Positions 1 through 52,289 of a stretch of DNA of 52,289 nucleotides are shown in pieces. Position numbers and translations under genes: made by a program. The notes under the pieces are model-generated. The model was not told the origin of the DNA. It made no database searches and was given only the letters and a program-made list of their open reading frames with translations. The first letter of the stretch is position 1. Every line of letters starts with the position of its first letter. The DNA lies in the NCBI GenBank assembly GCA_964596155.1, contig CAZQSI010000014.1, positions 1 through 52,289 on the forward strand. The letters are read 5' to 3'. Source of the DNA: an uncultured Chitinophagaceae bacterium (lineage in GTDB: Bacteria; Bacteroidota; Ignavibacteria; UBA10030; UBA8401).

Positions 1-793
1 AAAAACCTGTCCGGGTCGGATTTAATCCTACCGACTCAATTTTAATTTCTGAACCCGGAACAATCAGTGCTGCGACAACAAAGAATGCCGCCGAGGAGGG
101 ATCGCCGGGTATTAAAAATGATGCCGCTTGAAGTTCTTTTCCGCCTTCAACCGATATGACACTTTTTCCGTCAGCGTTCTCTGATGTTAAGTGCAGCATC
201 CGCTCCGTATGATCGCGCGATGGTTCATTTTCAATCACTCTGGTGATGCCGTCCGCATACAATCCAGCAAATAAAATTGCAGATTTTACCTGTGCACTTG
301 CAATGGTCATCGTATGGTCGATGGCCGTTAAGCGGTCTGCAGGTTGGATAGTCAACGGAGCAGTAAATCGATCCGATGCGGAGATCGTTGCTCCCATCTT
401 CGCAAGAGGATCAATAATACGCTTCATCGGCCGCTGCATCAGATAGCGGTCTCCGATCAGAGTGCTGGAGAACGCTTGTCCGGCAAGAATCCCCGCCATT
501 AAGCGCATTGTCGTCCCTGAATTGCCAGCATCCAGCGGACCGGGCGATTGCCGCAAACCGCGCAAACCTTTCCCGTGAATATGTATTGCTTCCCCGTCGA
601 TTTCATGTTTCACACCAAGTGACTGAAAGCAAGATACCGTGCTCAACGGATCTGCGGCATTGAGAAAACCTGTAATCTCCGTCGTTCCCTGAGAAATTGC
701 TCCGATCATTACGGACCGATGAGAAATAGATTTGTCGCCGGGTACTCGGAGTTCTCCCCGCAGCGGTTTTGAAGTTTGAATTTCCTTATCCAT
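1..793 (-). CDS. aroA: 3-phosphoshikimate 1-carboxyvinyltransferase (EPSP synthase), 3' end runs off the window
   Basis: Manual translation from ATG at 793: MDKEIQTSKPLRGELRVPGDKSISHRS...LDAGNSGTTMRL...RPMKRII...ASAQVKSAILFAGL...SRDHTERML...PGDPSSAAFF, all class II AroA motifs. Missing from the ORF track because it is truncated. Confidence 0.95.
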   Translation of the reverse strand, partial: MDKEIQTSKPLRGELRVPGDKSISHRSVMIGAISQGTTEITGFLNAADPLSTVSCFQSLGVKHEIDGEAIHIHGKGLRGLRQSPGPLDAGNSGTTMRLMAGILAGQAFSSTLIGDRYLMQRPMKRIIDPLAKMGATISASDRFTAPLTIQPADRLTAIDHTMTIASAQVKSAILFAGLYADGITRVIENEPSRDHTERMLHLTSENADGKSVISVEGGKELQAASFLIPGDPSSAAFFVVAALIVPGSEIKIESVGLNPTRTGF

Positions 794-845
794 GCACTTT
801 CAGCAACCTGCGATCACCGCGGATCTTCGGTGTAATAAATTTTGT

Positions 846-876
846 AAAAAAAAAATCCCCAACGGCTGTTGGGGAT
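846..876 (-). terminator. Intrinsic terminator downstream of pnp
   Basis: Minus strand ATCCCCAAC-agcc-GTTGGGGAT (9-bp perfect stem) followed by a long T run, just after the pnp stop. Confidence 0.85.
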
Positions 877-893
877 GGTGATACCATGATGCC

Positions 894-3023
894 TTACTTT
901 ACCGGTTGAGGTTCAGGAGCAGGAGCAGCATCTTTTTTCTCCTGCGTCATTAACGCCTTCCTACTGAGATTTAGTCTTCCTTTTTCATCAATCTCAAGTA
1001 ATATTACTTCGATGACGTCGCCGACTTTTACAACATCGGAAACTTTTGCAACGCGTTTGACATCCAGCTGAGAAATGTGAATCAAACCTTCTTTGCCGGG
1101 AAGGATTTCAGCAAAGGCGCCGAAATCCATAATGCGCTTCACCGTCGCTTTATAAATTGTTCCCGGTTCGGGAACAGCGGTAATTGCATTGATCAGCGCA
1201 AGTGCTTTGTCGCTTGCTTCCTTCGTTGTTGCGGCAATTTGGATTGAGCCATCATCTTCAATGTTGATGGACGTCGCACCGGAATCCGCCACAATACTCC
1301 GAATCATTTTCCCGCCCGGTCCGATGACAGAGCCAATCAGATCCGTCGGGATTTTTATCGTCGTAAATCGCGGCGCATACGAACTTAATGCCCCGCGCGG
1401 TTTGTCGACAGCAGCATTCATTTTTTCCAGCTTGTGTAATCTGCCTGCTTTTGCCTGCTCCAGCGCTGTTTTCATAATCTCAAGCGTAATGCCTTGAATT
1501 TTAATATCCATCTGAAATGCGGTAATTCCATCGACGGTTCCGGCCACTTTAAAATCCATATCGCCGAGATGATCTTCGTCGCCGAGGATGTCGCTTAAAA
1601 TCGCCACACGGTCATTTTCTTTCACCAATCCCATTGCAATTCCCGCACATGCCTTTTTAAGCGGCACACCTGCATCGAACAATGCAAGAGAACCGGCGCA
1701 GACCGTTGCCATGGAAGAAGATCCGTTCGACTCAAGAATGTCCGAAACGATTCGAATCGTATAAGGAAATTCTTTTTCGTCCGCTATCAAATTTTTCAAA
1801 GCCCGTTCCGCAAGATTTCCATGTCCTATTTCGCGGCGGCCCGTTGTTCCAAGGCGTCCAACCTCTCCGACACTGAACGGCGGAAAATTATAATGCAGCA
1901 TGAACCGGCGGGGTTTGAATTCAATCAAACCGTCCGTGTTTTGTTCGTCATCCTTTGTTCCCAGCGTGACAGTTGTGAGCGACTGTGTTTCGCCGCGGGT
2001 GAACAATGCCGAACCATGCGCCCGAGGAAGCACAGCAGTTTCGATAGTAATGGTGCGGACATCGGCAAGACCACGGCCGTCAAGGCGTTTTTTCTCGCCG
2101 AGAATCATTTCGCGCATTTCACGTTTTTCGATGTCGTGAATAATTTCCTGAATCGTCTCTTCCTGTTCGGGATATTTTTCTTTCAGCGATTCCAGAACAC
2201 CTTCAACAATTTCATTGCGGCGGGCAGAGCGTTCATCCTTCGCACTGACAGTGTGTGCTGCAGTTCGTAGCTGTTCCGCAGCAAGCTTTTGGACATCGCT
2301 CAATAATGCCTGATCGAATACTTTCGGTTCAACGACACGCTTTGTCACCTTCACAGCGGCGGCGAATTCTTTCTGAATCTGACAAATCTTTTTGATTGCT
2401 TCATGACCGAATGCAAGAGCAGCGAGCATATCCTCTTCCGATATTTCTCTCGACTCCCCTTCCACCATCAGAATGGAGCTCTCGGTGCCGGCAACCGTCA
2501 CGTCCATATCGCTCAATTCAAGTTCGGCGAATGTCGGATTTATTAAAAACGAACCGTTCAACCGTCCCACACGCACTTCTGCGATCGGACCCTGAAACGG
2601 TGAATCGGAGATCATCAATGCGGCCGACGCGGCGCAAGCACCGAGGACATCGGCATCATTCTGTTGATCCGATGAATATACGGTCACAATGACCTGGGTA
2701 TCGCAATGATAGTTTTCCGGAAACATCGGCCGAATCGGTCGATCAATCAACCTGGCGGACAATATTTCCTTGTCCGACGGGCGCCCTTCCCTCTTCAAAT
2801 AACCGCCGGGGATCTTTCCTGCAGCGGATAATTTTTCTCTGAATTCCACTTGAAGGGGAAAATAATCAGCACCTTCTTTTGGCTTTTTGGCAGAGACAAC
2901 TGTAGCCAATACCATGGTGTCCGCATATCGGATCATCACCGCGCCGTCTGCCTGTTTGGCAAACCGGCCTGTTTCAAATTCCAGATCGTACTTGCCGATC
3001 GTGGCGCTCTTTTTTACTATCAT
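894..3023 (-). CDS. pnp: Polyribonucleotide nucleotidyltransferase (PNPase)
   Basis: Two RNase PH domains (RLIDRPIRPMF; RREIGHGNLA; SDILESNGSSSMA; EDHLGDMDFKVAG), KH (VIGPGGKMI) and S1 domains; follows rpsO. Confidence 0.98.
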   Translation of the reverse strand: MIVKKSATIGKYDLEFETGRFAKQADGAVMIRYADTMVLATVVSAKKPKEGADYFPLQVEFREKLSAAGKIPGGYLKREGRPSDKEILSARLIDRPIRPMFPENYHCDTQVIVTVYSSDQQNDADVLGACAASAALMISDSPFQGPIAEVRVGRLNGSFLINPTFAELELSDMDVTVAGTESSILMVEGESREISEEDMLAALAFGHEAIKKICQIQKEFAAAVKVTKRVVEPKVFDQALLSDVQKLAAEQLRTAAHTVSAKDERSARRNEIVEGVLESLKEKYPEQEETIQEIIHDIEKREMREMILGEKKRLDGRGLADVRTITIETAVLPRAHGSALFTRGETQSLTTVTLGTKDDEQNTDGLIEFKPRRFMLHYNFPPFSVGEVGRLGTTGRREIGHGNLAERALKNLIADEKEFPYTIRIVSDILESNGSSSMATVCAGSLALFDAGVPLKKACAGIAMGLVKENDRVAILSDILGDEDHLGDMDFKVAGTVDGITAFQMDIKIQGITLEIMKTALEQAKAGRLHKLEKMNAAVDKPRGALSSYAPRFTTIKIPTDLIGSVIGPGGKMIRSIVADSGATSINIEDDGSIQIAATTKEASDKALALINAITAVPEPGTIYKATVKRIMDFGAFAEILPGKEGLIHISQLDVKRVAKVSDVVKVGDVIEVILLEIDEKGRLNLSRKALMTQEKKDAAPAPEPQPVK

Positions 3024-3067
3024 ATTATTTTCTTCTTTTCTGTGTACAGTAATTTCGTGTGAATAGC

Positions 3068-3337
3068 TTATTTACGTATCGACAATTCGCCGATAATTTT
3101 CCGATATCGATTGATATCTTTTTTCATCAGATAATCGAGAAGACGTCGGCGTTTTCCGACCATTCTCAACAACCCCACCCGGGAATGATTATCCTTTTTG
3201 AACTTTGCGAAATGGTCCGACAGGGAATTGATATTCGCCGTAAGAATTGCGATCTGCACTTCGGGTAAACCTGTATCGTTTGCACCCTTGCCGAACTTCT
3301 TGACGAATTCCTGTTTTTGTTCCTTTGTGATTGCCAT
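3068..3337 (-). CDS. rpsO: 30S ribosomal protein S15
   Basis: 89 aa with [13 protein letters not shown]...[22 protein letters not shown]. Confidence 0.98.
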
Positions 3338-3351
3338 TGGTACTCCTTTTA

Positions 3352-4299
3352 TTAAGATATTTGATTATGTTGTTCTAAAATTTTTGAAATTACAATTTTG
3401 TCGTTCCCCATCTCCTTGATCAAATCGTCCACCGACTCGAATTTTTTTTCGCTTCGCGTTCTGGCAATGCATTGAACGGTCACCGTTTCATCGTAAATGT
3501 CTTTATCGAAATTAAAGATGTTTACCTCGATTGTGCGTTCCTGAGCATCGCCGAATGTCGGATTGTGGCCGATACTCATCATTCCGCCATACCACATTCC
3601 TTCCACATTGATTCTGACCGCATAAATCCCGATGCGGGGAACCATTTTTTTCCGGTTATCAAGAGCAATGTTTGCCGTAGGATACCCAAGTTGTTTTCCT
3701 CGTCCAAATCCGCGGACCACAACACCGGAAAACTGATACTGATACCCCAGCATGGCATTTGCTAACGGTACGTCACCTTCACGGAGTGCATTTCTGATAG
3801 CGGAACTGCTGATTTCGTGCTCTCCTTCCTTCATCATTGAAACGACTTCCGAGGAGAAACCGAACTTAGCACTCAGTGCAGCTACCTGACGCATACCGCC
3901 TTCACGATCTCGTCCGAATTGATGATTGTACCCTTCAACAACACCGGTCACACCCACACCCTCAATGATGTATGTCGAATAAAACTCCGTAAAGGAGAGT
4001 CGTGAAAACTCATATGTAAATGGAATGATAAAAACTGCATCAACTCCAAATTTTTCAATACGATAGAGCTTTTCATTCAATGTAGATAATACTTCTATCG
4101 TACGCTTACCATTCGAAACCACTTCTCCAGGATGAGGATCGAATGTCACAATCATGCTTCTTCCGCTTCTGTTCCTAGCCTGATCAACCACTTTGTTGAT
4201 GATGGACTGGTGCGCCTTATGGACACCATCAAACATCCCTATGGATAGTGATGTATTTTTCTGAAACGGAACGTCTTTAAGCGAAGAATAAATTATCAT
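3352..4299 (-). CDS. ribF: Bifunctional riboflavin kinase/FAD synthetase
   Basis: [37 protein letters not shown] and IEVNIFNF motifs. Confidence 0.97.
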
Positions 4300-5015
4300 A
4301 CCTGCGGTACCACAGGATGAAGTTTAGCATTTAATGTATGCAATTGATCTATTCCCAGAGCATCCGATAATGAAAAATCACCGATCATCGTTCTGGTTAA
4401 CCGTTTCAAGTACGCACCGCAGCCGAGTGTTTCTCCGAGATCATTCGCCAAAGCTCTTATATACGTGCCTTTGGAGCAGACAACTCTAAATTCCGCCAGC
4501 GGCGGATTCCAGGCGATCAAATTAAATGCCTTGATTTCAATTTCCCGTGTCGATCTGCTCACTTCTTTACCTTTTCGCGCATCCTTATAAAGCCTTCGTC
4601 CATTCTTTTTAATAGCCGAATACATCGGAGGAAGCTGCTGCTGTTTACCTAAAAAAGATTCCATTGCACGGTGGATTTTATTTTCGTCTACTAAGCTAAT
4701 ATCATTGGTTTCAAAGATTTCCGTCTCCGAATCAAAGCTTTTTGTACGGGATCCCAATTCCATTGCACCCGTATATTCTTTTTCCAGACCGACAATACTA
4801 TCAATATTTTTGGTCATTTTACCGGTGCAGACGATTAACAATCCCGTTGCTTTAGGATCCAGCGTCCCTGCATGTCCCACCTTTTTAATCTCAAACATTG
4901 TCCGGATTCTTGCAACCACATCAAATGAGGTCCAATCAATCGGTTTATTGACCAGAATGATCTCTCCTTCTTCAAAATCCAGACGCTGCTTTTCTCCCGC
5001 ATGTACCCACATCAC
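4296..5015 (-). CDS. truB: tRNA pseudouridine(55) synthase
   Basis: [36 protein letters not shown] and [10 protein letters not shown] motifs. Confidence 0.97.
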
Positions 5016-5371
5016 TCTTCCTTCTTATCCGACTTATGGATCTGCTTTATCAACTCTTCGATATGCATTGCATTGTCCAGAGACGTATCATGATGAAATT
5101 CAATATCCGGCACAAACTTGAGATTAATCCTTGAGCCAAGTTCCGAACGATAGCGTCCTTTGTGTTTCTGGATCTGTTCCATCGTCTTTTCCTGCTTCTC
5201 TTTTGATCCCATGATACTGACGAACACCCGTGCAATACGCAGATCGGGCGTTACGCGGGCTTCGGTCACGGTGGCAAAGCCGTATTCCGTGCTTCCGCTG
5301 TACGCTCTGCTGAGCATTGTTCCCAATTCTTCCCTGATCAGAGAAGCGACCCGTTCGGTTCTGATCGACAT
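5012..5371 (-). CDS. rbfA: Ribosome-binding factor A
   Basis: [13 protein letters not shown]...[19 protein letters not shown]...[12 protein letters not shown]; sits between infB and truB. Confidence 0.95.
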
Positions 5372-7986
5372 TATGACAACTTTCTTTTTGTTTCTACAAG
5401 TTTATATGATTCGATGATATCGCCAACTTTAACGTCGTTGAAGTTTTCAAGACCCAAACCGCATTCGAATCCTTTGTCCACTTCCTTTACGTCATCCTTG
5501 AACCGACGGAGCGATGCCAATCCGCCCGTAAAGATGCTGACGCCGTCCCGAACCAAACGTACTTTGCTGTTTCGTGAAATCTTGCCGTCGAGAACAAAAC
5601 ACCCTGCAACAAGACCAATCTTCGGTACTTTGAAAGTTTCGCGGACCTCCACGGTTGCGACGACTTCTTCTGTCACTGTCGGAGCCAGCAATCCTTCCAA
5701 GGCATTTTTAATTTCATTAATTGCATCGTAGATGATGCTGTATAGACGGATTTCAACATTTTCTTTTTCTGCAAGTCTTCTCGCATTAAGATTCGGACGA
5801 ACATGGAAACCGACAATGAGCGCCCGTGATGCGGCAGCCAACACGATATCAGATTCTGAAATAGAGCCGACACCTTTATGGATGACTTTAATTTTCACTT
5901 CTTCCGTTGACAGTTTCATCAAGGATTCCGCCAGAGCTTCAACCGAACCGTCCACGTCACCTTTTACGACAATCGACAATTCGCGAACCTGATGCCCCGC
6001 CTGAATCTGCTGGGAGATATCATCCAGCGTCACCATATGCACCTGACGGAAGTCCTGCTCCCGCTTTAATTGCTGTCGCTTTAAGCTGATTTCGCGCGAC
6101 AACCGATCAGATTCAACGGCAATAAATTGATCTCCTGCAGCGGGAATACCGTCAAATCCAAGAATTTGAACAGGGGTCGACGGAGGAGCAGTGGTAACTT
6201 TTCTGCCGCGTTCGTCATACATAGCTTTTACTTTACCGCTGTAGATACCGCAAATAAACGGATCGCCTACTTTCAGCGTACCTTTTTGCACCAGCACAGT
6301 GCCGATTGTTCCTTTTCCTTTGTCCACCTGAGATTCAACAACAGCACCACGCGCCATCCGATCGGGATTCGCTTTCAAATCCAACACCTCGGCCTCAAGC
6401 AAAATCTTTTCAAGAAGGATATCCATGTTCTTTCCTGATTTTGCAGAAACTTCCACAGACTGATACTTGCCACCCCACTCTTCAACCAGCACACCGCGAT
6501 CCGACAATTGCTGCCTAATCCTGTCGGGATTTGCTTCCGGTTTATCCACTTTATTAATAGCAATGATAATCGGCACATTCGCCGCCTTCGCATGGTTGAT
6601 CGCCTCGATTGTCTGCGGCATGACATTATCTTCCGCCGCAACGACAAGGACAACGATGTCCGTTACCTGTGCACCGCGTGCTCGCATTGCAGTAAATGCT
6701 TCGTGACCCGGTGTATCAAGAAACGCGATATGTTTTCCGCTCGGCAATTCTACTTCATACGCACCGATGTGCTGAGTGATTCCGCCCGATTCGCCGGCAA
6801 CAACATTTGCATTGCGAATGTAATCGAGCATGGATGTTTTACCATGATCCACATGTCCCATGATGGTGACAACGGGAGCACGGGGTTTAAGTGTTTCGGG
6901 AGCGTCCGGCGTATCTTCCAGCGTTTCAACAGTGAACTCCGATTCGAATTCAACCTGCTTGCCGAATTCATCAGCTAGTAAGACAATCGTATCCTTGTCC
7001 AGCCGCTGATTGATGGAGACCATCATTCCGAGACTGATACATTTCGCAATGACATCGGAGGGACGGACATTCATCAAATTTGCAATTTCGCCGACCGACA
7101 CAAATTCTGTTACGCGGATTTTATTCGCTTCCAGCGCCCGTGCTTCTTCCTGTGCCGCCTGTTCTTCTTCGCGTTCCCTCTTCCGTTTTTTTCTGAGCGC
7201 CGCTCTGGTGCTGACAACGGAATCCGCATCATCAAGTTCGGCGAGTGTACGCTTAATTGTTTCGTCAACTTCACCCTGATCAATCTCATACGGACGAAGC
7301 TTTCCTTTTTTCTTGCGTTTTTGTTTTGAATCGCTTTCGCCTTCGGCTTCCACTGCTTTTGAGTCCACCCCGCCGGCGATTTTCTTTTTCTTTTTCTTCT
7401 TCTTCTTCTGCTCTTCGCTTTCTGCAGCGTCAGCGGGAGCACCGGGCTTTGCCGGTTTAGAAGGTCGGTTCGCCGATTTCGGCTTTGCCAACTCCATCTT
7501 TCCCTTTACCGTCAATCCCTTCATTTGCGCAGTGCGATTTGCCCGAAGTGTTTCCAGGGGTGAAGTGGATTTCTCTTCTTCCGTTTTCTCCTCTTCCGGC
7601 TCCTCGAGAGGCTGCGGCAAGACCAAGGCGGGTCCTTCTTCGATTTTCGGTACTTCTTCAGCAACTACCGGTTCCTCAACAACCGCTTCGGCTTCGGACA
7701 GCTTCTTCTCTTCCGCAACAGCCTCTTCCTCCCGTGCTTTCGATTCCGACGAACGACGGCGGGCTTCCTTCATATCAGCAATTTTCCGCTGATGCCGCTC
7801 CGCGATGTCCTTTTCTTTTTTGAAATGCGCGTTAATATCACGCATCATCGTCTCGTCCACAACGGACATGATGTTCTTCACCTGTTTGTAGCCTTTTTTA
7901 TTCAAAAAAGCTACAACATCATTAAAACTGATGTTTAAATCTTTCGCAACATCCTTTACTTTTATTTTCTTTACTGCTTCGGACAT
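5371..7986 (-). CDS. infB: Translation initiation factor IF-2
   Basis: G-domain motifs [28 protein letters not shown] and NKVD; C-terminal [11 protein letters not shown]...ECG. Confidence 0.98.
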
Positions 7987-8011
7987 TAGGTTCCTTTAGG
8001 TTGACGCTGTA

Positions 8012-9343
8012 TTATGAGGCTTCTTTTTCCGTTTCCGAATTTTTTGTTTCCTCTTTCTCATCTACTTTTTCTTCTGCTTTCTCATCCTCTTCATCAGACT
8101 CATCTTCCTCGTCTACCTCAGCTTCTTCATATTCCTTTTTGATGAGCTCAACAATCTCTTTCAATTTTTCTTCTTCAGCACCGATCTCTTCCACAAGATC
8201 GTCAAAGTCGGCATCGATGACTTCCTTTGCTGTCTCATATCCCGCCTCTGCAAACTTGTTATACAGATCTTCGCCGAGTTCTTCCTTGAATTCTTCAAGA
8301 TCAATATCATACTCGCTTCCTTCTTTGACCAGTTGTATGTCGAATCCGGTCAGTTTACTTGCAAGACGGATATTCTGCCCCCCCTTGCCGATAGCCATGG
8401 ATACCTGAGATTCTTCGACCGTGACCACCGCTTTACTGTTTTCTTTATCCAATTCGATATTTTTCAGTTTTGCCGGTGCAAGCGCACGCGTGATGAATGT
8501 CATTCGTTCGGGACTGTAATTGATCACGTCGATATTTTCATTGTTCAATTCACGGACGATCGCGTGAATACGGACACCTTTCATGCCGACACATGCACCG
8601 ACGGCGTCAATCCTGTCATCCGACGATTCCACGGCAACCTTTGCCCGTTCGCCCGGTTCGCGCGCAATTCCTTTAATCTCGATAATGCCGTCGTACACTT
8701 CCGGAATTTCAAGTTCGAACAATCGCTCCAAAAATCTCGGGTCCGTCCGTGAAACGACCACAACGGGATTGCTTGCATTTTTTCTTACTTCTTTTACGAC
8801 ACCGCGGACGGTATCACCCTTCTTGAAGCGCTCTTTTGGGATCTGTTCGCTTCTGGGGAGCAACAATTCGTTTTTGTTGTGCATAATCAGAAGATCGTTG
8901 TTCCGAATCTGATATACCTCACCGACCACAATTTCACCGATCGTGTTTGAATATTCGCTGAAAATAAGTTCTTTTTCAATTTCTTTGATGCGCTGAGAGA
9001 AATTCTGTTTTGCGGTGGTCACCAGCCGGCGGCCAAATTGTGCCAGCGGAACAATTTCAACGTATTCTTCGCCGATCTCCAGATCTTCACCGGATAATTT
9101 CCGTGCTGATTCCACATCAATCTGGGTTGCGGGATTCTCGACCACTTCAACAACCTGCCGCTCGAGATATATTTCAATGTCGCCTTTGTCCATATTGACA
9201 ACAACGTCAAACTGTGCATCAAGACCGTATTTCTTCCGCACCATCATTCCGAAAATATCTTCGACGATCCCGGCCAAAATATCCTTGTCGATGCTTTTAT
9301 CCCGCACTAAACCGGAAAACGATTCGACTATCTCATGATTCAT
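8012..9343 (-). CDS. nusA: Transcription termination/antitermination factor NusA
   Basis: S1 and KH domains (IAREPGERAKVAV, DAVGACVGMKG, AIGKGGQNIRLASKLTG) with an acidic C-terminal tail. Confidence 0.97.
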   Translation of the reverse strand: MNHEIVESFSGLVRDKSIDKDILAGIVEDIFGMMVRKKYGLDAQFDVVVNMDKGDIEIYLERQVVEVVENPATQIDVESARKLSGEDLEIGEEYVEIVPLAQFGRRLVTTAKQNFSQRIKEIEKELIFSEYSNTIGEIVVGEVYQIRNNDLLIMHNKNELLLPRSEQIPKERFKKGDTVRGVVKEVRKNASNPVVVVSRTDPRFLERLFELEIPEVYDGIIEIKGIAREPGERAKVAVESSDDRIDAVGACVGMKGVRIHAIVRELNNENIDVINYSPERMTFITRALAPAKLKNIELDKENSKAVVTVEESQVSMAIGKGGQNIRLASKLTGFDIQLVKEGSEYDIDLEEFKEELGEDLYNKFAEAGYETAKEVIDADFDDLVEEIGAEEEKLKEIVELIKKEYEEAEVDEEDESDEEDEKAEEKVDEKEETKNSETEKEAS

Positions 9344-9369
9344 TGTACTTCTCCCAAAATATGTACACC

Positions 9370-9825
9370 TTACTTGATTTGAGGTATGATAAACGTTTCT
9401 TTAATTTGTGAAAAAGGAATATCGATCAACTTTCCGTTTTTCTTCACCGAAACAGTTTCTTCCGTCACCTGTTCGAGCATTCCTTCCTGAAAAACTTTTT
9501 TTCCTTCGGACACATAAGCAATCTTGCACACACGCCCGATATTCTTCCGGTACTGCCGAAACAGCTTCAGCGGACGGTCCAATCCAGGAGATGAAACATC
9601 CAGACGGTATCTGCCGGGAATTAACTCCATCGTATCAAGTTGTTCCGAGAGTTCCCTGCTGATGGATGAGCAATCGTCGAGCGAAATTCCATCATCCGTA
9701 TCGATGTAAATCTCGACGACTTTGCTTGTTCGTTCACCTCGCAGTGAAACATCAACAATAAAGGCGTGATACCTGTCGGTAATGGGACGAAGAATTTCCG
9801 TAATGTTTTCGGCAACTGAGGGCAT
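9370..9825 (-). CDS. rimP: Ribosome maturation factor RimP; start reassigned from 9960 to ATG 9825 (MPSVAE)
   Basis: VEIYIDTDDGISLDDCSSISREL...YRLDVSSPGLDRPL. The upstream in-frame extension of the ORF-track call overlaps a promoter and leader hairpin, so it is unlikely to be coding. Confidence 0.93.
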   Translation of the reverse strand: MPSVAENITEILRPITDRYHAFIVDVSLRGERTSKVVEIYIDTDDGISLDDCSSISRELSEQLDTMELIPGRYRLDVSSPGLDRPLKLFRQYRKNIGRVCKIAYVSEGKKVFQEGMLEQVTEETVSVKKNGKLIDIPFSQIKETFIIPQIK

Positions 9826-9838
9826 AAATTGACGTATC

Positions 9839-9870
9839 AAAAAAAAGTCCCGCATTTCAGGCGGGACTTT
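9839..9870 (-). terminator. Terminator-like hairpin in the rimP 5' leader (attenuator candidate)
   Basis: Minus strand AAAGTCCCGC-ctgaaat-GCGGGACTTT plus further T residues, 13 nt before the rimP ATG and just downstream of a promoter. Confidence 0.75.
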
Positions 9871-9879
9871 CATTACAAT

Positions 9880-9908
9880 AATATAGTATTCTTTACGTAC
9901 AGTTGCAA
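9880..9908 (-). promoter_or_regulatory. Sigma70-type promoter of the rimP-nusA-infB operon
   Basis: TTGCAA-N17-TATATT on the minus strand (-35 at 9903-9908, -10 at 9880-9885). Confidence 0.7.
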
Positions 9909-9980
9909 GAAATTTATTATTGATTGAATTTAACAACAATTTCCGCTCTTCCTTTCGCACAAAAGCTGATGTCGTAAATG

Positions 9981-12900
9981 CTAAAAATATGCCCTAACCT
10001 CCATCCTCCCTGTATGCACAACGGTTGACCTCGATGTTGTCCGGCCGGAATATTGAAGGGAAAACTGCATATTTCCTGCAATTCTGTAATCGGATGACAC
10101 AGTCCATAAATAATTTTTTCCGAAATCCCTTCCCGATGTTAACTCGTACGGTATTGCATATCCCGCCGGTTGGTTTCCGATAATGACTTCTTCACGGGAA
10201 AATTCTGTTCTGATCTGACCATTGCCGATAAATCCATAAATTAATCGAACCGTTTGGCCGTTAAAATCCGCGAGGACAACAGATGATCCGGCGCGATCTT
10301 CTGCCTGACTTGTTGCAATGACGAAGCCGATCTCGATGTTTGTCTCGGGACGATACGCCAGATCCGTCGACAGGGTTGTATGGTCGATTTGCCGCGAGCG
10401 ATTAATCAGTGATGATGATACAGCATTGTCGCTTTTAAATATTACATCGGTTTGATTTGATATTTCGTTCGACACCTGAAGGCGGGACCGGACGGAACGT
10501 TCGCGTGAATAGTTGCGTTCGACACCTGATGCAAATTGACTGAGACCGTTCCTCTGATTGAATCGAAATCGAAATGAATAATCGGGATTATATTCAAAAA
10601 GATACATGTCTTGCTGAATATATTGATATCCCAGCTGAGTGGTCACGGGATGAAGGAAGCTGCTGAAATCCAGAAGATAAATTTTTCGAATGTCGGGTTC
10701 TGTGCTCCGTTCTTCAAGTCGAAGATACGTCTCCGTTGAAATTACCGTTAGTAACTCTTCGAGCGCAGAGGCAGGACGTGGAATGAAACGGCGCGGCATG
10801 ATACGGATCCGGGAGGACGCTTTCAGGTTAATGATCGGAATCAGTTGCTCGCTGTTCAATGTGAGAGCAATATATTCTCCGTCGTACCGGTCCGGAATGA
10901 ATTCCCTCTCGTCATCAAGATCGGCAATGCTGTTCCCGTTGTTATCGTTCCAAATATATTGCCCTTCCCCTTTTCGTACTTTATAAAAATACCGCTCCAG
11001 TTTCGCCGTCCTCTGTGTCGCCGCGTCATACATAAGGTCGAGATCCAACCCCTGCGATAACGGTCTGTAACGCGTTTGCGCCTTGATCAATGTCGCTTGC
11101 TGATTTGTATTATTGGACTGAAACGCCCGTTCATATTTTTTTTCACGAAATGTTACCGATGTCGAGGCCGACACATTCTGTACTTCCTTCATCTGAACCG
11201 TATAGATCTGTGTGAACGATGTTGATTGTGGTTCAAGGTAACCCTTTGCTGACGCTTCATCGTTTCTCCATTCAAATTCAGAAGAGGCATCGAATCCGAA
11301 TGCATCGTTGACGGACAATTTGGGAGCATACGTGATAAACGAATAACTTGACGATTCGAGTGAATCTGAACGGAGTGCGTTAACGGTTCTTTTTTCATTT
11401 TCAAACCGAAGGGAAGGAGTAAATTCTTTGATGGTATATTCAGTTTTTCCGTTCTGCCGCACCCAATGATTCGTTATCCTCCTCACTTTTTCCTCTCCCG
11501 AAATGCTTTCAATAAAGTACGATACTGACGGCAGTGAAGAACCATTCAATTGAAACAACCCGTCATATCGAACTGACGAAAATTGATTTTTTTGTTCCAA
11601 TGTGCCAAAACCGCCGGCAACGGTGACCGCTTTCACCGGCATATATGCAATTCTTCCTTCCCGAATCTCTTCGTCGGAAGAAGCACCCGTCGTGAGACTA
11701 TCCGTGCTCCATTTCCTTCCAAATTCAACTGCATCGATTCTGTCCAAAGACAAAAATTCTTTTTGTTTATATCGTTCATGGAGGGAAATATCCAAAGAAC
11801 CCAGAGCAATACCTCCGATAGATATATTTTTCGGATGATACCGTCCGGAGAGCTTTACCGCTCCTCCGCTGCTGGTATGTCCTTCTACTGTGGAAAATCT
11901 GTTCGGAACAAAATTACTTGCAGCATATTCTCCTGAAATTGTTACATCGGAAAACGGTTGAGCAACTGACTGAAATGAATACAATTGATGTTGTTGGGGT
12001 GCGGTGATTAACACCACCGGTGCATATTGCCCTCCGTTCCTACCGGCAAAACGATAGCGCCCGATTCCTTCCCGAATATAATCCCCTTTGCCCTGACCAA
12101 CCGGCGAAAATGCAACATTATATACTGATTGAATCGAATTCTGTTCAAATACATACATCCGAATGCTGTCATTATTGACAACCGTGTCGCGGGCGGTGTA
12201 ATTTCCTTTTCCGATTCCAAGCGAATCGCGGCCGACAAACATCACGCCTGATTTTACTGCCGTTGAACTCCCGGAATTGCGCAATAGATTTTTTTCTTCC
12301 TCGTTCAATGTTAAATCAATCGGAGCGTCGGGATCGTCACCTTCCCTGAAATAGTTCATTGTCAATGAAATATCTTTCGATACATCGGTTCTGGAATCGG
12401 CGGCAAGAAAGTTACGAGTATATTGTCGGTCGGAATATTCGAAATCAATGACAATTCTTGACGCACTTGTAATTAATCTGCCCGTTGAAAATGTCAGTTC
12501 CGCTGCTCCGTAATCTATCGAATAATCATTGTTTTCACCCCGGAGCATTTCGATTCCATCCACATACACCCGTTCGCTTCCCGGTATGATGATAATAGCC
12601 CGTTCATTGTTCTTGCCGGTCAGCCGATACGGTCCCTGGACACCTTCAATACCCGTCATTGTATTCGTCGAGTACTTTCCTCTGCTGGTTGCACCGGTCA
12701 GCTGAAGATTCGGCTTTATCATCATCCCGGTATATTCGGCGGAAAGTTTCGCGCCCTGTAATTTTCGGGAGATGTTGACGAATTCCCCTTTGTTGGATTG
12801 GAAGACAAAGTCTCCCAGCGTTGCTGTGTACGTCGGACTTTTGATTTCGACAAAAACATTGTCAATCTCCTGCAGCGATTGTGTGTTTCCCTGAGGCTGA

Positions 12901-13472
12901 ATTGGAGTGTTTTCGTCGGTCAGCGCTGCGATGATATCAATGTCATCCGACAACTTTCCGGCCATCTGAAGTCTGAATCCGGAACTGAGCGTAAGGTCTC
13001 TATTGGAGCCGATAAGAAATCCTCTGCTGATAGATCCGCTTTTTGAAAGTTCGGGTCCGAAGATATTTGTAAACGCACCTTCATTCTCGGATATGACAGC
13101 ACGTCTGTTTTTCAAATTCACGGAATCGTGTTTAAATACAAGAGTTCTGAGAGCGTATGTTCGTTTCAACTGGAGAGGCAGATATGAATACAGGACCGAC
13201 ACGGTAAGAGGAAAGTATGCTGCAGTGTCCAGAAACACCGAAACCGATCGTTCGGACGATGAATATGAAAATCGTTGATGTTCGACGGAATCGAGAAATA
13301 CGACGATCGTTGACGGGATGATAAATTGTTTAGAGAGGATGACAGAAATTGAATTAGTGGTACGTTCTATGGTAAACGTGTCAACGTGATGATTGGAGGG
13401 AGATTGTCCATACATCACTGCAGCTGAGAAGCAGTATAACCAGAATACTATTGAGGGTTTCATTCGATTCAA
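9981..13472 (-). CDS. Large predicted outer-membrane beta-barrel protein of unknown function (1163 aa)
   Basis: N-terminal signal peptide, alternating beta-strand pattern, C-terminal aromatic BAM signature (EVRAYF), and a GSERVYVDG...RGENNDYSIDY motif resembling SprA-type repeats. Confidence 0.7.
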   Translation of the reverse strand: MNRMKPSIVFWLYCFSAAVMYGQSPSNHHVDTFTIERTTNSISVILSKQFIIPSTIVVFLDSVEHQRFSYSSSERSVSVFLDTAAYFPLTVSVLYSYLPLQLKRTYALRTLVFKHDSVNLKNRRAVISENEGAFTNIFGPELSKSGSISRGFLIGSNRDLTLSSGFRLQMAGKLSDDIDIIAALTDENTPIQPQGNTQSLQEIDNVFVEIKSPTYTATLGDFVFQSNKGEFVNISRKLQGAKLSAEYTGMMIKPNLQLTGATSRGKYSTNTMTGIEGVQGPYRLTGKNNERAIIIIPGSERVYVDGIEMLRGENNDYSIDYGAAELTFSTGRLITSASRIVIDFEYSDRQYTRNFLAADSRTDVSKDISLTMNYFREGDDPDAPIDLTLNEEEKNLLRNSGSSTAVKSGVMFVGRDSLGIGKGNYTARDTVVNNDSIRMYVFEQNSIQSVYNVAFSPVGQGKGDYIREGIGRYRFAGRNGGQYAPVVLITAPQQHQLYSFQSVAQPFSDVTISGEYAASNFVPNRFSTVEGHTSSGGAVKLSGRYHPKNISIGGIALGSLDISLHERYKQKEFLSLDRIDAVEFGRKWSTDSLTTGASSDEEIREGRIAYMPVKAVTVAGGFGTLEQKNQFSSVRYDGLFQLNGSSLPSVSYFIESISGEEKVRRITNHWVRQNGKTEYTIKEFTPSLRFENEKRTVNALRSDSLESSSYSFITYAPKLSVNDAFGFDASSEFEWRNDEASAKGYLEPQSTSFTQIYTVQMKEVQNVSASTSVTFREKKYERAFQSNNTNQQATLIKAQTRYRPLSQGLDLDLMYDAATQRTAKLERYFYKVRKGEGQYIWNDNNGNSIADLDDEREFIPDRYDGEYIALTLNSEQLIPIINLKASSRIRIMPRRFIPRPASALEELLTVISTETYLRLEERSTEPDIRKIYLLDFSSFLHPVTTQLGYQYIQQDMYLFEYNPDYSFRFRFNQRNGLSQFASGVERNYSRERSVRSRLQVSNEISNQTDVIFKSDNAVSSSLINRSRQIDHTTLSTDLAYRPETNIEIGFVIATSQAEDRAGSSVVLADFNGQTVRLIYGFIGNGQIRTEFSREEVIIGNQPAGYAIPYELTSGRDFGKNYLWTVSSDYRIAGNMQFSLQYSGRTTSRSTVVHTGRMEVRAYF

Positions 13473-13518
13473 TGATTCAATAGTAAAAAGTTACACTAAA
13501 GCTCCTTCAATTGAAAAT

Positions 13519-13545
13519 AAAAAAGTCATCCGGAATCCGAATGAC
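13519..13545 (-). terminator. Intrinsic terminator after tRNA-Leu
   Basis: Minus strand GTCATTCGG-att-CCGGATGAC (one G-U pair) followed by TTTTTT. Confidence 0.65.
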
Positions 13546-13556
13546 CTTTCTTGTTG

Positions 13557-13641
13557 TACCGAGAGCCGGACTTGAACCGGCACTCCTTTAAGGGGAACTG
13601 GATTTTGAGTCCAGCGCGTCTACCAATTCCGCCATCCCGGC
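13557..13641 (-). tRNA. tRNA-Leu (anticodon CAA), CCA not encoded
   Basis: GCCGGGATGGCGGAATTGGTAGACGCGCTGGACT-CAA-AATCCAG...GTTCAAGTCCGGCTCTCGGTA; acceptor stem GCCGGGA/TCTCGGT, long variable arm, 85 nt. Confidence 0.97.
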
Positions 13642-13740
13642 ATTGTGATGTTGTTCAATCTGGAATTTGTGTCACGGTGTGGAACAATTATTTTTTCTGT
13701 GGCATCGTTCCATACAGGTATATCCAGAAGTAACAGTTCA

Positions 13741-13769
13741 AATATACGAAATAGATGAAAGTGTGGCAA
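13741..13769 (-). promoter_or_regulatory. Promoter for tRNA-Leu
   Basis: TTGCCA-N17-TATATT, embedded in TTTCG-TATATTTG, which also fits the Bacteroidota TAnnTTTG element. Confidence 0.65.
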
Positions 13770-13798
13770 GTGACAGAAAAAAATCAGTCACGATCGTG

Positions 13799-14689
13799 TC
13801 ATTTCGGACGCTTCATTGATTGCAAACCCTTCTCCTCTATCACCATTCTGTAATTTACTAAACGGTATTCGGGTTTTCGAATCAGGTTCTGAAATTGTGG
13901 TGAAATGAGCGCCTGCAGTTCTGCGTTTCTGTGTAAACTCATGTTTTTTGGACCAAAGATATTCAGATCTTCCATTGCATCAAGTTCCGATACGGAAGAA
14001 CCAACATGGAAAACAAATAACTTGGTTCCTCCAAACGTGAGGGACTTTGTTTTTGCAATAATTGTATCCAATTTGCTTTCGATTGGAGCAGAATATCCTC
14101 CCTCAACATCCACTTCGTCAAAATACCGAGAGATGGCAAGTCCGTATTCATCCGCTAATTTTTCAACGATCATTCGAGTTTCAACGGTCTGCACTGCGGC
14201 ACCCATATGATAATCCAGATAATCGATTGTTACTCCTGATCGCCGTGCACGTTCAATTTGAGCGCGTAACTCCGTTTCAATTTCTGAAAGTGATGGAGTA
14301 TTTCCGAATAAGGCGCTGCGGGAAGGAAAAAAATAACCGTTACTATCCACCAGCGAAGGAACGGCGGATGATCCGCTGACCGGACCCCACCGATATTGTT
14401 TCCATTCCGAATTGAGCGTTAAATGGATTCCGACAGAAACATTCGGATACTTCCGAAGCATTTCGATCGCTTCGGGATACCAGGGACATGGAACCATCAC
14501 CGACATGGAAACCGGGATGCCGGTTTTAAGAACCTGTTCCGCCGCACTGTTTACGGCATGAGACATTCCGATATCATCACAGCGAATGAGAATCGGTATC
14601 CGTCGGTTAGTATCTGTGTCTTGTGAGAAACAAATACTGCCGGTCACAATAAGGATGCAAAGAAGAAGAAACCTGTTCGGACGAATCAT
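13799..14689 (-). CDS. ChbG/YdjC-family carbohydrate deacetylase with a predicted signal peptide
   Basis: RCDDIG, SMSVM, GIHLTL, LRAQIE and YLDYHMG motifs; hydrophobic N-terminal leader (FLLLCILIVTGSICFS). Confidence 0.8.
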   Translation of the reverse strand: MIRPNRFLLLCILIVTGSICFSQDTDTNRRIPILIRCDDIGMSHAVNSAAEQVLKTGIPVSMSVMVPCPWYPEAIEMLRKYPNVSVGIHLTLNSEWKQYRWGPVSGSSAVPSLVDSNGYFFPSRSALFGNTPSLSEIETELRAQIERARRSGVTIDYLDYHMGAAVQTVETRMIVEKLADEYGLAISRYFDEVDVEGGYSAPIESKLDTIIAKTKSLTFGGTKLFVFHVGSSVSELDAMEDLNIFGPKNMSLHRNAELQALISPQFQNLIRKPEYRLVNYRMVIEEKGLQSMKRPK

Positions 14690-14878
14690 TTATTCCGTTT
14701 CTGAAAATTTTTTAATTGCCTCAAAATGCTTTACGATTGCTTTTGCTTTGTTTTTTCCAAAGGTCAGCCAATGCCAGGACGTTCCGGGATCAGGAGCATC
14801 GACGATAGGGATCCGGAGAATCGGTTTCCCTTTATACTCGTCTATCACCGGTAATTGTTCAGATTTTTCTTCTTCCAT
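14690..14878 (-). CDS. Small conserved-looking protein (62 aa, MEEEKSEQ...), start reassigned from 14983
   Basis: GAAGGGGG ribosome-binding site before ATG 14878. This start removes the overlap with the upstream gene, and the stop abuts the next start at 14689. Confidence 0.65.
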   Translation of the reverse strand: MEEEKSEQLPVIDEYKGKPILRIPIVDAPDPGTSWHWLTFGKNKAKAIVKHFEAIKKFSETE

Positions 14879-14918
14879 TGTTATTCCCCCTTCGATGGTC
14901 AATTCTGCCTTTGGTACC

Positions 14919-15983
14919 TCAGTTCTCTGATTCTCGTTTGTAGAGATATGCTGAGTCATACTTTTTATTTGTAGAGCCGTCATTCAGACAGTACGTAGCG
15001 CCGCTCCAAATGGACGCACTGCCATGTTCTCCCCGTTTATTGATGGCATAGAATGAAACATTGTAATTTGGTTTTCCGTCGCTTCTTAGCAACCGTTTCA
15101 TTTTTGTTTTTTCAGCAATCCTTTTGCATGCCATCAAACATGCCTCTTCCGGGGAATTTCCTCTGCTCATAAATTCGACAATCAACATCGAACTGCAATT
15201 GACAAGATTAGCTTCTCCTCTGCCCGTCGATCCCGCTCCGCCGACTTCATTATCAATGTACAATCCGGCACCGATAATGGGTGAATCACCGACACGCCCA
15301 GGAATCTTATAGGACAATCCGCTTGTGGTTGTCACACCGGAAATATTTCCCTGCTGATCTTTTGCGATGCAATTGATGGTTCCAAATGTTTTCATCACTT
15401 CATGAATTCTTGATCCGATATTCTCATCGCTGATCGTGTGCGGGGGCAGATAATCATCTGACGTCGATAAATGTTCCTTCCATTTCACCCACATCTCACG
15501 CGATTCCTCCGTCAAGAGATTTTCTTCCTTAAACCCGTGCATTCGTGCAAATTTTAATGCACCGTCTCCCACGAGCAGCACATGGTCTGTCCGCTCCATC
15601 ACCATCTTGGCAACAGAGGAAGGATTTTTAATATTTCTCAGCGAGGCGACGGCTCCTGCGCGGTGTGTCGGTCCATGCATAACGGAAGCGTCCAATTCCA
15701 CAATTCCCTCTTCATTCGGAAGTCCGCCCAATCCCACCGTCATATCATTCGGATCATTTTCAATAATATTGACTCCTGCGATCACGGCATCCAGAGCATC
15801 GCTCCCTTTGGAAATCATATCCATCGCCTTTTCCGTGGCTTTGATTCCATTTCCGCTGCTGATGACAACGTTCTTTCTTGCGGCCGATGTGATTGACCTG
15901 GAAAAGAGTTCCTGAGGAATTGTTGTTGCTGCAGATGCAAGCATGGCTGCAGAAATGAATGATCGTCGGGATAATACGGGCAT
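14919..15983 (-). CDS. Glycosylasparaginase / N4-(beta-N-acetylglucosaminyl)-L-asparaginase family Ntn hydrolase with a Tat signal
   Basis: SRRSFI twin-arginine leader; DMTVGLGGLPNEEGIVELDASVM; GVTTTSG; GRVGDSPIIGAG; CAGGA ribosome-binding site. Confidence 0.85.
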   Translation of the reverse strand: MPVLSRRSFISAAMLASAATTIPQELFSRSITSAARKNVVISSGNGIKATEKAMDMISKGSDALDAVIAGVNIIENDPNDMTVGLGGLPNEEGIVELDASVMHGPTHRAGAVASLRNIKNPSSVAKMVMERTDHVLLVGDGALKFARMHGFKEENLLTEESREMWVKWKEHLSTSDDYLPPHTISDENIGSRIHEVMKTFGTINCIAKDQQGNISGVTTTSGLSYKIPGRVGDSPIIGAGLYIDNEVGGAGSTGRGEANLVNCSSMLIVEFMSRGNSPEEACLMACKRIAEKTKMKRLLRSDGKPNYNVSFYAINKRGEHGSASIWSGATYCLNDGSTNKKYDSAYLYKRESEN

Positions 15984-16016
15984 ACTGTTCTCCTGTTGAA
16001 TTGTAGAATTGTGGAC

Positions 16017-16045
16017 AAAGTAACGTTTGCACAGATGAGAAGCAA
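16017..16045 (-). promoter_or_regulatory. Promoter of the glycosylasparaginase operon
   Basis: TTGCTT-N17-TACTTT(G), about 33 nt before ATG 15983. Confidence 0.5.
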
Positions 16046-16081
16046 TCGACTGCGGCCCTTCCGATTGAACCGGAAATGTGC

Positions 16082-16106
16082 AAAAAAAAAGGGTGCCGAA
16101 GCACCC
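16082..16106 (-). terminator. Intrinsic terminator after the 1119-aa secreted protein gene
   Basis: GGGTGC-TTCG-GCACCC (cUUCGg tetraloop) followed by a T run. Confidence 0.9.
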
Positions 16107-16131
16107 CTTGTTAATATACCGACATTACCGG

Positions 16132-19100
16132 TTATTTCAGAATCAACATTTTCTTAATATCAGAAAATGTTCCGGCAGTGAGTTTATAATAATACACACC
16201 GCTGGAGATTTTTGACGCATCAAATTGAACGGTGAACACACCCGCCTGATGGACACCTTCGGCAAGACGCGCAACTTCACGTCCGACGACATCATACACC
16301 GTCAGAAGAATATTCGACTGGTGCGGTAAATTAAATTTGATGGTTGTCGTTGGATTGAACGGATTCGGGAAATTCTGCTCAAGAATATATGCCGTCGGAA
16401 TCTGTCCGGCAATCTGCAGAGCTGCTCCGGCAACAGCGTCCGGATCCATTGCGATGGACTGAATGTCTGAAAGTCCAAGATCGCCTTTCACCCAGCCGCC
16501 GCCCGTAGCCGTATCAATCTCAATCAACTTGTTCACTTCTGAAGCTGTGCCGCTCAAACCGAACAGTCTGCCGTTTTTGTCGAACGTGATATCATTAATG
16601 CCGATTCCAACATTCGCTTTTCCGACAAGAGTTGCTTTACCGGTCGTACGGTCGAGTTTATAAATATTATCCTGGATTCCGCCGGTGCCAGTATTCCTGA
16701 GCGACATCCAGAGCGAACCGTTCACCGGATTAATTGCAAGACCGCCGGCACGAAGTCCCGAGTTAATTCCGATTTCCGTTGCAGCGCCGGTTTTGAAGTT
16801 CACTTTATATATTCTTCCGTTAAACGCTCCCATATACGCCATTGAATCGTTGTAAATAGCTAGTCCCTTCAAATTCGCTATGGCGACGACGGAGAGTTGT
16901 TCGGTATTGACACCGTTGCTGCTTAGTCTGAAGAAGGCACCGCCGTTCGGATCACCCGTATTGTTGAATGCAATCAGTTCCTTGGTAACCGGATGAACCG
17001 CAAGACTGGTGATTTGAGAAATATCTGTGTTCGTAACGATTGACGGTGTTCCGTTGCTTGTATTTATCGTATATAATTTTCCACCGTCTGTGCTTCCCGA
17101 ACCTGAATAGAGTGTTCCCGGAACCACCTTCAAAATTTCGAACCCTGAACCCGACAATGAAATTTTATACGAAGGATTATTTGAATCGTTCGTTGAAATC
17201 ATGATGGAATCTTTTTTCAATCCGCCCGATGTCGGTTTGAAAAATACTTTCAATTCCAGAGTCCCTTCGCTGACAATTTTGTGCGGCACAGAAGGTTTAT
17301 TTAGGATTGTATAATTGCTTGAAGCAAGATTGATTGCCGAAAGTACCAGCGTATCAAGTCCGTCATTGGTGATGACGATGGAGAGTGTATCGCTGGCTTC
17401 GTTCACTTTTTTTGTTCCAAATTCAAGGAACGAACGGTTAATGGCAAAAATGCCTCCGGCAAGCGGCCCGATCTTTGCCGATGAAATCCACGTACCCCAG
17501 CCGTTTTTGGCCGAAGCATATTCCGTATGCGCCCACATTGTTACCTGATCGGAAGGATCGACGGCTGCACCGCTGTAATCTCCCCAGCGATTTCGTGTGC
17601 CTCCGAATGTTACCACATAATTTCCGGCTCCTTCTTTCATTGTTACACTGGTTGATAATCCGATAGGATCATTTTTTCTTCTTCCAGAGAGGTATGCTCC
17701 GGGATATTCCGTCAAACCGCTTCGCGAGTATGTCACCAGTACTTCTTGATTTTTATTCACAGCAATAGCAGGATAAAAATACCAGTAACCGTCCGCACCA
17801 AACCGTGAATCTTCTAGCACTGTCCGTTTGTGGGGATTGAATTTTACATATCGCACGGCGGAGTATTCATTGTTTGAACCTGATGCAACTGCATGAACAA
17901 TCCACAGCGCACTGTCCCGATATGCACTGTTTGCTCTGATCTGTTTTGATCCGCTTTCCAACAGAGGCGATCCTCCGCCAAGCTGCTGCGGCTGTGTAGG
18001 CGTTCTATACGATGAAACAATAATATTGTCACCTTCGATCGTCGGATTTGCTCCGATTGGATCTGTTAGTGTCCACAACGTCATGTAATTCGTGCTGGTG
18101 AACGGAGGAATATTGACGAAAAACGCTTTATTGCTGTGCGTATATGCATTCGGAGGACGAATACCGTCAAATACGGAATTTTGTTCAGGATCCCTGAAAT
18201 CCCAAAAATCTTTGTACGTGATAGATGCAGTGGAATTTGCATACATTTGTGCTTTGGGAATGATCCGCAGCTTATTGTATTGGAATGATCCGCCGGCCAG
18301 AGGAAATTGTCTGGATGAAAGATAGAGTGCCACGCTGTCATAACCTAACGCGGGATAGTCTCCCCAATGCGGAGTCAACGAATCGCCCAACGCAATTCCT
18401 GATGTACTCCATTGATACCACACACCTGTTGGATCGGCATCATCCGACACTGCAAAAAGATGCCTATGGTCTGTTGCCGTCGGACTTGTCATCCAGAGCA
18501 TCACCCAGCGATTGGCATAATGATCATAAATGATTTGCGGATCGTTTGGACCGGTGCCCGGTGCTATTGAGCTAAAGAAATTTGCTGCGGTAATATTTTT
18601 AATTAACGTTCCGTTCTTATCAAAAATCCGGAATGATGTATTGACCATCGTAATCACATGATTCGGTCCGGCCGCCATAATCGGATCGGGAGGAATTGAA
18701 TTTCCCATCGGGAAGGCCTGAAAACTTTTTTGAATGACCGGTCTTCCGATCGTTGCCGATGAAACTGAACCATCCTGAACAAAATTTTTGGAAAGTTTAT
18801 CCTGAGGCGCAGGATATTTTGAAGGTGCAATCTCGCTCAACGCTGGAAGTTCATAATGTTCATAATACGGAACATTCGGTTGGCTGCCGGAAGCAGGTTC
18901 GTCTCCGGTGATCGGCGCATTGGCAAAGTCATTGGTATTCACCGTGACGCCGGCCGGAGCGGTGCCGCTTTTTGGACCTTTAACAACCTTAGGAGCAACT
19001 CCTTCGAAAATCTTAAAAACCAAATCTCCGCCCGTCGGTACTCCTCCGCTTGTTCCCCCGCCATGCCATTCACCGACAAGAATATAGTACGTCGTTCCGC

Positions 19101-19491
19101 CGAGAACTTTCATGAAGATTTCCGATTGACGGACACCTTGAGCATCATCATTACATTTAACTTCAGACAGCGTTCCGCACGATCCGGTATACACTCCCAT
19201 CATGACGTCGAAATCTGCCGTCGGAGTGCTTCCAATGGTGCTGATATACACAAACCTGTCAACATCCGGAGTATATTTAAACCACACCGTTTTCCCCTGA
19301 GCTGCGGTATCATTACAGCTAATATTCGGGTCATTTACATTCACCGTCGCTATTCTTGTATCTTGAGATGTATTAAACGGCAACGATGTGACTACAGTCG
19401 CTGTAGCACACTCATCGTTTGGCGCCTGCGCAAATACTGCTGTGGACAACAGCAGAATGCTGCAGGTGAGGGTGTAGAATAAATTCCTCAT
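16132..19491 (-). CDS. Secreted multidomain protein with a T9SS-type C-terminal sorting domain (paralog A)
   Basis: Signal peptide; PNDEC...VWFKYTP...CNDD domain; PPDP..AAGPNHV...RWGDYS domain; ASH/choice-of-anchor-D-like Ig domain (FGTKKV...ITNDGLDTL); beta-propeller repeats; LEQNFPNPFNPTT...KKMLILK tail; GGAGG ribosome-binding site. Confidence 0.85.
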   Translation of the reverse strand: MRNLFYTLTCSILLLSTAVFAQAPNDECATATVVTSLPFNTSQDTRIATVNVNDPNISCNDTAAQGKTVWFKYTPDVDRFVYISTIGSTPTADFDVMMGVYTGSCGTLSEVKCNDDAQGVRQSEIFMKVLGGTTYYILVGEWHGGGTSGGVPTGGDLVFKIFEGVAPKVVKGPKSGTAPAGVTVNTNDFANAPITGDEPASGSQPNVPYYEHYELPALSEIAPSKYPAPQDKLSKNFVQDGSVSSATIGRPVIQKSFQAFPMGNSIPPDPIMAAGPNHVITMVNTSFRIFDKNGTLIKNITAANFFSSIAPGTGPNDPQIIYDHYANRWVMLWMTSPTATDHRHLFAVSDDADPTGVWYQWSTSGIALGDSLTPHWGDYPALGYDSVALYLSSRQFPLAGGSFQYNKLRIIPKAQMYANSTASITYKDFWDFRDPEQNSVFDGIRPPNAYTHSNKAFFVNIPPFTSTNYMTLWTLTDPIGANPTIEGDNIIVSSYRTPTQPQQLGGGSPLLESGSKQIRANSAYRDSALWIVHAVASGSNNEYSAVRYVKFNPHKRTVLEDSRFGADGYWYFYPAIAVNKNQEVLVTYSRSGLTEYPGAYLSGRRKNDPIGLSTSVTMKEGAGNYVVTFGGTRNRWGDYSGAAVDPSDQVTMWAHTEYASAKNGWGTWISSAKIGPLAGGIFAINRSFLEFGTKKVNEASDTLSIVITNDGLDTLVLSAINLASSNYTILNKPSVPHKIVSEGTLELKVFFKPTSGGLKKDSIMISTNDSNNPSYKISLSGSGFEILKVVPGTLYSGSGSTDGGKLYTINTSNGTPSIVTNTDISQITSLAVHPVTKELIAFNNTGDPNGGAFFRLSSNGVNTEQLSVVAIANLKGLAIYNDSMAYMGAFNGRIYKVNFKTGAATEIGINSGLRAGGLAINPVNGSLWMSLRNTGTGGIQDNIYKLDRTTGKATLVGKANVGIGINDITFDKNGRLFGLSGTASEVNKLIEIDTATGGGWVKGDLGLSDIQSIAMDPDAVAGAALQIAGQIPTAYILEQNFPNPFNPTTTIKFNLPHQSNILLTVYDVVGREVARLAEGVHQAGVFTVQFDASKISSGVYYYKLTAGTFSDIKKMLILK

Positions 19492-19538
19492 TGAACCTCC
19501 AAAAAGTAATTGAATTTGTATAATGAACTGGATTACTG

Positions 19539-19567
19539 AATATAGGATTACTCATATAGAAAGTAAA
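19539..19567 (-). promoter_or_regulatory. Promoter of paralog A, flanked by direct repeats
   Basis: TTTACT-N17-TATATT. AGTAATCC occurs immediately upstream (19545-19552) and immediately downstream (19530-19537) of the -10 box. Confidence 0.55.
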
Positions 19568-19678
19568 GAATAGAGCGGAATTTTGTTGAATCTTTTTTCA
19601 CCGCCTTGTGCGAAGATCATCGGACAATTTAATATATTGCATAGCAGATTCAGACAACAATCGCCAATCATCGGATTT

Positions 19679-20965
19679 ATGATGAAGATCTCAACAATCT
19701 TAGGAATATGTTTTACGCTTCTCAGCATTCCCTTGTTTGGTCAACAGGTTCAATATTGGCAGAAACTTCCTAATCCTACCAATCATACACTCTCCCGAGT
19801 TTATTTTATCGACAGTCTGCGCGGATGGATTACCGGTCAAAACGGCGTTCTGATGCAGACGACGGACGGCGGCACAAAATGGAAGCAGCAAATTTCCGGT
19901 ACGACGGGAGAAGTCCCCGATCTTTTTGTCCGCACAGAACTGGATCTTTGGGCGCTCGAATATATTTATCCTGTGGACGATACGTCATGGTTTGGAACGC
20001 ATATTTTGCATTCCACAAACGGAGGAGAATCGTGGTCAATTCAGCGTTTTGACAGCGCAATCTTTCGAACAATCATGTTTCAGGATTCTCTGACAGGATT
20101 TATGGGCGGATCATACGGCCGCATCGTGAAAACCACCGATGGCGGAGTGAATTGGTATACGGTGAGCGACAGCGCAACACATAAATTTCCCATCTATACA
20201 ATACGATTTTTTTCCCGCGAGTACGGATACGCAGTCGGAGGTCAACTGGAAATTGCGGGAATCATCTGGCGCACGACTGACGGCGGCGAAACGTGGCGCT
20301 CCAGAATTGTCAGCGGTGATCCTGTCTTTAACATCCATTACTTCGATTCGTCGCATGTTCTCACAAGCATGGGCGATATCGATCAAGCCGGAGCGGGATT
20401 TTTACGAACAGAAGATGGAGGCGAAACATGGAGTTTTGAAAATACCACCATCTGGGGCGAACCGACAACATTTGCCTATCGAACAGAATCGGAAGGTTGG
20501 GTGCCGATGGGGATTGCAGGAATGTGTCTCAAAACGATAGACGAAGGCCGAACGTGGCAGCAAATTGTTCTCCCTCAACAGATTCCGGTGTACGATATTT
20601 CCTTTCCCGATCAACGGACCGGATTTATGGTTGGTCATAAAGGAGCATTATATAAATTCAACAGCTCCGTCCTATCCGTTCGTCAACAATCTCAGAATCC
20701 AGTTTCATTATCATTATTTCAAAACTTTCCGAATCCATTCAACGGTGAAACGGTGATAAAATATCATCTGTCTGATCCGTCCACAGTGAAATTGGAAATT
20801 TTCGATGCCGTCGGACGATCGATGGAGATTCTGCTTGATGAGGTGCAAATTCGCGGTGGGCATACCGTGCGGTGGGACTCCAAACAACTTTCGAGCGGCA
20901 TGTACTTCTATCGTCTTTCCGTTAACGGTTTGTTGACGCAAAAGAAGATGATTCTCCTGCGATAA
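19679..20965 (+). CDS. YCF48/BNR-repeat beta-propeller protein with a T9SS-type CTD; start reassigned from 19583 to MMKIST
   Basis: Repeated TTDGGxxW Asp-boxes, signal peptide after 19679, and an LFQNFPNPFN...KKMILLR tail. Confidence 0.85.
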   Translation: MMKISTILGICFTLLSIPLFGQQVQYWQKLPNPTNHTLSRVYFIDSLRGWITGQNGVLMQTTDGGTKWKQQISGTTGEVPDLFVRTELDLWALEYIYPVDDTSWFGTHILHSTNGGESWSIQRFDSAIFRTIMFQDSLTGFMGGSYGRIVKTTDGGVNWYTVSDSATHKFPIYTIRFFSREYGYAVGGQLEIAGIIWRTTDGGETWRSRIVSGDPVFNIHYFDSSHVLTSMGDIDQAGAGFLRTEDGGETWSFENTTIWGEPTTFAYRTESEGWVPMGIAGMCLKTIDEGRTWQQIVLPQQIPVYDISFPDQRTGFMVGHKGALYKFNSSVLSVRQQSQNPVSLSLFQNFPNPFNGETVIKYHLSDPSTVKLEIFDAVGRSMEILLDEVQIRGGHTVRWDSKQLSSGMYFYRLSVNGLLTQKKMILLR

Positions 20966-20979
20966 CCACACGCGGTTTA

Positions 20980-22569
20980 CTATCTCTGAAACACCATTTT
21001 CCTCGTCATCGACATTTTCCCGGTTTCCAGACGATAAAAATATATTCCGCTCGTCAGGTAATCCGGTGCATCAAACGATAATCGATGATATCCCGTTTCC
21101 ATCATCCCGTCTGCGAGAACCGATACGATTCTTCCCAGAAGATCGAACACTGTAACCCGAACGATACTTTCTTCTTCGAGAGAAAAAGAAATTTGCGTGG
21201 ATGGATTAAACGGATTGGGATAATTTTGGTACAAGTGAAAATCATTGGCAAACGTTTGATTCCGAGAAACCGAAACAAGAGATGAAATCGGAATACGGGA
21301 CGACCAAATCTGATATAGTCCGCTTGAATTGTCCATCCACATAGGAATGAGCGACGTCCCGACACTAGTTAAACCGATATTGTCTCCCTGATATCCCTGT
21401 CCCAGTCCTCCAATCGACTTCGGCTGGAAATAATGATCACTGACAGGAAAATCTTTCCAGCTCTCTCCCCCGTTTGTAGAGCGCGAAAGAAATACACCGG
21501 CAGAATCACTGCTCGTAAATCTGTCGTCGTAATAGATGACATTCACTCCTCCTCCGTCATCCACATGAATGGCGGGAAAATATTGAATCTTCCCGTTGTT
21601 AACTGGATCCTGATGTATTCTAATTCCCTGACTCCACGTTACACCTTTGTCGGTTGATCGATAAAAAATAATATCAGGATCAGTTCCGGCAGGAGTAAGA
21701 TTTTTTTGTGCTGTAACGACATAAATCCATCCGCGCCGGGGTCCTGAAGTCCTGTCAACATCCATCCTCGGCAGCCCATTCACCCGAATAGAAGATTTTT
21801 GAGGCAAGATTCCCTGAATACCGTTGATGTCGATCGCATTCTCAGTGACATTCCACGAAATCCCTCCGTCAAATGATCGTGCAAATCCCAAAAAATCTTC
21901 CGTGTATGGTGATTGATTTAAGACACCTGCCCATACAGCATACACCGCACTGTCCGGTCCAACGGAAATTTCCGCACCCTGGCTTCTTTGGAGAGGATTA
22001 TTGATTGCTGAGGGATTCGTCCACGTTCCACCGGCATTATCTGAAAAAGAAATTTTTAACGGAAACGGAGGAAGAAGTTCCACATACGCCGTATATGTTC
22101 TGCCGTAAAACGGACTTAATGGATTTACATCGCTGATTACCGAAGCCCGATCCTGACGTTCTATTGCAATCGTTCTTTGCGACGACCAAGTTGCACCTCG
22201 ATCTGTCGAAGTGTGAGCAAATAAACCATCCTGAAAACCGAGTCTTGTAAGAATAAACGCTCCGGATTTGTCGATTGCAATGCCGGGATCGCCCCGGTGA
22301 AACAACATTGGTGCACCTGTACACGTATCATTTCCTTTCCAGGATATTCCTCCGTCCGTCGAAGAATAGATTCCTTCACTGATGAATCCTGTCGCCAAAT
22401 TGATCGTATTTGCGCTGCTAAATAGAATGTTTCCATCCGTCGGATGTCTGACAACAAAAACTTCCGTCTGCGTAACGGTGCTCGGATAAATTCTGAAGTT
22501 TGTCTGAGCTTCCGCAAAGACGAAAACAACGAAAAAAAGGAGGAATAGTTTTTTATTATACCTATTCAT
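20980..22569 (-). CDS. BNR/Asp-box (sialidase-fold-like) secreted protein with a T9SS-type CTD
   Basis: Repeated SxDxGxTW boxes (STDGGISW, STDRGATW, SFDGGISW, STNGGESW), GDPGIAID, YQGDNIGL, and an LYQNYPNPFNPST tail. No sialidase catalytic residues were confirmed. Confidence 0.8.
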   Translation of the reverse strand: MNRYNKKLFLLFFVVFVFAEAQTNFRIYPSTVTQTEVFVVRHPTDGNILFSSANTINLATGFISEGIYSSTDGGISWKGNDTCTGAPMLFHRGDPGIAIDKSGAFILTRLGFQDGLFAHTSTDRGATWSSQRTIAIERQDRASVISDVNPLSPFYGRTYTAYVELLPPFPLKISFSDNAGGTWTNPSAINNPLQRSQGAEISVGPDSAVYAVWAGVLNQSPYTEDFLGFARSFDGGISWNVTENAIDINGIQGILPQKSSIRVNGLPRMDVDRTSGPRRGWIYVVTAQKNLTPAGTDPDIIFYRSTDKGVTWSQGIRIHQDPVNNGKIQYFPAIHVDDGGGVNVIYYDDRFTSSDSAGVFLSRSTNGGESWKDFPVSDHYFQPKSIGGLGQGYQGDNIGLTSVGTSLIPMWMDNSSGLYQIWSSRIPISSLVSVSRNQTFANDFHLYQNYPNPFNPSTQISFSLEEESIVRVTVFDLLGRIVSVLADGMMETGYHRLSFDAPDYLTSGIYFYRLETGKMSMTRKMVFQR

Positions 22570-24690
22570 TTACAGTGAATACCCAAGATTTAATGAGAGA
22601 AAATAGTTTCTCGGCTCACCCGCTTCATAATATTCTTTTCGATCGGAATTAATATTGATGAAAGCGATATGGGACGTGTTCAGTATGTTGTTGATGCCGT
22701 ACGACAGCAGTATATTCGTCCGTCCTAATACTATATCAGTGCCGATCGTTGCTCCAAATAACCGGTAATCACCGGAACGATTGGAATTCTCGTCATTCAC
22801 GAACATTCCGCTGACAAAAGAATAATTTGTTTTTACGAAGCCGGTCAGTTGCTCCCCAATTCGATGCTGATATGACACGCTGGCTGATACGTTATGCTCC
22901 GGCACACTGGGAACGCGTTTTCCGGAAAACACCGACTCTCTTACTGTATCCATCGCTGCATTGTATGTTTTCACACCATAGGTTGTGTATGAAAAATCGG
23001 AATAGGTATAGGCACACTTCAGATTCAGATTGGAAAGAACGGAGGTGGAAATGCCAAATTCAACTCCCGATCTGTTCGTTTCCGCCGCATTACGGTAAAA
23101 GACGCTGCTGCCGATGGAAAACGGAACTATTTCATCTTTGATTCTGCTGTTAAAGAGAACAAGCTCAAACCGCGATTGTGAAAAATAATCTCCGTCGGAC
23201 AGGACCGTTCCTTTTGTCCCAATTTCCATATTCCGCGAGTTCTGCGGTTTTAAATCCGGGTTGATCAATTTCGGATAATTGGAACTTAACGGATAATTTT
23301 CCATTTCATTACCGGCAGGAGAATCAAATGAATATCCGTACGAACCAAAGAGTCCAATCGCCGGTGTGATTTTATAATTGACGGCAACTTTAGGAGTGAA
23401 TGCTTCAAACACCCGCTTCGCATTCCGAACTTCAAGATTTCTGTCCACCTGGTCAAAGACGACTTTATCGTGACGCCCCGTAACCAAAAGATCGACCTTG
23501 TCCGGAATAATGGAAACGGTTGTCAAAAAATATGCACCGACGTTATCGATTGTTTCGTCTGTCAGCAAATCCACCGGTTCCCCCTTCTTTCCTCCGAAAT
23601 TCTGATACTCCTCGATCGGACCGTATTGATGGAAAAGATCGACACCCGCAGAAAATTCCACGGGAATCTCCGCCACCGACGATGAATAAATCCACCGTCC
23701 CGTTCCGCCGATGCCATTCCGGTTTATGAATCGATAGGTCGCAGCCGTCCGTTCAAAATATTTTATGGTGCCGTATCCCGTAAATTCAAGTTGATTGTTT
23801 TTCTGTCCGTCGAGGAATGTTTTGTATCGAACGCCAAAACGTCCTTTTTTTGACACACGCTTTGCATCACGCCCGACATCACGCGGATTTCCCATGAATG
23901 GGTCCGTTTCATATTGCTGTTGTGTCAGCGATCCGGGCAGTTTGATGATACCATCCACATAATAGAGAAGCAATGTTAACGTTGAACGATCATTCGGAGA
24001 CGTTTCATAGACGGAATTGAGAATGTTCCAATGATCGTTGCTGTGCGGTCTGTATCCCCGTGCCGTATGATATGTATACGTGGAAAGAAATTTTGATCCT
24101 TCGCTTTTCAGTGCCAATTTGATTCCATTGTTCCTCGTGCCGAACGACGCTGCTTCATTAAATTGTATGACATGACTTTCCGTAAAATCAATATCATTAA
24201 TAAAGTTGATCACCCCTCCCGGTGCGTTCGTATATAATGATGATGCATTCCCTTTCACGATCTCTATCCTGCCGATTGAATGAAAATCGATCGCTTCGAT
24301 TCTGGTCTGGCCGTCCGGTTCGGATTCCGGAATGTCATCCAGCAATATCCTCACACCGCGGATTCCCGAATTTGACCGGGAACCAAATCCGCGGATGGAA
24401 ATACGTACGTCATGATTTCCGTATCGGTTTTGAAAAAACAATCCGGGCGTACCGCCGAGCACGTCGGTGACGGAATTCTTTCGGTCGTACCGGAAATCAT
24501 AATTGTTAATCCGTTCAACGGAGTACGGAATGTCGATGATTTTTTTAAGTGTCCGTGTTCCGGTCACAACCATCTCATCAATTTCGTACGACCGAACACT
24601 ATCTTGCGGAGACGCCGGTTCCAAATCGCCGGCAACCAATGGGTAACTAAACAATAACAGCAATCCGCTGACAATACATCCGCGATACAT
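22570..24690 (-). CDS. TonB-dependent receptor (resembles the YncD/PqqU-type subfamily); start likely ATG 24690
   Basis: TonB-box-like EMVVTGTR; plug motif SIRGFGSRS...RGVRILLDDIP...DG...IEIVKGNASSLY; beta-barrel ending GEPRNYFLSLNLGYSL; AAGGA ribosome-binding site at 24696-24700. Confidence 0.9.
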   Translation of the reverse strand: MYRGCIVSGLLLLFSYPLVAGDLEPASPQDSVRSYEIDEMVVTGTRTLKKIIDIPYSVERINNYDFRYDRKNSVTDVLGGTPGLFFQNRYGNHDVRISIRGFGSRSNSGIRGVRILLDDIPESEPDGQTRIEAIDFHSIGRIEIVKGNASSLYTNAPGGVINFINDIDFTESHVIQFNEAASFGTRNNGIKLALKSEGSKFLSTYTYHTARGYRPHSNDHWNILNSVYETSPNDRSTLTLLLYYVDGIIKLPGSLTQQQYETDPFMGNPRDVGRDAKRVSKKGRFGVRYKTFLDGQKNNQLEFTGYGTIKYFERTAATYRFINRNGIGGTGRWIYSSSVAEIPVEFSAGVDLFHQYGPIEEYQNFGGKKGEPVDLLTDETIDNVGAYFLTTVSIIPDKVDLLVTGRHDKVVFDQVDRNLEVRNAKRVFEAFTPKVAVNYKITPAIGLFGSYGYSFDSPAGNEMENYPLSSNYPKLINPDLKPQNSRNMEIGTKGTVLSDGDYFSQSRFELVLFNSRIKDEIVPFSIGSSVFYRNAAETNRSGVEFGISTSVLSNLNLKCAYTYSDFSYTTYGVKTYNAAMDTVRESVFSGKRVPSVPEHNVSASVSYQHRIGEQLTGFVKTNYSFVSGMFVNDENSNRSGDYRLFGATIGTDIVLGRTNILLSYGINNILNTSHIAFININSDRKEYYEAGEPRNYFLSLNLGYSL

Positions 24691-24789
24691 GGGATTCCTT
24701 TCGAATGAATGCACCGCCGCATAGCCGTGCCTTTTGTTTCATTACAACTGTTGATGGCGATGCAGCGATAAATGACGATTGTTAAAATG

Positions 24790-25320
24790 TCATAAGAACG
24801 GAAAACGCGGGGGCGGGAGTTCAATTTTTGGACGCCGGGCTATAATTTCCCAATCTGACGATTGTTCCTGAATACCGGTCATTGTTACGTCCGATAGAGA
24901 AAAAGCACTTTCGGGAGAGAAGAGAACGAATCCGTTCACTGCTGATTGCAAGAATTGAATTGCTGCCGGTGAATTATCTTTTGTTTTATTGGCAAGAAAT
25001 CCTAAAAACTTTGCAGCCATTTTTTCTTCTGCGGTATCGCGATAACAATACAGTATGTAGTGATCCTGATCCGTTTCACGCCAAACCACATCATACATTT
25101 GATCATTATATTTAAATTCACGTTCATGAATTTTCACCCGGTCAAATTCTGATTTGGACATTCGTATGGAAAGAATACTCTCCGGTGATTGCCGGGTGTT
25201 GATGATTGCAGCAACGGATGCCTTGTGAATCCATTGACGGACTTGCAGTCCGAATATTAGTCCGCCGGCATCAATTACCAAAACAGCAAGGATCACTATG
25301 GATATGAATTTGCGGTTCAC
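24790..25320 (-). CDS. Membrane-anchored hypothetical protein upstream of the TBDR, with a C-terminal PPP motif (GTG start)
   Basis: N-terminal hydrophobic helix; EFKYNDQMYDVV...YCYRDTAE segment, which I recognise as typical of Bacteroidota ORFs preceding TBDRs; ends ELPPPRFPFL. Confidence 0.7.
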   Translation of the reverse strand: MNRKFISIVILAVLVIDAGGLIFGLQVRQWIHKASVAAIINTRQSPESILSIRMSKSEFDRVKIHEREFKYNDQMYDVVWRETDQDHYILYCYRDTAEEKMAAKFLGFLANKTKDNSPAAIQFLQSAVNGFVLFSPESAFSLSDVTMTGIQEQSSDWEIIARRPKIELPPPRFPFL

Positions 25321-25367
25321 AGAGTAATATATAAAATTTATTTCCGCCGGATGCTTTTTAAAGTGAA

Positions 25368-28300
25368 TTATTTGATGACAATCATTTTTTTTGTCGAATG
25401 GTAGGTCCCTGATCTCAAGGTATAGTAATATACGCCTGACGATACACCGGATGCATCATAATATTCACGGTGAAATCCCTTTTCCCTGAATCCTTCGGCA
25501 AGGGTCTGAATGATTCTGCCCAGCGCGTCATACACAATTAACGTTACGAAACTCCGTTTCGGCACCGTAAACTCTATCGCCGTTAATGGATTAAACGGAT
25601 TCGGATAATTCTGCAGCAGCGTATAATCGTCCGGAAGAAGAGATTTGTTTCCCGAAGCGTCCGCAATGTCATCCGGATTCAGTGCTATTGAAGTAATATT
25701 CGAAGCCCCTAAATCTAATATTTTTACCGCCTGTCCGTTTGCAGTGTCCACCGTCAGCAGCTTATTTTGCGCAGTATTGATGCCTGCAAGAACATACAAC
25801 GTTCCGTTTTTATCAAACAACAGATCGGAATTCGAAATACCGACACCGGTTCGTCCAACCATTGTGACCGCTTTGGTCGTTAAATTTATTTTATAAATAC
25901 CGTCCAATATTCCCGATGTTGCCCGCAGACAGAACCAGAGAGTACCGTCAATCGGGTTCAAAGCCAATCCGCCGACACGGAGCGCGGTGGAAGCAATCTG
26001 AGTGTACGAACCGTTATATATATTTACCCGAAAAATTCTTCCGTTAAAATCCGCCATATAGGCGATGGAGTCATCGACAAATGTCAATCCTTTTAAATTG
26101 GTGACGCGGACATTGGTGAGATACCGTACACTCGATCCGGTTGCACTGATTTTATAGAGATAACCTCCTTCAAGTCCCCCGGTCGGATCCAATCCAATCA
26201 ATTCTTTTGTTGCAGGGTGAACCCGCAAACTTGTCACTTGTCCCAAACCGGAATGAGCGATGAAGGAAAGATTTCCGCTGCCGGAGTGTATCTGATATAA
26301 TTTTCCGCCATCCGTAGAGCCGGATGCGGCATACAGTGTCCCTTTCCTGGCCGGTGTTATGTGAAAACCGGTGCCGGTAAGAACCGTTAACGTCGATGTT
26401 GTGAAACAAGCTTGTGCGGCACAATACAAAATCGAATCGGACAAATATCCGGTGCTGTCAGGTGAAAAATAAACTCTGAGCGGATACGTTCCCAAACTTG
26501 GAATGATGATCGGAAGCTGCGGTTCATTAACAAATCGAAAGTGCTTCGATGTTTTTGTTAACACGGAGATATATAAATCCTCCGTGCCGTCGTTTGTTAA
26601 TGTAATTGTAATTGTATCACTGCTGCTGCCGACATTTTTTGTTCCAAAATTTATATATGTTCTGTCGGTTGTTAACTTGCTCCCGGGTACTGGACCAAGC
26701 TGAGTTTTCGCGACCCATGTTCCCCACTTATTTTTCGCCGCCGCAAATTCGGTATGAATCCACACCGACACTCCGTCGGACGGATCCAATCCGATGCCGT
26801 TATAATCCCCCCATCGATTCCGTCCGACGCCGTAATCGACGACATAATTTCCGCGCCCTTCCCTTAAAGCAACACTCGGCGAGAGTCCGGGTGGATCATT
26901 TTTTTTCCTTCCGGTCATAAAAGCACCGATATATTCAGACACTCCGGACCTGCTGAATGTAATTGTTAGATCACCTCGATCGTTGAGCATCATCGCAGGA
27001 TATGAATGCCAGTATCCGTCTAATCCGAACGATACGTCTTCCTTCGTCTGTTTAAGAAACGGGTCGAATTTAAGATACCGAACCGCCGAATATTGTTTAT
27101 TCGGTCCGCTTGCTACTGCATGCACAGCCCAGAGAGCGCTATCCTTGTAGAACGGTTCGTTGCGAATGTCGGCTCCGAATGCTTCTATCGGAATTGAGGA
27201 TCCATCCAACTGATCCGCATCCGGTGAAGGAAAATATTGAACGACCGGAACATCCGCAGCGGTTATGGAAGGAGACGAAACGGCACTGTCAACAGTCCAT
27301 AGCGTGAAAAACGTTCCGAGAAAGTACGGAGAATCATTCAGCAAAAATTGTTTGCCGGGATTTCCGAATGTTATGCTGGGTCTGAGTCCAAAGATGACGT
27401 TGTTGAGGTTATCGGGATCTCGGAAATCCCAAAAGTCATACCATTGAATGGCATGTCCGCTGTTTTCATACAACTGCGGTTTCGGAACAATGCGCAGTTT
27501 TGAGTACGCAAAATCGGTTGTAAAACCGAATTGGTTTCCTGTAATATAGATAGCATCCTCATCAAAACCGACTCGGGCATAGTCAGTCCAATTTGAGACG
27601 GTGGAGTCTCCGATTACATGTGCAGGCATTGCCCAGTTGTACCAAAAGCCGAGCGGATTGCTGTCATCCGAAATGCCGAGAAAGATGTATGCTTTTTTTT
27701 GTGCATCAACTACATGCAGCATAACAAAGATCCACCGCTGATCGAAATGATCATACATGAGGATTGGATCAAACGTGCTCGCTCCGGAAAGCACCTGATC
27801 GAACCATGCATCTGCATCAATTGTTTTCAGAATACTTCCCGATTTATCAAAAATTCGGAATGTGGAATTCACCGCGATCATGACATGATCCGGTCCAACG
27901 GCAAGAATCGGATCGGGTGGAATGTAATTCGTCTGCGGAATTCCCTCGAAACTCTCAAGTGCAACCGGTCTCGAAATTGTTGCGCCGCTGTTTGCGTCAG
28001 ATTCAACCGAACGGTCTGCATAATAATTTGATCCGTACGATGCGAGCGGTTCAACCATGGATTCCGGCGGCGGCAGTTTTGCAATCCTTTTGTTAATATT
28101 TGGTTTTTTTAATTTCGGCCGGGATAACGGAATTTCTGCGACGGCGGGAAAATTGTCGGTGTTGGTGATAACGCCGTTGTTCACAGTTCCCTTTTTTGGT
28201 CCCTTCACGAGCGGGGGAAGAATAGGAGCGTACACATTCAGCAGCAGATCTCCCCCCGTCGGAGTCCCACCATATGTTCCGCCTCCTCCCCACTCTCCGA

Positions 28301-28736
28301 TCATAAGATAATATGTGGTGCCGGCAACAACATTAAATCCGAATGCAGATTGCCGCGTGTCGAGCGTGTCGTCGTTGCATTTCACTTCAGAAAGATTACC
28401 GCACGATCCGACGAAGAGCGACATAATAATATCATAATCCGCCATCGGCTCGCTGCCGAGCGTACTGAAGACGACAAACCGCGTTGTATCGGGTGTGAAT
28501 TTGAACCAAACCGTTTTTCCGTTCTGTATGCTGTCCTGACAGGTCAAAGCGGGATCCGATGCATTCGGCGATGCGAGGCGGGTATTCTGGCTGACGGAAA
28601 AAGGAAGAGAAGAAATAACCATCGCCGAGGAACATTCATCATTCGCAATTTGAGCACCGGCAGTGTTCAAAGAAATCAGAAAGAATGCTGAAAACAGCAC
28701 AACAATTTTCTTAACTAATTTTCGATTAAAGTTCAT
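25368..28736 (-). CDS. Secreted multidomain protein with a T9SS-type CTD (paralog B)
   Basis: Collinear with 16132-19491 over its whole length (ANDEC...GKTVWFKFTP...GGTPTGGDL...PPDPILAVGPDHV...RNRWGDY...FGTKNV...QNYPNPFNP). Start overlaps the glcF stop by 11 nt. Confidence 0.85.
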   Translation of the reverse strand: MNFNRKLVKKIVVLFSAFFLISLNTAGAQIANDECSSAMVISSLPFSVSQNTRLASPNASDPALTCQDSIQNGKTVWFKFTPDTTRFVVFSTLGSEPMADYDIIMSLFVGSCGNLSEVKCNDDTLDTRQSAFGFNVVAGTTYYLMIGEWGGGGTYGGTPTGGDLLLNVYAPILPPLVKGPKKGTVNNGVITNTDNFPAVAEIPLSRPKLKKPNINKRIAKLPPPESMVEPLASYGSNYYADRSVESDANSGATISRPVALESFEGIPQTNYIPPDPILAVGPDHVMIAVNSTFRIFDKSGSILKTIDADAWFDQVLSGASTFDPILMYDHFDQRWIFVMLHVVDAQKKAYIFLGISDDSNPLGFWYNWAMPAHVIGDSTVSNWTDYARVGFDEDAIYITGNQFGFTTDFAYSKLRIVPKPQLYENSGHAIQWYDFWDFRDPDNLNNVIFGLRPSITFGNPGKQFLLNDSPYFLGTFFTLWTVDSAVSSPSITAADVPVVQYFPSPDADQLDGSSIPIEAFGADIRNEPFYKDSALWAVHAVASGPNKQYSAVRYLKFDPFLKQTKEDVSFGLDGYWHSYPAMMLNDRGDLTITFSRSGVSEYIGAFMTGRKKNDPPGLSPSVALREGRGNYVVDYGVGRNRWGDYNGIGLDPSDGVSVWIHTEFAAAKNKWGTWVAKTQLGPVPGSKLTTDRTYINFGTKNVGSSSDTITITLTNDGTEDLYISVLTKTSKHFRFVNEPQLPIIIPSLGTYPLRVYFSPDSTGYLSDSILYCAAQACFTTSTLTVLTGTGFHITPARKGTLYAASGSTDGGKLYQIHSGSGNLSFIAHSGLGQVTSLRVHPATKELIGLDPTGGLEGGYLYKISATGSSVRYLTNVRVTNLKGLTFVDDSIAYMADFNGRIFRVNIYNGSYTQIASTALRVGGLALNPIDGTLWFCLRATSGILDGIYKINLTTKAVTMVGRTGVGISNSDLLFDKNGTLYVLAGINTAQNKLLTVDTANGQAVKILDLGASNITSIALNPDDIADASGNKSLLPDDYTLLQNYPNPFNPLTAIEFTVPKRSFVTLIVYDALGRIIQTLAEGFREKGFHREYYDASGVSSGVYYYTLRSGTYHSTKKMIVIK

Positions 28737-30024
28737 ACGCCCGCCTCAGCAATGTTGCCAGGTGAACAATCTTTGTTTCCGATTTTCTGCTGCGAATGCC
28801 GTACTCCATCTGTGTGATGCACCCGGGATTATTTGCTACAACGTACTCCGCTTCTGTCCGTTCAATATTCTCCGTTTTTCTTTCTAGAAATTTCATGGAA
28901 TCGTCGTTTCTCGTCACATTGTAGATTCCGGCGCTTCCGCAGCACCAGGAGGCTTCATTCAATTCCACAAAATCCACTCCGGGAATCGAACGCAACAATT
29001 CGCGGGGCTGCCGTGATATTTTTTGTGCATGCACCAAATGGCACGCGTCATGATAAGTAACGCGATGCCTGAATTCCCGCTCAGGTTTTTTGATTCCGAT
29101 GTCGTATAGAAATTCGGAAATATCTTTTACTTTCGATGCGATGTAGGAAGCTTTTTCGGCATACAACGGATCATCATGAAGATAATGTCCGTATTCTTTC
29201 ATCAATGCACCGCACCCGGCGGAATTCATCACAATCGCATCCAGATCAAATTTCAGAAATGCATCAATGTTTTCTTTTGCCAGCCGCCGTGCGATTTCGA
29301 AATCACCGTTATGCGCCTGCAATGATCCGCAGCAGACCTGATTGTTCGGAATAATAATTTCGCAATCGTTATGCAGCAGAACTTTTACGGTATCCTCATG
29401 GACTGTCGAAAACGCAACGTTCATAATGCAGCCGGACAGAAAACCGACCCGGTACCGCACCCTCCCTTCAGGCCGGAGTATTTCAGGATGACTTTCACTG
29501 AAAAACGCCGTGTCGATGACCGGCGAAAGGTCCTGAATCCGTGCGAGACGCGGGAAGAAAAGAGAGAGCAGGCCTGAATTTTTGATTACCGATTCAATGC
29601 CGCTCCGCTGATACAGGCGAAGCAGCCGCGCGGTTAATTTCAGCTGAATGGTGTTGGAGAGAACGTTGCGCAGAAAAATCCACTTCAGTGTCCGCGACAA
29701 CATTGATTCTTTTTTTTGAATCCGGATCTGATTCCTTGCCGACTCCACCAATGTGCCGTATTTCACGCCTGCCGGACAAGCTGTTTCACATGCCTGACAG
29801 TCCAGACAAAAATTCATTTCATTCACAAAACCGTCGGTCATGCCGAGCGATCCCTCGGCGACCGATTTGATCAAACGGATTCTTCCCCGCGGCGATGATT
29901 TCTCCATTCCCGTGATGGAAAAGGTTGGACAGACTGGAAGGCAAAGACCGCAATGCATGCAATTTGTCAGTACATCATCACTGGGAATATCAACGCCGAT
30001 AAAATTTGATGTTTGTACTGTCAT
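28726..30024 (-). CDS. glcF: Fe-S subunit of a glycolate/2-hydroxyacid dehydrogenase (GlcF family)
   Basis: Two CxxCxxCxxxCP clusters (CMHCGLCLPVCP, CLDCQACETACP) and CCG domains (CCGSL, YHDACHL, CCGSAGIY). Confidence 0.88.
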   Translation of the reverse strand: MTVQTSNFIGVDIPSDDVLTNCMHCGLCLPVCPTFSITGMEKSSPRGRIRLIKSVAEGSLGMTDGFVNEMNFCLDCQACETACPAGVKYGTLVESARNQIRIQKKESMLSRTLKWIFLRNVLSNTIQLKLTARLLRLYQRSGIESVIKNSGLLSLFFPRLARIQDLSPVIDTAFFSESHPEILRPEGRVRYRVGFLSGCIMNVAFSTVHEDTVKVLLHNDCEIIIPNNQVCCGSLQAHNGDFEIARRLAKENIDAFLKFDLDAIVMNSAGCGALMKEYGHYLHDDPLYAEKASYIASKVKDISEFLYDIGIKKPEREFRHRVTYHDACHLVHAQKISRQPRELLRSIPGVDFVELNEASWCCGSAGIYNVTRNDDSMKFLERKTENIERTEAEYVVANNPGCITQMEYGIRSRKSETKIVHLATLLRRAYEL

Positions 30025-30096
30025 TCGTTTGTTGTGACGGAATGGTTTTCTTGTTGGGGAATCTCTGGTGCGCGCAACGGCTGCGTCAGACCGGAT

Positions 30097-31479
30097 TTAT
30101 ACATCGAACACTTTACCGGGATTCAAAATATTATTCGGATCCAATGCTTTTTTGATGGAGCGCATTGTATCGATGGCAGCGTATCCGGAGACAAGGTGGA
30201 GATATTTTTTCTTCGCCAGACCTGTCCCATGTTCTCCCGTAATCGTTCCACCCAGTTTTACCGCTTCGACAAATATTTCTTCATACGCCTTTTCCGCCCG
30301 GGCGATTTCATCGTGATCGCGTTCGTCCGTCAAACATGTCGGATGAAGATTTCCGTCGCCGGCGTGACCAAACGTTCCGATGAGGATATCATATTTTTTC
30401 GAAATGGCACTGATGGTCGAAAGCATGGCAGCGATGGCGCTTCGGGGAACGGTGATATCCTCCAATATCGTCGTCGGCTTTTTCCGGGCGAGAGCGGAAA
30501 ATGCGGAGCGACGCGCTGCTTTTAGATTCATCGCTTCGTCGATTGTTTGAGCTATCTTCACATCCGTTGCATGATTGTTCCGGCAGCATTCAACGATCTT
30601 TTGCGCTTCCTCTTCAACAACGGCCGGATGCCCGTCCACTTCCAGCAGCAGCAGGGATTCTATATTCGTCGGGAGCCCTATCTTCGAGAATTCCTCTACG
30701 CACTGAATTGTCGTCCGGTCAAGAAATTCGACGGTGCAGGGAATGATTTTTTGTGCAATGATCGATGAAACGGTTCTTCCGGCATCTTCCTGCGTATTGA
30801 AATACGCCACCATTGTTTTGCTCGCCTCCGGTTTCGGAATCAGTTTCAAAAGAATCTTCGTGAAGATCCCCAGCGTACCTTCCGAACCGATAAAAAAATC
30901 TTTAAGATTATAACCGGCAACATCCTTCACGGTTTTTCCCCCGCATTGAATGATCGAACCGTCCGGAAGCACAACTTCGAGTCCCATCACATAATTTTTC
31001 GTCACACCGTATTTCAATCCGCGCAGTCCGCCGGAATTTTCGGCGACATTTCCTCCGATCGTGCAAATATTCATGCTCCCCGGATCGGGTGGATAAAATA
31101 ATCCGATCGCCTCCACCGCCTGGTGCAATTGGGATGTGATGACACCCGGTTCCACCCAGGCCGTCAGATTTTCCGTGTCAATCTCAAGAATTGAATTCCA
31201 CCGGGACAAATCGATGACGATGGAATTCTTTACGGGTATGGATCCGCCGCTTAATCCTGATCCGGCGCCTCTGGGAACAACGGCAAACGATTCTTTATTT
31301 GCCAGCTTGAGAATGGAAGAAATTTGTTCCTTTGTGGTGGGCCGGACAATTGCATCGGGCAGGACGGCATGGAGCGGTGTTCCGTCATAAGAATAAACAA
31401 TCCGATCTTCCTCACCAATAAAGAGACGGTCTTTTCCAACAATTGATGAGAGCGCCGAGATGACATGCGGTGAAATCAT
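30097..31479 (-). CDS. glcD: FAD-linked oxidase subunit (GlcD family; substrate not established)
   Basis: PRGAGSGLSGG, YPPDPGS...TIGGNVAENSGG, GSEGTLG, FGHAGDGNLHP, GEHGTG and LNPGKV motifs. Confidence 0.88.
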   Translation of the reverse strand: MISPHVISALSSIVGKDRLFIGEEDRIVYSYDGTPLHAVLPDAIVRPTTKEQISSILKLANKESFAVVPRGAGSGLSGGSIPVKNSIVIDLSRWNSILEIDTENLTAWVEPGVITSQLHQAVEAIGLFYPPDPGSMNICTIGGNVAENSGGLRGLKYGVTKNYVMGLEVVLPDGSIIQCGGKTVKDVAGYNLKDFFIGSEGTLGIFTKILLKLIPKPEASKTMVAYFNTQEDAGRTVSSIIAQKIIPCTVEFLDRTTIQCVEEFSKIGLPTNIESLLLLEVDGHPAVVEEEAQKIVECCRNNHATDVKIAQTIDEAMNLKAARRSAFSALARKKPTTILEDITVPRSAIAAMLSTISAISKKYDILIGTFGHAGDGNLHPTCLTDERDHDEIARAEKAYEEIFVEAVKLGGTITGEHGTGLAKKKYLHLVSGYAAIDTMRSIKKALDPNNILNPGKVFDV

Positions 31480-31832
31480 TATGTCGTCCGTTTATAGCGA
31501 ACCAGATAGAATTGATTTTCGGGAGTTGAAATAAACGACGTCGGTCGCTCGCTGCTTGCAGTATTGTAGCAGACGATGAGAAAGCCGCCGCTGATTTTAT
31601 AAATCGCTTTGAATACTTTCCCCTTGTTTTCTCCTTCGTTGCTTGTAAAATCGAACGCCATGGGGACGACGTGCGGGACAAATTTCAACGTTCCTTTATT
31701 TGCAATGCCTCCGATCGTCATTTCGCACTCTTCACCGTTAATGACGAGCGTAATGACTGAAAGAAATTCTTCATCAATGTGCTGTCCCCCCAATTCCGCC
31801 ACCACTGCCTGCCATGTTCCTTCTAATGTCAT
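31479..31832 (-). CDS. TIGR03067-like domain protein
   Basis: LEGTWQAV..ELGG...GTLKF...FDF...KGKVFKAIYKI...LIVCY...RPTSF pattern; stop overlaps the glcD start. Confidence 0.7.
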   Translation of the reverse strand: MTLEGTWQAVVAELGGQHIDEEFLSVITLVINGEECEMTIGGIANKGTLKFVPHVVPMAFDFTSNEGENKGKVFKAIYKISGGFLIVCYNTASSERPTSFISTPENQFYLVRYKRTT

Positions 31833-32063
31833 GGTAATCCTTCTTGAGAATCAATTAGTGTTTTTAATGTTTGCAGATCAGCATCCTGTCTCTGTTGAAA
31901 ACCGTTTTTCATCGGCGGAGAGACACCGAAGTTCCGTACTCACTTCCTGCCGGTTACTTTCTCATGCTACACGAATTCCTTCCCATTCGTTTCAAAAACA
32001 TGCCGGGCTGTTGATTATAACGACGGATGCGATATTCACATCTGCATCTGTGAGAAATTGAAA

Positions 32064-32092
32064 TTGTTTCATCAGCACATGTTGAGTATATT
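32064..32092 (+). promoter_or_regulatory. Promoter of tpl
   Basis: TTGTTT-N17-TATATT(TG), 64 nt upstream of ATG 32157. Confidence 0.6.
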
Positions 32093-32156
32093 TGTCTGTG
32101 CTATTCATGGAAAAGTAACGAAAACCCCTTCTAAAATCAATGAATGAGGATGATAA

Positions 32157-33542
<1,386 letters not shown>

Positions 33543-33577
33543 AAAAAGGCCGTCGCTTTGTGAGTGACGGCCTTTTT
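33543..33577. terminator. Bidirectional intrinsic terminator
   Basis: AAAAA-GGCCGTCGC-tttgtga-GTGACGGCC-TTTTT between convergent genes. Confidence 0.85.
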
Positions 33578-33594
33578 CTTTACTGCAGAAACAA

Positions 33595-34395
33595 TTACCA
33601 ACCGAAGTAGCCGAACATCAATCCTGCGTTGACCGTATAACCTTTTGCTTTCATGTCCGACGGAACCGAATTAACCTGAAATGTTTCGTCGAGCTGCCAT
33701 TCTGATGAGATAAAGATCGGATACCCTGCACCCATGCGAAGTTGCAGCCATGGGAGGATTGTATATTCCACATTGATATGCGGGTTGAAGACAACAAATG
33801 CGCCGTCAATTCTTCGCGTATAGTTCACGGACTGACTGTTTGGATTCCCATAATCGTTCCAGAGAGTATTCCAGTCCTTGAACCCTCCGTTGTCCCGCTG
33901 CAATTTTAACCGCACTTGTCCCCCACCGATTGAAGCACCGACGGCAATGTCCAGGCGGTATGCGATCGGCTGAACATAGTCAATCAGGAAACCGCCGTAC
34001 GATATTTCATAATCAACTTCTTTTCGTAAATTACCGCCGCCGGTGATCGGCTGAAGCGCACTGACGGAACGGTTCCCCGTGACACCGAAGCCTCCCATAC
34101 GGACATTTTTCAAAAACATGATGTAGCCGTATCCTTCGCCACCGATCAGATAATGCGGATCAGTGCCGAGCGCCGGCAATCCTGCCGCGGTTAAATATTT
34201 ATCGATCTCTTTATTGTCAAAAATTCCGGCAACAGGTGTAACTCCTCCCGCTCCGCCGATTTTGGTTCGGTTCCAGTAGGACGATGATCGTCTTCCGTAA
34301 TCCTTTCCATCGTTCTCGTCATCCTCGTTTGTTTGTGCCAAGAGCGGAATGACAAAGAGTAATCCGGTCATCAACAGCGTCATTAATTTTTTCAT
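33595..34395 (-). CDS. Predicted outer-membrane beta-barrel protein; start reassigned from 34446 to MKKLMT
   Basis: Classic signal peptide (MKKLMTLLMTGLLFVIPLLA), Gly/aromatic alternating strands, C-terminal GLMFGYFGW. Confidence 0.7.
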   Translation of the reverse strand: MKKLMTLLMTGLLFVIPLLAQTNEDDENDGKDYGRRSSSYWNRTKIGGAGGVTPVAGIFDNKEIDKYLTAAGLPALGTDPHYLIGGEGYGYIMFLKNVRMGGFGVTGNRSVSALQPITGGGNLRKEVDYEISYGGFLIDYVQPIAYRLDIAVGASIGGGQVRLKLQRDNGGFKDWNTLWNDYGNPNSQSVNYTRRIDGAFVVFNPHINVEYTILPWLQLRMGAGYPIFISSEWQLDETFQVNSVPSDMKAKGYTVNAGLMFGYFGW

Positions 34396-34516
34396 GGAAT
34401 GATTCCCTTGAACGTTGTGTGAAATGGTTTTGCTTGCGTGAGACACTCAACACTGAATGGAAGATACGACTTTATGAGAAAAGAGTTGCACGCACCTGGA
34501 AGTGTGCGGAAGTGTG

Positions 34517-35068
34517 CTATAATCCCAACGCTGACGCATTTTGTTTTAATGCATCAAGCACAAACAGGATATGATTGTCCAGATTAACTCCCAACTCCTC
34601 CGAACCTTTCAAAATGTCATCCCGGTTCACTCCCCGCGCAAATGCTTTGTCTTTCAGTTTCTTTTTTACGGAACTGACTTCAACCGAAGCTATTTTTTTA
34701 TCCGGCTTCACCAGCGAACATGCAACAAGAAATCCGCACAACTCGTCAACGGCAAAGAGAGTTTTTGCAAGAAGTGTTGTTCTCGGTACATTGGTGTACT
34801 CGGCATGTCCCAGAATTGCATTACGCATCTCTTCAGGATATCCTTTTTCTTTTAATACTTCATTCCCTTTCAGCGGGTGATCGGGAGGATTCGGATACCG
34901 TTCATAATCAAAATCGTGCAGCAGACCTGTAATACCCCAGAGTTCCTTATCTTCCGAATATTTATCCGCATACGCGCGCATCGCCGTTTCAACACAGAGC
35001 ATATGTTTTCTCAACGATTCATTCTTCGTCCATTCGTGCATTAGCAGCAGCGCATCGTTTCTGTTCAT
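34517..35068 (-). CDS. HD-domain protein (predicted metal-dependent hydrolase)
   Basis: LRKHML...GLLHDFDYE...H...AILGHA...LFAVDELCG, then KKKLKDKAFARGVNR. Confidence 0.85.
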   Translation of the reverse strand: MNRNDALLLMHEWTKNESLRKHMLCVETAMRAYADKYSEDKELWGITGLLHDFDYERYPNPPDHPLKGNEVLKEKGYPEEMRNAILGHAEYTNVPRTTLLAKTLFAVDELCGFLVACSLVKPDKKIASVEVSSVKKKLKDKAFARGVNRDDILKGSEELGVNLDNHILFVLDALKQNASALGL

Positions 35069-35075
35069 GGCAGCC

Positions 35076-35738
35076 TCATACAGTTGATGAAGGACAATGT
35101 TTGCTCACGATGCAGGAACCGCATGTCGGTTTCCTGGCGGCGCAGACATTCCTTCCGTGAAGAATTAAAGAATGTGAAAAATGAAACCAATGTCGTTTTG
35201 TTATCAACGGCATTAAATCAAATTCGATTTTTACGGCGTCCTGCTCTTCGGTAAATCCTAATCTGTTAGATAACCGAATCACATGTGTATCCACCACCAC
35301 TCCTTCGGTTTTCCCGAACGCCGCTCCAAGCACCACGTTAGCTGTTTTTCTTCCGACGCCTGGCAAGGCGACAAGTTCTTCGAGTGTTTCGGGGACAACG
35401 CCATGATGACGCTCCAGCAATGCCTCAGCACAGGCGATAATATTTTTTGCTTTGTTTCTGTAAAAACCTGTGGAATGAATCAATGCTTCGAGTTCTTTAA
35501 CATCCGCGCCGGCAAAATCGTTCGGAGCTGCGAAGCGTGCAAATAATTGAGGTGTGACGAGATTAACCCGGGCGTCGGTGCATTGCGCAGAAAGTATCAC
35601 TGCCACCAGCAGTTGAAACGGCGTTGCGTAGTGCAGTGCCACTTCATCGCTGGGATATTCCCGCAGAAGTATTCGGGCAACAGCGCGGGCTCGTTTCTTT
35701 TTTTCTTCCCGTGATTCGACCGTGTGCCGCTTCTTCAT
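35076..35738 (-). CDS. nth: Endonuclease III
   Basis: LLVAVILSAQCTD, HhH motif LPGVGRKTANVV, VDTHV, and FeS loop CAARKPTCGSC...C. Confidence 0.95.
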   Translation of the reverse strand: MKKRHTVESREEKKKRARAVARILLREYPSDEVALHYATPFQLLVAVILSAQCTDARVNLVTPQLFARFAAPNDFAGADVKELEALIHSTGFYRNKAKNIIACAEALLERHHGVVPETLEELVALPGVGRKTANVVLGAAFGKTEGVVVDTHVIRLSNRLGFTEEQDAVKIEFDLMPLITKRHWFHFSHSLILHGRNVCAARKPTCGSCIVSKHCPSSTV

Positions 35739-36613
35739 TGTGCTGGCACGAGAACGACCATCGATGTATGGTGAGCGATCGCTTTTGTCAATTGCTCATC
35801 CTCCGCCGTTATCGATTCGACGATCGAACCAAGTTTATATTTGTTTAGGTCAACGCCGAAACGGATCTGAAATGCAGATCCTGCCAAACCCGGGAACGTA
35901 TGTTTTAGCACTGAGAGCTGTTGCATTTCGTACTGTTCAAACAGACTTGCCATTTTTGATTTTAGGTTTTCCGCCAGTGTGTCATCATGGCGGTCAATGT
36001 CAAGAATAACGAGGAACGAACCGGGATGGTCGGCAGGACGAATGGAATATAGAACTGATGACACTGAAGCATGAACCACTTGCATGATCTTCTGCTGATT
36101 GAATGTACTGATTCCGTTCATGATCGAATGAACTGTCGCAAATCCGGCATACGAAAATAGTGACACGTAAACACTCCCCGATTGTTTACCAAATGTGCAG
36201 CCGGCCTGTTTCAGCATCTCTTTTCCATTTTTCAACAATCGCTTCATCAATCCAATCGATTGCCGATGCAGCGGAACATCGTTTGCATCCATCACACTCC
36301 ACAGCGTATGGTCTGCAGTTGCAAGCATCGGAGCCGCATCCAGCTGCTGAATGGACGTATCGATCGTTTCCTTGATCAATCGAAGAATATCGTCACGATC
36401 CGACTTCAGCGGCGTTGCCAAAAATTGCGTTAACCCACCCAACAATGATGTCCCGTTCTTTTGCGTCACTTCGGACGAAATGCGGTGTTCTTCCGCTTTT
36501 CCCGTTTTTATTAATTCATCCATCGATAATCGGTACGACTCATGCGGAAGAATTTCCGAAGCAGGAGCGGTCAGATGTTTTTGAAGCAGGACCAAATAAG
36601 AAAATTTTTTCAT
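35735..36613 (-). CDS. Hypothetical protein, possibly with a degenerate GGDEF/cyclase-like C-terminal fold
   Basis: 292-aa ORF with a 4-nt ATGA overlap to nth. Residues ~147-205 follow the beta-alpha-alpha-beta-beta pattern of GGDEF domains but lack the GG(D/E)EF signature. Confidence 0.55.
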   Translation of the reverse strand: MKKFSYLVLLQKHLTAPASEILPHESYRLSMDELIKTGKAEEHRISSEVTQKNGTSLLGGLTQFLATPLKSDRDDILRLIKETIDTSIQQLDAAPMLATADHTLWSVMDANDVPLHRQSIGLMKRLLKNGKEMLKQAGCTFGKQSGSVYVSLFSYAGFATVHSIMNGISTFNQQKIMQVVHASVSSVLYSIRPADHPGSFLVILDIDRHDDTLAENLKSKMASLFEQYEMQQLSVLKHTFPGLAGSAFQIRFGVDLNKYKLGSIVESITAEDEQLTKAIAHHTSMVVLVPAQ

Positions 36614-36716
36614 AGAGAATGCCCTGTACGTGCCAATCGCTCAAATTGCAAAAATAGTAAATTTGATCTGATTTTCATCATGTGATTCGGAGGGAGCGTG
36701 TTGACCGGTAAAATGC

Positions 36717-36741
36717 AAAATCCGATCAATGATCGGATTTT
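36717..36741 (-). terminator. Hairpin terminator directly after tRNA-Lys
   Basis: Perfect 11-bp stem AAAATCCGATC-att-GATCGGATTTT followed by GCATTTT on the minus strand. Confidence 0.7.
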
Positions 36742-36743
36742 TG

Positions 36744-36816
36744 TGCACCTACCAGGACTCGAACCTGGAACCCACTGATTAAGAGTCAGTTGCTCTACCA
36801 ATTGAGCCATAGGTGC
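36744..36816 (-). tRNA. tRNA-Lys (anticodon CTT), CCA not encoded
   Basis: GCACCTATGGCTCAATTGGTAGAGCAACTGACT-CTT-AATCAGTGGGTTCCAGGTTCGAGTCCTGGTAGGTGCA; acceptor stem GCACCTA/TAGGTGC, 73 nt. Confidence 0.97.
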
Positions 36817-36902
36817 TTCATTAAATTTATTAAAAAGCCCAACGCTAAAGTTCATTGGGCTTATCTTCGTCTGCTGACTGAAGCAGATGCTGTGTTAACT
36901 TA

Positions 36903-37223
36903 CTACTGTACCGGAGGAGCTTGAACGGGAATTTGCGGTGCGGGTACTGTCGTTTGACCGCTCTGAATGACGCTCTCCTGTGTTTTTCCTTTGCCCGGTA
37001 AAAAGAACAAATTTACGATCAGCGCGATGGCAATAAAGGCAGTCGCAAGATACGTTGTCGACTTGGAAAGAAAATCCGAAGCGCGACGCACTCCGAACAC
37101 CGATCCGATGTTTCCGCCGCCTAAACTTGCAGAGAGTCCGCCCCCCTTGCTATTCTGCATTAAAATAACAATGATTAATAATACGGAAATGATGATTTCA
37201 AGGAGAACTAAAGAAGTGTACAT
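36903..37223 (-). CDS. secG: Preprotein translocase subunit SecG
   Basis: Two hydrophobic helices around LMQNSKGGGLSASLGG...FLSKST; tRNA gene directly downstream, as is common for secG. Confidence 0.92.
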   Translation of the reverse strand: MYTSLVLLEIIISVLLIIVILMQNSKGGGLSASLGGGNIGSVFGVRRASDFLSKSTTYLATAFIAIALIVNLFFLPGKGKTQESVIQSGQTTVPAPQIPVQAPPVQ

Positions 37224-37241
37224 TCTGTTCCTGACAATATG

Positions 37242-37269
37242 TTGACATTATTGATTTGGCATGTAAAAT
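37242..37269 (+). promoter_or_regulatory. Promoter of the metallophosphoesterase gene
   Basis: TTGACA-N16-TAAAAT with an extended -10 TG. Confidence 0.6.
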
Positions 37270-37294
37270 TAGCGAAAAAGATGAGAAAAATCAA
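37266..37294 (-). promoter_or_regulatory. Promoter of secG
   Basis: TTGATT-N17-TAATTT on the minus strand. Confidence 0.5.
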
Positions 37295-37308
37295 GGTAAA
37301 GTACGAAG

Positions 37309-38529
37309 ATGTTTAGAATAATTATCTCCGCGGTGCTGCTGACCGGCCAATTGTTCCTTTATTACCGATTTGCAAAGTTTGTCGATCAACTCATCGAGCG
37401 GTTTCATCCGTTGAAAAAGATCGGCCTGGTGCTTTTTATCTTTTTCAATGCTGCGCTGCTCGTGATAGCATACTATTTTTGGAGATTATCGGACATTCCC
37501 CGCGATGTGCAAATGCTCCTCTATCCGGTCTATATTTGGCATATTGCAACACTCTTCATTTTTTTCGCATTACTGATTGCGGAACTTTTTAAGCTTCCGT
37601 TTGTTGTGATATTTAATGTTGTAAAATATATTCCTTTCATTGGCACAAAGGTATCGCAGATGGCAGATTCACCACGGTTCAAATCTCTTAATGCATCACG
37701 CAGGGCATTTCTTCAAAAAGGCTTTGTCGGACTCTCCGCATATTCATTCGTCGGAGCAACCGCAGGAACCATTACTGAAGGAGATTACGAAATCGTCAAC
37801 ACGACTGTCACGATTCCCAACCTGCCCGATGAGTTCAAAGGATTCAGAATCGGAATGATGAGCGATCTCCATTCAAGCATCTTTATGAATAAAGAGGATA
37901 TGGATGTTTATGTGAAAGCGATGAACGATCTTAAAACGGATCTGGTCGTCGTCACGGGAGACTTCGTTAATAGTCAAACGCAGGAAGTGTATCAATTCGC
38001 AGAAGCATTTTCCAACCTGAAAGCGCCGAACGGCGTCTATGGATGTCTTGGAAATCATGACTATTTCACCAAAAATGTCGATCTTGTTGCGAAAGAAGTG
38101 GACGGATGCGGAGTAAAGCTGCTTCGGAACGATGCGATTAAGATTCAAAAGGGAAATTCTTTTTTTAATCTCCTCGGCGTGGATGATATCGGCCGCTCGA
38201 TGGATCCGAATGATTATTTTTCAAAAGCGCTCGCATTTGCAAAAAATAACAATCCAAAGATCCTTCTCTGCCATAAGCCGTATTATTTCGAACAGGCGAC
38301 AAAACTCGGCATTGACCTGACATTAAGCGGACATACCCATGGCGGACAAATTGTATTTGGAACGGTTGACCAGACTCCCATCTCCCTGGCAACGCTTGCT
38401 TCCAAATATGTTTCCGGTCTGTACACAATCAATTCTTCCCACCTTTACGTCAATAACGGCATCGGCTTTACCGGACTTCCGATTCGGATTAATTGTCCGG
38501 CGGAGTTGACGGTTCTTACGCTTGCGTAA
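37309..38529 (+). CDS. Membrane-anchored metallophosphoesterase (YkuE/YaeI-like)
   Basis: N-terminal TM helices, then SDLH, TGDFV, GCLGNHDY, LCHKP and SGHTHGGQ calcineurin-like motifs. Confidence 0.9.
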   Translation: MFRIIISAVLLTGQLFLYYRFAKFVDQLIERFHPLKKIGLVLFIFFNAALLVIAYYFWRLSDIPRDVQMLLYPVYIWHIATLFIFFALLIAELFKLPFVVIFNVVKYIPFIGTKVSQMADSPRFKSLNASRRAFLQKGFVGLSAYSFVGATAGTITEGDYEIVNTTVTIPNLPDEFKGFRIGMMSDLHSSIFMNKEDMDVYVKAMNDLKTDLVVVTGDFVNSQTQEVYQFAEAFSNLKAPNGVYGCLGNHDYFTKNVDLVAKEVDGCGVKLLRNDAIKIQKGNSFFNLLGVDDIGRSMDPNDYFSKALAFAKNNNPKILLCHKPYYFEQATKLGIDLTLSGHTHGGQIVFGTVDQTPISLATLASKYVSGLYTINSSHLYVNNGIGFTGLPIRINCPAELTVLTLA

Positions 38530-38541
38530 CTCTTTTTCTCT

Positions 38542-38570
38542 TTGAAATTCGAACGTGATTTATCTATATT
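38542..38570 (+). promoter_or_regulatory. Promoter of the tdk-nupC-PNP cluster
   Basis: TTGAAA-N17-TATATT, 40 nt before the tdk ATG. Confidence 0.65.
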
Positions 38571-38610
38571 CATTCGACAGAATTTCGGATGAATTTCAGG
38601 AAAGTTCGGT

Positions 38611-39180
38611 ATGGAAGTTACGCAGCATCAAGCACCAAAAAACATCGGATGGATAGAAGTTGTTGCCGGATGTATGTTCAGCGGTAAGACCGAGGAACTG
38701 ATCCGCCGGCTCCGCCGAGCACAGATCGCCAGACAAAAAGTGATCATCTTCAAACCGCGCATCGACAACCGGTATTCTGCAAATCAAATCGTTTCGCACA
38801 ACACTCAATCATTGGAATCCGTCGTCATCGACACACCGCAGGAAATTATTGCGCTCTCAAAAGATGCTCAGGTCGTCGGTATAGACGAAGTTCAATTTTT
38901 CGATATGTCCGTCGTCGAGATTTGCAATGCGTTGGCTGACGAGGGAAAAAGGGTGATTGTTGCCGGTCTCGATCAGGATTATCGCGGCGTACCGTTTGAA
39001 CCGATTCCTCAATTACTCTCCGTTGCCGAATATATCACAAAAACTCTGGCAATCTGTGTTGTTTGCGGTAATCCGGCAGACCGCACGCAGCGAAAAATTG
39101 CAAATGCGGACAGAGTGGTTGTCGGCGCAGCAGATTCCTACGAAGCCCGCTGCCGTAAATGTCATTACATCCCGGATTGA
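38611..39180 (+). CDS. tdk: Thymidine kinase
   Basis: [32 protein letters not shown] and YEARCRKC motifs. Confidence 0.97.
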
Positions 39181-39263
39181 TTTCATTCTTGCACATATTC
39201 CTCCACGCCAAGCGTTCCGATTCTCCGGACTCCTGGATTTTATTCACTTAATATTCAACCATT

Positions 39264-40613
39264 ATGGATATCATTACCGTGTTGCGGGGTATCTTCGGAG
39301 TGTTTTTTATTATTGGTATCGCATTCCTTTTTTCGAATAACAAAAAAAATGTGAATTGGGCATTGGTCGGTAAAGCGCTCGGTATACAATTGCTATTTGC
39401 CGTCTTTATTATTCACAGCATTACACTCCGCTCGTGGTTCTGGCCGTTGGGACTCATCAAAGATGTAATTGATGGTATCGGCTCGGGAGTTGTCGCTCTA
39501 TTGAATTACACTCTTGTCGGGGCACAATTTGTATTCGGTGATCTCGCGGTAAATTCAGGCGCAAATTCCCTCGGATTTTTCTTTGCTTTTCAGGTGCTGC
39601 CAACCATTATCTTCGTTTCTGCATTAACCTCGCTCCTCTATTATCTCGGCGTTCTTCAGGCAATCGTAAAAGTGATGGCAAAAGTGATGGTGAAAATTCT
39701 CGGCACCAGCGGTGCAGAATCTCTTTCGAATACGGCAAATATCTTTGTGGGCCAAACTGAAGCACCCCTTCTGATTCGTCCGTACATCGGCACAATGACA
39801 AAATCTGAAATTCTTACTGTCATGGTCGGAGGAATGGCAACAATTGCAGGCGGTGTCATGGCCAGTTACATTCAAATGCTCGGTCAGTCGTTTGCCGATG
39901 CACACAACATTCCCCTGGCGGAAGCTCAACTGAAATTTGCTGTTCAGCTATTGGCAGCGAGCGTTATGGCTGCTCCGGCGTCTCTTGCCATTTCAAAGAT
40001 TATTTATCCGGAAATGGAAGAACCGAAGACGAAAGGTAATGTGAAACTGGAGGTTGAGAAAAATGCTTCCAATGTTATTGAGTCCGCAGCCACCGGCGCA
40101 TCAGACGGACTTCAATTAGCTTTAAATGTCGGCGCTATGTTGTTGGCATTCATAGCGTTAATCGCAATGTTTAATGGAATTTTGGGATATGTCGGTGATT
40201 TGACAGGATTGAATTTGTACCTTAAAGAAAACTTCGATCAAACTCTTTCCATGCAGTTTCTTTTTGGTTCTGTCCTACAGTTTGTCGCATTTGCAATTGG
40301 AGTGCCCTGGAGCGATGCATTTCACTTCGGATCGCTGCTTGGAACAAAGATAGTCTTGAATGAGTTTGTAGCGTACCTTGATCTAGCTACATTCGTCAAA
40401 GCAAGCGCAATGAGTGAAAAAGGGGTCATGATGGCAACATATGCACTGTGCGGTTTTGCAAATTTTTCTTCAATTGCTATCCAATTGGGAGGAATTTCTC
40501 CTATGGCTCCTCACCGTAAAAAGGATATTGCATCGCTTGGCTTGAGAGCTGTCCTCGGAGGAGTGCTTGCAACATTGATGACCGCGACGATTGCGGGGAT
40601 TTTGGTTTCGTAG
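39264..40613 (+). CDS. nupC: Concentrative nucleoside transporter (NupC/CNT family)
   Basis: FAFQVLPTIIF, NIFVGQTEAPL, GGMATIAG, KIVLNEFVAY and YALCGFANFSSIAI motifs. Confidence 0.92.
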   Translation: MDIITVLRGIFGVFFIIGIAFLFSNNKKNVNWALVGKALGIQLLFAVFIIHSITLRSWFWPLGLIKDVIDGIGSGVVALLNYTLVGAQFVFGDLAVNSGANSLGFFFAFQVLPTIIFVSALTSLLYYLGVLQAIVKVMAKVMVKILGTSGAESLSNTANIFVGQTEAPLLIRPYIGTMTKSEILTVMVGGMATIAGGVMASYIQMLGQSFADAHNIPLAEAQLKFAVQLLAASVMAAPASLAISKIIYPEMEEPKTKGNVKLEVEKNASNVIESAATGASDGLQLALNVGAMLLAFIALIAMFNGILGYVGDLTGLNLYLKENFDQTLSMQFLFGSVLQFVAFAIGVPWSDAFHFGSLLGTKIVLNEFVAYLDLATFVKASAMSEKGVMMATYALCGFANFSSIAIQLGGISPMAPHRKKDIASLGLRAVLGGVLATLMTATIAGILVS

Positions 40614-40651
40614 AATTCAACATCTACAGCACCGGAAAATTACGGCAGAGT

Positions 40652-41479
40652 ATGGAGACAGCACTTAAAGAAACGGTATCATTTATTACATCGAAAACGA
40701 AATCCGTACCGGACATTGCGGTTGTGCTCGGATCAGGTCTCGGCGATTTTGCGCAAGAACTTGTACAACCAGCCGTTATAAGCACATCAGCAATTCCTCA
40801 TTATCCGGTCTCTGCCGTTCAGGGACATGCCGGTAAAATTTTGTTCGGAGCAATTCATAATAATGGAAGAACTTCGAAAAATCTGATGGTGTTTCAGGGT
40901 AGAGTTCACTTTTATGAGTGTGACGACATTCAGAAAGTTGTTTATCCAATCAGAACTGCAGCAGAATTAGGAGTAAAAACACTCGTCGTTACGAATGCTG
41001 CTGGCGGTATCAATCGTCAATTCGAATCGGGAACATTGATGTTTATAAAGGACTATATCAATTTAACCGGTGAAGATCCTCAAAAGGGTGATCATAAATA
41101 TTTATCCGGTCAAAAAAAATTACATGAGCCCTCCCTGTCGGTTGAATTATTGCGCCGCGCAAAAGATATTGCAGTTCAAAATAAAATAGCGGTAAAAGAA
41201 GGCGTGTATTGTTGGACGAAGGGTCCTTCCTACGAAACTGCATCCGAGATCCGAATGATGCAATCAATCGGGGCTGACGCTGTCGGAATGTCCACTGTTC
41301 CCGAAATAATGACCGCAGCGTCGTACGGCATAAATGTTCTGGGAATTTCGTGCATCACGAATATGGCGACAGGAATATCCCCCACCAAACTTTCCCACGA
41401 TGAAGTAACGGAAACTGCCAACCGTGTTAAAGCCGATTTTACGAAATTGGTGAGGGAAATTATTTTGTCTTTCAGCTAG
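40652..41479 (+). CDS. punA: Purine nucleoside phosphorylase (trimeric, PunA/XapA type)
   Basis: VLGSGLG, GHAG, QGRVHFYE, TNAAGGIN, GPSYETASE, VGMSTVPE and ITNMATG motifs. Confidence 0.92.
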   Translation: METALKETVSFITSKTKSVPDIAVVLGSGLGDFAQELVQPAVISTSAIPHYPVSAVQGHAGKILFGAIHNNGRTSKNLMVFQGRVHFYECDDIQKVVYPIRTAAELGVKTLVVTNAAGGINRQFESGTLMFIKDYINLTGEDPQKGDHKYLSGQKKLHEPSLSVELLRRAKDIAVQNKIAVKEGVYCWTKGPSYETASEIRMMQSIGADAVGMSTVPEIMTAASYGINVLGISCITNMATGISPTKLSHDEVTETANRVKADFTKLVREIILSFS

Positions 41480-41483
41480 GACG

Positions 41484-41520
41484 TCAGACGTAGGACACCT
41501 TAAAGGTGTCCTACGTCTGA
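41484..41520. repeat. Perfect palindrome, 18-bp arms with a 1-nt spacer (GTAG-type REP-like)
   Basis: TCAGACGTAGGACACCTT-A-AAGGTGTCCTACGTCTGA. Confidence 0.95.
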
Positions 41521-41529
41521 GGAGTGATA

Positions 41530-42081
41530 ATGAACTTTGCGCAGGGAAAATATTACCACATATTTAACCGTTCAAACAATAACGAATTCGTATTTAAAAG
41601 CGAAGAAAACTATTATTACTTCCTTCATAAATATGAAATGTATATAAAACCGTCCGTCTCGACAATTGCGTATTGTCTCATGCCCACTCATTTTCATTTT
41701 CTGGTAAAGATCAAATGTGATGATAATACAATCATTCAAAACGGAATAAAAATAATGCTCAGCAGTTATACGAAAGCAATTAATAAGCGTTTTCATCGTC
41801 ACGGATCGCTATTTCAACCGCACACAAAAGCAAAAGAAATTGGAGACGAACAATATCTTATAACACTTGTATCGTACATTCATCAAAACCCGCTCCGTGC
41901 AAAATTGGTGCAAAGTCTGGAACAATGGCTTTATTCAAGTTACCGAGAAGCAGCAGGATTCAAAGAAAGTTCGTTTGTTGATTCTGAGTTCTATGAACAT
42001 CATTTTACCACCAAGCAGAATTTTCGAACTTTTTCTGAAAATTTGATAACAGCGATAAGAAAAGAGTATTGGGTTTCGTGA
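41530..42081 (+). CDS. REP-associated tyrosine transposase (RAYT, Y1/HUH family)
   Basis: YYHIFNRS N-terminal motif, AYCLMPTHFHFLV (HUH), GSLFQ, YIHQNP (catalytic Tyr candidate) and WLYSSY. GAGGAG ribosome-binding site 5 nt before ATG 41530; alternative GTG at 41524. Confidence 0.88.
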   Translation: MNFAQGKYYHIFNRSNNNEFVFKSEENYYYFLHKYEMYIKPSVSTIAYCLMPTHFHFLVKIKCDDNTIIQNGIKIMLSSYTKAINKRFHRHGSLFQPHTKAKEIGDEQYLITLVSYIHQNPLRAKLVQSLEQWLYSSYREAAGFKESSFVDSEFYEHHFTTKQNFRTFSENLITAIRKEYWVS

Positions 42082-42082
42082 A

Positions 42083-42123
42083 AAGCAGTCGTAGGACACC
42101 TTTAAGGTGTCCTACGACTGCTT
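42083..42123. repeat. Perfect palindrome, 20-bp arms with a 1-nt spacer (second copy)
   Basis: AAGCAGTCGTAGGACACCTT-T-AAGGTGTCCTACGACTGCTT. Confidence 0.95.
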
Positions 42124-42126
42124 CAT

Positions 42127-42546
42127 TCAGAGGTGATACAACATCAGATAAACAATTACTCCCGTTATCGAAACATAAATCCAAATCGGGAATGTTTTCC
42201 GAGCCAGCGGTTTGTGTAGATCAAATTTTCCCTTTAATCCCCTGTAAAGCGTAAGTATCGCCATCGGCGGTACTACTGCGGCAAGAATGATATGCGATAG
42301 TAAAATTGTAAAGTATAGCGGACGTGTCCATCCTTCCCCCATGTATTTTACCGAGCCGACATTCGCGTGGTATACAAGATAGCTGACGAGAAATAATCCT
42401 GATACGGAAAAGGCGGCAATCATATATTTTTTATGCTGCTCTCTCCTTCCTGCCTTGATATGTCGGTATCCAATAATCAGTAACGTAAAACTGATCATAT
42501 TCAGAAGGGCATTAACTGTGGAAAGATCTTCGAATTTTAAATACAT
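42127..42546 (-). CDS. DUF420-family membrane protein (often linked to heme-copper oxidase assembly)
   Basis: NALLN...H...M..AF..S.LFLVSYLVYH...YF.ILLSHIILA...H...R...PIWIYVSITGVIVYLML pattern. Confidence 0.85.
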   Translation of the reverse strand: MYLKFEDLSTVNALLNMISFTLLIIGYRHIKAGRREQHKKYMIAAFSVSGLFLVSYLVYHANVGSVKYMGEGWTRPLYFTILLSHIILAAVVPPMAILTLYRGLKGKFDLHKPLARKTFPIWIYVSITGVIVYLMLYHL

Positions 42547-42582
42547 AAAAAATTTGCCGCTTGTGATCGGTAAATCGATTCG

Positions 42583-43518
42583 TCACGGCTGAACTTTAAA
42601 AATAATCATCGCCGAAAAGATAATCGGCAAGTATATTAATGATGAAAAGAATAGCATGCGAGCCGATGCTCCGGCACCTTCATGCTTTAAAGACCACGTA
42701 AAACTGATTCCAAACCCCAAAAAGACCATTCCGACAATCAAAGCGATTGGAATATACTCAAGATGAACCAATCCCACCATTGCCGGCGAAAGCCCCACCG
42801 CAATCAATATCAATTGATTCATGAGAATATGTTTGGAGACACGGCTACCCGATTTATCCAGATTGGTCAGCAGACGGAATCCTGCTTTAGAATAATCATT
42901 TCGATACAGCCACCCGATAGAATAAAAATGAGGCATCTGCCAGTAAAACAATATAGCAAAGAGGGTTATCGATTGATATGAAAGCGAATTTTGTACTGCT
43001 GCCCAGCCGATTAACGTTGGCAGAGCTCCGGGAATTGCTCCGATGATCGTCGATAATGTTGAAATTCTTTTTAGAGGAGTGTAAAGGAAAATGTATGTGA
43101 TAAGCGTTGACAATGCCAATAATGACGTTAACCAGTTCACCATGTAGAGGACAACGGCTCCGAGCACGGAAACAATCATCCCAAAGACCAACGCTTCGTT
43201 CGGAGTCACCCGTGCATCAGGGACAGGTCGTTTCTCCGTCCGTTTCATTTGTGCGTCAAATTCCCTTTCCAGATATTGATTCAATGCACCCGAACCGCCT
43301 CCGACCAAAAGCGTTCCGATAGCGAGCAGCGGAAACATAAATATTTGAGTTTCATGCGGTTCATCAATTGCAAGAAAAGCAGCACAAAGCGCTGTAAAGA
43401 CGGACAACAAGGTCAATTCCGGTTTCATGAGAAGCCAGAGATCCCTGACAAACCGTACAAGGGAGCGATCTTTTAAATGTTCAGTCAGATGTACTCCTGA
43501 ATTCTTTTCCATCATCAT
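42583..43518 (-). CDS. ctaB: Protoheme IX farnesyltransferase (heme O synthase); start reassigned from 43713 to 43518
   Basis: LMKPEL, LNQYLEREFDAQMKRTEKRP, YTPLKR, GAIPGALP and WQMPHF motifs; ATGA overlap with the ctaA stop. Confidence 0.93.
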   Translation of the reverse strand: MMMEKNSGVHLTEHLKDRSLVRFVRDLWLLMKPELTLLSVFTALCAAFLAIDEPHETQIFMFPLLAIGTLLVGGGSGALNQYLEREFDAQMKRTEKRPVPDARVTPNEALVFGMIVSVLGAVVLYMVNWLTSLLALSTLITYIFLYTPLKRISTLSTIIGAIPGALPTLIGWAAVQNSLSYQSITLFAILFYWQMPHFYSIGWLYRNDYSKAGFRLLTNLDKSGSRVSKHILMNQLILIAVGLSPAMVGLVHLEYIPIALIVGMVFLGFGISFTWSLKHEGAGASARMLFFSSLIYLPIIFSAMIIFKVQP

Positions 43519-44558
43519 CTGTTTTCGTTCGTTTTTATCCAGCGTAGGCGTGCCATGGCGACTGTTATCAGAAGAGTCGTTACAAGAACAAGCGCCCCGA
43601 TCATTACATGAAGTGATGTGATAATATATTCCTTCCGGGTCAAAACTGTCAAAATCCCTAACGTAAACTGGAGAGCAATGGTAATGATAAGAACCAAGCC
43701 GGTCTTTTTGCACCAGGATGGAAGCGGAGATGACTTCATTAGTTTATATCCAAGCAGACCTACAATGCCCGCTACAACGTAAGCCCAGGTCCTATGAATA
43801 AAATGTATGATAATTTGATATGCTGCAACGGGTGTATCCCCCTGCCTTTTAATACCGCTTTGGATAAGAAACTGATTGTACTGTTCAATGTCATTTGAAC
43901 TTAATGATGGAAGAAATTGTCCGTACGTTAATGGAAAGTCAGGTATGGATAATCCGGAATATGTATGACGGAGCAAAGCGCCGAAACCGAGTTGAATAAA
44001 AACAGCTGCTGTTGCAGCGACTGATAACATTTGAAGTGTTTTGGTTTCAGAAAGTTCTATGGATTTTGATTCGGTGTACCACCACTGCGATGTGACGAGA
44101 GCGATCACAGCGGTGATGCCAAAAAATGTTTGAGCCAGCATTCCATGAGCCATGGAAACCGGGGTCGGCAATAAAAACAAGACCGTCAATCCCCCCAGAA
44201 TGCCCTGGATGATAACCGCAAGTAGTGCGTAATATCCCATCCACTTTACCCATCGGCGTTCTTCCTTCATTCCAAGCCAGATTGCAAGAATTACGGTGAG
44301 AAAACCGACAAAGGAAGCGGCTAATCGATGTCCATGTTCATATTTTATTCCTCCTACCCATTTATCAATCGGATACGTGAACATATTTTCGCCGTAGGTA
44401 GTCGGCCAATCAGGAACCGCCAGTCCGGAACCGGTACTTGTCACCAAACCGCCGATAAAGATTAAGACAAACGTGGAAAACGCAGTAAAAAGTGCGAAGC
44501 GATGAAGAGCAATGTTAAACATATGATGCTGTACGTCGATAAATATTGATGAGGCCAT
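43515..44558 (-). CDS. ctaA: Heme A synthase (COX15/CtaA family); alternative start at 44522
   Basis: GGLVTSTGSGLAVPDWP, EHGHR, QGILGGLTV, HGMLA, HFIHR and HVMIG motifs; eight hydrophobic helices. Confidence 0.9.
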   Translation of the reverse strand: MASSIFIDVQHHMFNIALHRFALFTAFSTFVLIFIGGLVTSTGSGLAVPDWPTTYGENMFTYPIDKWVGGIKYEHGHRLAASFVGFLTVILAIWLGMKEERRWVKWMGYYALLAVIIQGILGGLTVLFLLPTPVSMAHGMLAQTFFGITAVIALVTSQWWYTESKSIELSETKTLQMLSVAATAAVFIQLGFGALLRHTYSGLSIPDFPLTYGQFLPSLSSNDIEQYNQFLIQSGIKRQGDTPVAAYQIIIHFIHRTWAYVVAGIVGLLGYKLMKSSPLPSWCKKTGLVLIITIALQFTLGILTVLTRKEYIITSLHVMIGALVLVTTLLITVAMARLRWIKTNENR

Positions 44559-44612
44559 GAGTTTGAGATCTCTTCAATATACGACTTTTCCCTTTTGAAT
44601 AATAGGTAAACC

Positions 44613-44641
44613 TTGATTCACCACAGACTAATAAGTAAATT
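44613..44641 (+). promoter_or_regulatory. Promoter of the PD40-M28 fusion gene
   Basis: TTGATT-N17-TAAATT; AAGGAG ribosome-binding site before ATG 44685. Confidence 0.55.
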
Positions 44642-44684
44642 AATGCGCAACTCATTTCCATTGAATTTTCTTTAAGGAGAAACA

Positions 44685-47405
44685 ATGAAGCAGATAGTTT
44701 TATTTTCCTTACTCATCACATTTCTTCACGCCCAATCCGAACGGCATTTAACCAATATCAAGCAGCTGACGTTTGGCGGCTCAAATGCCGAAGCATATTT
44801 TTCTTATGACGGGAAGCAACTGATCTATCAGGCGACGAAGGGAAAATTTTCATGCGATCAGATCTTTACCATGAATATTGACGGTTCGAACAACAAACTT
44901 GTCAGCACCGGCAAAGGGAGAACAACATGCGGATATTTTTTGCCGGATGGAAGGATTGTCTACGCTTCGACTCATGCCGATGACAGTGATTGTCCCCCGC
45001 CTGTCGATAAATCAAAGGGATATGTATGGGGTGTCTACAATGCGTATGATATTTTTCTCGCCAATGCAGACGGTTCCAAACCAAAGAAACTCTCTGCCAC
45101 AAAATGGTATGACGCCGAAGCAACCGTTTCACCGGACGGTCAGCAGATCGTTTTTACTTCCTCGCGGGACGGCGATCTAGAATTGTATTCCATGAATAGC
45201 GATGGTTCGAACGTCCGCCGTCTGACGCATGAAAAAGGATATGACGGCGGAGCATTTTATTCTCCGGACGGAAAGATGGTTGTTTACCGGGCGTATCATC
45301 CCACTGATCCAAAAGAAATTGCCGAAGGAGAACAGCTTTTACGTGAGCAACTGGTGAAACCATCGAAAATGGAAATCTTTGTGATGAATTCGGACGGCAG
45401 CAATAAACGCCAGGTGACACGGAATGGTGCGGCTAATTTTGCTCCGTTCTTCACACCTGACGGAAAAAGAATTATTTTTGCCAGTAATGTCAATGATCCA
45501 AAGGGATATGATTTCGATCTGTTCCTTGTCGATTTGGATGGCAGAAATACCGAACAAGTTACCTTCTCAAAAGGATTTGATGGTTTTCCGATGTTCAGCC
45601 CGGACGGAAAAAAACTTGTTTTCGTTTCGAGCCGTAATGCAACATCGAAATACGAATTCAATATTTTCATTGCTGATTGGGTTGAGGACCCTACAGCAGA
45701 CCGGCTGCGCAATCACATTTCATATCTTGCCTCGGACGAGTTGGAAGGACGGGGAACCGGTGAACTAGGCAATGAGAAGGCAGCCAGGTATATTTCCGAA
45801 CAATTTAAAGCAATCGGTCTCGAACCGGCCGGCGACAACGGAACATATTTTCAGGAATTTGAAGTTGTAAAAAATATCGAAGTTGGAAAAAACAATACGC
45901 TCAGCTCGACCATCGCGAAGAAGAAAAAAGTTACATACTCGGTGCAAACGGATTTTATTCCGGTCGGATTTTCTTCAAATGCATCCGTGACAGGTTCGGT
46001 TGTATTCGCCGGTTACGGAATGACTGCCGATTCGTTGTATGATGATTATGCCGGCATTGATGTTAAAAATAAGATCGTCGTTGCCATGCGGTACTCTCCG
46101 GATGGCGACTCCCCGCACTCAAAATATACGCGTCAATCAGCCTTGCGGTATAAAGCAATGCAGGCGCGTGAGAAAGGAGCAGCGGCGCTTCTTCTTGTGA
46201 CCGCTGCAACGGATGATTCTGCGGACAATCTATTAAAATTAAAATATGATAACTCATTCAGCGATGCAGGATTGCCGGTCCTTTCGGTGACACGTGCAGT
46301 GGTGAATGAATGGCTGAAACAGAATAAAAAACATCTCGACAGCATTCAGCAGACCATCGTCCGGACTGGAAAACCTTCCTCCTTCGCCGTCAACAATGTT
46401 ACCGTTTCGTTGTCCGCGGAAATTCTTCAAATCCGTAAAAAAGCTTCCAATGTATTAGGAGTGTTGAAGGTGAACAACGATAGCGAGCATGTCATCATCG
46501 GCGGTCATTTCGATCATCTCGGATACGGCGGTCAGGGATCTGGTTCGCTCTCACCGGATCTGAAAGAAATTCACAATGGTGCGGATGACAACGCCTCCGG
46601 CACCTCAACCGTCATCGAAGTGGCACGCCGGTTGTCTGAGTATAAATCCATACTGAAAAGAAATGTTTTATTCATGGGCTTCTCCGGCGAAGAAATGGGA
46701 CTTCTTGGTTCGGCGTATTACACAAAACATCCGACGCTGCCGATTGAACATGCCGTTACGATGATTAATTTTGACATGGTGGGCAGATTGACGGATCGTG
46801 CCCTGACGGTGTACGGGACGGGAACGTCTTCGCGTTGGGAATCCCTTCTGAAAGAGAATAACAAGGATTCAACATTTACGTTGAAATTCATCAGCGACGG
46901 TTTCGGACCGAGTGATCATTCATCGTTTTACTCGCACAATATTCCCGTCCTCTTTTTCTTTACCGGTCTTCATGAAGATTATCATAAACCGTCGGACGAC
47001 GCCGAAAAAATAAACATTGCGGGAATGAATGCTGTCGTGAATTTCGCCTCCCGCATCGCCATGACCATCGACACGACGTCCTCCCGGCCCGACTTTATCA
47101 AAACACAGTCGCAGGAGCGCGGAATGCGGCAGGGCTTCCGCGTGTATGTAGGCACTATTCCTGATTATTCTGAAGGTGCCGATGGAATGCTCCTTTCTGG
47201 CGTTCGCGAAGAAAGTCCCGCTGCAAAAGGAGGATTACAAAAGGGCGACATACTGATCAAATTCGGCACTCATACCATTAAAAACGTGTATGATTATACC
47301 TATGCGCTTCAGGATTATAAACCGGGTGATGAAATTGAAATCGTGTATATCAGAAACAAAACCGAAACAATCACTTCCAGAATCACTCTTGAGTCAAGAA
47401 AATAA
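44685..47405 (+). CDS. Exported fusion protein: TolB-like PD40 propeller + M28 metallopeptidase (with PA insert) + PDZ
   Basis: Repeated (F/V/Y)SPDGK motifs; YLASDELEGRGTG; IIGGHFDHLG; GADDNASG; SGEEMGLLGS; NFDMVGR; SDHSSF; DYHKPSDD; C-terminal PDZ (SPAAKGGLQKGDILI). Confidence 0.88.
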   Translation: MKQIVLFSLLITFLHAQSERHLTNIKQLTFGGSNAEAYFSYDGKQLIYQATKGKFSCDQIFTMNIDGSNNKLVSTGKGRTTCGYFLPDGRIVYASTHADDSDCPPPVDKSKGYVWGVYNAYDIFLANADGSKPKKLSATKWYDAEATVSPDGQQIVFTSSRDGDLELYSMNSDGSNVRRLTHEKGYDGGAFYSPDGKMVVYRAYHPTDPKEIAEGEQLLREQLVKPSKMEIFVMNSDGSNKRQVTRNGAANFAPFFTPDGKRIIFASNVNDPKGYDFDLFLVDLDGRNTEQVTFSKGFDGFPMFSPDGKKLVFVSSRNATSKYEFNIFIADWVEDPTADRLRNHISYLASDELEGRGTGELGNEKAARYISEQFKAIGLEPAGDNGTYFQEFEVVKNIEVGKNNTLSSTIAKKKKVTYSVQTDFIPVGFSSNASVTGSVVFAGYGMTADSLYDDYAGIDVKNKIVVAMRYSPDGDSPHSKYTRQSALRYKAMQAREKGAAALLLVTAATDDSADNLLKLKYDNSFSDAGLPVLSVTRAVVNEWLKQNKKHLDSIQQTIVRTGKPSSFAVNNVTVSLSAEILQIRKKASNVLGVLKVNNDSEHVIIGGHFDHLGYGGQGSGSLSPDLKEIHNGADDNASGTSTVIEVARRLSEYKSILKRNVLFMGFSGEEMGLLGSAYYTKHPTLPIEHAVTMINFDMVGRLTDRALTVYGTGTSSRWESLLKENNKDSTFTLKFISDGFGPSDHSSFYSHNIPVLFFFTGLHEDYHKPSDDAEKINIAGMNAVVNFASRIAMTIDTTSSRPDFIKTQSQERGMRQGFRVYVGTIPDYSEGADGMLLSGVREESPAAKGGLQKGDILIKFGTHTIKNVYDYTYALQDYKPGDEIEIVYIRNKTETITSRITLESRK

Positions 47406-47419
47406 CAAGTAGACTTGGT

Positions 47420-47453
47420 AAAAAAAAAGGACGCATCAGCGTCCTTTTTTTTT
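47420..47453. terminator. Bidirectional intrinsic terminator
   Basis: A9-GGACGC-atca-GCGTCC-T9 between convergent genes. Confidence 0.9.
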
Positions 47454-47468
47454 CTGCTACTTGCACAA

Positions 47469-47945
47469 TCATAAAAGCTTTTTTGCTATTTCCCTGATCT
47501 CTTCTTTCGTGCAAAACCGCTGGATCATTGGAAAGAGAATTTGGTTTTCTTTGTGGATGTGATTGACCATCAGCTGGACGATTTCTTCGGCGGATTCGCA
47601 GAGTTCCTGCCGTGATACTTTATCGTCATGATTTTCGTTAAGCGCCTTGATGCTGTAGCTTAACTTTTTATAAATCTTTGCCATGCGGGCATGATCTTCC
47701 CGGAGCACCGTTGTCGGACCGTCAACATACCGTTCAACTACCGGAAACAGGGCATCCTCCTCATGTTTGTTATGAACCCGGACTTCCTCATCCACATACT
47801 CCACGGCTTTCAGCAACGATTTAAACGTTTTTTCTGAATATCCTTTTTTCCGTAATTCCTGCGCATTTTTTTTTAATTGATGAAGCTTCGTCAGAGCTTC
47901 TTCATGCTCTTTCATCAACAGCGCTATCGGATCGCGTGTCGCCAT
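47469..47945 (-). CDS. Hemerythrin-like (HHE) domain protein
   Basis: EHEE...HNKHEEDALFP...EDH...HIHKENQILFP motifs. Confidence 0.85.
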   Translation of the reverse strand: MATRDPIALLMKEHEEALTKLHQLKKNAQELRKKGYSEKTFKSLLKAVEYVDEEVRVHNKHEEDALFPVVERYVDGPTTVLREDHARMAKIYKKLSYSIKALNENHDDKVSRQELCESAEEIVQLMVNHIHKENQILFPMIQRFCTKEEIREIAKKLL

Positions 47946-47948
47946 TGA

Positions 47949-48245
47949 TTATTTTGTTTCCATGTATGTAGTGTACTTTGTTTTCGCTTCAATAAAGTCC
48001 TGAAGCTTTGCCGTCAACTCGTCCGCTGTCTGGTCGTCGCTTTCCTCAAATTTTTTATACGAGACTTCGGAATGCGCCATAAAAATCTCTGCAAATGAAT
48101 TTGGTTTTCCCCTCTGCTCAAACACCGAGTAGGATACAAATTGATTGGTGGCATAATGGCTTTTAAGTTTTTCCACTGCGGCTAAATATTCGCCCCGCTT
48201 TGTCTCTTTAACGTCGTATTGAACGGTGAGAATTACTTTTCCCAT
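47949..48245 (-). CDS. Small dimeric alpha/beta-barrel (ABM-like) protein
   Basis: Pattern V.Y.VK...RGEY......K...YSVFE...PNSF.E.F; 3-nt gap to the hemerythrin gene. Confidence 0.55.
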   Translation of the reverse strand: MGKVILTVQYDVKETKRGEYLAAVEKLKSHYATNQFVSYSVFEQRGKPNSFAEIFMAHSEVSYKKFEESDDQTADELTAKLQDFIEAKTKYTTYMETK

Positions 48246-48264
48246 CGAATGTATTTTCCTTTAA

Positions 48265-48960
48265 TTAAAATGATAAAAAAATGAACTGACTTAAACCCGA
48301 TACAATTCCAATTGAAATCAGTGCAACGAAAAGAGCCGTAACATATTTGAACCGATGAACCATGGCAATACCACCTGCCAATAACAACATGCTCCACAGA
48401 GCCAGAAAACCGTCCATTCCCCGCAGCACCATGGTTACGACCGGCTTCACTTCGTATGCCGACGGATTGCCGCTGAATAGAAGCATTCCGAGAGTGCCCA
48501 GTTCCAACGGCAGCACAAACACAACAGAGAACATCACCGGCACCAATGCCCACCCTGCGACTCCGTATGTATTCAGCAAGGAACCTTTGCCGTTGAAGAT
48601 TTTCGAGACAGCGAACAGCGTTCCTGTCAGGATAAAAAATAACGGAAGTGCCGCTGCTGTACCGAGTACCGAACCGAACAACAGAATCGTCAGAAGGTTA
48701 TCAAACCGATCCCCCCGTTGATTCACCCACAGCAATGCGAACAATGCAGCAACACCCAAAAATAACGAAAGAAAAAGAACAAAATTTTTGTGTTCCGCGA
48801 GTATGATTTTTTTCAGTGCCGCTCCTGGAGATTCAATAATCATCCATACGATGCTGAAAAAATCAAGATTAGGAACGCGATCCTGAATGTAACTAGAACA
48901 TGAAGAACATCTGATTAAAAAATCGTCATTTGCATGCCGACACACCGGACAAACTATCAT
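48265..48960 (-). CDS. Yip1-like membrane protein with an N-terminal zinc ribbon
   Basis: CPVC...CSSC, then ESPGAALKKI and five hydrophobic helices. Confidence 0.7.
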   Translation of the reverse strand: MIVCPVCRHANDDFLIRCSSCSSYIQDRVPNLDFFSIVWMIIESPGAALKKIILAEHKNFVLFLSLFLGVAALFALLWVNQRGDRFDNLLTILLFGSVLGTAAALPLFFILTGTLFAVSKIFNGKGSLLNTYGVAGWALVPVMFSVVFVLPLELGTLGMLLFSGNPSAYEVKPVVTMVLRGMDGFLALWSMLLLAGGIAMVHRFKYVTALFVALISIGIVSGLSQFIFLSF

Positions 48961-48969
48961 ATTAGAGTA

Positions 48970-48998
48970 AAAATACGAAGAATTGAGACTGTGTGCAA
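48970..48998 (-). promoter_or_regulatory. Promoter of the Yip1-ABM-hemerythrin genes
   Basis: TTGCAC-N17-TATTTT; the -10 box ends only 9 nt before ATG 48960. Confidence 0.55.
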
Positions 48999-49070
48999 TG
49001 AATTTTGTTAATATTTATCAAATACAATCATCATTGCCGGCATGAACGGAATGAAAGGTTCGAGCTGAGA

Positions 49071-50441
49071 TCAGATCGGTTCAAAGTGCGCGGTGAAATG
49101 CCGAAGCTGAGGCGCTTCATATGTAATCCGGTATCCACGCAATGCAGAGCGGACGGAAGATAATTCGACGGCGCATTCTATCACATAATCAATATGACTT
49201 TGTGTGTAGACTCGTCGTGGAATTGCCAGACGCACCAATTCCATAGTCGGCGAAAGAAGCGCGCCATTCTTGTCATAAGAACCAAACATGACGCTGCCGA
49301 TTTCGACGGACCGAATCCCCCCTATTTTGTACAATTCACAGACCACAGCCTGACCGGGATATTGATGCGGCGGAATATGCGGGAGAAAACTCTTAGCGTC
49401 GATATAAACAGCATGTCCTCCCGGCGGTTGTATGATCGGTATGCCGATATCGGTTAACTTGTTGCCGAGGTATTCAATGGATCGAAGTCTGTACGTTAAG
49501 TAATGCTCATCCAGCACTTCTTCCAGTCCCTGCGCAATCGCTTCCAAATCTCTTCCTGACAAGCCACCATAGGTGGGAAATCCTTCCGTTACAATGAGCA
49601 AATTTCTCGCCTGGACCGACAATGCTTCGTCATTTAATGCAAGAAAGCCTCCCATATTGACGATCGCATCCTTTTTTGCACTCATCGTCACCCCGTCTGC
49701 ATACGAGAACATTTCCTTTGCAATTTCTTTGGGAGTTTTGGATTCATATCCTTTCTCCCTCAATTTTATGAAAAATGCATTCTCTGCAAACCGGCATGCA
49801 TCAAGAAAAAGAGGAATGCCGTATTTTTTCAGCACGGCCTTAGTTTCACGGATATTCTGCATCGATACCGGCTGGCCGCCGCCCGAATTGTTCGTGACGG
49901 TGATAAAACAAACAGGAATTTTTTCCGGTCCGGTGGTGCGGATGAATTCTTCCAGCGCAGGAATATTCATGTTTCCCTTAAAAGGAGCATTAATGTGAGG
50001 TTGTTTACCCTCGTCCGTTAAAAAGTCGACGGCAACGGCACCGGAGAATTCAACATTCGCACGGGTTGTGTCAAAGTGAGTATTGTTGGGAATGTACATT
50101 CCCTTTCCGCCAATGATCGAAAAGAGAATTTTTTCGGCCGCTCTTCCCTGATGCGTCGGAATCACGTTTTTCATTCCGGTGAGTTCCTTCACGGCATGTT
50201 CGAATCTGAAAAAGCTTCTTGCCCCTGCATACGACTCGTCTCCTTCCATCATGCCTGCCCACTGTTTTGCGCTCATCGCAGATGTTCCGCTGTCGGTCAA
50301 CAAATCGATCAGCACATCATCCGCTTTAATCAGAAACGGGTTGTAATGCGCCTGTTCAAGAATATTTATCCGTTCTTCCTTTGTGGTGAAACGGATAGGC
50401 TCTACGGATTTAATTTTAAACGGTTCAATGATTGTTTTCAT
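49071..50441 (-). CDS. tnaA: Tryptophanase (tryptophan indole-lyase)
   Basis: IDLLTDSGT...GDESYAG...THQGRAAE...HFDTTRAN; MSAKKD PLP lysine; C-terminal LRHFTA (His, indole-lyase type); lacks the TPL arginine. Confidence 0.92.
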   Translation of the reverse strand: MKTIIEPFKIKSVEPIRFTTKEERINILEQAHYNPFLIKADDVLIDLLTDSGTSAMSAKQWAGMMEGDESYAGARSFFRFEHAVKELTGMKNVIPTHQGRAAEKILFSIIGGKGMYIPNNTHFDTTRANVEFSGAVAVDFLTDEGKQPHINAPFKGNMNIPALEEFIRTTGPEKIPVCFITVTNNSGGGQPVSMQNIRETKAVLKKYGIPLFLDACRFAENAFFIKLREKGYESKTPKEIAKEMFSYADGVTMSAKKDAIVNMGGFLALNDEALSVQARNLLIVTEGFPTYGGLSGRDLEAIAQGLEEVLDEHYLTYRLRSIEYLGNKLTDIGIPIIQPPGGHAVYIDAKSFLPHIPPHQYPGQAVVCELYKIGGIRSVEIGSVMFGSYDKNGALLSPTMELVRLAIPRRVYTQSHIDYVIECAVELSSVRSALRGYRITYEAPQLRHFTAHFEPI

Positions 50442-50447
50442 CGGCGA

Positions 50448-50969
50448 TTATTCGTTGTGGTATTGCACAAGTGAAGTAATTTCAAATCCTGAAAGTTTTT
50501 TTCGGGGAGAAAGGAACGCCAATTCTATTAGGAATGAAAGTCCCACTATTTCTCCCTGCAGCTGCCGGACGAGGGCGCACGCCGCCTGCATCGTTCCGCC
50601 GGTGGCCAGAACATCGTCATGCATCAACACTGTATCTCCGGGAACAATAGCATCAGTGTGGATTTCTATTGTATCGGTTCCGTATTCCAGCTGATACTCT
50701 TTGGAAATCTTTTGAGCAGGCAGTTTTCCCGGTTTCCGAACGGGGACAAATCCCGCACCGAGATTGTATGCCAGAGCGGATCCGATAATAAATCCTCTCG
50801 ACTCGATGCCGACTACTTTTGTGATTTTTTTATTTTTGTACACTTCGGTGAGATAATCAATGCAAAACCGAAGCGCCTCCGGGTCTTTCAGCACCGTCGT
50901 AATATCTTTGTATCCGATCCCCTTCTTCGGAAAATCCGGGACTGTTCTGACGATCGACTCAATGTTCAT
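50448..50969 (-). CDS. apt: Adenine phosphoribosyltransferase
   Basis: VPDFPKKGIGYKDIT, GIESRGF, VRKPGKLP, LEYGTD and DDVLATGGT motifs. Confidence 0.96.
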   Translation of the reverse strand: MNIESIVRTVPDFPKKGIGYKDITTVLKDPEALRFCIDYLTEVYKNKKITKVVGIESRGFIIGSALAYNLGAGFVPVRKPGKLPAQKISKEYQLEYGTDTIEIHTDAIVPGDTVLMHDDVLATGGTMQAACALVRQLQGEIVGLSFLIELAFLSPRKKLSGFEITSLVQYHNE

Positions 50970-50993
50970 GGTTAATCCTTCTTGTTGGGTAAA

Positions 50994-51022
50994 ATAATAT
51001 CGAAATCGAAGTGAAGATGCAA
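50994..51022 (-). promoter_or_regulatory. Promoter of apt-tnaA
   Basis: TTGCAT-N17-TATTAT, directly downstream of the GSIII terminator; AAGGA ribosome-binding site before apt. Confidence 0.6.
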
Positions 51023-51026
51023 TTTA

Positions 51027-51060
51027 AAACAAAAATCCCTGAAGTTTCCTTCAGGGATTT
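51027..51060 (-). terminator. Intrinsic terminator after glutamine synthetase III
   Basis: 12-bp perfect stem AAATCCCTGAAG-gaaa-CTTCAGGGATTT followed by TTGTTTT. Confidence 0.85.
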
Positions 51061-51083
51061 GCCTCAAGATATAATTCAATCGA

Positions 51084-52289
51084 TTACAAACCGACGATCA
51101 TATCCGAATATTTCGGAACCGGCCAGAGATCATCGGCAACATAGACTTCGAGAGCATCCACGCATGCACGCAGCGCTTCGGTTTGCTTCCTGATTGAAAG
51201 AAACGCAGGACCTTTTTTCTGAATGTTTTCCACTTTGCGTCCTTCTTCCAGTGCTTTGCCGAGCAGCGTTGCCTCCGCCTGTAATTTCGCAACAAGCGTT
51301 GAGAGCGTCTTCAGTACTGCCGTCAAGGATTTCACCCCTTTATCGCCTTTGCCGACGGTGGATTTCAGTCCGTTCACCGTTTGCGATAATTCCGTGATGT
51401 AATTGGTTGCGGCCGGGAAATACATCGTCAACGCCATGTCCTTGGCAACTTGAGCTTCGATCTCAACCTGCTTCGCATAGTTTTCAATATCGATATGGTA
51501 CACCGCCTCCAACTCGCGGGGATTGTACACTTTATATTTTGTGAAGAGATGTTCCGCTTCTTTCGTCAGATACGCCGCAAGAGCTTCGGGAGCAGCTTTT
51601 AAGTTCGGCAGTCCCCGTTTCGCCGCTTCCTTATGCCATGATTCCGAGTAGCCGTCTCCGCTGAACAATACCTTTTTGGAGTCGGCAATCTCTTTTCTGA
51701 GGACATCCACGACTGCGGTGGTAAAATCCGATCCGCCGCTCACAAGTTTTTCTATGGATTCACGGATCTCATCAAGCGATTGAGCCATCGCGGTGTTCAG
51801 CACGGTGATAGGAGTAGACGGCGATTGACTCGAACCGACGGCTCTGAATTCAAATTTATTTCCGGTAAACGCAAACGGCGATGTCCGATTGCGGTCCGTA
51901 TTATCTTTTGGAATCTCAGGAATCTTGTCGATGCCGATCGAAATCCAGCCGTCATCGGTATCCGACGTGACGCGGCCATGTTCAAGATCGTCAAGCACGC
52001 TCGTCAGCAAGCCGCCGAGAAATACTGAGATAATCGCCGGGGGAGCTTCGTTGGCTCCGAGCCGATGATCGTTATGTGCGGAAGCAATGGATGCCCTCAG
52101 CAGCCGTGAATGCTTATGCACAGCACGGATTGTGGAGACAAGAAACACAAGAAATTGCAGATTTGAATGAGGGGTCCTTCCGGGATTCAGAAGATTTTCA
52201 CCCTTATCCGTCGCCAATGCCCAGTTGCTGTGCTTACCGCTGCCGTTCACTGCGGCAAACGGTTTTTCATGAAGCAGCACGGCGAGATT
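51084..52289 (-). CDS. Glutamine synthetase type III, 5' part outside the window
   Basis: LLHEKPFAAVNGSGKH, RLGANEAPPAIISVFLG and DRNRTSPFAFTGNKFEFRAVGSSQ motifs; the frame is open to the window edge. Confidence 0.95.
   Translation of the reverse strand, partial: NLAVLLHEKPFAAVNGSGKHSNWALATDKGENLLNPGRTPHSNLQFLVFLVSTIRAVHKHSRLLRASIASAHNDHRLGANEAPPAIISVFLGGLLTSVLDDLEHGRVTSDTDDGWISIGIDKIPEIPKDNTDRNRTSPFAFTGNKFEFRAVGSSQSPSTPITVLNTAMAQSLDEIRESIEKLVSGGSDFTTAVVDVLRKEIADSKKVLFSGDGYSESWHKEAAKRGLPNLKAAPEALAAYLTKEAEHLFTKYKVYNPRELEAVYHIDIENYAKQVEIEAQVAKDMALTMYFPAATNYITELSQTVNGLKSTVGKGDKGVKSLTAVLKTLSTLVAKLQAEATLLGKALEEGRKVENIQKKGPAFLSIRKQTEALRACVDALEVYVADDLWPVPKYSDMIVGL

Follow-up and report, generated by a model that had tools for sequence, protein, structure and literature searches.

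TonB-dependent receptors (TBDRs) dominate nutrient capture by Bacteroidota in soil, sea and gut, and their known control is mostly transcriptional, through ECF sigma/anti-sigma pairs, hybrid two-component systems and riboswitches. In the window, by which we mean the whole 52,289-nt stretch of DNA analysed here, a TBDR gene is preceded by a small open reading frame (ORF) whose product ends in ...ELPPPRFPFL (tail RRPKIELPPPRFPFL), raising the question of whether the short gene controls the receptor behind it. A preliminary description had proposed that it does, as a leader protein at whose terminal Pro-Pro-Pro (PPP) the ribosome is arrested. On balance, and judging from sequence, we consider it somewhat probable that the ORF is a cis-acting regulatory leader/sensor for the downstream TBDR gene, with a putative pause like those of CruR and CutF. 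The principle of such a pausing switch is known from proteobacteria; to our knowledge it is undescribed for this leader family. The features on which the argument turns are collected in Table 1.

Table 1. Features of the leader-receptor locus, with positions in the window
Feature	Position	Strand	Basis
Possible promoter: -10-like hexamer TATATT, 5 nt (ACTCT) before GTG	25326..25331	minus	sequence
Leader/sensor protein gene, 176 aa, GTG start	24790..25320	minus	homologues and sequence
N-terminal transmembrane helix, residues ~5-27 (MNRK, then hydrophobic stretch)	25240..25308	minus	hydropathy, AF2
Conserved folded domain, residues 49-131	24928..25176	minus	AF2 and conservation
Unstructured spacer, residues 132-168	24817..24927	minus	AF2 coil, low column conservation
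PPP codons CCG CCC CCG, residues 169-171, proposed pause site	24808..24816	minus	sequence and homologues
Tail R-F-P-F-L and stop UGA, pyrimidine-rich UUCCGUUC	24790..24807	minus	sequence, folds
Intergenic region, 99 nt	24691..24789	minus	sequence
Strong internal hairpin AUCGCUGCAUCGCC...GGCUAUGCGGCGGUG	24712..24770	minus	MFE and centroid folds
Shine-Dalgarno-like GAAAGGAA, 4 nt before receptor ATG	24695..24702	minus	sequence
TBDR gene, 706 aa from ATG 24690	22570..24690	minus	Pfam; syntenic in close relatives

The leader ORF begins with a GTG codon at 25320-25318, upstream of which no in-frame ATG, GTG or TTG occurs as far as the stop codon of the neighbouring gene, and inspection of the sequence before this GTG revealed no purine-rich Shine-Dalgarno element. 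The preliminary description, which gave 176 aa, a GTG start, no Shine-Dalgarno element and a TATATT box 5 nt upstream, was accurate in each particular. Bacteroidota largely do without Shine-Dalgarno-led initiation. The source annotation assigns the leader just 102 aa from Met75 (24790-25098, P0001); this call is too short, since the homologues are full-length, and it was cut because the leader starts at GTG. Across the family a non-AUG start (UUG or GUG) is forced in 75 of 117 loci, about two-thirds, which are without any usable AUG, and this predominance implies that the leader is expressed at a low level. The earlier suggestion that the transcript may be leaderless draws on the -10-like hexamer: it is possible that the transcript of the window's leader is leaderless or nearly so. 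Such a hexamer lies 4-5 nt before a non-AUG start at three same-genus loci, two same-genus relatives having TATATT-N5-GTG (L011) and CATAAT-N4-TTG (L008/L001); a simple sigma-70 scan found no full promoter at the leader start. The suggestion does not extend to the family as a whole, because Bacteroidia members carry a promoter-like TAnnTTTG, present before many members, ~24-37 nt upstream of the start.

Clustering at 50% gives 2194 representatives of the large family to which the leader belongs; of 301 genomes sampled from the phylum, 63 have it, and present annotation leaves the family 'hypothetical' and often mis-calls it. The ORF itself matched no model in Pfam (E <= 0.1) or NCBIfam, and ten distant family members matched none in Pfam (E <= 1) or NCBIfam; the latter collection includes 'HYC_CC_PP', which we take to be a Bacteroidota family, and no NCBIfam model matched the leader family. 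Membership of DUF2946 (PF11162) was rejected on these Pfam results. A six-frame search of the leader's own genome found no PF11162, and this model exceeded its cut-off in only 1 of 151 phylum genomes, at loci other than the leader's. The family lacks a CXXC or CxxxC metal motif and has one conserved cysteine (C92), and a Foldseek search of the AF2 model of the leader against the PDB returned nothing below E = 0.1.

The N-terminal membrane helix noted in the preliminary description was borne out by hydropathy and by the AF2 model, in which residues 2-41 are helical, and alignment, hydropathy and AF2 indicate that a single N-terminal hydrophobic helix is common to the whole family; the charges on its two sides favour neither orientation clearly. 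Likewise, the conserved-looking domain EFKYNDQMYDVV...YCYRD proved in homologue alignments to be the genuine core of the family, its residues being E68, F69, M75, Y76, D77, C92, D95 and E98, of which E68, D77, D95 and E98 are invariant and C92 near-invariant (88%). In the AF2 model (overall pLDDT 82) the domain comprises a beta sheet (residues 49-94) and two helices (96-114 and 120-131), with pLDDT >90 over most of the sheet and the first helix and ~70 by the second helix, and residues 132-176 form a coil. Because this domain is well conserved and confidently folded, the leader may have a function of its own, and these properties favour an alternative reading in which the protein is an inner-membrane-anchored accessory partner that handles the substrate or contacts the receptor/TonB complex. 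The PPP[KR] motif would then act in the protein, as a cap or as a polyproline-II element for docking or recognition, and the intergenic RNA helix described below an ordinary translational coupling or mRNA-stability element. We regard such a partner as possible, though rather unlikely. In its favour, pLDDT around the PPP (~82) exceeds that of the adjoining coil, and in the model the PPP-bearing tail could dock on the folded domain. Against it stands the spacer of 37 unconserved residues before the PPP, a coil of about one ribosomal exit-tunnel length whose own length is conserved: in 69% of members E98 and the PPP stand 69-72 residues apart, although the sequence of the spacer is unconserved. 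From this spacing and the layout of domain and coil, it follows that the domain would be just out of the tunnel when the ribosome is at the PPP.

The terminal PPP lies at 24808-24816, as had been stated, and it is conserved. It is kept in 4/4 close homologues amid an otherwise variable C-terminal region, and 138 of 152 family members (91%) have a PPP within their last 30 residues, with PP in 11 more. Within these 138 members it stands 2-7 residues from the C-terminus in 128 and is followed directly by K or R in 102; the preceding residue is S, T, L, I or A (the window has E-L-P-P-P-R), and PPP is found nowhere else in the family's proteins than near the C-terminus. The chance of one PPP in a protein of the leader's size is well under 1%, and since the motif recurs at the same place in the close homologues and across the family, it cannot be put down to chance. 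All four proline codons are used at every one of the three positions among homologues, and because the codons vary synonymously we conclude that selection acts on the peptide. Pro-Pro-Pro is an intrinsically slow sequence for peptide-bond formation, and the leader has the three consecutive prolines in the nascent chain that mark a polyproline (EF-P-dependent) pause site. Pauses at PPP are normally relieved by EF-P, whereas RAPP arrests are not (PMC12992588), and the pause in the leader may therefore be short.

The gene after the leader is a TBDR on the evidence of its Pfam matches (Plug, 2.9e-18; TonB_dep_Rec_b-barrel, 3.4e-40); its best NCBIfam match, PqqU-like, scored 238 bits where the cut-off is 1200. 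We take ATG 24690 as the best start, because the length of the resulting product fits that of the homologues (705-706 aa) and because GAAAGGAA precedes it; GAAAGG or AGGAG occupies the equivalent position in five other close-clade loci, and an alternative GTG start at 24714 is probably not used. With this start, the distance of 99 nt given previously is exact. A same-strand TBDR follows the leader directly in 30/30 of the best phylum loci (29 with a Pfam Plug domain, the 30th, L068, resolved separately) and in 76 of 78 named loci, found with the subfamily alignment, from Saprospiraceae, Chitinophaga, Flavobacteriales, Bacteroidales and Cytophagales, with a median leader-receptor gap of ~82 nt and a clustering of gaps at 75-103 nt. 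Cultured carriers of the leader include Flavobacterium celericrescens, Polaribacter porphyrae NBRC 108759, Aequorivita spp., Maribacter sp. X9 and Cryomorpha ignava. Two computational outcomes could have spoken against the original proposal, namely a PPP that is not conserved and homologues that are not linked to TBDRs, and both comparisons fell in its favour. A strictly conserved gene pair is also what would be expected of partners. However, the receptors downstream are of two architectures or more, some having a CarboxypepD_reg domain and some not, and in divergent branches the leader precedes AhpD/CMD-like, VCPO/PAP2-like and DUF3179 genes, which would be unusual for a dedicated partner. 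The low expression implied by the mostly UUG and GUG starts also speaks against a partner.

Weak starts are open to another explanation, in which the PPP is an EF-P-dependent throttle on the leader's own copy number, as known from E. coli CadC, and the receptor, having its own promoter or initiation, is unaffected. A non-AUG start and a PPP would both keep the leader scarce, and some of the leader-receptor gaps reach several hundred nt and could accommodate promoters. Yet a throttle could sit anywhere, whereas the PPP is confined to a place 2-7 codons before the stop, and both the tight distribution of gaps and the pairing between the adjacent mRNA and the receptor initiation region point to coupling, so that we consider a throttle improbable.

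This pairing, which bears on the reading of the ORF as a regulatory leader, was assessed between a segment that starts with the PPP codons and ends 15 nt beyond the stop and the region from -35 to +20 around the receptor ATG. Over 101 loci the mean duplex z was -1.34, with z <= -2 in 35 of them, as against a mean z near 0 and 0-6 such loci in three control windows of the same loci (Wilcoxon p ~1e-10). These values combine dinucleotide-shuffle z-scores with same-locus windows and replace a permuted-locus control of duplex energy, which was dropped because it was confounded by genome G+C; raw duplex energies were equally low in same-locus coding windows. The intergenic segment had a mean MFE z of -2.85 vs -0.66 and -0.16 in controls, and in the thermodynamic ensemble 8.5 pairs were expected between the two windows vs 1.7 in shuffles, with at least 6 expected pairs in 53 of 83 loci; the coupling helix is absent in about one-third of family loci. 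Its 5' arm begins a median of 3 nt past the last proline codon, independently of tail length (rho -0.08), and <= 12 nt from the PPP in 48/51 loci, while the distance from this arm to the stop changes with tail length (rho -0.55); in most members the 3' arm is found 5-35 nt before the start codon of the receptor. A docking motif fails to explain either the nearness of the PPP to the stop or a helix that tracks the PPP and not the stop. RNAalifold on MAFFT alignments returned just five central-hairpin pairs, or none, and no consensus coupling helix, because the arms lie in shifting registers; the evidence for pairing thus consists of per-locus statistics, not column covariation. That the inverted repeat instead acts as DNA (as a pair of operators, or as the scar of recombination or of a mobile element), with PPP conservation unrelated, is very improbable, for although near-palindromes (GTTAAC or TTTAAA) surround the stop codon in many arms, the arms differ widely among loci while complementarity is kept (CGTACATTTTCC/GGAAAATGTATG, CTTCTTGATCGAT/ATCGATTAAGAG), the last codon AGT, GGT or TGT pairs with AACT, AACC or AACA, G-U pairs are used, and the arms lie ~50 nt apart at positions fixed relative to the stop and start codons.

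Rfam, searched with the window's intergenic sequence and with 20 loci, has no family that matched in the intergenic region. Of the 20 loci, L148 alone gave a match, to a SAM-II riboswitch that lies ~1.4 kb upstream and is unrelated.

In the window's own locus the coupling helix was not predicted (0.35 expected pairs in the ensemble), nor was it in the same-genus relative L008 (0.0 expected pairs), and a locus without the helix accords with an accessory partner. Here UUCCGUUC of the leader tail is complementary to the receptor's GAAAGGAA with one mismatch, and the two pair in the MFE and centroid folds, but no better than shuffles (duplex z -0.34); the whole intergenic region is likewise no more stable than shuffles (fold z -0.57), and no intrinsic terminator was found in it. 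The public runs that contain this locus are DNA metagenomes only, with no RNA runs among them.

Non-AUG starts, an unstructured spacer of conserved length and significant pairing between the mRNA past the PPP and the receptor initiation region all support the arrest-leader reading, for which we propose the following course of events. A weak non-AUG codon would start translation of the leader, whose N-terminal helix would anchor the nascent chain in the inner membrane while the small folded domain (~49-131), which carries the conserved Glu, Asp and Cys, leaves the ribosome. After a further stretch of about one tunnel length the ribosome would reach Pro-Pro-Pro, 2-7 codons before the stop, and, dwelling there, would cover the mRNA just downstream, which in most members is the 5' arm of the long-range helix; with the helix kept open by the pause, initiation at the receptor gene would be licensed. 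In loci that lack the helix, apparently including the window's, the pause might protect the transcript against termination or decay, which is how CruR works. EF-P and the nascent domain would together set the length of the pause, the latter through its membrane insertion, its folding or its binding of a ligand.

Several known systems resemble this scheme. The monitoring substrates SecM (~170 aa), MifM and VemP have an N-terminal signal or anchor and an arrest point few codons before the stop, to which the N-terminal helix and the proposed pause site of the leader may correspond, and in them the stalled ribosome frees a downstream ribosome-binding site; they differ in regulating protein-export factors through specific tunnel-interacting sequences, whereas the tunnel-resident segment of the leader is unconserved and its downstream gene encodes a nutrient receptor, with no protein-localisation factor of the SecM-secA or MifM-yidC2 type after the window's leader. 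Pairing of the downstream mRNA, the basis of stall-opened coupling in SecM-secA, MifM-yidC2 and CutF-cutO, is predicted at the level of the family and is not predicted in the window's locus. A precedent is CruR (Bp2923) of Bordetella pertussis, a DUF2946/PF11162 protein that has RAPP three residues from its end and lies upstream of the TBDR BfrG (PMC9426467). Like the leader, CruR is small (145 aa) and has a conserved internal motif, in CruR a sensing one, at a conserved spacing from a Pro-Pro-containing motif near the C-terminus, and its N-terminal export or anchor signal has a candidate counterpart in the hydrophobic helix of the leader; it too heads an operon in which a TonB-dependent transporter comes next after a long intergenic region (162 nt), and it acts in cis via ribosome stalling, which for the leader family is proposed. 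The two are unrelated in sequence, and the leader has [S/T/L]PPP[K/R] in place of RAPP, a core of a single Cys and acidic residues in place of CXXC, and a larger, beta-rich domain. CruR, moreover, operates via Rho termination and independently of EF-P, whereas leader loci mostly have a coupling helix and PPP is a classical EF-P substrate.

In Rhodobacter capsulatus, the C-terminus of the DUF2946 protein CutF is rich in Pro, and a stem-loop shields the downstream ribosome-binding site (PMC9973294). The likeness lies in a sensor, exported in the case of CutF, with a proline-rich, stalling-like C-terminal motif, and in an intergenic stem-loop over the downstream initiation region, which a ribosome delayed near the last codons of the upstream gene opens in CutF and would open in the leader loci predicted to have it; CutF differs in its protein family and phylum, in its cleavable Sec signal and CxxxC copper site, and in its downstream gene, a multicopper oxidase and not a receptor. 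Arrest peptides of the RAPP/RGPP type (ApdA, ApdP, ApcA), for which a survey of upstream ORFs lists a TonB-related class (PMC12992588), also carry a C-terminal Pro-Pro motif near the stop and are encoded ahead of the gene that they control; to their N-terminal localisation signal the helix of the leader is a candidate counterpart. Their R-A/G-P-P arrests robustly and is refractory to EF-P, whereas the leader family is without the Arg-Ala/Gly context, and a search by the RAPP-like criterion, R-A/G-P-P(G) at the C-terminal arrest point (Sakiyama 2021; Fujiwara 2025), would miss it.

More tentatively, we suggest that these proteins may form a phylum-wide Bacteroidota class of nascent-chain sensors, in which an anchored domain would sense the substrate or envelope, set an EF-P-sensitive PPP pause, melt the helix and license TBDRs. 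If so, EF-P activity and co-translational folding force would be tied directly to nutrient uptake in thousands of species. If the leader family acts in the way proposed above, thousands of receptor genes would carry an unrecognised translational switch that joins a weak start codon and an RNA helix to PPP, a pause signal that could not be simpler. The principle of CruR and CutF would then extend to another phylum, protein fold and stalling chemistry, the family would offer a natural system in which to study force- or ligand-modulated polyproline pausing, and a large unnamed leader family would be assigned a role.

The preliminary description held that a 176-aa open reading frame with three consecutive prolines (PPP) near its C-terminus precedes a TonB-dependent receptor (TBDR) gene. 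Each element of it, from the GTG start, TATATT box and lack of a Shine-Dalgarno (SD) sequence to the PPP and the receptor, was found again in the sequence (see table). The leader protein is MNRKFISIVILAVLVIDAGGLIFGL...EFKYNDQMYDVVWRETDQDHYILYCYRD...RRPKIELPPPRFPFL. Its GTG has no SD ahead of it, and no other start codon occurs in frame between it and the stop that ends the preceding T9SS-cargo gene. The receptor has Pfam Plug and beta-barrel domains, and its nearest NCBIfam model is PqqU-like, with a score far under the cut-off. The GTG-started gene was missed by the source assembly, whose own call (P0001) is read as a truncated version because the homologues are full-length; such miscalling is probably common across the family because of UUG/GUG starts. 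T9SS-sorted proteins lie on both sides of the pair (window 19583-28736), with a 1122-aa T9SS-sorted protein upstream, a GlcD/GlcF-like pair farther upstream, and BNR/sialidase-like and YCF48-like BNR proteins downstream. This gene order is kept in close relatives.

Features of the leader-receptor locus (window positions) and of the modelled leader protein (residues)
Feature	Position	Strand	Remarks
TATATT	25331-25326	minus	then 5 nt, then leader GTG
Leader ORF	GTG 25320 to stop 24790	minus	176 aa
Source gene call P0001	24790-25098	minus	last 102 aa only, from Met75
PPP codons CCG CCC CCG	24808-24816	minus	
Internal hairpin	24712-24770		strong; dominates intergenic folding
TBDR	ATG 24690	minus	706 aa; 99 nt downstream of leader; GAAAGGAA before ATG
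Long helix	residues 2-41		anchor and charged extension; AlphaFold2
Beta domain	residues 49-94		pLDDT above 90; AlphaFold2
Helices	residues 96-114 and 120-131		AlphaFold2
No secondary structure	residues 132-176		AlphaFold2

Four close homologues (48-57% identity, 168-176 aa) align over the whole ORF. L-P-P-P-R is invariant among them, four residues from the end, although the remainder of the C-terminal third varies more than any other part. The prolines are encoded by synonymous variants (CCG CCC CCG, CCA CCG CCG, CCT CCG CCG) and, judged from these sequences, selection acts on the leader peptide at PPP. A profile search of 1.84 billion cluster representatives retrieved 2194 proteins at E <= 1e-3 and 66 at E <= 1e-10, mostly 165-190 aa long among the best 150 of the 2194. 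The expected conservation of a terminal PP(P) extends across the family: PPP lies in the last 30 residues of 138 of 152 members, PP in 11 more, and no member of the 152 has PPP outside this site. In 128 of the 138 it stands 2-7 residues from the C-terminus, and the next residue is K (72), R (30), Q (12) or E (9). The consensus runs from an N-terminal 'MKK' and one hydrophobic helix through a core (E68-F-x-Y-x-G-x-M-Y-D77 ... Y-C92-x-x-D95-x-x-E98-x-x-L) to ~70 poorly conserved residues and PPP[K/R]. No Pfam or NCBIfam model matched the window protein or ten distant members; one close homologue (P0005, JGI) bears the source name 'uncharacterized protein (DUF2235 family)', with no Pfam match behind it.

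In an even sample of 301 genomes of the phylum, 63 contain the family (43 of 143 genera); the window's own genome has one copy. Named carriers are Saprospiraceae, Chitinophaga, Bacteroidales, Cytophagales, Ignavibacteriaceae and many Flavobacteriales (including Aequorivita, Flavobacterium, Maribacter, Polaribacter and Cryomorpha); from these carriers, the phylum is Bacteroidota as GTDB defines it, and the window's class differs from Bacteroidia. Several genomes hold 2-5 copies each, and one has tandem leader-TBDR modules ~7 kb apart (locus L069, contig G097:C1, 4983-5534 and 11791-12363). Contigs that carry family loci but are assigned to Hyphomicrobiales, Comamonadaceae or Rhizobium MAGs (loci L109, L121, L122, L151) are most likely mis-binned Bacteroidota contigs.

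Being fully syntenic with the window, the loci of the close homologues are uninformative on linkage. Among the 30 best-scoring loci of the phylum, 29 have a long same-strand ORF 23-215 nt past the leader stop, always with Plug and in 15 cases also with CarbopepD_reg_2; at the thirtieth (L024), longer flanks (L068) show a TBDR overlapping the leader end. In an independent set of named loci, a TBDR lies <=400 nt downstream of 76 of 78 complete family genes, whose products have PPP in 74 cases and PP in 77. Homologues thus consistently precede TBDRs, as anticipated, and the gaps cluster tightly at 75-103 nt. Divergent, weaker matches have tails ending PP[E/Q/D]; a TBDR is directly downstream in 14 of 30 and one or two genes farther in 5, often past an AhpD/CMD-like gene. 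None was detected downstream in the other 11, one of which reaches the contig end, and the genes scanned there are VCPO/PAP2-like, DUF3179 or CMD-family. At individual loci (L038, L040, L042, L048 and L057; L039, L043 and L049) the leader is followed by VCPO/PAP2-like (DUF6851) or DUF3179 genes, or by an AhpD/CMD-like 'peroxidase-related' gene and then a TBDR. From this survey (Plug with or without CarbopepD_reg_2, and the divergent branches), we conclude that the genes served by the family include receptors of at least two architectures and some that are not receptors.

In 75 of 117 loci (~64%) no AUG is in frame from the upstream stop to the transmembrane helix, and translation can begin only at UUG (the usual case, read as 'L-K-K') or at GUG; the window's GTG is therefore a family trait. 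The typical non-AUG start is UUG-AAA ('L-K', e.g. L022, L023, L077, L132), a striking bias for a protein family. Many Bacteroidia loci have a TAnnTTTG promoter-like motif ~24-37 nt upstream of the start, and there the leader gene is predicted to stand first on its transcript, after a short leader. The window and two relatives of its genus have a -10-like hexamer (TATATT, TATATT, CATAAT) 4-5 nt before the non-AUG start, compatible with, though no proof of, a leaderless transcript in this genus. An SD-like GAAAGG or AGGAG precedes the receptor AUG by 6-9 nt in the window's clade (window 24691-24702; L004, L011, L161, L162), in place of which Bacteroidia members have A-rich leaders.

The AlphaFold2 model of the window leader, built with 106 family sequences, has a mean pLDDT of 82 and no PDB relatives (best E 0.12). 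Charges flanking its helix point to neither membrane orientation clearly. In the model the ordered part stops ~38-40 residues ahead of PPP, roughly one exit-tunnel length, so that the whole domain would just have left the tunnel as the ribosome reaches PPP. E98 and PPP are 69-72 residues apart in 69% of members (range 61-78), although the sequence of this stretch is not conserved; a conserved CXXC-RAPP spacing is likewise important in CruR (PMC9426467).

At many loci, folds from PPP to the receptor start contain a long-range helix, in which the leader's last codons and stop pair just upstream of the ATG and enclose a central hairpin. A comparison of raw duplex energies with permuted loci was dropped because G+C confounded it; dinucleotide shuffles and same-locus control windows were adopted instead. 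Duplexes between [PPP .. stop+15] and [-35..+20 of ATG] had a mean z of -1.34 (z <= -2 in 35 of 101 loci, <= -3 in 14), whereas for three control window pairs the mean z was close to 0 and z <= -2 was reached in 0-6 loci (Wilcoxon p about 1e-10). The stretch that begins directly after PPP and ends 8 nt short of the ATG is markedly structured: its mean MFE z was -2.85 (<= -2 in 47 of 83 loci), while equal-length coding controls gave -0.66 and -0.16. Partition-function folds in wider context gave 8.5 expected pairs between [first codon after PPP .. stop+12] and [-35..+3], compared with 1.7 in shuffles, and at least 6 in 53 of 83 loci.

The 5' arm starts a median of 3 nt past the last Pro codon (<=12 nt in 48 of 51 loci) and contains the stop codon in 47 of 51. 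Tail length does not predict its start relative to PPP (rho -0.08) but does predict its distance to the stop (rho -0.55, p 3e-5). The ~12-15 nt covered downstream by a ribosome with PPP in its decoding centre are exactly this arm; the 3' arm usually lies ~-30 to -10 relative to the receptor ATG. Arm sequences vary widely between loci with complementarity maintained: where the last codon is AGT, GGT or TGT, its partner is AACT, AACC or AACA, and the arms of L011 are CGUACAUUUUCC/GGAAAAUGUAUG. Rfam has no family matching these intergenic regions, and RNAalifold missed the helix on MAFFT alignments, as its arms fall in shifting registers; the pairing is supported by per-locus statistics, and column-wise covariation is not claimed. 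The central hairpin recurs mid-gap in Saprospiraceae and Flavobacteriales (L077-L112 and others); its base is conserved as GTCTGC...GCAGAC or GTCCAC...GTGGAC, and TAAAC(C)TATTT comes next. The flanking helix needs less conservation than this, and the hairpin may bind a protein or serve in processing. In a Rikenellaceae MAG (L148), a SAM-II riboswitch (70.7 bits; 1535-1593, plus strand) ~1.4 kb upstream of the leader appears unrelated.

A genuine accessory protein with a polyproline docking tail would account for the good domain and the moderate AlphaFold2 confidence at the tail. We nevertheless regard it as rather unlikely, since it leaves unexplained why PPP keeps its place beside the stop, why non-AUG starts prevail, why the spacer holds its length but not its sequence, why the downstream genes vary and why the helix tracks PPP. 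That PPP is a mere copy-number throttle is improbable, explaining neither its position nor the coupling, and action of the inverted repeat at the DNA level, contradicted by the variable arms, is very improbable.

The RNA evidence for coupling is weak at the window's own locus. MFE and centroid folds contain a pairing, with a single mismatch, between the tail codons UUCCGUUC and GAAAGGAA of the receptor, but the duplex is no better than shuffles (z -0.34; 0.35 expected pairs in the ensemble) and the region's stability is not unusual (z -0.57). L011, of the same genus, has a 12-bp perfect helix over the SD-like sequence and AUG (19.7 expected pairs); the same-genus L008 has no coupling helix, and L010 and L015, of the same order, have one. 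No intrinsic terminator was found in the window gap. Every in silico test run (terminal PPP, TBDR linkage) supports the suggested analogy with arrest leaders, as a prediction and with no coupling helix in the window's intergenic region. If regulatory, this leader may act by another route, such as transcript protection from Rho or decay, as in CruR.

The family shares its overall design with the DUF2946 leaders CruR (PMC9426467) and CutF (PMC9973294) and with the arrest peptides of the RAPP/RGPP class; a 2025 survey of that class includes uORFs located ahead of TonB-related genes (PMC12992588). DUF2946 membership fails on profile and CXXC motif, and RAPP-class membership on the motif itself. 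It is a different, unnamed and very large protein family with a different fold, plain polyproline where the known class has RAPP, and a start codon that is characteristically non-AUG.

Peptide bonds form slowly at consecutive prolines, which are the substrate of EF-P. By stalling close to the end of a leader ORF, a ribosome can expose an initiation site farther downstream, as in SecM, MifM and CutF, or block Rho, as in TnaC and CruR (PMC9426467, PMC9973294, PMC12992588). The gene pair studied here is conserved, and its leader begins at a weak start codon, is anchored by its N-terminus, and has a folded domain followed by a spacer of about tunnel length and by PPP 2-7 codons before the stop; at most loci the 5' arm lies under a ribosome sitting at PPP and the 3' arm adjoins the receptor start. 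We therefore lean, by a small degree, towards a mechanism in which a ribosome would pause at PPP and so open the helix and license receptor translation, for a time set by the nascent domain (through insertion, folding, or ligand binding by its E/D/C residues) and by EF-P. Overall, the variety of downstream genes is better fitted by a portable regulatory module than by a dedicated subunit.

Follow-up and report, generated by a model that had tools for sequence, protein, structure and literature searches.

The accepted view of RAYTs is that they are domesticated transposases, immobile and present in single copy, and, to our knowledge, the route by which a RAYT gene reaches new sites or genomes is poorly documented. 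The present locus, in which a gene for a 183-aa Y1/HUH protein is packed together with two palindromes into 640 nt, raises the question of whether such a unit is a resident gene living with its cognate repeats, a transposon, or a transposase gene placed by chance between ordinary hairpins. The answer that we hold to be very probable is that the region is a REPtron, a single-copy class-2 HUH/Y1 gene bracketed by two cognate 'double-foot' REPs.

Palindromes, gene and protein

The features of the locus, numbered along the window (the whole stretch of 52,289 nt that was analysed), are listed below.

40652-41479, plus strand: purine-nucleoside phosphorylase (PNP), left neighbour, co-oriented with the RAYT gene
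41484-41520, no strand: REP-L, 37-nt perfect palindrome (arms of 18 nt, centre of 1 nt)
41486-41518: 33-nt unit of REP-L, AGAC-GTAGGACACCT-TAA-AGGTGTCCTAC-GTCT, limits set from 64 related copies
41521-41529, plus strand: leader GGAGTGATA, the 9 nt between REP-L and the ATG
41530-42081, plus strand: RAYT / TnpAREP gene, 183 aa and stop codon
41689-41691, plus strand: HUH His54, motif THFH (PTHFHF)
41695-41697, plus strand: HUH His56, motif THFH (PTHFHF)
41875-41877, plus strand: catalytic Tyr116, motif YIHQNP
41887-41889, plus strand: Asn120, motif YIHQNP
42083-42123, no strand: REP-R, 41-nt perfect palindrome (arms of 20 nt, centre of 1 nt)
42087-42119: 33-nt unit of REP-R, AGTC-GTAGGACACCT-TTA-AGGTGTCCTAC-GACT, limits set from 64 related copies
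42127-42546, minus strand: DUF420 membrane protein, right neighbour, convergent with PNP

The arms of both palindromes are 100% complementary. REP-L reads TCAGACGTAGGACACCTT-A-AAGGTGTCCTACGTCTGA and REP-R reads AAGCAGTCGTAGGACACCTT-T-AAGGTGTCCTACGACTGCTT, with a common core CGTAGGACACCTT-W-AAGGTGTCCTACG in which the central A/T is the sole difference, and in each of them the 33-nt unit is lengthened by a few additional paired bases. REP-L begins 4 nt past the PNP stop codon and ends 9 nt before the ATG at 41530, the same Met at which the homologs start; the TGA stop (42079-42081) lies 1 nt short of REP-R, which ends 3 nt from the minus-strand stop codon of DUF420, leaving 4 + 3 nt of spacer outside the 640-nt unit. 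The initial annotation had described exactly this, two perfect palindromes tightly bracketing a 183-aa Y1/HUH gene, and all of it was found, coordinates included. As single-stranded DNA, REP-L is predicted to fold with -20.7 kcal/mol (z -8.3) and REP-R with -24.3 kcal/mol (z -12). Besides these two, the 52 kb contain just two further hairpin palindromes of 14 nt or longer, both short and imperfect. A search for the shared core with up to 3 mismatches gave exactly 2 matches in the window, REP-L and REP-R, compared to 0 in 100 shuffles, which bears out the earlier statement that the window holds no other copies; at the density of other genomes, and with MAG sizes of 2-4 Mb assumed, a stretch of 52 kb would be expected to hold about 0.3-0.5 further copies. 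The same annotation had noted that the central base is inverted between the copies. The A/T difference is real, but it says little on orientation because it concerns a single loop nucleotide at a position that is near random across the 64 family copies. An 'inverted' arrangement was rejected as a dependable feature of the locus, the central base being the only asymmetry and the loops being variable. Where the family has asymmetric REP variants, the flanking copies are direct at some loci and inverted at others.

The unit sits between convergent genes, DUF420 being the final gene of a ctaA-ctaB-DUF420 block, with a GC content of ~35% compared to ~44% in the flanks and with no TnpB adjoining the RAYT gene, again as initially annotated. 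The PNP C-terminus has the same length as in relatives without the insert. The leader contains a GGAG resembling a Shine-Dalgarno sequence, which may act as the ribosome-binding site, and is too short for a promoter of the RAYT gene's own; no sigma-70-like promoter was found between PNP and the RAYT gene with a scan tool that does not cover promoters of the Bacteroidota type. Without its own promoter, the gene is probably transcribed by read-through from PNP, and the REP-L hairpin, only 1 nt from the GGAG, probably holds its expression low.

In an alignment of 30 homologs, His54, His56, Tyr116 and Asn120 were invariant, and the THFH, YIHQNP and YSSY serine motifs were invariant or nearly so. 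The protein scored 29.5 bits against Pfam Y1_Tnp (cutoff 23), and its top NCBIfam match was NF047646 (REP_Tyr_transpos) with 61 bits and an E value of 1e-16, albeit under the cutoff of 80. A PDB sequence search with the single sequence yielded nothing at E <= 1, whereas the family profile matched one entry only, 4ER8, the E. coli TnpAREP (E 4e-4). The AlphaFold2 model (pLDDT 94.9) had its best Foldseek match in 4ER8_A as well (E 2.8e-8, TM 0.63/0.69, 166 columns), in comparison with a TM of ~0.44 for the TnpA of IS608, ISDra2 and IS200. On these sequence and model comparisons, the protein is interpreted as a class-2 TnpAREP/RAYT and not an IS200 transposase. The initial annotation had proposed a check for clustering with classical IS200 TnpA, and such clustering was seen neither in the homolog motifs nor in the PDB profile nor in the fold.

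This bears directly on the reading of the locus as a classical IS200-type IS with TnpA only, whose subterminal end hairpins would be the palindromes. Its appeal lies in the Pfam domain name ('Transposase IS200 like'), in the hairpins flanking the gene and in the existence of an empty site (see below). However, the tyrosine motif is Y-x3-N-P (class 2) and not Y-x3-Q (class 1), the PDB profile matches TnpAREP only with a far weaker fold match to IS608/IS200 TnpA, and the left and right ends do not differ, both being one symmetric palindrome. Moreover, the palindrome is dispersed alone at gene 3' ends, and there is one copy per genome where this could be checked. We consider this reading largely refuted and leave it a very slight probability.

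Repeat dispersal and repeat-protein pairing

A scan of GTDB genomes for the perfect GTAGGACACC...GGTGTCCTAC core returned 102 perfect cores in 95 blocks, with up to 23, 15 and 11 in a single MAG and 5-23 per genome in several Bacteroidota-labelled MAGs. A close RAYT homolog was present in only 5 of the 95 core-bearing blocks; CALRIY02, for instance, has 23 core copies and JBMOHT01 has 15, each with 1 RAYT. The copies were mostly outside ORFs of >=100 aa (92 of 102), as opposed to random positions, 87% of which fall inside one, and their median distance to a gene 3' end was 15 nt. Among the 78 copies with both flanking genes scorable, the context was unidirectional for 46, convergent for 25 and divergent for 7. 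Allowing for degenerate copies added only ~15% in the blocks examined. Core matches in MAGs labelled Dehalococcoidia, Synergistota, Omnitrophota and Proteobacteria (1-2 copies each) were not counted in the family, since their loops and flanks differ. The initial annotation had called for such a search, with many intergenic copies pointing to a REP family and a few copies always flanking a RAYT to an IS-like unit. The outcome, seen in other genomes, is a REP family: elsewhere the palindrome mostly stands alone outside genes, with tens of copies, and the IS-like option is not supported. An exact search of the assembly collection for the window RAYT itself gave no record. Given this dispersal of an identical core in other genomes, we regard the palindromes as true REPs.

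With <=23 perfect copies per MAG, the abundance of classical REPs (>100 per genome) is not reached, and the copy numbers are comparable with the 14-31 given for Bertels groups 4 and 5. Nor are the copies arranged as REPINs, i.e. inverted REP doublets with a short spacer: they are singletons, with a sole pair within 60 nt at locus L031. The idea that a double-foot palindrome might itself be a collapsed REP doublet has been raised before (PMC6006769). The window REP is not listed in the supplement of that paper, and a literature search with the 10-mer core found only unrelated primers.

The family runs to over 700 protein clusters, from MAGs with Bacteroidota, Ignavibacteria or Balneolota labels. 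With the window's lineage labelled Bacteroidota or Ignavibacteria, this agrees with the initial view of a REP/RAYT system from an under-studied lineage. Scans of viral contigs by DNA pattern and protein family did not detect the family, and the closest plasmid match to the RAYT was 36% identical. The claim that the palindromes belong to RAYT loci elsewhere was upheld: of the RAYT genes at 86 family loci, the majority are accompanied by flanking 33-nt palindromes with a common geometry, AGNT...ANCT, and a palindrome of ~33 nt stood on one or both sides in 66 of the 68 loci with both flanks readable. L003 and L116 are among the members without a recognisable flanking palindrome. The consensus of the 33-nt palindrome is AG-N-Y / GTAGGACACCT / NNN / AGGTGTCCTAC / R-N-CT. 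Its AG and CT termini are kept in 56-60 of 64 REP copies, position -2/+2 is complementary in 62 of 64 and alternates between A, T and G, and GTAG is only one of many core variants in the family. The identity of the REP inner arms correlated with protein identity (r = 0.275, a value reached by 0 of 2000 permutations), which shows that the REP core co-varies with the protein across the family. The locus opens a large uncharacterised RAYT family, and because the REPs have a simple and symmetric plan of 33 nt in common and co-vary with the enzyme, the family is a compact natural data set on how TnpAREP reads hairpins.

The same statistics weigh on the possibility that the palindromes are ordinary terminators or mRNA-stabilising hairpins of PNP and DUF420, standing beside a HUH gene by chance. 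Indeed, both lie 3-4 nt past a stop codon, TTTTCA follows REP-R directly on the minus strand, which gives the DUF420 strand its TTTT, and the solitary copies elsewhere are likewise near gene 3' ends. But the empty sites of relatives have no hairpin, and neither copy has a proper T-tract, so that a terminator scan called no T-rich terminator at REP-L or REP-R. Furthermore, the same design flanks RAYT homologs in most of the 86 loci and co-varies with the protein, and 20 core bases are identical between genomes whose housekeeping proteins are only ~65% identical. As the sole explanation this is refuted by the association with RAYT genes, and its probability is practically nil; a terminator-like side function is compatible with the REPtron, in which solitary and flanking REPs probably double as 3'-end hairpins for the adjacent transcripts.

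Insertion, residence and proposed mode of action

The initial annotation had suggested looking for an empty PNP/DUF420 junction, and this was found in two relatives, L100 and L101. Both are arranged as SecG / metallophosphatase / TK / nucleoside transporter / PNP -> <- DUF420 / UbiA / CtaA / tricorn, and the stop codons of PNP and DUF420 are separated by 9 and 43 nt, with no REP or hairpin between them. Since the two syntenic relatives have their stops so close together, the 640-nt REP-RAYT-REP unit is an insertion in the window lineage. The locus is, in this respect, a clean filled versus empty comparison, a 640-nt block in a spacer that is 9-43 nt in relatives. The age of the event is another matter, and the suggestion of a recent insertion was not supported: the nearest relatives share only 65-67% PNP identity, and low GC was rejected as a mark of recent arrival because in 24 of 24 family loci the RAYT is AT-richer than the host DNA, among them two syntenic loci whose divergence is about that of their hosts.

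The initial annotation had also favoured a self-mobile unit over a domesticated gene. Under such a reading, REP-RAYT-REP would be an autonomous minimal transposon with the flanking palindromes as its ends, excised as 640 nt of ssDNA and reinserted beside gene 3' ends, and the solitary REPs would be its by-products or footprints. The clean insertion into an otherwise 9- to 43-nt convergent spacer speaks for it, as do the occurrence of the family in at least 7 different genomic contexts, almost always bracketed by REPs and fitted tightly between genes, a RAYT at the comM/DUF1304 junction that is polymorphic among close relatives, and the consistently AT-richer RAYT gene. In no genome or sample, however, was the same RAYT seen in two contexts. 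In contigs drawn from many samples, identical RAYTs occupied one fixed context each (24 contigs for P0023, 8 for P0117), i.e. a single-copy and stable chromosomal locus in relatives, no close plasmid or viral relatives were found, and the self-mobile view is thus not supported. L026 and L050, which share a locus, have RAYTs diverged as much as their hosts (75% nucleotide identity versus 81% for comM), and two paralogs on one 435-kb contig are ~50% identical to the window RAYT and differ from each other. In addition, solitary REPs greatly outnumber the RAYT-linked ones, and block transfer by homologous recombination between relatives would also give presence/absence polymorphism. Overall, we find an autonomous transposon unlikely.

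Equally unlikely, in our estimate, is that REP-RAYT-REP is a mobile cassette which lands at or just inside gene 3' ends, sometimes bringing a replacement for the last 20-31 codons of its target. At three loci, L026 and L050 (both comM) and L012, a second and diverged copy of the 3' end of the upstream gene comes after the block; these duplicated ends are still under protein-level constraint, and in close relatives the junction is intact and RAYT-free. Unlike at these three loci, no duplicate of the PNP or DUF420 3' end was found beside the window unit. If the reading were true, a Y1/HUH element could integrate without harming its target, and we know of no description of such target-sparing 3'-end replacement for RAYTs or for IS200/IS605.

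For the REPtron, the mode of action can be sketched by analogy with the systems of E. coli, Stenotrophomonas and Marinomonas (PMC8266576; PMC3479197). The TnpAREP would bind a REP extruded as a hairpin in ssDNA, for example at replication forks, and cut the palindrome foot at its conserved C|T, becoming linked to the 5'-phosphate through Tyr116. The conserved AG...CT termini of the 33-nt unit are consistent with such a cleavage site, read by analogy with the E. coli enzyme (PMC8266576). Rejoining of the strand to another 3'-OH would seed or remove REP copies at low frequency, and because the REP is symmetric, both strands would offer the same substrate. The REP-gene-REP unit itself probably arrived as a block after the split from the 65-67%-identical relatives and has since behaved as a resident single-copy gene.

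Comparison with known systems

With IS200/IS608 the locus has in common an HUH/Y1 fold of the type that acts on ssDNA, a gene lying between hairpins and, presumably, the guide/cleavage logic at the hairpin foot. The features that set IS200/IS608 apart, namely a Y-x3-Q motif, a dimeric enzyme, left and right ends that differ, several identical copies and frequent occurrence on plasmids, were not seen at the window or in relatives.

The REPtron of E. coli K-12 (YafM, REP/BIME, 4ER8) is much closer. Both enzymes have the HUH motif and a single Tyr with an Asn four residues on, and the E. coli protein is the best structural match as well as the sole PDB profile match. In both systems the gene is flanked by cognate REPs, which are extragenic and dispersed at gene 3' ends, as seen for the window core in other genomes, and the foot has a conserved CT, which is the cleavage site of the E. 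coli enzyme (PMC8266576). The fold alignment shows only 16% identity, though, and the window protein has an extra C-terminal helical region. The repeats differ even more: the E. coli REP is an imperfect bulged hairpin whose only foot, a 5' GTAG, is unpaired, and its copies number in the hundreds, often as BIME pairs, whereas in the window REP, a perfect and symmetric palindrome of 33 nt, GTAG pairs with CTAC, and the copies are mostly singletons and number in the tens.

Among the published subclasses, two share features with the window family, and its HuH and W motifs (THFH, FQ) match no published subclass consensus exactly. 'Double foot' GTAG...CTAC REPs were described in 2018 for TnpAREP subclass 2.4, Bacteroidetes included (Quentin et al., PMC6006769), and the full GTAG...CTAC form is accordingly known, not new. 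The window REPs agree with this definition, a 20-40-nt palindrome with a 5' GT[AG]G and a 3' C[TC]AC, and are fully paired as in subclass 2.4 (Bertels group 4), which also occurs in Bacteroidetes. In-gene REP insertions, unique to subclass 2.4 according to PMC6006769, were seen at L115, L146 and L169. The REP core differs, the examples from Runella slithyformis and Solitalea canadensis being GTAGAGACAAGG-CATG-CCTTGTCTCTAC, and so do the proteins, with published motifs NH[IFV]H / WQ / YIxNNP and ~194 aa as opposed to THFH / FQ / YIHQNP and ~182 aa in the window family.

Subclass 2.6 (Bertels group 5), mostly from Bacteroidetes, resembles the family in its length (~179 aa), YIH[QN]NP, a C-terminal 'SS' motif and flanking structures that recur in the genome, with ~31 occurrences of the flanking 16-mers. 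It differs in the HuH and W motifs (NH[LIV]H / WQ), and the REPs listed for it (e.g. GCTAGCGCGAGCG...), termed 'atypical', do not resemble the 33-nt AGNT...ANCT design. Compared by published descriptions, the window family appears as a mosaic: double-foot and in-gene REPs point to subclass 2.4, length, YIHQNP and SS to subclass 2.6, and THFH with FQ to neither. Overall, the type of system is known, and the general picture of REP/RAYT biology is unchanged.

The REP-RAYT-REP unit at the PNP/DUF420 junction

The two GTAG palindromes and the HUH open reading frame described in the initial annotation are borne out in the window sequence.

Features of the unit
41484-41520: left palindrome (REP-L), 18-nt arms, central A
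41530-42081: RAYT open reading frame, ATG at 41530, TGA at 42079-42081, 183 aa
42083-42123: right palindrome (REP-R), 20-nt arms, central T

A 9-nt gap separates the left palindrome from the ATG, and a 1-nt gap the stop codon from the right one. The shared core, with up to three mismatches allowed, matched the window twice and 100 shuffled sequences not once, and scanning the 52-kb window revealed no further hairpin palindrome of similar length. As single-stranded DNA, the two had folding energies of -20.7 and -24.3 kcal/mol, which lie 8 and 12 standard deviations lower than those of shuffled controls. Two convergent genes enclose the unit, that of purine-nucleoside phosphorylase (PNP, ending at 41479) and that of a DUF420 protein (stop codon 42127-42129), with only 4 + 3 nt of spacer left outside it. 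The sole RNA genes detected in the window, tRNA-Leu(CAA) (13556-13641) and tRNA-Lys(CTT) (36743-36816), are both on the minus strand and not close to the unit.

The nearest PNP homologs were only 64-68% identical, and the whole neighbourhood was kept in two of these relatives (loci L100 and L101), with the common order SecG, metallophosphatase, thymidine kinase, nucleoside transporter, PNP and, convergently, DUF420, UbiA, CtaA, tricorn protease; the same gene set is present in the window. The empty junction that had been proposed as a check was found in both, with stop codons 9 and 43 nt apart, respectively, and no hairpin between them. The three PNPs end at orthologous positions, and the window DUF420 has one codon less. 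In a third relative (L102), the junction is occupied by an MFS transporter gene. In the MAG of L100, this REP is present at another site (L080). The REP-RAYT-REP unit is an insertion. Its suggested recent origin was not supported: the insertion cannot be dated because the relatives are distant, and low GC is general to the family loci, the RAYT gene being AT-richer than its flanks in 24/24 loci (median -9 points). L026 and L050, two representatives of one locus, likewise have low GC, and their RAYT genes (75.5% nucleotide identity, compared with 81% for comM) diverged approximately as their hosts did.

The RAYT and its cognate REPs

The protein scored 29.5 bits with Pfam Y1_Tnp, above the threshold of 23; the top NCBIfam model, REP_Tyr_transpos, gave 61 bits, under its cutoff of 80. 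More than 739 homologs of approximately 182 aa were found, the closest 59% identical, with source labels of Bacteroidota, Ignavibacteriales or Fodinibius. In an alignment of 30 homologs, His54 and His56 (PTHFHF) and Tyr116 and Asn120 (YIHQNP) were invariant, and a W-x-YSSY motif was invariant or almost so. Y-x3-N-P is the signature of class 2 (TnpAREP), that of IS200 TnpA being Y-x3-Q (PMC6006769). Searched against all PDB sequences, the family profile matched solely 4ER8, the E. coli TnpAREP bound to REP. The AlphaFold2 model (pLDDT 94.9) had 4ER8_A as its top fold match (E 2.8e-8, TM 0.63/0.69, 166 columns), followed by the IS608, ISDra2 and IS200 transposases at TM ~0.44. The window protein is a RAYT. 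An identity as IS200 transposase was rejected on the Y-x3-N-P motif, the single PDB profile match and the weaker fold match to the IS608/ISDra2/IS200 enzymes.

Scanning one genome per GTDB species for the pattern GTAGGACACC-N3-7-GGTGTCCTAC yielded 95 blocks with 102 perfect copies, concentrated in a few MAGs (23, 15, 11, 7, 6, 6, 5 and 5 copies) nearly all labelled Bacteroidota or Ignavibacteriae. Just 5 of the 95 blocks had a close RAYT homolog, and most REP copies are therefore solitary. Of the 102 copies, 92 were located outside any ORF of 100 aa or more, while 87% of random positions fell inside such an ORF. Among the 78 copies scorable on both sides, flanking genes were co-directional in 46, convergent in 25 and divergent in 7, and the nearest gene 3' end was at a median of 15 nt. 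The same kind of distribution has been reported for classical REPs (PMC3733652), and the window palindromes are REPs. Two of the MAG labels, 'Synechococcus sp. UW140' (L005-L091, contigs CALRIY02...) and 'Chitinophaga pinensis' (L039-L095, contigs CALROS02...), are doubtful; gene neighbours and closest relatives resemble those of other Bacteroidota-labelled MAGs. Both MAGs carry this REP family, and the former also the RAYT.

At locus L001, a 57%-identical protein with other neighbours has an identical palindrome on both sides. Scanning metagenomes brought in 80 more loci of the family; where both flanks were readable, a palindrome of ~33 nt was present on both sides in 44/68 and on one side in 22/68. 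Its geometry is constant (AG-N-T, 11 nt, 3-nt loop, 11 nt, A-N-CT). Core sequences vary between lineages (among others GTAGGACACC, GTCGGACACC, GTCAGACACC, GGACTCCACC, GGAGGCCACC, GGTCTCCATC, GTCCTACACC, CATCGGATGT and TCATGCCATGA), and GTAG is therefore one of many variants and no universal family tag. Protein identity correlated with REP inner-arm identity at r = 0.275, a value reached by 0 of 2000 permutations. Within this family, REP and RAYT are cognate. Conserved throughout the family REPs are the AG...CT termini and CACCT beside the loop. As C|T beside the REP is the cleavage point of the E. coli, Stenotrophomonas and Marinomonas enzymes (PMC8266576), the terminal CT is, by analogy, the putative cleavage site.

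Two REP types, A and B, have a 10-nt foot in common. In type A, a 25-nt core and four more conserved paired positions make up a 33-nt unit with conserved termini (A56 G57 N T57 ... A56 N C59 T60 among 64 copies). The pair at position -2/+2 varies between A, T and G, yet is complementary in 62/64 copies, and complementarity is at chance level past pairs 5-6. Type B, GTAGGACACC[CT]TG-N-CA[GA]GGTGTCCTAC, is without the outer extension. Both window copies belong to type A and have C, the rarer base, at position -1. Many non-GTAG REPs flanking a RAYT, such as GGAGTCCACC...GGTGGGCTCC, contain a fixed asymmetric position (loci including L105, L127, L128, L136 and L148-L152), which forms G.T in one strand and A.C in its complement, giving the REP a strand polarity; the perfectly symmetric window variant is without it.

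A second, distant Y1 paralog was seen beside dinB in the same MAGs (L038, 5913-6608, minus strand; L051, 55-450, plus strand), with 231 aa, the motifs NHVH / WQ / YIIDNP and 29.4 bits for Pfam Y1_Tnp. Between it and the DNA polymerase IV gene lies a 27-nt palindrome variant, GTAGGACACCCTG-N-CAGGGTGTCCTAC in L051 and GTAGGACACCTTTGAAAGGTGTCCTAC in L038. Thus, both Y1-family paralogs of one genome adjoin palindromes with the same 10-nt foot. In MAG JBAYIS01, the RAYT (L083, 832-1366, minus strand) is split into two reading frames, appearing as two tblastn segments, and is thus probably a pseudogene; 11 perfect REP copies are still present. Its relative JBAYJG01 (L097/L103) has an intact RAYT at the same locus.

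Relocation or exchange, duplicated gene ends and REP arrays

The proposal of a self-mobile unit found no support: identical RAYTs from many samples stayed in one context (protein P0023 in 24 contigs, P0117 in 8), the viral contigs searched contained no copy of the REP and no member of the protein family, and the top match among plasmids was 36% identical. On the other hand, family members occupy at least seven contexts, namely PNP/DUF420, AccA, comM/DUF1304, the L012 gene, L097/L083, HisKA/EPSP synthase and peptidase C14/NFACT, and the comM/DUF1304 junction is without RAYT in relatives with ComM 88-93% identical to that of L026. The block has clearly been relocated or exchanged over evolutionary time.

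At three loci, the final 59-98 nt of the gene upstream of the block recur downstream of it as a diverged direct repeat (81-90% identical).

Duplicated gene ends, upstream and downstream of the block
L026: 1403-1500 and 2152-2249, upstream gene comM
L050: 2198-2291 and 2975-3068, upstream gene comM
L012: 981-1039 and 1720-1778

The downstream comM copy has an intact reading frame, and between L026 and L050 it is better conserved than the RAYT gene or the adjoining intergenic DNA: 7 of 93 positions differ (five synonymous, one stop-to-stop, one non-synonymous), and no alignment is possible over the next 300 intergenic nt. RAYT-free comM-DUF1304 junctions occur in the close relatives P0241, L200 and L201. 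Compared with the native comM end of L201, the downstream copy has 14-15 differences and the upstream copy 22; to that of L200 it is no nearer than the upstream copy. The comM case looks like an insertion that supplied a replacement gene end. Our best guess is a putative cassette of replacement end, REP, RAYT and REP, kept polymorphic through homologous recombination.

Direct repeats of 45 nt or more flank the RAYT in 23/68 family loci, and these are 100-350 nt long in nine (L139, L131, L127, L177, L164, L126, L170, L172 and L165). REP clusters and spacers make up these repeats, and the gene has the appearance of lying within a tandem REP array. In four loci with the same RAYT protein (P0117), right-half REPs are repeated in tandem with a 30-nt period behind a full REP downstream of the gene, with ~3 copies in L193 (3041-3130) and ~8 in L194, L195 and L196 (about 3041-3280). 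These come from different samples, and REP cluster copy number therefore varies at the population level.

Working model and comparison with known systems

Directly shown by this analysis are the insertion, the catalytic residues and fold of the protein, and the cognate REPs with their extragenic 3' placement and their dispersal across related genomes. By analogy with characterised TnpAREP enzymes, the protein would recognise the REP when folded into a single-stranded DNA hairpin, and Tyr116 would cut at the terminal CT, after which the strand would be rejoined; both strands present the same substrate because the palindrome is symmetric. A promoter scan before the RAYT gene detected none, and there is no room for one, so transcription of the gene probably reads through from PNP. 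Judging from the same anatomy, REP-L, which abuts GGAG, could limit both transcription and translation.

Among the TnpAREP subclasses, 2.4 has 'double foot' REPs (5' GT[AG]G ... C[TC]AC 3'), Bacteroidetes examples included (PMC6006769), and a REP inserted inside the RAYT gene was reported as unique to it (Quentin et al., 2018). The present family resembles it in that three loci have a complete 33-nt REP in frame within the RAYT gene, between the HuH and Tyr motifs, adding 11-25 residues.

REPs within RAYT genes
L115: gene nt 202, locus about 811-845
L146: gene nt 212, locus about 3212-3246
L169: gene nt 197

In length, YIHQNP and the SS motif, the family is closer to subclass 2.6 (Bertels group 5), whereas its THFH and FQ match neither subclass. 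The copy number of up to 23 is similar to the 14-31 flanking 16-mer occurrences of Bertels groups 4 and 5, unlike enterobacteria and pseudomonads, where REPs occur in hundreds. For Bacteroidetes, Di Nocera et al. listed CGTC-type repeats only and none of the GTAG type, and the specific REP core is absent from the searchable literature. Overall, this is a RAYT/REP system of known type, the GTAG...CTAC double-foot form of which has already been described.
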